A stretch of DNA of 63,860 bases, filler included, from Octopus bimaculoides (Eukaryota), in the NCBI RefSeq assembly GCF_001194135.2. It is 7 parts of 6 records of this genome, joined end to end, with 100 filler letters (N's around TTAATTAATTAA, not from the genome) between each part and the next. Parts side by side here need not be neighbours in the genome. Positions count along the whole stretch, not along the records: positions 9,511 to 32,272 come from NC_068985.1; 6 more parts are not named here. One strand, given 5' to 3'. Position 1 is the first letter of the stretch. Each line of letters begins with the position of its first letter. The translations under genes were made by a program, and so were the position numbers. The notes beneath the pieces were generated by a model. It was not told the DNA's origin. It was given only the letters and a program-made list of their open reading frames with translations, and made no database searches. Below, one piece after another: positions 1 through 63,860 of the stretch.

Positions 1-2
1 GT

Positions 3-863
3 TATACTCATACAGGAAAGAAGCCGTTTCGTTGTGATATTTGTGGTAAATCATTCACTACTAATAGTTACTTAAATGTACACGGATGTATTCATACAGG
101 AAAGAAGCCATATCATTGTGGTATTTGTGGTAAACCATGCTCCAATAAGAGTTACTTAACTGTACACAGACGTATTCATACAGGAGAGACACCATATCAT
201 TGTGATATTTGTGGTAAATCATGCTCTAATAATAGTGCCTTAACATCACACAGACGTATTCATTCGGGAGAGAAACCATATCATTGTGATATTTGTGGTA
301 AATCATGCTCTAATAATAGTGCCTTAACATCACACAGACGTATTCATACAGGAGAGAAACCATATCATTGTGATATCTGCAGCGAATCATTCTCTCATAA
401 TTATCACTTAACTACGCATAAACGTATTCATACGGGAGAGAAACCATATCACTGTGATATCTGCGGTAAATCATTCTCTGTTAGTAGCACCTTGACTACG
501 CATAAACGTATTCATACAGGAGAGAAGCCATATCACTGCGATATCTGCGGTGAATCATTCTCTCATAATTGTACCTTAACTACGCATAAACGTATTCATA
601 CAGGAGAGAAACCATATCACTGTGATATCTGTGGTAAATTATTTTCTGATAATAGTGTATTAACTAAGCACAAACGTATTCATACAGGAGAGAAACCATA
701 TCATTGTGATATCTGTGGTGAATCATTCTCTTGTAGTAATACCCTAACTATACATAAACGTATTCATACAGGAGAGACTCCATATCATTGTGATATCTGT
801 GGTGAATCTTTCTCTCAAAATAGTACCCTAACTATACATAAACGTATTCATACAGGAGAATAG
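3..863 (+). CDS. C2H2 zinc-finger array protein, 5'-partial; 10 fingers before an in-frame TAG
   Basis: Frame is open from nt 3 to TAG 861-863. CxxC codons recur every 84 nt (33, 117 ... 789) with HTGEKPY-type linkers and CDICGKSFS...L..H.RIH fingers. Confidence 0.92.
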   Translation, partial: YTHTGKKPFRCDICGKSFTTNSYLNVHGCIHTGKKPYHCGICGKPCSNKSYLTVHRRIHTGETPYHCDICGKSCSNNSALTSHRRIHSGEKPYHCDICGKSCSNNSALTSHRRIHTGEKPYHCDICSESFSHNYHLTTHKRIHTGEKPYHCDICGKSFSVSSTLTTHKRIHTGEKPYHCDICGESFSHNCTLTTHKRIHTGEKPYHCDICGKLFSDNSVLTKHKRIHTGEKPYHCDICGESFSCSNTLTIHKRIHTGETPYHCDICGESFSQNSTLTIHKRIHTGE

Positions 864-959
864 CCATATCACTGTGATATTTGTGGTAAATTCTTCTCTC
901 AAAATAGTAAGTTAACAAGACACAAACATATTCATGCTAAGGAGCAATGAAAAGGGTAG
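864..959 (+). pseudogene. Orphaned 11th zinc finger and tail beyond the premature stop
   Basis: In frame after the TAG: [28 protein letters not shown], then TGA 948-950 and TAG 957-959. The tail aligns with the end of the second ZNF (GGA AAA AGG TAG). Confidence 0.8.
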
Positions 960-2004
960 TTTCTTGTTTCTTATTTGCTACATTTAATTTTCTTGTGTGT
1001 TATGCAATGGAAATTATGACAAAAGTATTTCCAAAGAGTTTAGAAATTTTTGTTTTGTTTTTGCAGTTTTGATCTGCTGCTTCTTTGACCATTCATGCAT
1101 TTCCTTTCCATGGTGTAAGGACCTCTNNNNNNNNNNNNNNNNNNNNNNNNNNNNNNNNNNNNNNNNNNNNNNNNNNNNNNNNNNNNNNNNNNNNNNNNNN
1201 NNNNNNNNNNNNNNNNNNNNNNNNNNNNNNNNNNNNNNNNNNNNNNNNNNNNNNNNNNNNNNNNNNNNNNNNNNNNNNNNNNNNNNNNNNNNNNNNNNNN
1301 NNNNNNNNNNNNNNNNNNNNNNNNNNNNNNNNNNNNNNNNNNNNNNNNNNNNNNNNNNNNNNNNNNNNNNNNNNNNNNNNNNNNNNNNNNNNNNNNNNNN
1401 NNNNNNNNNNNNNNNNNNNNNNNNNNNNNNNNNNNNNNNNGCACAAGTATAGTTTAGTGACCAGACTGATTCCTTGTTAGTGTCTGAAGAATAGTTTCTT
1501 AAAATGAAACTTTGCAGAGATACATTTTCAAGCGTCCAGATTATGATTTTCATAAAATTGAGAACAAACATTTTGGAGGAGATTCGGGTTTATTTAAAAA
1601 TGCTATGTGAAAGATAATTTGGATCTATTCAATCTCAGTCACAGATTATTTTTAAATATATACTTTGAAATTTCTGATACTGGTTGAATGTGTCACGTAG
1701 AACACGGTTTACTCATAATGTTTTCGACAAAATTTTGTATTTTAGAAGTTAATTCATGTTAAATTTGTTGTATTTTGGTAATTTTAACCAATCAGTACGT
1801 GTATCCAGTTGAAGAAAGTTTCAAACTGCTTAGTTAAAAAAAATCTGTGAGTGAGATTAAATAGATCTCATAATTTATAGTAATAGTATACTTTTCTGTC
1901 TGCTGGCGCAAATCAGAGTTGTTGACTGTTTAAGTTAAAAGCCACAGCTTGATTAAGTATGTCCAGAGTCGTCCCCCTTCAGTATTTTCCATTGATGATG
2001 GCCA

Positions 2005-3165
2005 CAAAGAGCTAAAACATCAATGTCTGAGAATCCAGCAGGTGGCAGCACTGGACAGAGTTGATGTTTTTACGCAGTCCATTGTGTGTGTATGTATTTG
2101 CATATACACACATATATTTTTATATATAAAATACACCATTTTGAGCATGGCCGTTGCCAGTACCGCCTGACTGGCTTTCATGCAGGTGACACGTAAAAGC
2201 ACCCACTACACTCTCTGAGTGGTTGGCGTTAGGAAGGGCATNNNNNNNNNNTTTCATGCAGGTGACACGTAAAAGCACCCACTACACTCTCTGAGTGGTT
2301 GGCGTTAGGAAGGGCATCCAGCCGTAGAAACTCTGCCAAATCAGATTGGAGCCTGGTGCAGCCATCCGGTTTCGCTAGTCTTCAGTCAAATCGTCCAACC
2401 CATGCTAGCATGGAAAGCGGACGCTAAACGATGATGAAGTATATATTTCTATGTATATATATATACTTTATGTGTAGATATATATGTATGTGTGGATGTG
2501 AAGCATGCTAGAAGGAAAAGTGTAAACAAGGGATAACAATATTCTTAAGTATTTAATAAACCTAGAAAAACACAGGTCAAGAAGTAAGCCTTAAAGAAAA
2601 GAGCTTAAAATATTGCGTCTAAGATAAAATTTGTATTGGATGCTAATTAAATAAAATATTCAAATAAGCCAAGCCATTCAGTTTTGATCAACCATCTTTC
2701 ACCCAAGAAGTAAACCTAAAATAAAAGAAGAGCTTAAAATACAGCAGATAAATATAAAACTTAATAAAAATAATCTGATGCTTTATTATAAATTGATGTT
2801 TGGGAATCCAGCAGGTAGTAGCACTGGACAGATATGGTGTTTTTACCATAAATCTATTGTGTGTGTATTTATGTTTGTATATCTACATATGTATATGTTT
2901 GGGTATATGTAAATATGAAGTATACTAGAATGAAAAATATGAGCAAGGGATAATAATATTTTTAAGTAAACCTAAATTAAAATAAAAGAGCTTAAAATAT
3001 TGTGGCTAAAATAAAGTGTGAATGGGTTGCCAATTAAATAGAGTATTCAAATGAACCATTTGATACTGATCAGCGATCTTTCACCCAAGAAGTAAGCCTA
3101 AAATAAAATAAAAGGGCTTAAAATACAGCAGATAAATAAACAATCTGATGCTTTATCATAAATTC
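2005..3165. repeat. Old tandem duplication (about 370-470 bp unit), first copy interrupted by a SINE
   Basis: GAATCCAGCAGGTRGYAGCACTGGACAGA occurs at about 2029 and 2804. ATCTTTCACCCAAGAAGTAARCCTAAAATAAAA...GCTTAAAATACAGCAGATAAAT occurs at about 2694 and 3076. Confidence 0.7.
2148..2435 (+). mobile_element. 3' half of a SINE/LINE-tail repeat ending in (GAT)n
   Basis: GGTTGGCGTTAGGAAGGGCATCCAGC...CCATGCTAGCATGGAAAGCGGACGCTAAACGATGATGA. Diverged antisense relatives lie at about 4050-4340 and 7405-7580. Confidence 0.75.
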
Positions 3166-3207
3166 CCATGTATCAAATATAAATTGTTCTAAGATTCATT
3201 TTTATTA

Positions 3208-3400
3208 ATTAGCTCTGCCTTAATGAAGGCAGAAGTGTTGTTTGCAGTCATGTTTGTTTGTTTGTTTGTCTGTGGTCAAGATATCTCAAGAACTGCTGGA
3301 TGGGTTTAGATGAAACTTTCAGGAATGTTTGGCCTAATGACTGGCACGAACTGATTAGATTTTGGGGTTGATCTGGTACAAGTGTACTCCCACCCCCACC
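3208..3400 (+). mobile_element. Helentron-associated (HINE/DINE-1-like) non-autonomous element, partial
   Basis: Subterminal palindrome CTCTGCCT-TAATGA-AGGCAGA followed by a (GTTT)n tract and GATGAAACTTTCAGG. A related palindrome TTACCTTCGCCT-TAGCGA-AGGCGGAGGTAA lies at 11793-11828. The family assignment is inferred from architecture. Confidence 0.5.
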
Positions 3401-4757
3401 CAGCTGACTGATTGTGGTTGATTTTGTAGGCACTATACACTTATGGTAAAACCCTTCTGGTATTAAAAAAAAGTACATATTTTCAAACGAAATGGTGTGA
3501 TTCAAGGGATATTTGGCTGTTGTTTCTAGCATATCCTATGACTGATAAATTAATAAAAACCATGAATTTTTTAAAACCGTTTTTTTTTTTAGTGCCCTAA
3601 ATGACTTTAAGCTATTAATGGCAGGAAATATATTGAAAAGCATCACTACTTGTCAGAGTGAGAAAGAGGTTAGGAAAGTGGTCATGGAATATGCTAGAAA
3701 TAATAGCCAAATTCCTCTTTAATCACACCTTTCTGACTGAAAATATTTATGCTGTTTTTTTTTTTGTTTTTTTTTACTGTAAAGTCTTCTATAGTTTTTA
3801 ACTGCATAGTACTTACCCTAAAATCATCATGCGTAGTGCTCAAAAAATCGACCAAAATCAGCCCAGAGAGGGAAAGATTGGAAGGGAGGGTGTGGGGGAT
3901 TAAAAGAAAACATTTCCGAAGTAATTCTTTGTTAAAAAGATGCTCCACATCATTTCCAAGGGCAATGTGAAAAGAAATTTGAAAAATCCCCGTCAAATCG
4001 GAGAAATTCCAACTTGTTGGTGCTTCCTAACTTTGACATCTGCATATATCATTATCATCATTGTTGTTTAATGTCCACCTTCCATGCTGTCATGGGTGGG
4101 ACAGTTTAACAGAAACTTGCACCAGACTTCTGCGACTATTTTGGCAGGAGTTTTACAACCGGATGCCCTTCCTAACACTAACCTCTCAGCAGAGTGAACT
4201 TAGTGCTTTTTACGTAGCACAAGCACAGGCGAGATCAGTTTTGGCAAGGCTTTTACAGTTGGATAACCTTCCAAACACCAACAACTTTACAGTGTAGACT
4301 GGATGCTTTTCAAGTGGCACCTGCACTGACAGGGTCACCAAGTACCTTGCATGACAAATAAATCTTTTTAGAGAGTAGTGGGTATTCGAGGAGGTATCAG
4401 ATGAGATGAAAGGTTATAATGAGACAGGACCAAAATAGGTGTCTTGCTGTGGAGGAAGTACATGGTTACCCAGCCAGAGAGAGAGAGAGAGAGATCAGGA
4501 ATGAAGACAAAAACAGGTTTGCTGCAGCAAATGAGATACATAGTTACCCAATATGAGGGAAGTGTAAGGGGAGGATGAGAGAGAGGGTAGCAAAGTGCCG
4601 GGTATTCTCACAAGAGATTGGGATCAGAATATAAATGGGCTGAATAAAGGAAGAAAGAGATATAGATTGTGACAAGTGCCAGGGCATACCTTTGAGGTTT
4701 GAATGTCAATACTCGTGGCAGTATATTCTGAATGAAGCGTGATTATAGAGTATGGAG

Positions 4758-5152
4758 TGGAGGTGCAATGGCCCAGTGGCTAGGGCAGCGGACTTGCAAT
4801 CATAGGATCGCGGTTTCGATTCCCAGACCGGGCATTGTGAGTGTTTATTGAGCGAAAACACCTAAAAGCCCCATGAGGGTCTGGCAGGGGATGGTGGTGA
4901 ACCCTGCTGTACTCTTTCACCACAACTTTCTCTCACTCTTACTTCCTGTTTCTGTTGTGCCTGTAATTCAAAGGGTCAGCCTTGTCACAGTCTGTGTCAC
5001 GCTGAATATCCCCGAGAACTATGTTAAGGGTACACATGTCTGTGGAGTGCTCAGCCACTTGCACGTTAATTTCACGAGCAGGCTGTTCCGTTGATCGGAT
5101 CGACTGGAACCCTCGATGTCGTAAGCGACGGAATGCCGACAACAAAAAAAAA
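4758..5152 (+). mobile_element. Full-length tRNA-derived SINE (family A) with 13-bp TSD
   Basis: A box TGGCCCAGTGG, B box GGTTTCGATTCCC, AAC/A-rich tail. TSD ATAGAGTATGGAG at 4745-4757 and 5153-5165. Confidence 0.92.
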
Positions 5153-5781
5153 ATAGAGTATGGAGGTGGGAGGAGTGAGTGGCAAAAACCTGGGTAGATA
5201 TAGAGTGGTGAAGGTGGGGCTACCGGATAGCAATGGTACAGAGGAACAAGGCCATGAGGATAAGATTTGGGAGTGAGAGGTAGGCATAGTGTATGAAGGA
5301 GGAAACGTGAGGAAGAGATGTAGATTGGTTTGTTGGGGTAGGGTGTGCAAAAATACTTCTTGTTAGGTGTGGGTGGAACACACAGGTCAGGGACTGGCAG
5401 AGAGCAATGGTACAGTGAGACAGGGCCAAGAGGACAGGATTAGGGAAACCCTAAAACTCTAACCCTAAGTACAGAAATGTTTTGAAATTTTTGTCTGAAT
5501 CATAATCTCCATATTTTTCCGCATATTTAGAAAAAAAAAAAAAAAATTCTTAAAAAAGATTTTTACAAAAATTTTTGGAAATTTTTTTCAGAATCATGAT
5601 CTCCGTGTTTTTCCACATATTTTGCAAAAAAAAAAGTAAAAAGTGATGGAAATGAGGTGGTGAGGGAGGGGGTAATTTAAAAATGCCGACTTTTGCCAAT
5701 TTTTCTGCAGATTCGTATTTCCCTGAAAAGGTGGGGTTTGTGTCGAAAACAAAAAAATCTTTTTAAGGGTGGGGAGTCTTG

Positions 5782-6141
5782 CCACACGCCGGGCGAAATA
5801 CTTAACGGTATTTCGTTTGCCGTTACGTTCTGAGTTCAAATTCCGCCGAGGTCAACTTAGCCTTTCATCCTTTCGCCGTCGATTAAATAAGTACCAGTTA
5901 TGCACTGGAGTCGACACAATCGACTTAATCCCTTTGTCTGTCCTTCTTTGTCCCCTCAATTGCCCTGTGGGCAATAAAGAAATAAATATATTCATGCGGG
6001 TCAAATTCCGCTGAGGTCTACTTTGCCTTTCATCCTCTCAGGATCGATAAATTAAGTACCAGTTGCGTACGTACTGAGGTCGATCTAATCGACCGTCCAC
6101 TCCCCCAAAATTTCGGATCTTGTACCTAGAATACAAAAGAA
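5782..6141 (+). mobile_element. Two adjacent family-B SINE copies (one near full-length, one 5'-truncated)
   Basis: GTTCTGAGTTCAAATTCCGCCGAGGTC...GCCTTTCATCCT core appears twice, each with a different tail. Matches copies at 26451, 28371 and 40307. Confidence 0.8.
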
Positions 6142-6463
6142 TATACTCGTACGTGAAGAGTTAATTAGACTTAGTTACTTTCGATATTGAGGAGCGGAGA
6201 TACGCATGCGCATCGACAATACTACTTTGATGTCCTGTTAAGTTCTCTGTGAATGAATTTTTCTCTTAGCTGATCTATAATAGTTATAATGCATTTCTCA
6301 ACTGCCAGATACACTCATATATAACAACTCTATCCTTTGTGAAACATTTCCGTAAGTATTAAACAATGAAAATATTCGATGTTATTAATTCTGTAGACGT
6401 TCGGTTTTTGACATGTCGATTGTTTGTCTCTCTTCTATGGTTTATGAACGAGTAAATGTCCTT

Positions 6464-6606
6464 GATTTGTGCTGGATTTGGCTGCTATTTCTAACTTTGG
6501 AAGACAGATGTCTATGATTTGTGCTTGATTTGGCTGTTTCTAGCTATGGAAGAGACGTGTCTTAGTTGTGTGGGCTTTGGCTGCTATTTCTTGCTGTGGA
6601 AGCTAC
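6464..6606. repeat. Three degenerate tandem units of about 50 bp
   Basis: Repeating GATTTGTGCT.GATTTGGCTGCTATTTCTA.CT.TGGAAGA motif. Confidence 0.6.
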
Positions 6607-8278
6607 TTTCTACACTCCCCACTGTTGACACGTTCGTTGTCTTTCATTCATTTAAGAAATATTCTGATATACACTGAAATGTTCAGAAACCAATACTCTT
6701 TTTATAATTTATCGAATGTTTGTTTCTTTGTATAACTACCGATGTGTGCCCATTCTACTAGCAATTTGTTTCCTCATAACTTTCTACAAAATGGATAATA
6801 TTGAATAGAATTGCCTAAAAGTACGTTTCAGATGATGTAGATCCCTTATCTACATCGTAATCTTTGTATTTTTCTACGGATTTCGCGAAAAAGAATTTCC
6901 GGAAAAAGTTTAAAATGAAAAGAAATTTTGAAAATGCGGTTTTTGAAAAAAATCTTTTTTTTTTCAGAATCGGATACTCCGTAACCAAGAACGTGGGATT
7001 CCGTTAAAAAAATCAATTCTCATTGTAGGTCCTGTCACTCTTCATGTGATCACATGACCTACTAGAAATAACAGCACATTTCCCTTAAATTTCTCCTACG
7101 AGTCATGAATATTGAAGACTGTTTTGGACGATGTAGCCGTACATGTACATTATAGTAACAGACAGGATGTTCACAGATGGGATGTCTATAATCACATCTC
7201 TGCTCCGTCAGAGTTGACCTGGACTAAATAGCAATGTCGAGTTTTATTTCTGGAGAAAGACTGATATTAGTGTCCACTATTCTGTAGTTTTATTTTAAAA
7301 CTGTTACACAATGGGAAGAAGTCATTGTAGTTTATAAATATGTAAGCTTCACACAAGATTCTGTTGTGTAAATTTTGATAGATTAGGATGTTCGGTTCAT
7401 CATTATCATCTTATAATGTCTGTTGTCCATTCTGGCATGGGTTGGGTCGTTTGACCAGTGCTGAGAAGCTGCAGCAGACATCAGTCACATTTGTCGTTAC
7501 TGGATGCCATTCCTAGTGCCGACCACTTCACAATGTGCAAGGTGTTTTTATGTGGCACTGCACGGGCACTTTTATGACGAATGGCCATAAGTGCTTTTNN
7601 NNNNNNNNNNNNNNNNNNNNNNNNNNNNNNNNNNNNNNNNNNNNNNNNNNNNNNNNNNNNNNNNNNNNNNNNNNNNNNNNNNCATCCCATGTCCTTCTGG
7701 GTGTCCCACTACCACATGTTCAATACACTTTCAGAGATCGGCACTTCTTTAATGAGCTGTTGGCATCCTGTTGAATTCTTAAGTTAAATGTTTATTTCTA
7801 CAGTTTATCTCAGTAGAAATGAATCTGTATGTTTTAAGTAGCCTCTACATCTTACACTGTTGTTTCTCTATAATTTCAGAACATCAGATGACATTGACAT
7901 AACAGGAGAAACGTCCTCAATATCTACCATGTTTTAAAGACTAAAGGAAAATATATGAAACAGATGTATCAGATTGTTTCTACAAATCTGTGATAGAATT
8001 CCTGTGAAATATTTGCTCTGAAATAATAATATTAGCCAAATTTATGAACATCCCTGACTGGAGTGTCAAGAAGAGGAGCCTGTGAACTGATTAAAGTTGG
8101 ATAAATTTATGTAAGTTTTGCTAAAGAAAGGTAACACTGGACAGAAATAGAGCTGTAGAAGTGTTTGTAAGAAATAAATAACAAAAAGAAGGAAAACGTA
8201 TAAAGTGGGATTTGAGAGGAAAAGTAATAGAAGAGAATGAGAAAACTATAGAATTGATTTCCTCTGAAGACATCGTAA

Positions 8279-9312
<1,034 letters not shown>

Positions 9313-9410
9313 TTCCTGTAGTTTCCTGTTTGCTATATAGTATCCTTAAGAGGTTGCATACCAAGTTTCAATATAATTGACTAATATCTCAAGGTTCTGA
9401 ATTGACTATA

Positions 9411-9510
9411 NNNNNNNNNNNNNNNNNNNNNNNNNNNNNNNNNNNNNNNNNNNNTTAATTAATTAANNNNNNNNNNNNNNNNNNNNNNNNNNNNNNNNNN
9501 NNNNNNNNNN
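9411..9510. other. Artificial contig/scaffold spacer
   Basis: N44-TTAATTAATTAA-N44 is exactly 100 bp, with stops in all six frames. Confidence 0.97.
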
Positions 9511-9731
9511 AAGACGCCATCGTCTCAAAAAAAATGGCTAGAAAGCCGAAATTGTTTTTTATATCCTGGAAATGTGCCACACAGGGCAGATTTCCGTCGC
9601 AAAAAACTTGCACCAGAGAGTCTACAAGTTGTTATACAACTTTGTATATAAAATAAGCTTTACAAACACACTTTTTAAAACATGAAAAAGGCAAAACTTA
9701 CGGAGCCGACACGTCTACCGTCCGTCCATAG

Positions 9732-9772
<41 letters not shown>

Positions 9773-9881
9773 TGCAAATTGCAGAAAACAGCTAACAGGT
9801 GAGAAGTGTACTTCTTGACTACTGGCACAACTTAGTGTAGCACTCAAATCTCGTTAATACAATATCACTATTATTATTATA

Positions 9882-10185
9882 GGAGGCGCCATGGCCCAGT
9901 GATTAGGGCAGTGGACTCGCGGTCGGAGGATCGCGGTTTCGGTTCCCAGACTGGGTGTTGTGTGTGTTTATTGAGCGAAAACACCTAAAGCTCCAAGAGG
10001 TTCCGGCAGGGGGTGGTGGCGATCCCTGTTGTACGCTTTCGCCACAAATTTCTCTCACTCTTTCTTCCTGTTTCTTGAGTAAAAAGCTGCGATGGACTGG
10101 CGTCCCGTCCAATTAGAGGGGAACACATAGGCCATGGAAACCGGGAAACCGGCCCTATGCCCCACAAGGGGGCTAAAGAGGATTT
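9882..10185 (+). mobile_element. tRNA-derived SINE: family-A 5' module with an alternative tail
   Basis: Head and body match the 4758 copy up to TTCCTGTTTCT, then GCTGCGATGGACTGGCGTCCCGTCC...GGAAACCGGGAAACCGGCCCTATG. The same tail fragment lies at 11096-11170. Confidence 0.85.
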
Positions 10186-11199
10186 CTAATTATCATTATT
10201 AGAACACAGCAAATGGTGGAATCGTAAGCCCATCGGCCAAAAAAAACGAGACGCATTTCTTCAAATTCTGTCGAGGCTTGCTTTTTCTTTCGTCATTTCG
10301 AAGCGGATAAAATAAGTACCAGNNNNNNNNNNNNNNNNNNNNNNNNNNNNNNNNNNNNNNNNNNNNNNNNNNNNNNNNNNNNNNNNNNNNNNNNNNNNNN
10401 NNNNNNNNNNNNNNNNNNNNNNNNNNNNNNNNNNNNNNNNNNNNNNNNNNNNNNNNNNNNNNNNNNNNNNNNNNNNNNNNNNNNNNNNNNNNNNNNNNNN
10501 NNNNNNNNNNNNNNNNNNNNNNNNNNNNNNNNNNNNNNNNNNNNNNNNNNNNNNNNNNNNNNNNNNNNNNNNNNNNNNNNNNNNNNNNNNNNNNNNNNNN
10601 NNNNNNNNNNNNNNNNNNNNNNNNNNNNNNNNNNNNNNNNNNNNNNNNNNNNNNNNNNNNNNNNNNNNNNNNNNNNNNNNNNNNNNNNNNNNNNNNNNNN
10701 NNNNNNNNNNNNNNNNNNNNNNNNNNNNNNNNNNNNNNNNNNNNNNNNNNNNNNNNNNNNNNNNNNNNNNNNNNNNNNNNNNNNNNNNNNNNNNNNNNNN
10801 NNNNNNNNNNNNNNNNNNNNNNNNNNNNNNNNNNNNNNNNNNNNNNNNNNNNNNNNNNNNNNNNNNNNNNNNNNNNNNNNNNNNNNNNNNNNNNNNNNNN
10901 NNNNNNNNNNNNNNNNNNNNNNNNNNNNNNNNNNNNNNNNNNNNNNNNNNNNNNNNNNNNNNNNNNNNNNNNNNNNNNNNNNNNNNNNNNNNNNNNNNNN
11001 NNNNNNNNNNNNNNNNNNNNNNNNNNNNNNNNNNNNNNNNNNNNNNNNNNNNNNNNNNNNNNNNNNNNNNNNNNNNNNNNNNNNNNNNNNNNNNNGGGGG
11101 GGGGGGGGCAGACACCATAGAAACCGGGAAACCGAGCCTATGAGCCTGGCTAGGCTTTAAAAAGGGCGCATAAAAAGACTATTACAATTAAAAGGCAAC

Positions 11200-11790
11200 A
11201 AGCTGGCAGAATCGCTTGCCTGATGGACAAAATGCTGAGCAGCATTGTTTTTGCTGCTCTGCGTCCTGAGTTCAAATATCGCCGTGGTCAACTTAGCCAT
11301 CCTTAAAGGACAACACAAGTCAAGTACAATGGTTCTCCTGAAGCCTACTGGCCTTGTGCTAAATTGGAATGAATCATTATTATTATTAAAATGCAGCAAG
11401 CTATCAGAATCGTTAGCTTACTGGAAAAAAAGCTTAGTCACTTTTTTCTGTCTTAAGCTCTGAGTTCACATCCTGCCGAGGTTAACTTTGCCTTTCGTCC
11501 CTCTGGGGTCGATAGAATAAATTGCAAGTAAAATACTGGGATAAGACGTAACTGATTTATCTCTCTCCTTCGCATTTTACATTTTGAGCTTATTGTAGAA
11601 AGAATTCGGGCAAAACGATTAGCAGCACTTCGTCTGTCTTTATGTTCTGAGTTCAAATTCCACCAACGTTCACCTTGCCTTTCACTCTTTAGGGGGTCTA
11701 TAAAATAAGTATAAGCTGAAGACTGGAATTGATGCAATCGACCTACCCTCTCTCCTAAAACTGCTGCCCTTGTGCCAACATTTGAAATCA
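11200..11790 (+). mobile_element. Cluster of three diverged family-B SINE copies
   Basis: Three successive CTGAGTTCA(A/C)A..C...GT(C/T)(A)AC.T(T)GCC cores at about 11265, 11460 and 11646. Confidence 0.7.
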
Positions 11791-14750
11791 TCATTATTAC
11801 CTTCGCCTTAGCGAAGGCGGAGGTAATATCATCAGTCGCATTAGTTATATTTTTGCCCCAATCAAATGAGATATAACACTCATTTCCTTTATTGTGTAGA
11901 ACTCTGAGATTAGGGAGTCGGGTCAGTAATAAACTATGGTAAAATATTCCTGCCCAAGCTTGTTAACTCTACGGACTTTCCTTTAAAACCTATATACTGA
12001 GATGGCATATCCACAATATAAACAACTTCATGTCATATGCAGATGATTTGAGTTTAACGTTACTGGATCGAATCTATTAAGCTATTTCGTCTCTTTGCTA
12101 ATTAGTTATTATTTATTTCTAAAATTTGCATAACGCAACAAAGTTATTACGATGAATAAATATCAAGTAATGAAATCCAGTATCAGATTGGTACTTATTT
12201 TATAGATATCAGAAAAATAAAAATAAACGTTAAACATGAAGAGGGCGTAACAAAATATCGTTAAAGTGCTCTCTTAATTTTGTCAATCATTGCTGTAATA
12301 TAAAGTAATATATAACACAGAAGCTAGACCACACATTTTGAATAAAGGGTATAACTGATTACTTCTAGCCCCAGTATATAATTATTACATATTTAATCGA
12401 CCCTAGAACGATGCAAAGAAAATGTGAGCTTAATGCAATCTGAACTCGTCAAATAAAGGGTCGGAATTAATTAACACTAGTCATTTATTCCGACGCTCTT
12501 CCGATTATATCAATTCCCTGCTTCTGTTGCGATAATATTAAAAACTGAATATAATACTTGGAATGGTATTCGCGACCGTTTAATGTGTACATATCTCCAT
12601 TTATATCGCATCAAAATGGCAAACTGTCGAATCAATTTTCACTTCTCCAAAGGTTTTATATTTGCCATAAATCCTTTCCAGTGCGGTATCCATTAACGAA
12701 CTGTCTTTTTAGATTGACTGCTTAGTAAACACTATGTTTTTCTAATTATGGAGCAACATGCGATGACGTTAGACACTTAATCTCTTTCGAAGCCATCACT
12801 CCATCATTAACTAGTAACCTTGCAGTTGTTTTTCAAATCCAGATGCATGAGCCACAAGGTAGTCATTAAGGTGTCACATACAAACGGGGAATATAAATTT
12901 CTGCTTGATTATTTGTTCTTTTTTTTATTGCAATATAATGTTTAGTGTTCTTTTAGTCAGTATAAAGCCTAGAACAATTTAGAGTAAAACGGAATATGAT
13001 ATTGTATATTACATTATCTTTGATGATAATGATTGTGGTATTGATGGTGGAGTTGGCTGTGGTGATATTCGAAGTAGTATTCCGCCTGATGATGATGTTG
13101 ATGATGATGATGTTTGGGCTGCAGTTGTAGTTGTTTTTCCTGACAAACATCGTAACAATAATTCCTCTTGGGTTTCTTTACTTTTATTTCGAGCCTTCAT
13201 CAATTTAAAATTTACTATCACACCAGTGGGATTTAAATGGTGCGAATATGTAGATAAAATGATTTTGAACCCTATCAACTAATTGATAAGTATAGACTCT
13301 GATAGTTTAAACAAAATGCTCAAGCTAACAGAATCTTTACTTATCAAACAAAACGTTTAAATTATCTCAACAGATTACTAAAATTTCGTCAGTAAATAAA
13401 CCTATTTTATGCGGCTAACATTAACGGAAGTAACGTGTCAATTTATCTAGGCAATATCCTTCAGACTGAAGAAACGATTTATTGCAGTATCTGATGTTTT
13501 GATAAACGCTATTTCTTCTTTTTTGTATGTGATAGATTAAATATAAACGTTTCCAATTACATTGATAGTCACTTATTTCTTAACAGCCCATATTCCCTCG
13601 ACAAAACATTAGCGTTCTTTATTATGTTTGTCGGTTTCCGTTTGAACTATACACGTTATGGTATGAGAGCTGAAATATAACCCCAAATTTGATTACTAAT
13701 TTTTACCACTTTATAACTTTTAACCGGAACAGAAAGAAGCTTCTTCGCAATAGTTACAATTTTGTTTGAGCCCACTAAATAATCCATGATTTAGAGTAAT
13801 ATATTGAAATTTTTCCGTTTATATCAGAAACTTAATTATAACGTTATTAGTATTTTATATTGCTGATTATTCTAATTTTTATTCATGCTTTCTTTGAGTG
13901 TATATAGTGCTTACAGAATTTTAACGCTTTTATAAAAACTGAATCATGTGGATAATAGACGTCGCATGTTTGTGTTTGAATAGTGGAAGAGTGGATGAGG
14001 AGGAAGAAGGGAAATGAGGCAGCTTTTGAGCAAAAAAAGGGACTGCGCACAGCTATAAACGTGTGTGTGGGCGGAGGAAACATACGTGAAAGAGAAGGGT
14101 TAAAAATTTCATCGTAAATTCGTCAGTAGCTTAAAATTTAACTGCAGTTTAGTTCACAAACGATCGATATAGAGCAACATGAATAACATACATTACCTTT
14201 TCAATAAGTCATCTTCGAATATTTATTTGTGAACTTCTTCACGGAATGTTAGTGTATTGGCTAATCTTCCTCTGCTTATTTCAATCCTTGATTTCCTCTC
14301 CCACAATTCACTGCCATTTTTTTCTAAATAGAGATCTCTACATCCCTTGTGTGTGAGGGGTTGGAAATCACATATTTTAAAGGAAGACTTTTCAAACAAT
14401 TTTCCTTATGAATATCTATTTTTTTTTCCTTTTGATAAGCTTGTATGGTGTATATATTATGTAGGGCTACATTTAAAATAAATTTAGGTTACTTGTTTGT
14501 TTTTTTAAGAAATCGTTTTCCAGTTTATATAAAAGAAGCTACATGCTCAGTAGGATTATATATACATATACGCATAGACATACACACACACACACGCGCA
14601 CACATTGTTATATATATATATATATATATATATAGCAATTTAGCTAGGTGTAAAATAGATACGTGTGTAAAAATTGTACATGTATGCATATTGTAAGAAA
14701 AAAATATATATATGCATGCTTATGTATATAGATATATATGTATATATATG

Positions 14751-14809
<59 letters not shown>

Positions 14810-15709
14810 NNNNNNNNNNNNNNNNNNNNNNNNNNNNNNNNNNNNNNNNNNNNNNNNNNNNNNNNNNNNNNNNNNNNNNNNNNNNNNNNNNNNNNNNNNN
14901 NNNNNNNNNNNNNNNNNNNNNNNNNNNNNNNNNNNNNNNNNNNNNNNNNNNNNNNNNNNNNNNNNNNNNNNNNNNNNNNNNNNNNNNNNNNNNNNNNNNN
15001 NNNNNNNNNNNNNNNNNNNNNNNNNNNNNNNNNNNNNNNNNNNNNNNNNNNNNNNNNNNNNNNNNNNNNNNNNNNNNNNNNNNNNNNNNNNNNNNNNNNN
15101 NNNNNNNNNNNNNNNNNNNNNNNNNNNNNNNNNNNNNNNNNNNNNNNNNNNNNNNNNNNNNNNNNNNNNNNNNNNNNNNNNNNNNNNNNNNNNNNNNNNN
15201 NNNNNNNNNNNNNNNNNNNNNNNNNNNNNNNNNNNNNNNNNNNNNNNNNNNNNNNNNNNNNNNNNNNNNNNNNNNNNNNNNNNNNNNNNNNNNNNNNNNN
15301 NNNNNNNNNNNNNNNNNNNNNNNNNNNNNNNNNNNNNNNNNNNNNNNNNNNNNNNNNNNNNNNNNNNNNNNNNNNNNNNNNNNNNNNNNNNNNNNNNNNN
15401 NNNNNNNNNNNNNNNNNNNNNNNNNNNNNNNNNNNNNNNNNNNNNNNNNNNNNNNNNNNNNNNNNNNNNNNNNNNNNNNNNNNNNNNNNNNNNNNNNNNN
15501 NNNNNNNNNNNNNNNNNNNNNNNNNNNNNNNNNNNNNNNNNNNNNNNNNNNNNNNNNNNNNNNNNNNNNNNNNNNNNNNNNNNNNNNNNNNNNNNNNNNN
15601 NNNNNNNNNNNNNNNNNNNNNNNNNNNNNNNNNNNNNNNNNNNNNNNNNNNNNNNNNNNNNNNNNNNNNNNNNNNNNNNNNNNNNNNNNNNNNNNTATAT
15701 ATATATAGT

Positions 15710-16120
15710 AGAGTAAGAACATAAATGCGAAACAAGGTAGAAAAAATAGTACTCGAATACTAGGAGTAGAGTAATATGCTTTATTAAAAAGCAGCAAAAA
15801 TATCACAAAAACTGTTACTCAGAGATTCACGTTCCTGTTCGTCGGACAGTTTTGTTTAGAATGTAACAAAAATAAGGTAATAAGCAAACATATACAATTA
15901 GTTTAATGGATACACATTTGAAAATGGTTTTGTTTCATTGATCCTTTCAACTAACGTTCTTAACAACGACCAGTTGCATGCAATGAACAGATTTCGGTAT
16001 AAAATCATCTTATTATAAAATCGAAGAAAACCTTAAATCAAAAATAGATAATAAAGAAGGACAGAGTCTAAATACCCAGGGTAATAATTATTTGGAAAAT
16101 AGTAATCAATTAATACGTTA
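15710..16120 (-). mobile_element. Penelope-type pLTR-like repeat carrying a degenerate hammerhead motif
   Basis: The minus strand has an 8-bp stem I around CCGACGA...GAAU...GUA (15806-15854), followed by AATAAAGC. The PLE origin is inference. Confidence 0.4.
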
Positions 16121-19100
16121 AAAGTTATATCTGTTTCAAACTTTTTTCACGTTGGACTACATAAGCATTTAGCAGTATATGCCCATTCCAAACCATCCAT
16201 AATATACATATATACACTAAAATATACAGACGCATGCACATAGCTACATACATATACAGACATATATAGGCAAGACATAAATATATATACAAATGCGTAT
16301 ATATATATGAATATTTTGTTTTGGAATTTGGTTTGCAAGACACTTCCTGAGTTCGTGTGTTGAAGCATATACTGTTGTGTCTAGGGAGAGTCATTTTATT
16401 TTAGTGCCTTATAGTTTAAAACACTCACCGGTAAAATTTCCGCTTGTTTCCTTTTTTATTTTACTAAAATTTTCGGAAAAGTTTAGAAACATAAAGAAGG
16501 CGCTGGAGTGGCTAGTTGTCGTTTAGCGACTCTCTTCTAAATGTTTGTAACCATAGGCACAAAGCCTGAAATTTGAGGTGAAGCGAGCTTGTCCTGTATT
16601 TTATTTAACTATGCAGGGCGGATGGCAACAACGTTGACGTGTGAAATTTGAGTTCAGAACGAATAGTATCATAACTAATCCTGCAAGGCATTGTGCCCAA
16701 CGCTCTGACAATTTTACCAATCCCCTACCCTTTAATTAAACTTAGAAGTTTAGCCATTTTGTAAATCGTACTGATTCTAGATGTCACCAGTCTAAATAAA
16801 TCGCTAATCTAAATTTTAACTGGAGCGTCACTCAGGTTCTAAAGGGACGGCCTCTGTTTTATATAATCTTCTATTATATCATTCATTTATCCACAGCATT
16901 GTATTTATCATTTTTCATACCGATTGCTTCTTAGATGTAGACAAAAGTCTAGGCAAGCAACTTGAATACAACTTATTCATAGTATTTCCTGAAACATTAT
17001 TATTTACCAGTGTTTAACAATTCTCTGCTAACAATATTAGGTTATACTAACCAATTTAACATATCAAAATTTCTATTCTTCTTGTTTCAAATATATATTG
17101 GCAAGAAATACCATTTCATTTTCCATTCAAAAGCGTGTTTCGTATTTGGGGAATATTAAATCTCTCTTGATAATTTCTACATAGTTTAGATAATTGAAAC
17201 ATTTATTAAATTGTACACTAATGTCAAATAATTAACGTTTCGCTAATTATTTGCGTGATATAACCTTTCTTACTCACGAGACTTTGAAGAATACGATAAC
17301 ATTCTAAATGAATTTGCTGCCTGTTAAGTTTCAAGAAGTTAGGGCTGCTGTTTGAAGTTCTTGTGTTCTTGCTGTGTGTTAGGTCGCCTGTAGAAACCGA
17401 GTATGCGTTGCTCTTCTCGTGTCCTAGTCGGTGTCAGTATACTCTGCACTGTGGCTTCGTTGCGGAGTTTTATCTGTGAGAAAGGCAACTTAGGGTTTTC
17501 TTTCTATTAATGTAACTTCACACTGAAATGCATGTGCTTCGAGTATTTTCCAGCAACGAATCTTCAGAAACCGTTTAATGATCGAACAAGTGTTATATGT
17601 TTCGACCTTTATGTAGCTTTGACAGGAAGTTCCAAATCTTAGAAAATATTGCATGGTTTCATATTTCCACATCATTATTTGCTTCAGTTTTCGTTAACTT
17701 TTGTTAGCATTGATGTCAGTAGTTAATAAATAAATCAACACAAAAAATTTAAAGAGCTGATGATACGGTGATACACATTCCTTTTCTTGTGGCATAAACG
17801 CCATACGGAAAACGAAACGAAATCCAATGACAAACAGAACTCGACATTTTTCTTCTAATGATCTGCAAGAAAAATTAGTTATATTTTCCTCAACTCATTG
17901 CCGTTTAAAGGGAAAAAAAGCAGATAATTTAGTCCGATGTACACAGCAATGGAGGTAAAATAACGAAATGGTCACGGTTGGAACCTTTTTATATCATAAG
18001 TCTACTCAGTCAGAAATCTCTTGGAGAGGTACAAACACAACAAGATGGAATCGCAGTTTGTTCATCCTTTATATTTTCAACCTATATTTTTGCATTACAA
18101 AAATGATAGCATAATAGAAACAGAGGAGCAAATTTATAGAGAATATTCTATGCGTAGTGGAAAACTAATTCCCTCTAGAACATAACTAGCTATATTGAGG
18201 CCATGTCATGTACATTGATGTAAAACGGAATTTTGCCTCTCTGTTTTAAGTAGTCGGTAACTACACTAATTAGATCACGCTGAGTTACTGAAGGCAACAA
18301 ATAGTTGGTTTCCTTGGAAGAGAACCAACTAACAGCATTATAATGTGTGCGTCGGTGTTTGCACGTGTGTTGAATGCATTTGTAAATATCATGTGTGGCT
18401 TTGCTTTTGTGTACACATGTTCGTGTCTATGTTAACATATGTCTGCCTATGAACGTCTGTATTTGTATGTCTTATTCTTTCATCAGTGAATATGTTATAT
18501 GAAAGTAAGTTTATTTTGTGAGTATGTGAAAGCGCTATCATTATATTGCAGTTGAAAATAAAAGCAATTATTCTAATATAAGGCAAATCTGTACTCTATC
18601 ATATAATAACGAAACAGATACACTACATTTGTAGGCATACACACAAAGGAAGACATAGAATCACACACAAAAAATCTTAAGTATGAATGCACTAACAAAC
18701 GTGTATACCCACATGCAAATAATTCAATATACATAGACTTGCTATTTGAAAATAGGAGAATGCCAATGGAACACAAGTGGCTAAATAACTCAATTAAAAT
18801 GATCATGTGTTCACTTTGAAAGCGGAATAATCTTTTTCTGATATTAATTTAGATGTTACGCCTTTAACAGCTTATTTTTTCTCTCTGATAAACCGAAAGA
18901 AGATTTGGTGAAATGTTTAAATTTTTTATTTTGAATGACATCACAGCTGGAAGGGTTCCTAGTGGAAATTTATTACAGAGAACCTTCTCGGTTGTTATAT
19001 TAATTAAAGTGTTTATAGCTAAGTTCACTAATCAATAGATAATAGAACACCTGTAGTGATTTTGAGCTCGAAACCTTGGAGCTAAGTACTCGACTGCTGT

Positions 19101-19456
19101 ATCTACCCGAACACCTCACTTATAGCACTTCGTGTCAACGAAAACGTACCTGCCTACCTTCCAGAAATAGCACCAAATTTTCATCAACTCGCACTATACC
19201 ATTTAAAAAAATTGAAGGGTGCATTGGGTGATGTAGTTACAAGGCAGACACTAAGTTTGAATGAATAAAAGAAAAGATAGTATAAGCAGAACGTCTTGTT
19301 TGGCATGACTTTACTTACAGTGAATTGGGATAGAAATATTGTGATAGTACATATATAGCTATTTAAGTTCGAGAAATAACAGTACACCCTAGATTTTGAT
19401 ATCACTATTTTCAATTTCTGTTGGTTTACAACACTTGATTTTTATAAAACTAAAAC

Positions 19457-19859
19457 TAAAGGTGAGGGTTTGTTGCCAACTTAATGTGGCAGTCCCAGGA
19501 AAGGGAAGAATGCTGCTGCTATTTAACCCCAGGAAACACCGTCTCTAGTTGGCTATGTGACACAAGCGTACTATGTGACACAAGCGTACGATGTCCTTAT
19601 GTTTTTAAACAGGGGAGATAAGCACCTCCACCCAGCAAAGCCAGCATCCAGAGACTAGTTTCAGAGCCATTGCTCTTCATCAGTCTGGAGTAGCTTGGCT
19701 TGCTAGCTGTCGGTGTTTATTCACCTTTGAAAACATAAGGACACAGTACGCTTGTGTTACATATCCAACTAGAAATGGTGTTTCCTGGGGCTAAATAGCA
19801 GTAGCATTCTTCCCTTTCGTGGGACTGCCACATTAAGTTGGCAACAAACCATCTCTTTA
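19457..19859. mobile_element. ORF-less foldback element (about 400 bp) with long inverted arms
   Basis: 19467 onward is the reverse complement of 19850 backward: the first 31 nt are identical and there are about 7 mismatches in about 105 nt. Pairing continues with bulges up to the central hammerhead. Confidence 0.9.
19647..19689 (-). ncRNA. Minimal type I hammerhead ribozyme
   Basis: Minus strand: UCCAGA-CUGAUGA-AGAGC(AAUG)GCUCU-GAAA-CUAG-UC^UCUGGA. All core nucleotides are present, with a 6-bp stem I, a 5-bp stem II, palindromic stem III ACUAGU and a GUC cleavage triplet (cut between 19653 and 19652). Confidence 0.85.
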
Positions 19860-20767
19860 TCGTGCTGCTACTGTATAAGTCTCTCTGAGAGACTTAGAAA
19901 TGCAATATTTCTAAAACTAAAAGCGTTTTACATATATTTATGGATTATCTATTTATTCCTTATTTTGGTGTTAACTAAACAAGAAAAAACACTAAGTAAA
20001 AACTCATTCAATTCAAAAAATGTCTATAGAAAAATAATCAGTAATATATACACAAGCACATACGGACACGCATTGTTACAAGATTTCTATAAAACACGCA
20101 CACAAGCTCAAACATAATCATAAAGCATGCACACACTCTAACACTCACAAGCGTAGTCAATGCATATACTTTCAAACGTTAGTTTTTTAATGTTTTTACT
20201 CAAATAGATATGTTTACATATTGTATTTGAAGGTTACCTCAATGGCAATATAAGTTGCTTATTGCTACTCTTGTTAATACCATCAACGTCTAACAATCAC
20301 AATGCTGCTACTACAAAGAAGAGCAATTTCTTTTTATTAAAGTAACTTATTTTTGGTTATATTATTTATTTTCTGTTCAAATCCCACTGAGGTCTATTTA
20401 TTTGCCTTGTATTTCTCTGAAGATATATAACCTGAGTGTGTTATTCTTTCGGGAACAATTTCAGTTACGCCGTTAATAGTCTTGTGAAAATTGTATGAAT
20501 GTCGTATTCTCGCTTGCAATTAGCGTTTTATTATGAGTTGTTACCAATAATATTATAGAGGAGCAAGCGGTGATTTGGCAGAATCGTTAAGACAAATGCT
20601 TAGCAGCATTTCGTCTGTCTATATGTTCTGAATTCAAATCCGGCTTTGAATTTTGTTTTTCATTGATTTTGCTTTTCATCCTTTCGGGTCCGGTAAAAGA
20701 AGAATCAATTATTCCCCTCCCCTAAGATTTTAGGCTTTTTGCCTATAGCAGAAAAGAATATTATTAT

Positions 20768-21015
20768 GGAGGAACGTGGCTTTGTGGTTATGGTGTAGCA
20801 CTCATGATCGTAACATTGTCGTTTCGATTCGTGGATCAGGCGATGCGTTTTTTTTTTTTTTGAGCAAAGAACTCCATTTCACGTTGCTCCATTTGACACA
20901 GCTAGTGAAAATGAGCAACGCTGGAATGGACCGGCTTCTCATCCAGGGGTTATATTTATGCCACAGGATCCTGGAAACCGACCTTATGAACTTTTGACTA
21001 GGGCAGGACCTTTGG
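20768..21015 (+). mobile_element. Diverged tRNA-derived SINE (second 5' module plus GATGGAC..CATCCAGGGG-type tail)
   Basis: Head GTGGCTTTGTGGTTATGG...GTTTCGATTC, body TTGAGCAAAGAACTCCATTTCACGTTGCTCCA, tail GGAATGGACCGGCTTCTCATCCAGGGG...GGAAACCGACCTTATGA. Confidence 0.65.
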
Positions 21016-22690
21016 TCCTTTTTTTGATATCGGCAGAAATAGTAGGTCACCCTTCTGAATATCTTCTAGTGCGAGGTTCGTTGAGTTTGTCATTTAATAT
21101 ACTATCAGTAATCAAACATTCCTCTATAAAAAAAATGTTTCTGTTGAACGAAGAGAATATTATTCTAATAAACGAAATCTTTATTAAGAACTATTAAAAA
21201 TTATTATTAATTCTATCACCATCCACTAAAGCCAACATTGCTTTCAACCTTTAGGAGTCAATGAAATAAAGTATCAGTCAAGTACAGAGCTTACGGTATC
21301 GACTAACACTCAACACCTCAAAATTGCTGACTTTCAGCTAAAACTAGAAGTGATTAAATACCGGAAGTTAGCAACATCCTTAGAGGGTCGGAAATAATGC
21401 TCTTTACGTAGAGTCCGAATCATAACGAGATCAGTTTTGCGCCTCATCTTTTCGGATTGCCGTGTTCAACATGAAGATTATCCCCCACTACTAGAGTAGA
21501 CATCTACCACTTGTTAGGTAGCTATGACAAAATTGATTGCACGATGGACAAAGATGATAGGACTGGCGGCAAGGAATTTCTGCTTCGGTAAAACTCTCAT
21601 CAATTTCCTGGAGTTCCGTTTGGAGAGGAAAGTAAGCGAATGTGAATACAAGAAATATATAGAAATGCATCCGGTCGAAATGTTAAGGTATGTGATTATC
21701 AATCACAGTTGTTACGTAAGACATTAAAATCCTAGCAGTCTAGTCGAAGTAACTGCTGAGAGTTGGTGTTAATGTACTCAATATAACGATGCAAACAATT
21801 AGATTTTAAACTGCACCCGGTTTTTTGGGGGTATTATGAAAGAAAATAAGCTTATACTTGTGCATCTAAAATATTCTTATTTTTCAATATACATATAACA
21901 AATCCGTTTATTATAAATGTTGATGATTTATGGATAACTATTGATATATTAGTATTGCTTATGGCTATTTTAATGTGGCTGTCCTCTATGAGACGCTGAT
22001 ACTATCATTTAACGCCGAGAAAACATTTCCAGTTGGTTTACTCAGTGCGTTTCTAGCACTCGATATTTATTACAAGCAGAATAAAACTCCTGCGACACTA
22101 GCTCTGAGACCACCAGAACACGTGGTTTTGATCTATATTGGATCTCCTCGGTGGTGGGCACTCGTTCACCAGGTACGGCAGCAGTTTAACCTCGCTTGAA
22201 GTATATAGGAAATACAGTATCATACAATCACTAATTGTGTAACTAGGAATGTAACTAGGAAACTAGTTCGTTAGAAAATCTCTGTTTGAGATAGAAGCAG
22301 TATACGAACCAAAAATATTCTTCATTGCCACTTTATCGATATATTGCCATTCATGTATCGAGTACATCGACGCTTAACCCCATGCCAACCCCAATCAAAC
22401 AAACCAGTAAACAAAAGTATTGCATCCATGTATTGAGTCCTTGTATTATCATCAATAATGAACCACATGTGAAGATCCATACATCATCCATCACATACGG
22501 ATTATTTTATGTTTAACTATTTAGTTCTTCGTCGTTCATGATCCCAAGCTTTTGACAACAATGTTTCCCTCCACTCCCTCCCGATATACCTTATGATATT
22601 TTGACTTAAAGATATCGTTATACTATTATACTATACAAACTTAAATGTAGTTTTCTTTTTATCCTTTCTCACTTCTTTCTATTTGTGCAG

Positions 22691-22849
22691 TTGTTGTGGA
22701 CCGGTACAAAGTCTACAATGTTCAGTTAAATGATGTCTGGGTGATCAGCAACGGTACAGCCATCTTAAAGTGTCTCATTAACCCACGTTTTGTGAATGAA
22801 TACATTAAGGTTACGAAATGGACTCAGGATTCAAAGCCTATCACCGATC
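22691..22849 (+). CDS. Dscam: Dscam-like exon: N-terminal half of Ig2
   Basis: Pyrimidine tract plus GCAG acceptor and GTAAGT donor, phase 1/1. Translates (V)VVDRYKVYNVQLNDVWVISNGTAILKCLINPRFVNEYIKVTKWTQDSKPITD, resembling Dscam Ig2 VV.QYY...V....VIRGN.AILKC.IPSFV...V.V.SW. Confidence 0.88.
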
Positions 22850-23632
22850 GTAAGTATCTTCATTCTATTAAGGCCGCCATACACCAGTGTAAAAGCAAAG
22901 TAAATATTTTATTAAACTTCTAAATCAACAGTCAGTAGAGGGAGGCCCTTAAATGGGTACTGGACTTGTTAGAAATACAAGATAAATATATATCAAACCA
23001 CACAACACTATCGCAAAAAGAAAAGGAGAGACTCTATAATGAAGTTACAGACACATTGTCTGAAATTATTTCATTTATTGCTACAAAATATTGGTTAATT
23101 TAAAAACTAGAAACCCACACCGAGTTTGATCTTCCAATCTAAACAAGTTGTTTATATTAGAACATTAGTTAATACAAGTAACATACTAGTAATTTATTCA
23201 ACGAATAAGCTGCTAGGAGCGTGTTACATATACAAATTGTTCTGTCTAATTTTGTTAAGCACCTAACATAATGAGTTTATAAGCGAGGGTTCGTTGGCAA
23301 TTAAACAAGGTATCGTCATTCGTGAAACCCCCAATAATTCAGTGATAGCAAATTGAATACAAAGACTGTTTTTAAACGAAGATAGTGTGTATTAAGACAC
23401 GTTTCCATCTGTCTATGCTTATATTGCTCATTAAGATGAAGAATACACAAGCACGCGAACGCACGCGCACGCACGCACACACACACACACACATACACAC
23501 AGGCATACATTCTCACACATATATATGTGCGTGTGCGTGCACACGCGTGTGTGCTAAAAGAGATTTGCTCAAAATGGGACTTAGTCGGATGAACTACGAA
23601 ATGTCTTAATTTCTTAATCCATCTGCTATGTA

Positions 23633-23676
<44 letters not shown>

Positions 23677-23978
23677 CGTGTGTGTGTGTGTGTGTGTGTC
23701 TGTGTGTGCATGTGTGTGTGTGTGTTTGTGTGTGTACATGTGTATATATATATATGTGTGTATGTATATATATATATGTGTGTGTGCATGTATCTATATA
23801 TATATATATATATATATATATAGATGTGTATGTATATATATATATATGTGTGTGTATGTATCTATATATATATATATGCATGTGTGTGTGTATATGTATA
23901 TATATATATGTGTGTGTGCGTATGTATGTATGTATATATGTGTGTGTGTGTGTATGTATGTGTAGATATACATACATA

Positions 23979-24010
<32 letters not shown>

Positions 24011-24092
24011 TATGTATACATATATATCTTGTGTACGTAGATACGCAGTATGTGAATCTTTGCATATAATTCGACAACGTAAATTATTGCAG

Positions 24093-24239
24093 ACGACCGA
24101 GTTTCTGCAATGAACAATGGAGAGCTACATGTCCGCAACGTGCAGGATTCGGATACTTCTTTGGTATATCGTTGCGTGACACGAAATATACTGACACAAG
24201 ATAGTAAGACAAGTCCTCCTGCTTCTATACACGTCCATG
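24093..24239 (+). CDS. Dscam: Dscam-like exon: C-terminal half of Ig2
   Basis: TTGCAG acceptor and GTAAGT donor, phase 1/1. Translates (H)DRVSAMNNGELHVRNVQDSDTSLVYRCVTRNILTQDSKTSPPASIHVH, resembling Dscam GELHIR.V...D....Y.CRT...LT. Confidence 0.88.
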
Positions 24240-24780
24240 GTAAGTCAAAAGTAATCAATTCTATGTACCTGTGTCTGTGTATGTTCAGTCGTGAACATGT
24301 GTGTTTCTGCCCTCGGCATATATATATATTTTTTTGCTAGGGTATGCACATCAATGTGCATGCAATGGTGTAGAAATGTATGCATTAGTTTATGTTCGTG
24401 AGCATGCATGCAGTTGAAAGTGTATAACTATATGTGCTCTGGCTTTGATGATGTTTATGTATTTATATCCAAACTTTACTTGCATGGCTTAGCACACGTA
24501 TACGCATGGGTCTGTATGTATAGGATTTTGTAGCGGTGTACATTGTTATTTCAGTGTATTTGTTTGTAGTTTATACAGGTATGTGTGAATTTCTTTTTAT
24601 GCACAAAAGAGCAAAAGAGCGTGCATAGTTTCCTATGTATATATATATATATAGAAATGTGTGTATATATATATGTATATAGAAATGTATGTATATATAT
24701 GTATATATATGTATGTATATAGAAATGTATCTATGTATATATTTTTTGTATGTATATATATATCTATGTATATATATATC

Positions 24781-24811
<31 letters not shown>

Positions 24812-25115
24812 GTATATNNNNNNNNNNNNNNNNNNNNNNNNNNNNNNNNNNNNNNNNNNNNNNNNNNNNNNNNNNNNNNNNNNNNNNNNNNNNNNNNNNN
24901 NNNNNNNNNNNNNNNNNNNNNNNNNNNNNNNNNNNNNNNNNNNNNNNNNNNNNNNNNNNNNNNNNNNNNNNNNNNNNNNNNNNNNNNNNNNNNNNNNNNN
25001 NNNNNNNNNNNNNNNNNNNNNNNNNNNNNNNNNNNNNNNNNNNNNNNNNNNNNNNNNNNNNNNNNNNNNNNNNNNNNNNNNNNNNNNNNNNNNNNNNNNN
25101 NNNNNNNNNNNNNNN

Positions 25116-25157
<42 letters not shown>

Positions 25158-25272
25158 CACGTGTTAATGTAACAAGAACAATAGGGAAAAAGAAAAGCCA
25201 GTTTGAGTGAATACTTATATTTATTCGTGTGTGAAATATATCAGCGTTTTTATAATGAGTGAAGTTGAAATG

Positions 25273-25321
<49 letters not shown>

Positions 25322-38674: not shown

Positions 38675-38975
38675 TTTGTGCTGGTCGCCGTCAAGACGTC
38701 AGGTGTTCTAGGACCCCGTACAACTGATTATCTCTGCAAAATAGGGATAACGGTGGCCATTCGGAGAAACGAGCCCCGCCAGGTAGTTTGGCTGTTGCAG
38801 AGAAGACCGTGCGGCGCGGCTGAACACGCAATTTTTTTTTATGGGTTACTTGTAACCCACCACCCTCTCCCCTCCAAGCTTTATCCACCACCTTCTCTCT
38901 TTTCTTTTCTTTCTTTCTCTTTCTTATCACTTTTCTGCTTTGTTTCTTTCTATTTAAATGTTCTAATAAAATAAA
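38675..38975 (+). mobile_element. 3' fragment of a CRE-like (restriction-like endonuclease) non-LTR retrotransposon
   Basis: FVLVAVKTSGVLGPRTTDYLCKIGITVAIRRNEPRQVVWLLQR/TVRRG resembles the CRE-clade C-terminus F.P.AVET.G..GP....FL...G........EPR...(F/W)L.QR.S.A..RGN. A pyrimidine-rich 3' UTR and AATAAA (38965-38970) follow. Confidence 0.65.
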
Positions 38976-39008
38976 GTTTAGAAAGTTAGTGATTGGACAT
39001 TAAAAAGC

Positions 39009-39150
39009 ATTGCAATTAAGGATTGTGTTGTCCCGCGCTCTGGCGATTTCTGTTATTTTAGGCGTTCCCTAAGGAATATTGCAATTAAGGATTGTGTTGT
39101 CGCGCGCTCTGGCGATTTCTGTTATTTTAGGCGTTCCCTAAGGAATATTG
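39009..39150. repeat. 69-bp tandem direct duplication, one mismatch
   Basis: ATTGCAATTAAGGATTGTGTTGTCSCGCGCTCTGGCGATTTCTGTTATTTTAGGCGTTCCCTAAGGAAT at 39009 and 39078. Confidence 0.95.
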
Positions 39151-39592
39151 ACAAAGGCTTGCAAAACAGTGGATATTGTCCATAAACCTGTTTGTCTGAA
39201 CAAAAATAATTAAATCACTTGGAATTAAATTAATTATATATAATTTTTAAATAAAAAGAACAATAGAATTTTTATAAACGATGTTTGTAAATGAAAATAA
39301 TTAACTAATTAAATTTTGTTAATTTCGCCTAAAGAAATTTGGGCCTATTTGAGAGTTTGAGCAAATACGCGCGTGAGGGTGTGTGTGTATTTGTGTATAG
39401 GTATGTATGATATGTGTATATATATATGTATGAATACATCCATGCATTTATGTATGAATGCATACACATATACACACATGTATATGTATGTATATATGTG
39501 TATGTATATTTATTCGTGCGTTCATGAATGTATATATGATATATGTATGCATCCATATTGAGCTATATATTTGTTGCATATATATACATGCA

Positions 39593-39626
<34 letters not shown>

Positions 39627-39741
39627 CATACATACATACATACATACATACATACGTATGTAATGTGTATGTTATATGTCTACTCATATGTATATATGTA
39701 TATATATGCATATGCATATACACATACATATACGTTATATA

Positions 39742-39792
<51 letters not shown>

Positions 39793-40168
39793 AGAATTCA
39801 TACACATGTACATATAGTTATATTTATTCCTACATATATATTTATATATTGTATGTATTGTAATGAATGATAGCTATTCAAAATAATACCATTGAATCAG
39901 AAAACAACAAAATTAACCAAATCCCATTCGTCCAAAAACGACGAAAAACGAAATTCAACAAAATGAAAACTACACACAAAACTTTTACCAGATGCACACA
40001 CAAATTGAACTTGCAATCTATAAACACACGCATCCACACAATATATGCATAGAACGCAAAACAAAGGGTTACTAGAATATTTCTGTGAATTCCGAAGGGA
40101 CATTTGAAAGAATCATTATTCGTGTATCCTGTGTGTCTGTAATTACAATGCGTTTAGAATGTACAGGC

Positions 40169-40230
<62 letters not shown>

Positions 40231-40278
40231 ATATGTATGTATATTGTGTATGTGTGTGTGTGTGTGTGTGTGCGTATA

Positions 40279-40800
40279 GGCACAGGAGTGGCTGTGTGGC
40301 AAGAAGGCGGTGAGCTGGCAGAATTGTTAGCACGCCGGGCGAAATGCTTAGCAGTATCTCGTCTGCCGTTACGTTCTGAGTTCAAATTCCGCCGAGGTCG
40401 ACTTTGCCTTTCATCCTTTCGAGGTCGATAAATTAAGTGCCAGTTACGCACTGGGGTCGATATAATCGACGTAATCCCTTTGTCTGTCCTTGTTTGTCCC
40501 CTCTATGTTTAGCTCCTTGTGGGCAATAAAGAAATAAGAAGCTTGTTTCCCAACCGTATGGTTTGGGGTTCAGTCCCATTGTGTGGTACCATGGGCAAGT
40601 GTCTTTTACTCTTGCTTCGGGCCGACTAAAACCTTGTGAGTGGATTTGGTAGACGAAACTGAAAGAAGCCCGTCGTATATATGTGTGTGTGTGAGTGCAC
40701 GTGTGTGTATATATTTTGCCTTTCGAAGTCGATAAAATTCGTACCAGTCAAGCACCGGAGTCGATATAACCCAACAATTTCATGCCTTGTGTCCATCGCA
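40279..40800 (+). mobile_element. Family-C SINE with a nested family-B SINE (40307-40535)
   Basis: The C head GGCACAGGAGTGGCTGTGTGGCAAGAAG is interrupted and resumes at CTTGTTTCCCAACC. AAGAAG is duplicated at 40301-40306 and 40536-40541. Confidence 0.88.
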
Positions 40801-41269
40801 AAAAAAAGAAAAAAAAAAGAAAAGAAAAACGATTATCCATCCTTGATCGTGTCTGTTTACTCCTATCATTCCACTTTATTTTCCGTCTGCCATTATTTTT
40901 CTCTGACTTTGTTTTCTTTAGAAAATAATCCAGGTAAAACATCAACTGACTAAGCCGTTTCTAATACGGAGGTGATCCATTTAATCTCCTACTCACAATC
41001 TCACTTCTTTTGAAATCAGACAGGTCCTTCATAATAGTAACCTAAAGATAGCTTAGTCTAAATATAGCAAAGAAACATTGATTGATTATATCAAATAGTT
41101 TGTATCAGAAACGTAGATAGATTTTATTACAGTTTGAACGTTCATTTCATGGTTAACCGATCACTGAACTTTCCACTACAAAAAAAAAAAAATGACAAAA
41201 AAATTAAACGATGTTCAATTTATTTTCTTCTGTCCTTGTGTGAGCGCAAGTATGTGTGAGGATGTGTAA

Positions 41270-41450
41270 TATTGATTTCAAATTCTGGCACAAGGCCAGT
41301 AATTTTGAGAGAAGGGGTAAGTCGATTTCATGGACCCCAGTGTTCAACTGGTACTTATTTTTATCGACTCCTTAATGATGAAAGGCGAAGTCGACCTCGG
41401 CGGAATTTGAACTCAGAACGTAAAGACAGACGAAATACCGCTAAGCATTT
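41270..41450 (-). mobile_element. Family-B SINE truncated by the scaffold end
   Basis: GTCGACCTCGGCGGAATTTGAACTCAGAACGTAAAGACAGACGAAATACCGCTAAGCATTT. Confidence 0.85.
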
Positions 41451-41550
41451 NNNNNNNNNNNNNNNNNNNNNNNNNNNNNNNNNNNNNNNNNNNNTTAATT
41501 AATTAANNNNNNNNNNNNNNNNNNNNNNNNNNNNNNNNNNNNNNNNNNNN
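41451..41550. other. Artificial contig/scaffold spacer
   Basis: N44-TTAATTAATTAA-N44. Confidence 0.97.
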
Positions 41551-41820
41551 TATGGATACATATTTAGAGCCAGTGAACAGTAATTGACGAAACCGGTATG
41601 ACTTTGAATACTTTTAATAATTCATAATAATGACTTTTATTCCTCTTAATTCTACCTCAGTTCATCTAATTGTATATATTTATCGTTAGTTTTCATTAAG
41701 AAAATCCTTTATGTTTTTGATATGTGAATTTTCGCTTTTTTCTTCTTACCTTACCAATACCTATTCCACGTGTAGTTTCTAGTTTCTTTTTGAAAACATA
41801 TTTCTATTATATATATATAT

Positions 41821-42101
41821 ATAAGAGGGTTGACTACTAGGTGGACATGCATTTTGCTAGAAGAAGACCATCTATGGTCTGACCAGTAGAGTTGCGGACA
41901 ATTGCGTAAGTAATTACGTAAGTGATTACAACGAGACCCGTCTGTGACTAATCTTTATATTTTCTATCTTTTCATTTGTCTTGCACGCTTACGTTCTGGT
42001 GTTTGCTGAATTTTCTTGAGAACAATCTTTTCTTAGTGGTCAGACCATAGGTGATCTTCTTCTAGCAAAATGGATGTCCACTTAGTGGTCAACCCTCTTA
42101 T
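41821..42101. mobile_element. MITE with about 65-bp TIRs, flanked by (TA)n
   Basis: 41821-41885 (ATAAGAGGGTTGACTACTAGGTGGACATGCATTTTGCTAGAAGAAGACCATCTATGGTCTGACCA) is the reverse complement of 42037-42101 with few mismatches. Confidence 0.9.
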
Positions 42102-42225
42102 ATATATATGTAATATAATTTTTCTGAATTTTCAGATTTTTCGATTTGCTAGGCCACTGGTTTTAGATTGATATTAATCAAATTAATATTCAATTTTTCA
42201 CACCTATTATTTAAATTTATATATG

Positions 42226-42280
<55 letters not shown>

Positions 42281-42925
42281 GAAAACAAAAAATGCAGCAA
42301 GAACGTAACAGGCGACAACAAAACATTCGGACCGTTAGACGATACAAAAAAGGACACGAAAAAACAAGGACGGGTCATTCGGAGTATTCTATCTTCAGTC
42401 GAGTTCCAGATTTTCTCAGCAGTTTCGGCCGGTTACATTCGAGGCTGCTCTAATCTAACCGCCCCCTAGTAAATCTAAGCTAAGAGCACTTGATTCCTTG
42501 GAAGAAAGCAAGCGAATGTATACGAAAACAAGGACGAAAAATACGGAGAAATGGTACGCAAATACAAATACAAACAACAGGTGTCTTTCCACTAAGGACG
42601 AATTACGGCAGAGATATAAGGGATAAAAGTCATGTGAAGGAATATAGATTTTACACGGATGGTAGTCGAACCAAGAAAGAAAGGTCAGGCTTGGCGGAAC
42701 GCCTGTGACGTGGAAGGAGAGGAGAGAGGTAGGGGTAGAGGGATAGAAGAATTAGAGAGGGATGAGAAAGAAAGAAAAAAGAAAAGGGACAGAGTGAGGT
42801 AAAAGAAGAGAGAAGGTGACAATGATGGAAAGACAAGAAATGTGAGAGAGGGGACCGAGAAAAAAGAAAAGTGGAAAAAACGAAGTAAGTGTGAAGGGGT
42901 TGAAAGAATAAGAGAGTCGCACAGA

Positions 42926-42994
<69 letters not shown>

Positions 42995-43673
42995 AAGAGA
43001 AAGAGAGAGATAGAGAGACAGAGAGACAGAGTGACAGAGAGACAGAGAGACAGAGAGACAGAGAGAGAGAGTGGGTGCATACTTAATGATAGTTTTTTAT
43101 TCTAAATTTATTCGGAAATAAGACACCAAAATAAAACAGTCGTTAATTATGCACCAACCCAATATATATACGAGTGTGTGCGTGTGTGTGTGTATAACAG
43201 CATGTGTATATTATTGTATGTATGTATGTATGTATGTGTGGTAGTGTCTCTATTCACGCTCACACATGTGCATATATATATTCTCATGTCCGTGCGAAAT
43301 GTATATATATACGTAAATACACAGAAACACACACACACACACAGGCATGCACACACATAAGCACACACACACAAATATGCACACATACACACACCTGCAC
43401 ACACATACACACATCTGCACACACATACATGCACCCACATACACACAAATACACACACACGCATACACACATACATACGAACGCGCGCACACACACACAC
43501 GTACACATATACACGCACACAAACATACACATAGATACTTTTTCAAGCAGGTAATCTTTTTTTTCTGCCTCAAAAGAGAGAAGAAAACCACCAACAAGCA
43601 CCAACATGCAACATGACTGACATATTGACATGTACCGAAGAGTTTGTGTGTGTGTATATATATATATATATAT

Positions 43674-43739
<66 letters not shown>

Positions 43740-44379
43740 GTGTGTGTGTGTGTGTGCAATGTACGTATGCATGTATGTATATATATTCAAACACGCATTG
43801 TCACTGTCTTACTGTTTGATACAGCAGTCTCTTCATACATGTATAGAATACATGAGTATATAAGTTCATTTTGTTTGTATACACCTATGTTTGTTTTAAC
43901 AATCGATACGTTTCTTCGTGAGCTTCTATGAAAGAATGAACAAAAATAATATATTGTAATCCATTTGTTGTCATTGGCACATTTCGCAGTTTCTTTTCAC
44001 TTTTCCCTGGGTGTGGCGGTGTGGTTTAGATGAGCTTGCTTCGTATCTTTTGGCTTCGGGTTCTAGCTCACTGCTCGGAATATAGGACTTTCTTTATCAT
44101 CTTGTCTACTGCAATAGCTGCATTTCGATCAAAGTCTTGTGAATGCAATTTAAAACACGGAAACTATTTTTTGTTGTTTGCCTTTTAAATATATATCAAG
44201 GATAATCTGGATCTCGACTGAAGAGAGAAAACTCCGAATGACCTGTCCGTGTTTTCTTTGTATCGTCTATCTGTATGTTTTGTCCCTTTCTTGTATCACC
44301 TAACTGTCTGGATGTTTTGCGTCCTTGTCTCATTCTGTATTATTTATACATATATGTATAGCGGCGTACGTAAAGCTTG

Positions 44380-44410
<31 letters not shown>

Positions 44411-44510
44411 NNNNNNNNNNNNNNNNNNNNNNNNNNNNNNNNNNNNNNNNNNNNTTAATTAATTAANNNNNNNNNNNNNNNNNNNNNNNNNNNNNNNNNN
44501 NNNNNNNNNN
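44411..44510. other. Artificial contig/scaffold spacer
   Basis: N44-TTAATTAATTAA-N44. Confidence 0.97.
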
Positions 44511-45650
44511 ACATATATATTGTATGTATATACATATATATATATATACACACACACACACACGCACACATATTTATATATATTTAGAACAGTATGAATA
44601 AAATAAGAGATGGAATGTGTACTAGACTTTATTGGGTACAACACATGTTTCGACCAGTTCTGGGTATCTTCATGTACATCAATAAAAAGTCTCATATAAA
44701 CGTACAGGTTGCGATGAATAAATTATCGGATATATATATAGAGAGAGAAACAGAGACGGCAGACTTACAGACATACGGACGGAAAGACAAGTTGATAGAT
44801 AGATAGACAGATAGATATTCATACATAAATTTGCATGCTTATATATGTAGATATTCGTGTATATATGTGTATACATATATATATATTTGTATGCCTGTAT
44901 GTATGTATGTATGTATATATATACATATATAAATGTGTGTGTGCAAGTGTGTATCTATAAAACTATGTTATGTATGTATGTTTCACAAACGTCTTGCTTA
45001 AATTTCGCATTAAGTAACAGTTCCATATAATACCAGCTACAAACAATTATAAATATAATTGCATACGACACGATACGATGGGTCGATATCAGGGATTGAT
45101 AGAATGGCGTCCTACAACGACTTCATATTGAGAAAACCTCCACATTTGCCGAAGAGTGCACGAAATGTAGTTGAATATAAATGATTATATTTGTACGAAT
45201 TTAATTCTATGAAAACAATATTAAAATACTTGCCGAAATAATCATAATAGAAAATTCAAAATGTTAATCTATTTAAAACAAACGCTATTGTCGTGTATTC
45301 AATAACCTATCCAAAATTAATTATACTAGGAAGGAACAATGGATTATATATACACACACATATATATATATAAATATATATATATAAATATATANNNNNN
45401 NNNNNNNNNNNNNNNNNNNNNNNNNNNNNNNNNNNNNNNNNNNNNNNNNNNNNNNNNNNNNNNNNNNNNNNNNNNNNNNNNNNNNNNNNNNNNNNNNNNN
45501 NNNNNNNNNNNNNNNNNNNNNNNTACATATGTATATATGTAAGTTTAGGAATATACATATATAAGTTTGCGTCTCTCTTTTGATGCATATAAATCTATAT
45601 CTACATATCTCTCTCCCTCTCTCTCTTTGTATATATATATATATCGATAC

Positions 45651-45703
<53 letters not shown>

Positions 45704-45904
45704 TGTTTCTTTCCGTGTGTGTATGTGTGTATTCGAGATTATATGTGAATTCTTGATTTGAATACGTGCACATATGTTTGGCTTGTGCGTATATATGTAC
45801 CTATATGTTTCTGTATGAAAGTGTTAAATGGCAGTAATGGAAATTGTTAAACTGTAATCAGACACACGTATTCCTACATTCCTGTGCTTTGAGACACCAT
45901 ATAT

Positions 45905-46028
<124 letters not shown>

Positions 46029-46914
46029 ATGAGTATGTATATATATATATATATATATATATACTCATATACACAGACATGTATATATATATATATATCT
46101 ATATATATATATATATATATACGTATATATGTATATGGACCTCGCCTTTATCGCAATCTTGTCTCCTATTTTGAAACAAATCTCCATGTTTAACACGATA
46201 CAATATTGTACAGATTGAGTAAACTTAGGCACATCCTTTATATCGCAAACATACAAGCATTGTCTATATACACTCTGTGACAAGATGAAGAAGGCAAACA
46301 CAATTAATGAAAGCAATTTAATAATTAAAATGTTATTCACAATTGGAATAATAATGATGATAATAAAGATAACGTTACTTATTAATTATTAATTATTATT
46401 AACATTTCTTCTTCTTCCTTCTCCTTCCTCTTCTTCTGCTACTACTACTACTACCACCACAACTATTACTACCGCTACTTCCCTTGTCACTACTGCTGCT
46501 GCTCCTCCACTTACTACTACTACTATTACTATTACTCTCACTACCACTACTACTGCTGCTACTACTACTACTACTACTTTTTACTTCTCCTTCTTCTCCT
46601 TCTTTTTCTTTTTAGTATCATTATCATTATTTCCGTGATTATTACTATTGAGGTTGTTACTATTATTATTAATATATATCCATTTGAAAATAAATGTTAA
46701 TATCATCTTAAGTAATAGAAGTAACAACAACAAAGTACATTAACACGACACGCCACGGCCGCCCTCCTTATTCTATATGACCTCCACAACCCCCCGCCCA
46801 CAAAAAACACAGAAGCTGAATGAAAAGAACGACAATGAAATCAAGAACAAAATAGCATCACCACCACCACCACAGCCACAACAACACCGTCGATTAACAA
46901 TACAACTGACAATA

Positions 46915-46941
46915 ATAAATAATAACAATAATAATAATAAC

Positions 46942-46998
<57 letters not shown>

Positions 46999-46999
46999 T
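46915..46999. repeat. (AAT)n microsatellite
   Basis: Direct inspection; it gives poly-N/poly-L/poly-Y pseudo-ORFs. Confidence 0.95.
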
Positions 47000-47863
47000 T
47001 TGATGGCATATGAATGGATTATAGGTTAGAAAATTGAATTCCAATCAAATTAATATCGTATTTATGGAAAAAGACAGCTGAGAGGAGCCAAAACAACGAA
47101 TTCAGCTTGTTACAAAAACAAAAATCCAGTAATAGAAAGAAGTGTGTTAACATTGCATATGTTTATTATCAGAATTAAAACGATTTAAATAATGGGGGAG
47201 ACAGAACGAAGGGGAAAAGCGACATAATGTGTAATTGTATAAATTTGTTGTTTTGCCTATGATGTCATTGCGATGTATTTCATCAAGTATTTATCTGTGT
47301 TTGATTTTATACGCCTTTCATTCATTTGTTTTTAACTACTCTCCTTTATTTTTCGATATTATTTCAGCATTTTCCATTCTATAGGGAATATATTAAATGT
47401 TTATTCGTGTTCATTATTTTTTTCCTGATTATAAGATTATGTTTCGGATGTTTTGTCTGTTATTGGCTACAGTACTAATAATGTTTTGTTCTGTGTTATT
47501 TGCTTTTAAGGCATTTGTGCACACATACATGCATACATACATATATATATATATATGTATATATATATTTCAAATAAACAAACCATTAAAGAACGTAGAA
47601 AAACGATAAAAGCGAACGTGAAGACGTGCACAAGAAATATATTAATTTTACACTTGGTGAAGGAAGAGAGATATCCGTTAACGTTCCGAGCACAGCGCTT
47701 CGTGAGAAACATGAATTTCAGCATGGATTACGACACCTTTCTACTTGCAGATTCATATAATGCGTCCCTGCTAAATGACTTTAATTGCCAAAATGAGGAC
47801 CTTGAAATGCAGGGTCATTTTATTATCGGGCCAAATTACAATGCGGTATATAGTTACAAATCT

Positions 47864-47965
47864 GATGAAAATTTTTGATGAAAATTTTGATGAAAATTTT
47901 TGAAGAAAATTTTGATGAAAATGTTTGATGAAAATGTTTGATGAAAATTTTTGATGAAAATTTTG
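47864..47965. repeat. 12-13-bp minisatellite (GATGAAAATTTTT)n, about 8 units
   Basis: Direct inspection. Confidence 0.92.
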
Positions 47966-48638
47966 GTTGATAAATATTCGTTTGTGTGTTAATAAAGCCA
48001 CCAATGGCTTCAGAGGAAAAGTTTTTCAAAACTGTTCAGACATATTTCCCCATTACATATATATGCATATGTATGTATAAACAGATAAAAAGGTTTTTTT
48101 CCCACACATATATGTGTTTGTATACGTTCCACTCCCGGACAATGAGTGTTAACCTTTTTCTATGTCTTTGTAACCAAGGTTTCCGACAAACAGACCGACA
48201 AAATAAGTAAGCAAGTTAAAAACTATACGCTAATGTCAAATTTTCGACGAAGCATTCTCCTTTGATGTCCCAGTATCGCCGGAGTCCAATGGCTGAAACA
48301 AGAAAAAAAGAATAAAAAGATGGAACCATGATATCGTAAAATTTTGTTTGTATACGTATGCATATTTCATGTATTGTATAGAATGCTCTAATTAGCTTTT
48401 ATAATGGCTTTACATATATTATAAAATTTGCTCTTAAAAACCAGGCGTAGAAATGTTGTGTAATTTACATGATAAATAAAAGAAACGAAAAATAAAGTAA
48501 AGAAATACAACGCCATCTCTTTCCCGATGAATGTTCAAAGGAACATTCAAGAATATAAAGAAAACTCGGGCAGTATATAGTATGGTATGACTTAACTGCG
48601 GGGTATCTGGAGTAAAAATGAGATGACTCTCTAGCATT

Positions 48639-48712
<74 letters not shown>

Positions 48713-48925
48713 AATTAATGTATATCACAGTAGCATACCTTCTAGCTAGTTCAGTGAAAATATAATCAGTCATGCTATATATAGATATATAGACACTCAA
48801 ACAGACACACACATACAAACATACCGACACACATATAAGGTCCACACACGTAAGGGTAAAAATGTCACTCTATTTTCATCTGTCTCTCACTAATTTTTTG
48901 TTTCGATTTATGTAAATATGTATGC

Positions 48926-48998
<73 letters not shown>

Positions 48999-49365
48999 TA
49001 CTCGTGTTCTTGTGTATGTCTGTATCACTGTGCACATGTGTGCGTGTCTGTATGTGTATCTGTGGAGTGTTTGCTGTTGATAAATAATATTTAGGGCGAA
49101 CCTACAGAGCGAACATTAAGAGCTTATCTGGTTTGTGGTTTGTTGATTGTCTGTGTAACTCTCTGCTATGATCCCTGAGGCAATAAACACTTAAAGGCTA
49201 GCAATTTAATGTCTGCATAGTAAATCCAAGCTAGCGCTGTAAAATGATTTCGCCATTGAATCTGGGGCATAGCGTCAAAGGTAGATTTTTTTTAAATATC
49301 ATAAACCACTTACATCTGAGAGTAGGCGTGCGTTCATAGTTATTGCAACATATTATTGATTATAT

Positions 49366-49465
49366 NNNNNNNNNNNNNNNNNNNNNNNNNNNNNNNNNNN
49401 NNNNNNNNNTTAATTAATTAANNNNNNNNNNNNNNNNNNNNNNNNNNNNNNNNNNNNNNNNNNNN
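49366..49465. other. Artificial contig/scaffold spacer
   Basis: N44-TTAATTAATTAA-N44. Confidence 0.97.
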
Positions 49466-49744
49466 CCCCACCCCACGCCACGCCACCCCGCCCCACCATC
49501 ATCACCATGTTTCATCTTTGTCATCATCTGTATCAACAACAATGTCAGCAAAGAACCCCCCCACCACCACCAAATAAAAGCACGAATACACACGCCCACA
49601 CACACGTTCACACGTGCACTCACACGCATGCATATTGGACAGGACTAACGATTATCCGTTGGAAAGCTGTAATCGATGAAACTGCTGTTTACCAGCTGCG
49701 ATATGAAATAGCAAATAAAGTCTCGTACACAGGAACAAATTATA

Positions 49745-50070
49745 TATCTCTTACCTGTTTTAGTCATTGAAATGGGGCCATGCTGGGACTTTGCCTTAAA
49801 GGGTTTAGTCAAACAAGTCGATCCTAGTACATAGTCTTTTTAAGTCTGGTACTTATTCTATCGTTCATTTTTTGTCGAACCGCCAATTTACAGGAACATA
49901 AATAAATCAACACTGGTCGTTAAGTGGTGGTGGTGGAGAGCACCAGCATGAATACATACACCAAATTCATTCGCAAAGCCTTGGTCAACTCAGGGCTATT
50001 GTAGAAGATTTCCAAAGTGCCACGCCGTGGGACTGAAATTGAAACGGTGTAACTGGTACACACCATGCCT
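49745..50070 (-). mobile_element. Diverged family-C SINE
   Basis: Collinear with 25711-26145 (TTACCTGTTTTAGTCATTGA...GGTACTTATTCTATCG...CAAAGTGCCACGCCGTGGGACTGAA). Confidence 0.75.
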
Positions 50071-53050
50071 GTATCTTCAGAAAAAAATGTTGGTGATATA
50101 AGTCACGCACCAAAACATTTGACATTTGATTTATATTACATTATTATTATTATTCATTTTGTTCATTATGTACAACTATGTGTGTATTCATCATTATTTT
50201 ATCTATTTTATTCAATTTTAGAAAAATTGAAGCATCTCTGTGATAACTCCGGAGCGAATTGAACTTATTTTGTGCGTGAGATTTGGCCCACTCTGTATTA
50301 GGTATGCATTGATAAAAGCAAAAAAAAAAGAAAATGCTTTCTGGTTTTGTTCCGTTTCTTTTTACGCGGTGGGTTCAAATCTTGCTAAGGTTAATGTTGC
50401 CTTTTATAGTTACAGGGTGAAAAAAATTTAATGCCCTTTCATGGTGGTAGATTGTCAAATTTGGTGGACCCCTCAACTAAAAGCTTTGTGCTATTTGCTA
50501 ATTTTTTTTGCATTTTGAGTTTCAGATACAGCAAACTTGTTTGTATCTATCCGATAATCTTGTGAAAAGTACTTGAAGAAATGCAATGAGAAAACATTTT
50601 ACGAAATAACATAACAAATACATAGCATTTGTACAGGAAGTTGCTTGGAGGTGTTCATTGACTTGAGGGCGCCATAAGAAGTAGGGTATACAGAATCAGC
50701 TTACGACTAGAATCATAAAATTCTATGCTATACTTCCTTGATTTGGGTGAATCTAACTGGAAAATTTAATAAAAGATGACTGACTTAGATCTACTATTAT
50801 CTAAAGCTTAAAGGAGCAGTTTTCGGGACATCCTATATCCAGTCATTCCACATACTAGAATTAACAGCTAAATCCTTCACGATTCATATTGTTTTTATAA
50901 GATAAGAAGGACAAATTGATAATGTCCTTGATACATTGTGCATATAAAAAACTCGAGAAGTTAACGTTTATTAGACCTCTAATCAAAGATCTACATGATC
51001 AGGGCTGGACAGGGGTTAAACAATTGCGGCAACAATAATAGCTCAGCAGCTGCAACATCAGCAGCAACAGTAATAATAACAGCAATGAACCATTTTTACT
51101 AAATGGTCCTAACACATCACATGATATTGTAGAATCAAAAAATATCTTAAATTAAAGGGGTGAACTACTAACACACTGTTAGACGAATATAGTGTATTCA
51201 TAAATACTCAAAGATACACACATACAGAAAAACTAGCAGTTATGTATGTTATTATGAAAAGTATGTTATTATTTAAATAGATATAAACAATTGTTGTTTA
51301 TATAAAGATAATATTTATTGCATAAAAATTCTATTCTGATCATTATCTTTTCATAACTAATAAATTTGTGTAAGATTAAAATGTTGGTGTTTTTTTCAAT
51401 CTCAGGTTGATATAATAGAGAAGATATTTCAGACAAGGAGATAAATTGTTGAAACGGTAAGAGATAGTATTACGAATTGAAGAGTGATAGACTTGTCAAT
51501 AGAAAAAAACCTGGTTATAGCGTTAAAAATCAAACTGAATTTAAGATTTTAAGTCTGTATTCAGTATACATTACCAAACTCCTATACAAGCGTACATCCG
51601 GGCACTTTCAAACAGGCATGTGTATGAAAGTGTTTGATTATGAGTGCATGTAAAGTATATGGAAACATGCACACACAAATATGCATACATTATGTACGTA
51701 AACATAAATATAAACACAAACACACACGCACGCATTCACACAATATATGAATACAAATATATTTGTTAATCTATACATGTTATAAAGATGCACATAAGTG
51801 CATATGGACGTATGTGCATTTAAATATATATATATATTTATATATGTATGTGTTATATGCATGGAGAAAAATCAATTTTGCTTCTAGTGTACTATATTTT
51901 TTATTAATTCGAAATAAGTGGGAAAGCATAGTATTAAAGTCGATAATCTAACTAGATTAACACAATAGAATCTTATTAACGAAGCTAAGTATGTCCATGG
52001 AACGTTATGAATATTTTGTGAGACTACTTAAAGATGGCGCCTATAAGCGACAATGGTGAACGCCGATCGGTAGAGGTAGCAATTGCGGTTCAAAATCAAA
52101 TTAGCAACCAATTCCATTTACGTCTCTCTAAAGAGAATCAATGTGAGAAATCATTTAACGTTACTGGATTTAATATAGAAGAGACGGCAAAGGCTGAGGG
52201 AGGGGCTGCTAGGAGCTATATATGTATGTATGTATATATATATATATACAGACATACATACATAATGTACATATACATACACATATATATGCATATACAT
52301 ATACATATATATGCATATACATACACATATATGTGCATATATACATGTATATACATATATATGTCCATATATATATATTTATACATATGTACACAGGCAC
52401 ATATGTATAGTGTGTGTATGATTATATCTGTGTGAGAGAGGAGAGCAGTGTCTATCTAGCTGTCTGTCTGTATAACCAGCCGGTGATTTCATACCAGTCA
52501 GCAAAAATGTAGTTTAACCGAGATGTACAATCATATGCACATGCACGGATGCACGTAACATACTTGCACACGAACACGCATAAACACGCAAACACATCAC
52601 AAACATGCATCCATGCACACCAGCACATATGAACAGTGAATTCGTAGAATTTAAGAATATTTTCGATTGCTCTTGAGTAAAAATAGAATGAATATGAAAT
52701 TAGGAGGAGGAGGAGGAGGAGGAGGAGGAGAGAGAGAGAGAGAGAGAGAGAGATAAGATAAAGGGAGACAAAGAGAACGAGTATGAATGAGTAAAGGGAA
52801 AAGAAGGAAAAGAATGGAACAGAATGGAGAATAAGTAAAAAAAAAAGGGTAATTAGTATAAGAGTGAGAACATTTCTGACTTTGGAGCAGGAAGCATGGA
52901 TGCCAGAAAGAAAGAGAGAGAGGGTGGGGGAAAGAGAGGGAGAGTTGGAGAAGGAGAGAAAGAGAGAGTAGGAGAAGGAGGAAGAGAGAGAGGTGTAAAG
53001 AAAAGGTAAAGAGAGAGATAAGTGCAAAGGGGAGGTAAAGAGAGGGGAAG

Positions 53051-53109
<59 letters not shown>

Positions 53110-53457
53110 AGTATTATGAAATTCAGGATATGCGACACTGAGTAAGGGTGAGATGAAACAACGAAGAGAAAAACCGAGAGAAAGAGGTGGGAAAATAACA
53201 AGGGTTCGAAGAAAGAAACATTGGAATAAAAGGAAAGAGAAAATACATAAATGGGCGAAAGAAGAAAAATAGGGGTTGAAGAAAAATAAATGAAAGACGA
53301 ATGAGAAAGGGAAGAAAATGAAAGAGGGATATCAACAGATGACAGCGGAGAATATATATACGTGTGTGTGCTTATATATATGTATATAAAAATTATATAC
53401 ATTCATATACATACTTATATACATATAGGTACACAAATATATATTTGTATATATATG

Positions 53458-53542
<85 letters not shown>

Positions 53543-53909
53543 CTATATATATACCTATACATATGTATATATAAATATGCGATATTTAAAAAAAAATTAT
53601 ATAAATAACTATTGAAGAATGTTTCTATAATGGACATAATACATTGATATAATAAATGTCCATCACTTCACCAATTGAATTCTAAAAGAAAGTTTAAAAT
53701 GAGTAAAAAAACAAAACTAAATTCGTCAATATTGAGTTTCAAACTTACAATTAATTGTTTATGTCTAAAAACATTTCGATACACCTATCAAAATGTAAGG
53801 TTTGTACGTACATACATACATACATACGTACATACGTATGTACGTACATACATACATAAATACATACTAGCACACACACATATATGCATACATATATATA
53901 TATACATAT

Positions 53910-54006
<97 letters not shown>

Positions 54007-54299
54007 CAAACATGTATATATACACAATTATTTAGGATTCGAGTGAATCAGGTACTTAAATGATAGGCACCACGTTGGGTCGAATTAACTTGTAAACAGC
54101 ACTTTCAGTCGAATAAATATATGGGTACCGAAGTACATCCAGTAAAATATTTAGGTTATGTATGCAGATAATTTAACCTTTATGAGTATTTTAATACCGT
54201 ATAGGCTAATCCAAAAGCGTACGTTGTATTGGTAGTACGGTATTTAATATACTCCAGAATGTCCGACGGGTTGAGATTACAGTGAGGTGTAGTATTATG

Positions 54300-54927
54300 A
54301 ACAAACAAATAACAAACGATGGATAATTGTCACTTCATTACAACTGTTTCCAACGAATTTGTTTTATAGATTAATATGTACTTTATAACATAAGGAAAGA
54401 AACCACTTTCTTCAGATGATACATAAATTTCAAAATATAAGAACAACACATGACCATAGTGGGCGAACCAAAAACTGATACCAGCTTCGTCTAACTTGGA
54501 ATGAGAGAAAAAGGCAAAACCAGGATGACATTAAAAGGTTAGTTAGTGGGTAGGGTGTACAAAAGATTTATACCTTCTAGGGTTTATAGGATTTATAACT
54601 TCTTTTCTCTCTACTACCCCCAACATGCTCACTAACTGCCCTAGAAGCTATAAATTTTTTGTACGCCCTACTCACTAGCTAACCTTTTAATATAATCCTG
54701 GACTTGCTTTTTTTCCCCTCATTCTAAGAGGCCTTGGCTGGAATCACTTTTTAATTCGCCCGTTGTGGTCATGTGTTGTTCTTATAATTTGAAATTTATG
54801 TATCATCTGAAAAAAGTGTTTTTTTTTTTCCCTATGATGTAAAGTACTCATTAATCTACATAAAAAATTCGCTGGAAACAGTTGTAACGAAGTGACACTT
54901 ATCCATCCTTTGTTATTTATTTGTTTA
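54300..54927. mobile_element. Foldback/MITE-like element with about 290-bp inverted arms
   Basis: For example TTCAGATGATACATAAATTTCAAAATATAAGAACAACACATGACCA (about 54411) versus TGGTCATGTGTTGTTCTTATAATTTGAAATTTATGTATCATCTGAA (about 54766). Arm similarity runs from about 54300 to 54585 and 54638 to 54927. Confidence 0.88.
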
Positions 54928-55994
54928 TGTATGTATGTATGTATGTATGTATTAATCAGTTGTAAGATTGTTTAGCATCAAGGTATGTTAAAATTCAGGA
55001 CACTAGGAAAGGGAAAGTTTAGCACTTACGTGAACAGGAGCAATATAAAATGAAGTGTTTTGTTTGCTCAAGAATACAATGCATTACCCGGCCGAGGAAT
55101 CGAAACCACAGTTTTACGATGACGAATGCAACACCGCATCCACTAAACCACGCATTCCACACACATACACACGCACGCACACACACATTTGCATGTGTTC
55201 GTACGTTATTAATGTAGAAAGAATGAGAAGGGAGTACTCAGCGCATGCTGTAGAGGAAGTATTTTTAAAAATTAGAATTGAACTGAAAGTTTCTTTTGCG
55301 ACTCGAGTTCCACCCTAGTGCGATCATCAGGCGAAACTAACTAAACTCGGTATTAATGGTGTACATATATATCCGTTGATATATGTACACCTTTCTCGGT
55401 TGGTTCGGTATCCGTGTTATTTCATTGGTTGTATGTTGTTTTTCGCGAAAACAGCCTCCTCAAAATCAACAGGAGAAACAATATTCAATAGGAAAAGACC
55501 CTTAACTACTCTTACAAAAAAAAAACCCATTCAAGAGATTTAGCTGAAATCTCTCTCTCACACACACATACACTGAAATAAAGAAGTTAACGAAACCACT
55601 AACCAGGGATATATTTCATTAAAATGTATACAAACTGACCACACTTATCCACATACCTATACACACATTTCTTTACAGTAATATAAAATGCCACAAACAT
55701 GCGCGCGCGCACGCACACGCACACACACACATNNNNNNNNNNNNNNNNNNNNNNNNNNNNNNNNNNNNNNNNNNNNNNNNNNNNNNNNNNNNNNNNNNNN
55801 NNNNNNNNNNNNNNNNNNNNNNNNNNNNNNNNNNNNNNNNNNNACACACACACACACACACACACACAACACCATATAAAAAACTCACACTTTTTTCAAA
55901 TAAATTCATTCGAAGCATGCAGTTGAAATACTCCACACATACATAAACACCGGAAAAATTTACTGAAAGTAGATAAACAAACAAGCAAAACAAT

Positions 55995-56215
55995 AACGAT
56001 TTCAAATTTTGACTCAAGGCCAGCAATTCCGATGGCGTATGTAAGTCGATTACATCGAATCCCAGTGCACAAATGGTACTTATTTTTTCGACCTCAAATG
56101 GATAAAAGACAAAGTCGACCTTGGCGGAATTTGAACTCAGAACGTAAAAAAACAGACGAAATGCCACTAAGTATTGCGCCGGGCGTGCTAACGATTTTGC
56201 CAGCTCACCGGCTAT
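55995..56215 (-). mobile_element. Family-B SINE
   Basis: GTCGACCTTGGCGGAATTTGAACTCAGAACG...CCGGGCGTGCTAACGATTTTGCCAGCTCACCG. Confidence 0.85.
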
Positions 56216-56381
56216 TTTAAGATCTATGCTAACCTCTTCATCAAAGCGACATAATAAATCAGTACATCTATCACCAACCAACGGACCACATTACCTGCAT
56301 GATACAAGCAATGAAGTGACACAAGCACCAGATCACGCACGTATATAAACGGAAATATAGTTACAAACACCCACAAAGATG

Positions 56382-56421
<40 letters not shown>

Positions 56422-56441
56422 CCTATGTATCTGTGTGTCTA

Positions 56442-56476
<35 letters not shown>

Positions 56477-56544
56477 TTCTGTCTGTCTGTCTCTCCGTCC
56501 GTCCGTCCGTCCGTCCGTCTATNNNNNNNNNNTCCGTCCGTCTA

Positions 56545-56623
<79 letters not shown>

Positions 56624-58050
56624 GTCTGCCTGTCTATCTGTCTATTACAAAAACACACAACGCGTGCGCGTGTGTACATATATACTCAGTGGTGAGGGAA
56701 CTCGGTTGGTACTTTTCCCAGTAAAACGACTGTATACGTTTATGCCTTCTTCGTTTGGTTTTCTGTAGAGACGATCTTCGCTTGTGTTCAAATGAAATGA
56801 GTGTAACCCTACGACGTAAAAGGCATCTACAGCTTCTCCTTTACGCCACAGAATTAAAAGTGGTCTATTTACCAATACTAGCAATTTGGTTGGCACTTTA
56901 ATGTTTAAAAAGAAAGTTAATCACGCGTTTGCTGCATAAAACTTTCTCTTTTAATGCACATAAGTATTTATGTATCTGTTTATATATGGGAGATTATGTG
57001 TATACAAGTATGTGTCTATGCAAGTATATATTAATATAATTGTGTGTTTGTATATGTTTTCTATCTACACCTACTAGCGTTGTCTAAACTCCTTTGTTGC
57101 AACCTCATTTCCTTCTCACAATACTTGCTCTTGGACTGTAGCAGTAGGTATGTTTTTTTATGTATTGTACCTAGCTACCTTCCGAGACATAATTTTGACT
57201 TGTCACCCTAATTCTATCTCTTTTTGTAGTTACATGAAATATGTATTTATCTACTGTTTTTTTTTTGTCCAGACTTATACATAATCTCGTTCGTTCATCT
57301 CACATTCTCGGTTTCTCACCATCTTACATTATCCCTCATAATGGACAGTCCTTTCCTTACCAAAAATAACCCCAACTTCAGGTTTTACTGTAATTTCCTT
57401 ACTCTTAAACGAAGTGCTACGCCGTTGAAGTGTTATATCCTATAAATCCTCTCAGCAGATATACTTTACCAAACTTCCATACATTATATTTATTGACTGA
57501 TTTCTCGACGCAGACCATCACCACTGTTAAAATTTTGTCAGTTATGAGAACTGGTTGTTAAAATTTTGGCTGCTTGCCATGCAGTATATTTCATCATATA
57601 CACTCTGAGCACACGCAAACACAATGCGTACACTCACACACACTTATATAATATATATAAATATAAATATATATATGTGTGTGTGAATTATTTATACAAT
57701 AAAACATTATGGACCTACTTGAAACGGTTCTACCAGTCGTTTTCGTACAAAAGAGTTTGAGAAACCATTCTCGGCTTATATCAGGAGTGATAGCGTTCTA
57801 TGCTACTGGAGATCAGTAAATGACACCCTGTTTGCGCGTCATAAAAACGGAACGAAAAATAAAATTTGGGAAGAAACTCAGGGTGTGAACCTATGTTGTT
57901 TAAACTTATATATCTTGGATAAAGATCAGGGAATACCAATACGTTGTATGAGGCAAATGTCTTTAGAGTAAAGTTGGGGCTGTGGTGCGAGCGGGATAGG
58001 ATACTACAAATAACTTAGTAGGTTGGCCTATACCTGAAACACAGGCAACA

Positions 58051-58450
58051 CGGCAATGCAACACTGAAACCGTCCAATATGAGGTGGAAGTGAGGTCAAA
58101 GGATCTTGGCGGGCAGACGGATATGCAAATATATATGGGCGGGACAGAAGGTCTCTTCAGGATCAGATTTAACCATCATAAGTCCTCTTTTAATATTCAG
58201 GAGAAGTGGAATATCACAGCCTTAGCAAGGTGCATATGGTTGTTAGAAGGAAAGCGTTGTGGAATACAATATATAGTGCAGAATACAAGAGAGGTGCTGT
58301 ACTTTAATAGTAGTAGGGGGTGCAAAGTTTACTAGGCGGAAAAGAAAAGAATTACTCTAAACTCTCTTCATCCAAACTCAAACCTAAACTGTAAAAGTGA
58401 GATTTCACACACCTGCCCTCAGGAGCGAAGATATGTTCTTGGATACTGGT
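58051..58450 (+). mobile_element. Penelope-like element GIY-YIG endonuclease relic
   Basis: QCNTETVQYEVEV...IYMGGTEGLFRIRFNHHKSSF...TALARCIWLL...GCKVY*AEK...LNCKSEISHTC matches the PLE endonuclease pattern VY...YIG.TE..FK.R...HK.SF...T.LS..IW.L...C.LC..EK...LN..SE...C. It has an internal stop. Confidence 0.78.
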
Positions 58451-58555
58451 GGACATACACATTAAAGCTTCCACCATCGATAATTTCGCATCACTTACAA
58501 TAATCTGAGGGGTTCAACATAAAATTGGCCACATCTAGCTTATAATATACAACAT

Positions 58556-58943
58556 TGTTGTTGTTGGCACTCTGTCGCTTACGACGTCGAGGGTTCCAGT
58601 TGATCCGATCAACGGAACAGCCTGCTCGTGAAATTAACGTGCAAGTGGCTGAGCACTCCACAGACACGTGTACTCTTAACGTGGTTCTCAGGGATATTCA
58701 GCGTGACACAGTGTGACAAGGCTGACCCTTTGAATTACAGGCACAACAGAAACAGGAAGTAAGAGTGAGAGAAAGTTGTGGTGAAAGAATACAGCAGGGT
58801 TCGCCACCATCCCCTGCCAGAGCCTCGTGGGGCTTTAGGTGTTTTCGCTCAATAAACACTCACAACGCCCGGTCTGGGAATCGAAACCGCGATTCTATGA
58901 CCGCGAATCCACTGCCCTAACCACTAGGCCATTGCGCCTCCAC
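58556..58943 (-). mobile_element. Full-length family-A SINE with 12-bp TSD
   Basis: TSD AATATACAACAT at 58544-58555 and 58944-58955; (AAC)n tail. Confidence 0.92.
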
Positions 58944-59410
58944 AATATACAACATACACATACACATACACTCATACGTACACATCCACACATGATTTTA
59001 AGAAGAATCCCCATCTCCACCTCCTCTCCGTCCCACACGTACATTAACTCTACCCTGCTCGCACGACAGCCTCAGTCCCACTTTACAGGCATTCGCCTTA
59101 TACACCACAATGGCCTATCGAAGGGACATAACTATTATGAGCATAAATTCCAATTGTGGGTTTTCTCCCAAAGTTGTTTTCGTTAGAGTTTTTTTTCGAC
59201 ACCCGCAAATAGGATGTGGCATCTTCTGTCCTCTAGGGGCATATATCCTTCGTAATACTTTTCCTACCAGCCCTCTGCTCAGGGCTGACATTGCTTTTTT
59301 TTGGCTTTCCTTAGCTCTCGTGTACGAAAATGAAATCGGTAATATACATACATACATTCATACATTCATACATTCATACATTCATACATTCATACATACA
59401 TTCATACATT

Positions 59411-59478
<68 letters not shown>

Positions 59479-59899
59479 CACACAAACACACACATGTATG
59501 TATATATGCATGTATGTGTGTATGTGCATGAATGTTTGTATCTTGCATCTCTCACGTTCTAGATCTAGAGAGAATCATGAAGGAAGTTATTTTTTCATAA
59601 ATTCAATTAAAATCGCGCCTATTATGTTTGCTGATAGTGCTCGAAGAAATGATGAGAAATTTAATATAACACTGTCGTAATCTTATTCGTTATTTGTGTT
59701 GCTAATCCCACCAACCTGTTTGTTTCTGAATTCCATAACATAGATTTACGAGCTGTCTATTGTTCACAGCTATCTCCTGAAGAAAATACCCTAATTATTA
59801 CTTGTCAACAGTGCTATATAGGTTGTTGCCTCTGCGTATGTTAATTGAGTCATACCTTTGAAATAACATCGCTGATATGGAACATAAATTTGTTGGGAA

Positions 59900-59944
59900 A
59901 TCAAAAAGAGAAAAGAGAGAAGGAGCGAGAAAGGGAGAGAGAGG

Positions 59945-59988
<44 letters not shown>

Positions 59989-60350
59989 CAAATGAGAAAT
60001 AGATAAAGAGAGGCAAAGAGAAGCCAGAGTAGAGGAAAGGATGAAGAGAGAGATAGAAAGAGAAAGAGAATGAAGGTGAGAGAGGGAGAGAAAATCAGAG
60101 AATGGCAGAAAAAGACTGAAAAGAAGATAGAATAAATTTCGGATCTTGGAGTAAGCAGGATGAGAGAAGGAGAAAGAATGAGGGGGAGAGAGAGGGAAAG
60201 AGAGAATCAGAGAGGGAGAGAGAGAGAGAGAAAGAGAGTGGTAGAGAGTTAGAGCTAGAAAGAAAAGTAGAGGAAGAGAAGTGAAGGGAGAGAGGTAGAA
60301 GGCGAGAGCAAGAGAGTAAGAAAGAAAGAGAAAGAGAGAACGAGATAGAT
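59900..60350. repeat. Degenerate (GA)n purine-rich tract
   Basis: Direct inspection; a similar tract lies at 52700-53340. Confidence 0.9.
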
Positions 60351-60772
60351 TATTTCTAATGACATAGTTACACCTACCTTTATATGCAAACACTGCTGGA
60401 GCTTGACATGCTAGACATAACAACTAAATTCTTTTTAAACCTCACCTTATCATTACAATTCCCCACAAACAATCCAAAGAAGGACACCTTATAATATATT
60501 CCTAGAAATACTGTTCTGTAATTGAAATACCCCACACATACATAAACACCGGAAAAATTTATTGAAAGTAGATAAACAAACAAACAAAACAATAATGGTT
60601 TCAAATTTTGGCTCAAGGCCAGCAATTCCGATGGCGTATGTAAGTCGATTACATCGAATTCCAGTGCACAAATGGTATGAAAGACAAAGTCGACCTTGGC
60701 GGAATTTGAACTCAGAACGTTCTGTAATTTCAGCGAAAATATGACACAAGATCTCAACACAAAGCTATTTAT

Positions 60773-62002
60773 TTAATCAATGACATGATTATTCTTTCGT
60801 TCCAGTATCTTCTGCTATCTTGTGTGCAGAGCTACTATTCTCTGCTCAAAGAAATTCTTGTCATTATTGGCGAAGAACTTTTCCTGATGAAAACTTCAAC
60901 TCTTCAGAGTTGAATTTTTGTCCATGCAATAAATTTTGGAGAGATTCAGACGGTTGAAGGTCTGAAGGTGCATGGTCGGGCGTATATGGAGGGTGCGGCA
61001 CAACTTCCAAGTCGAGCCCAAATAATTTCCGCTGCGTCTGTAAATAAGTGTGTGGTCTGGCATTGTTGTGATGAAAGACAATGACCTTACGATTAGCAAG
61101 TACTGCACGCTCCTGGTGGTTCGTTGCGTTTAATTTTTCCAGCAGTTTATACCTGAATTGATAGTTCTGCCCTCGGGAAGAAGCTCGTTAAAGACAACAT
61201 CCATCCAATCCCACAAGATTTAAGACATCTTCAGGCGAAGTACTGCATTGGAGGTTGCTTGTGGTGATTCGCCGCGCTTCCACTATGATCGTTTGCGCTT
61301 CACGGTGTTATATTATAGGCGATCCATTTTCGTACCAGTAACCGTTCCCTATAAAAAAAAAACAAAAAAACAAAACAAAATAAAATAAAACAAAAAAAGG
61401 ATAGTTTTCATTTTCCTGCAACCAATTTCAAGTGGAATTCCGTTGGGTGAGTTTAGCTTTATTCAATTGATGTCGGACCCAAACGTCGAACCTGATGACG
61501 TAACCAAGTTACATCATCAGGTTCGAAGGATTTCAACCCTTGATTTGGACATTTGGAGAATATCTGCGATTATCCTGGTCGTATAACGGAGATAGGTGCT
61601 GCTGTTAATCTCAGGTGACCGGCCAGAGCGAGTTGCATCTCGAACCGAAAAATCTCCCAATCGAAATATTGAAAACCCCTCCTGGCACACACGTTCCTTA
61701 ACAACATCTGTTCCGTACACAGCGCTTATCTTCCTGCAGGTTGCCACCGCTTTATTGCCATTTTTAAAATAAAAGATGAAGCATGAAGTGTCGATAGTGA
61801 TCATTTTGGCACTTCATTTTCAAGGTGATCCCAAGCATACAAAATACAATTTGTCTTGTCACAAGTTTGCACCGAATTACATTGAAGTGTCAAGTATCTA
61901 ACAAGTGCACATGCACAAAGTAAAGGTTGAAGTTAGCTACTTATTAGAGTGCTTGAAGTTTAACGTCGACAAAAACCAAACGGACTTTTTTGGCCGACCT
62001 AA
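60773..62002 (-). mobile_element. Near full-length degenerate mariner (DD34D-type) with one TIR
   Basis: ATG at 61817 (MKCQNDHYRHFML/FYFKNGNKAVATCRKISAVYG...RSGRS), then WVRHQL, VTG.EKWI, FHHNNARPH, PPYTPDHAPSD and a stop at 60773-60775. It has many frameshifts. A TIR-like TA|TTAGGTCGGCCAAAAAAGTCCG starts at 62002. Confidence 0.9.
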
Positions 62003-62641
62003 TATTTCTTTGAAAATATGATGAGATGTTTATGGTTGGACAGCTTTCATCACGGTTTTGCTTCTACAGAGCTGATCTCTAGTAATATTGCTATTGCTAA
62101 CATCGCACCATTCCAGTTACGCACTACTACATATACAATCACTTGATTGCATTATCACGCCACTACATTTTCAGACGATTAAAGGTACTATCCTACCACT
62201 AAAACCTTCATCCAGTACCCTCACACGATGACAGCCATCAATGCACTATTCCATCTTCCGTCACACTACTATCGCCATCACTACCCAACTGACAACCAAC
62301 ATTACACAACCTGCAAACTGCTAAACTATTGAGCGAATCTTTATGCGGTTGCTCAAGCCTCTAAAATCTAAGAATTAAAAGCCAATATATTATCCACTAA
62401 AACGTAATTAATACAATGATTCAAAGTTAATAATCTGATTTCAAACGCTGCTGTAGGAAGCTTGCCTCCCTTGTGAGTCATTAAGATAGTGCTTTTCGTG
62501 GTTACTGACGTGTCTTTGGCTGTTGTTTCTAGCATTCTAACAATACTGATGCTAATTATTGCCCTTTGTCACTTTAGTGATGTCTATATCTCTGCCTTTA
62601 AGTTGTAAAATTGCGAATAAGCTACACATAACATTTTATAA

Positions 62642-62682
<41 letters not shown>

Positions 62683-62782
62683 NNNNNNNNNNNNNNNNNN
62701 NNNNNNNNNNNNNNNNNNNNNNNNNNTTAATTAATTAANNNNNNNNNNNNNNNNNNNNNNNNNNNNNNNNNNNNNNNNNNNN
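62683..62782. other. Artificial contig/scaffold spacer
   Basis: N44-TTAATTAATTAA-N44. Confidence 0.97.
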
Positions 62783-63860
62783 ACACGCGTGTAGACAAGC
62801 AGACATACGCATTTGTAAATATACGTACATTAAAACATACACATCTACAACGGCATTGGGGCTTGATAATATTCTAACTAGTGCACATATATACATGAAT
62901 ACCTGCATGTATATAAACATATGTACGTACATACATACTGATATACTTGCATACATAATCATTAGTTTAGTATAGTTTGGCCGTTATTCCAGACGCTTCG
63001 ATGATTTCACGCGAACATGCCAGCCTTCATACATACATACATACATACATACATACATACATACANNNNNNNNNNNNNNNNNNNNNNNNNNNNNNNNNNN
63101 NTACATACGTACATACATACATATTACAAGACTACCCTGTTGTGTTTTAAATTCCAATAAGAGCTACGCTTCTTGAGTAGAAACCGAGTCTTCTTTCGTT
63201 GGGAAATTGGAAAAAATGACATCACTACATACATACATACATACATGCAAGCAAGCATACATAGTACGTACATACATACATACATACAAACAAACATACA
63301 TAATGCATACATACAAAGTACAAAATAAACATATATACATATACATATATATCACATACACATATATACACATATACTACAAGACTCCCCTGGAGTAGAT
63401 ACATAATACATACATGCATACATACATACATATATATACATACGCACACCCACACACAGTAACACGCACAAACACTCAAACGCACATACACACAACTGGT
63501 ATATGGAATGTATTACCAAGAAAGTAATGTATTAACAGGAAATCGAAGAAGAAAAAAATGTTTTACACATCATATTAGAACGGGACTTATATTTAATAAC
63601 GTTATCAAATGCATGACATTAAATCACCAAATGTTGACCTGTTCACACATCATTATATCACTGATATCGGTTGATATCGGATATACCTCCGTTCAGATAT
63701 ATTCTCATCAGGAGATTTGTACAGCGGCTAAATTTCTTATAATCATACTCTAACCCTTAACACCTATTCTCTCTCCAGATTTCAATCACGAAACAGTACA
63801 CCACTTACGATCGCACTCACACACGCACATGCGGACACATGCACACGCACATATACGTAT

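What the first reader, a model, noticed from the sequence alone, without database searches (positions are those of the whole stretch)
19457..19859. Foldback element with an intact hammerhead ribozyme at its symmetry axis
Seen: a ~400-bp element with no ORF whose halves are inverted repeats. On the minus strand the pairing continues, with small bulges, into stem I of a complete hammerhead (UCCAGA CUGAUGA AGAGC-AAUG-GCUCU GAAA CUAG UC^UCUGGA). The transcript would be a single rod capped by a ribozyme. Established: minimal type I hammerheads with a short palindromic stem III occur in Penelope-like element pLTRs and in metazoan non-LTR retrozymes, where they usually sit in direct/tandem repeats and can cleave as dimers. 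Inference: one ribozyme at the tip of a long perfect foldback is a different architecture. It may be a distinct non-autonomous 'hairpin retrozyme' mobilised by Penelope RT (a PLE endonuclease relic is present at 58051) or a source of self-processed long dsRNA/circular RNA. The arms carry several mismatches while the core is intact.
Basis: partly seen in the sequence, partly recalled or inferred. Interest (0 to 1): 0.9.

Follow-up and report, generated by a model that had tools for sequence, protein, structure and literature searches.

The report
Octopus hammerhead ribozyme inside a foldback insertion
A 449-bp mobile-element insertion in an intron of an octopus DSCAM gene carries a complete hammerhead ribozyme motif at the centre of two inverted arms, and it most likely formed when a Penelope-type retroelement integrated rather than being a new kind of ribozyme element.

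Summary
On the minus strand, 19689-19647 is a complete type I hammerhead. It sits at the tip of a foldback with arms of 176 and 196 nt (88% complementary; fold -256 kcal/mol, z = -25). My descriptor finds it once in the piece, against 0.001 hits expected by chance.

The foldback belongs to a 449-bp insertion, 19456-19904. It is flanked by an 18-bp target-site duplication whose 11-mer core occurs nowhere else in 22.8 kb. A 45-nt extension is present on one side only. The host is Octopus (DSCAM exons 97% identical to O. bimaculoides), and the ribozyme is antisense to the gene.

Three results argue against a selected RNA rod:
- The arms show no G·U bias towards the ribozyme strand.
- The complementary strand folds better.
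- An intact core is expected by chance about half the time.

The duplication, the one-sided extension, the AT-rich repeat target and the inverted arms match published signatures of Penelope-like integration. I therefore read it as two head-to-head truncated 3'-end copies joined at the ribozyme hairpin, probably a one-off relic.

No cephalopod genome could be searched, so a foldback family is not excluded. Hammerheads with the same stems I and III in marine metagenome contigs sit in direct tandem units without foldbacks. Interest is moderate.

The parts
19438..19455 (.). Target-site duplication, left copy: ATTTTTATAAAACTAAAA
   Evidence: It matches 19905-19922 at 16 of 18 positions. An 18-mer with at most 2 mismatches between flanks occurs in 1 of 300 shuffles and 1 of 492 control segment pairs. 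The shared 11-mer TAAAACTAAAA, and even the 8-mer AACTAAAA, occur only at these two places in 22.8 kb.
19457..19652 (-). Arm 3' of the ribozyme (196 nt), starting at the base after the cleavage site. Its outer end, ...CAACAAACCCUCACCUUUAG, abuts the duplication. It contains a perfect 18-nt tandem duplication at 19553-19588.
19647..19689 (-). Type I hammerhead motif. Helix I 5' strand 19689-19684; CUGAUGA 19683-19677; helix II with AAUG loop 19676-19663; GAAA 19662-19659; CUAG (helix III) 19658-19655; U16.1 and C17 at 19654-19653; cleavage between 19653 and 19652; helix I 3' strand 19652-19647.
   Evidence: Sequence. It is the only descriptor hit, with 0.001 expected. The competent fold is 1.8 kcal/mol above the minimum-energy fold. 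Rfam has no match, but its models also miss the control hammerheads.
19684..19859 (-). Arm 5' of the ribozyme (176 nt), the reverse complement of the other arm. Read on the + strand it is a second copy of the same sequence, and that copy runs on into the 45-nt extension.
   Evidence: Complementarity rises from about 81% in the 60 nt next to the core, to 88%, to 95% in the outer bin.
19860..19904 (.). 45-nt extension present on one side only. It contains a 9-10 bp palindrome (stem-loop) at 19876-19896. I interpret it as a PLE-type tail.
   Evidence: It lies between the foldback and the right copy of the duplication. The self-complementary hit is at 19876-19896. The whole insertion is 45% G+C against 28-34% in the flanks.
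19905..19922 (.). Target-site duplication, right copy: ATATTTCTAAAACTAAAA

Best explanation
The feature is a 449-bp retrotransposed insertion (19456-19904) in an intron of an Octopus DSCAM gene, in antisense orientation. It most likely consists of two head-to-head copies of the last ~180-200 nt of one hammerhead-bearing RNA that was mobilised by a Penelope-like reverse transcriptase/endonuclease.

Proposed mechanism (inferred):
1. The enzyme nicked both strands of a (TTTTAG)-like AT-rich target about 18 bp apart.
2. Each nick primed cDNA synthesis near the RNA's 3' end. One cDNA started at the outer start site and so includes the 45-nt tail. The other started at the inner, AC-rich start site and has no tail.
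3. The longer cDNA ran through the ribozyme and its native extended helix I.
4. The two cDNA 3' ends annealed through that native hairpin and were filled in.

The result is near-identical outer arms, a more irregular inner stem, and a single ribozyme at the junction. This copy is a decaying relic. Its ribozyme needs a partner to form helix III, and no partner lies within 22.8 kb. Cleavage at the tip of a ~190-bp stem could not release a product.

Shown: the motif, the arms, the duplication, the one-sided extension and the host gene. Inferred: the Penelope enzyme, the two-strand priming and the annealing step.
For: - The hammerhead motif is real and unique in the piece.
- The foldback is real.
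- An 18-bp flanking direct repeat matches at 16 of 18 positions and is rare by chance. Its 11-mer core occurs only at the two flanks.
- The insertion is 45% G+C against 28-34% in the flanks.
- A 45-nt extension with a stem-loop lies on one side only.
- Nothing points to an RNA-level origin of the pairing. Mismatches give G·U 5 times on each strand, and the non-ribozyme strand folds better at -261.4 against -256.1 kcal/mol.
- Arm divergence (12%) is about equal to duplication divergence (11%). This is compatible with arms that were exact complements at insertion, although the duplication estimate rests on 2 of 18 positions.
- Mismatches cluster next to the core (binomial P = 0.02), as expected if only the inner stem is native.
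- Published PLE features match. Inverted 5'-truncated copies adjacent to direct ones, a 30-40 bp tail often at one end only, and a microsatellite target bias are described in PMC8557442. Cleavage and extension of both target strands, two internal reverse-transcription start sites that define the tail, and an AT-rich target preference are described in PMC11167929.
- Hammerheads with the same helices I and III in marine metagenome contigs L002-L004 sit in direct or tandem units of 727-1021 nt with no foldback.
Against: - Only one copy was available, and no cephalopod genome could be searched. The parent element, its tail and its reverse transcriptase are therefore unseen.
- No Penelope ORF or any Pfam-recognisable relic lies in the 22.8-kb piece.
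- The extension is 45 nt, slightly longer than the published 30-40 bp.
- Arm complementarity changes as a gradient (81, 88, 95%) rather than a sharp step.
- The microsatellite-like target leaves the boundaries uncertain by about 6 nt.
- The annealing step at the ribozyme hairpin is my inference and is not published.
Confidence: 0.45

Rival explanations
1. A true family of 'hairpin retrozymes'. This would be a non-autonomous retroelement whose master copy is itself a foldback with the ribozyme at its tip. It would be transcribed as a long hairpin and copied as a unit by a Penelope or LINE reverse transcriptase. The 45 nt would be its 5' leader.
For: The whole foldback plus leader is bracketed by one target-site duplication, so it entered as one unit. 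The ribozyme-competent fold is accessible. Metazoan retrozyme RNAs are described as highly self-paired with the ribozyme left free (PMC7229834).
Against: No second copy lies in 57 kb of octopus DNA, and nothing matched in the collections scanned. Those collections hold little or no cephalopod DNA, so this is weak evidence. A ~190-bp near-perfect duplex is a poor reverse-transcription template. The pairing shows no strand bias. Related hammerheads sit in tandem units without foldbacks. Known PLE integration already produces inverted copies.
Confidence: 0.2
2. A solo, circularly permuted monomer of an ordinary tandem non-LTR retrozyme. The circular RNA would be a rod with the ribozyme at one end and the 45-nt hairpin loop at the other. 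A one-unit cDNA opened at the far loop would look like a foldback in DNA.
For: The unit size of 449 nt, the 45% G+C and a duplication longer than 4 bp fit the published description (PMC7229834). Solo monomers are common (bioRxiv 10.64898/2026.07.22.740005). The 45-nt segment would close the rod.
Against: RNA-selected rods should show G·U pairs favouring the ribozyme strand, and none is seen (5 against 5). The outer arms are 95% Watson-Crick complementary, and the opposite strand is the more stable. There is no tandem neighbour. The related unit in L003 is only 59% paired and branched.
Confidence: 0.12
3. A later local inverted duplication, caused by a replication or repair error, of an ordinary single hammerhead-bearing repeat that was already at this site.
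For: The arms are DNA-level complements without strand bias. Palindrome centres are known to accumulate asymmetry, which would fit the more irregular centre.
Against: The duplication brackets the whole structure, including both arms. The axis falls exactly on the ribozyme core, so that the innermost 6 nt of the arms form helix I. An unrelated rearrangement would have to hit that point by coincidence.
Confidence: 0.1
4. A MITE-like or foldback DNA transposon with a TA target duplication that happens to carry a ribozyme.
For: The inverted repeat runs to TAAAG.../...CTTTA, so each end can be read as a TA flanking AAG...CTT. A mariner-like relic lies in the same piece at 31664-31972.
Against: TA next to an end is common in 30% G+C DNA. 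The outermost ~12 nt of the arms are the least well matched part of the outer arm, the opposite of what transposase-bound ends show. The 18-bp flanking repeat and the one-sided 45 nt are left unexplained.
Confidence: 0.08
5. A chance hammerhead-like sequence in an unrelated hairpin.
For: Rfam models give no hit. Pair 10.1-11.1 is A-U.
Against: The descriptor expectation is 0.001 per piece. The core is an asymmetric 7/10-nt internal loop that cannot arise from a palindrome by symmetry. The Rfam models also miss bona fide tandem hammerheads.
Confidence: 0.03

Closest known systems
Metazoan type I hammerhead ribozymes with a short palindromic helix III (newt/Schistosoma type and the PLE 'min-HHR' variants; Cervera & de la Pena 2014, PMC4209133)
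   Same: It has the CUGAUGA...GAAA...UC core, an open helix I of 6 bp, and a helix II closed by a tetraloop. Helix III is reduced to A15.1-U16.1 plus C-G around a 2-nt loop, giving the palindrome ACUAGU that can form 6 bp only between two copies.
   Different: Pair 10.1-11.1 is A-U instead of the highly conserved G-C. Helix I continues, through bulges, into a ~190-bp stem instead of ending in loop 1. No partner ribozyme lies nearby.
Penelope-like element insertions (pLTR hammerhead, inverted 5'-truncated copy, one-sided 30-40 bp tail, microsatellite targets; PMC8557442, PMC11167929)
   Same: It has inverted copies of a 3'-terminal segment, an extension on one side only, a long target-site duplication in an AT-rich repeat-like target, and a hammerhead ~200 nt from the element's 3' end in sense orientation.
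   Different: No RT/GIY-YIG ORF or pLTR-ORF unit is present. The copies are so short that they meet at the ribozyme itself. The extension is 45 nt.
Metazoan non-LTR retrozymes (Cervera & de la Pena 2020, PMC7229834)
   Same: It is a non-coding unit of a few hundred nt with low G+C, a type I hammerhead and a highly self-paired predicted RNA that leaves the ribozyme free. Its duplication is longer than 4 bp.
   Different: It is not tandem and has a single ribozyme. The pairing is near-perfect Watson-Crick without strand bias, which looks like DNA-level symmetry rather than RNA-level selection.
Tandem hammerhead units in marine metagenome contigs L002, L003 and L004
   Same: Helix I (CAGA/UCUG), the core, and the helix III and cleavage-site sequence (GAAACUAGUC) are identical, although the search pattern required this. 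Helix I is likewise extended beyond an internal loop.
   Different: Helix II differs entirely (GACC/GGUC, with the canonical G10.1-C11.1). The units are 727-1021 nt in direct repeat, with no inverted arms and no similarity outside the ribozyme.

Membership tests
Hammerhead ribozyme, type I | Conserved core: C3 U4 G5 A6 N7 G8 A9, G12 A13 A14, A15.1-U16.1, and H17 at the cleavage site | tested here: met
   CUGAUGA ... GAAA ... U C^ is read directly. It is the only descriptor hit, with 0.001 expected.
Hammerhead ribozyme, type I | Helices I and II flank the core, with helix I open (type I topology) | tested here: met
   Helix I is UCCAGA/UCUGGA (6 bp). Helix II is AGAGC/GCUCU (5 bp) with loop AAUG. 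The constrained fold is only 1.8 kcal/mol above the minimum-energy fold.
Hammerhead ribozyme, type I | G10.1-C11.1 pair at the base of helix II, highly conserved in natural hammerheads (PMC4209133) | tested here: not met
   The pair is A-U here. The relatives L002-L004 have G-C.
Hammerhead ribozyme, type I | Stable helix III, or a palindromic helix III that lets two copies form a dimer | tested here: met
   A monomer is impossible because C-G would close a 2-nt loop. ACUAGU is a perfect 6-nt palindrome, which is the dimer-type class of PMC4209133. No partner motif lies in the piece.
Hammerhead ribozyme, type I | Score at or above the Rfam gathering threshold for a hammerhead model | tested here: inconclusive
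   There is no hit at gathering score or at E<=10. The same library also misses the tandem hammerheads of L002-L004, so it is insensitive to this class.
Hammerhead ribozyme, type I | Site-specific self-cleavage | not testable with these tools
   This needs in vitro transcription of monomer and dimer constructs with a core mutant as control.
Metazoan non-LTR retrozyme | Tandem repeats of about 150-400 bp, each with a type I hammerhead | tested here: not met
   There is a single ribozyme and no direct repeat of the unit within 22.8 kb.
Metazoan non-LTR retrozyme | Non-coding, G+C below 50%, and a target-site duplication longer than 4 bp when present | tested here: met
   ORFs are 50 aa or shorter. 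G+C is 45%, and the duplication is 18 bp.
Metazoan non-LTR retrozyme | Abundant circular RNA from the unit | not testable with these tools
   No RNA data were available.
Penelope-like element insertion | RT plus GIY-YIG ORF, or demonstrable identity to the 3' end or pLTR of such an element | tested here: not met
   There is no such ORF and no Pfam hit in the piece. The parent element could not be looked for in octopus genomes.
Penelope-like element insertion | Inverted 5'-truncated copy next to a direct copy, with a 30-40 bp tail at one end only | tested here: met
   It has head-to-head arms and a 45-nt extension on one side only. The comparison is with PMC8557442 and PMC11167929.
Penelope-like element insertion | Hammerhead in sense orientation upstream of the 3' end | tested here: met
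   The cleavage site lies 196 nt (241 nt with the tail) from the arm end.
MITE / foldback DNA transposon | Well-conserved terminal inverted repeats flanked by a short duplication of fixed length | tested here: inconclusive
   TA can be read at both ends, but the outermost ~12 nt match poorly. A much longer flanking repeat exists.

The most novel reading that the evidence does not exclude
The ribozyme-capped hairpin may be the structure through which the two opposing cDNAs of a Penelope-type integration anneal. If so, the weakly active, dimer-dependent hammerheads conserved in these elements would serve partly as a DNA-joining hairpin. Junctions of inverted Penelope copies would then fall at the ribozyme far more often than chance allows. 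Alternatively, octopus may hold a real family of foldback 'hairpin retrozymes' that yield long, tip-nicked double-stranded RNA.
Probability: 0.15. Interest if true: 0.7.

Novelty: new variant of a known kind. Interest (0 to 1): 0.4.

Why it matters
The role of hammerheads in Penelope-like elements is still called unknown (PMC8557442, PMC7761336). The integration mechanism that yields inverted copies and tails has only recently been reconstituted in vitro (PMC11167929). This insertion is small and fully bounded, with a target-site duplication, a one-sided tail, two inverted 3'-end copies and a junction exactly at the ribozyme. It is a compact natural record of that reaction, and it suggests a testable link between the ribozyme hairpin and joining of the two cDNAs.

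I found no paper in the searchable library that combines hammerhead ribozymes with Octopus bimaculoides. As a single decayed intronic copy it probably has no function of its own. In the host pre-mRNA, its complement would form a ~190-bp intronic double-stranded stem.

Tried and rejected
1. Rfam at gathering score and at E<=10, on 521 nt and on 86 nt. There was no hammerhead hit, only noise from C/D-box and miRNA models triggered by UGAUGA...CUGA. The control on L002-L004 was also negative, so I did not use Rfam as evidence.

2. Looking for other copies. All of these came back empty:
   - repeats and BLAST within the piece;
   - a 25-mer from the arm against the metagenome collection;
   - ribozyme patterns against viral contigs;
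   - ribozyme patterns against prokaryotic genomes, which gave one Clostridium hit with no helix II, a chance match;
   - the 45-aa arm ORF against the protein collection;
   - exact look-up of 10 window ORFs.

3. A profile of the two arm peptides against 1.84 billion protein representatives. The single hit, P0039, is a 1302-aa tandem-repeat protein with 23 weak stretches. It is unrelated, and its score is inflated by repetition.

4. Fetching the orthologous DSCAM intron from other Octopus assemblies. The gene ranges are 158 kb and 189 kb, so no DNA was returned. The one locus I obtained, L001 (34 kb of O. bimaculoides CM046605.1), has no copy of the element and no hammerhead.

5. A LINE fragment from L001, used to harvest more octopus loci, gave only three hits on contigs under 1 kb.

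6. A literature string search for the ribozyme sequence hit only miR-745a, a coincidence.

7. A covariance model from the four hammerheads was abandoned, because MAFFT put helix II in different registers. I used a relaxed descriptor instead.

8. The argument that the core is conserved while the arms decay was rejected on the numbers.

Full report
**The observation**

The minus strand of 19647-19689 reads UCCAGA CUGAUGA AGAGC-AAUG-GCUCU GAAA CUAG UC^UCUGGA. This is a complete type I hammerhead:
- every strictly conserved core base is present;
- helix I has 6 bp;
- helix II has 5 bp with a tetraloop;
- helix III is reduced to A15.1-U16.1 plus one C-G pair around a 2-nt loop.

Helix III therefore cannot close within one molecule. 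The palindrome ACUAGU can form six pairs only between two copies. This is the class described for metazoan type I and Penelope-associated hammerheads (PMC4209133).

A structural descriptor that I wrote finds this site and no other in the 22.8-kb piece, against 0.001 hits expected. Allowing one core mismatch adds nothing, either in the piece or in 34 kb of O. bimaculoides DNA.

Rfam finds no hammerhead at any threshold. It also misses the tandem hammerheads of three metagenome contigs used as a control, so I set that negative aside. One real deviation is A-U instead of G-C at pair 10.1-11.1.

The ribozyme sits at the axis of two inverted arms of 176 and 196 nt. They align with 153 matches, 21 mismatches, and gaps that include an 18-nt perfect tandem duplication in one arm. 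The strand folds into one rod at -256 kcal/mol (z = -25). Keeping the core in its active arrangement costs only 1.8 kcal/mol.

**Boundaries and setting**

The foldback is not the whole element. An 18-bp direct repeat lies at 19438-19455 and 19905-19922 (ATTTTTATAAAACTAAAA and ATATTTCTAAAACTAAAA, 16 of 18 matching). It brackets the foldback plus a further 45 nt on one side, 19860-19904.
- Such a repeat appears in 1 of 300 shuffles and in 1 of 492 control pairs of segments.
- Its 11-mer core, and even an 8-mer within it, occurs nowhere else in the piece.
- The bracketed 449 bp are 45% G+C, against 28-34% in the flanks.

I conclude that this is a target-site duplication and that 19456-19904 entered as one insertion. 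The target resembles a short (TTTTAG) repeat, which leaves about 6 nt of uncertainty at the ends. The 45-nt extension contains its own 9-10 bp palindrome at 19876-19896.

The surrounding sequence is animal DNA with microsatellites, SINE-like repeats and assembly gaps. Four immunoglobulin-domain exons on the plus strand are 97% identical to DSCAM of Octopus bimaculoides, and close to but not identical with O. vulgaris DSCAM. The insertion therefore lies in a DSCAM intron, and the ribozyme is antisense to the gene.

**Is the rod an RNA feature or a DNA feature?**

Three results point to DNA-level symmetry:
1. Of the 21 arm mismatches, 5 would be G·U on the ribozyme strand and 5 would be G·U on the opposite strand.
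2. The opposite strand folds better, -261.4 against -256.1 kcal/mol.
3. Arm divergence (12%) is about the same as divergence between the two duplication copies (2 of 18, 11%). This is compatible with arms that were exact complements at insertion, although the duplication figure is very imprecise.

At 4-6% change per arm, the 11 strict core bases stay untouched with probability 0.5-0.64. Core plus both helices stay untouched with probability 0.13-0.26.

Mismatches are not spread evenly. Complementarity is about 81% in the 60 nt next to the core, 88% in the next 60, and 95% in the outer 60. Ten of 21 mismatches fall in the inner 44 columns (binomial P = 0.02).

**Most likely mechanism**

Published work on Penelope-like elements describes four features that match this insertion:
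- Insertions often carry an inverted 5'-truncated copy next to the direct copy.
- A 30-40 bp tail is often present at one end only.
- Targets are biased towards microsatellites (PMC8557442).
- The purified enzyme cleaves and extends both target strands, prefers AT-rich sites, and starts reverse transcription at two internal sites whose spacing defines the tail (PMC11167929).

Read this way, each arm is a cDNA copy of the last ~180-200 nt of one hammerhead-bearing RNA.
- The copy on the plus strand started at the outer site and carries the 45-nt tail.
- The copy on the minus strand started at the inner site, which ends in the AC-rich CAACAAACCCUCACC. It ran on through the ribozyme and the native upstream strand of helix I.
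- Because the native RNA already forms a bulged, extended helix I, the 3' ends of the two cDNAs are complementary there. They can anneal and be filled in.

This model explains several features at once: one ribozyme at the junction, an irregular inner stem, near-identical outer arms, a tail on one side, and an ~18-bp duplication. The enzyme, the two-strand priming and the annealing step are inferences. I give the model a confidence of 0.45.

**What this copy could do**

- No second hammerhead lies within 22.8 kb, so helix III could form only with a transcript from elsewhere.
- Published single-copy constructs of this class cleave poorly or not at all (PMC4209133; PMC7229834).
- With a helix I of ~190 bp, the cleavage products could not separate, so the reaction would be readily reversed.
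- The ribozyme strand would need antisense transcription. In the DSCAM pre-mRNA, only the complementary hairpin would form.

I regard the copy as a relic.

**Rivals**

- A real family of foldback 'hairpin retrozymes' (0.2) cannot be excluded, because I could not search any cephalopod genome. It fits the single duplication around the whole unit. It is disfavoured by the lack of strand bias, by the difficulty of copying a near-perfect 190-bp duplex, and by the fact that known Penelope integration already makes such inversions.
- A permuted solo monomer of a tandem retrozyme with a rod-like circular RNA (0.12) fits the size and G+C. It predicts RNA-level pairing signatures that are absent.
- A later local inversion (0.1) would need its axis to fall exactly on the ribozyme core by coincidence.
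- A MITE-like element with a TA duplication (0.08) leaves the 18-bp repeat and the one-sided 45 nt unexplained.
- Chance (0.03) is excluded by the descriptor statistics.

**Related sequences**

A pattern fixing helix I, the core and the helix III/cleavage-site sequence found three marine metagenome contigs.
- Helix II there is entirely different but still pairs (GACC/GGUC).
- The ribozymes sit in direct repeats of 727 nt (L003, two copies) and 1021 nt (L002).
- There are no inverted arms, no ORFs of note, and no similarity to the octopus arms.
- The L003 unit folds as a branched structure that is 59% paired.

This ribozyme type is therefore normally found in tandem, non-foldback units.

**Limits**

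Everything about family structure rests on one copy. Attempts to reach more octopus DNA failed. DSCAM gene ranges exceed the 100-kb limit for fetching DNA, the window's ORFs are not in the protein collection, and my protein-based searches for copies found nothing real.

**Verdict**

The interpretation as a new ribozyme architecture is only partly supported. The most economical reading is a short Penelope-type insertion whose inverted halves meet at the hammerhead. Interest is moderate (0.4), and I class it as a new variant of a known kind. The most interesting surviving possibility is that the ribozyme hairpin is the joining point for the two cDNAs, or that a true foldback family exists.

Noticed in passing
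window 22651-22920, 24083-24337, 27373-27693, 30524-30856 (+ strand): Four immunoglobulin-domain exons of a DSCAM gene. They are 97% identical to O. bimaculoides XP_014769049 and slightly different from O. vulgaris CAI9722677, so the piece is Octopus, probably O. bimaculoides. The N-terminal 631 aa of the O. vulgaris gene alone span 158 kb.
   Followed up: yes
window 11484-11795, 20665-20762, 26433-26582, 28367-28516: At least four copies, in both orientations, of a SINE-like repeat of about 150 nt (core ...GCCTTTCATCCTTTCGGGGTCGATAAA...), 63-85% alike. One copy lies about 750 nt from the insertion but is not part of it.
   Followed up: no
window 31664-31972 (- strand): An ORF fragment with a mariner/Tc1-like transposase C-terminal look (...VWQQDSAPFHTS...). 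Pfam gave no hit at E<0.01.
   Followed up: partly
L002 (Ga0314680_10104106), L003 (OBQE01000158.1), L004 (OQVM01076114.1): Marine metagenome contigs with non-coding direct repeats of 727-1021 nt, each carrying a type I hammerhead (GAAACUAGUC, helix II GACC/GGUC). They look like large retrozyme-like or circular-RNA units from unknown marine organisms. Rfam does not detect their ribozymes.
   Followed up: partly
window 19553-19588: A perfect 18-nt tandem duplication (CTATGTGACACAAGCGTA, twice) in one arm only. It is a replication-slippage event that postdates arm formation.
   Followed up: partly
window 19647-19689 (- strand): The hammerhead core draws weak C/D-box snoRNA matches in Rfam (UGAUGA ... 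CUGA, 10-14 bits). The boxes are only 11 nt apart, so this is a motif coincidence and not a snoRNA.
   Followed up: yes
window 10323-11095, 14810-15695, 24818-25115; L001 several: Assembly gaps (runs of N) are flanked by AT/AC microsatellites. The chromosome-level O. bimaculoides record fetched as L001 still carries many such gaps.
   Followed up: no
P0039 (protein representative library): A 1302-aa predicted protein made of about 23 tandem repeats of a ~52-aa unit (…WCYLIPGDVVQRWMARPVMLSD…). It matched the arm-peptide profile only through many weak repeats. Its origin is unknown, and it is probably a translated satellite.
   Followed up: partly
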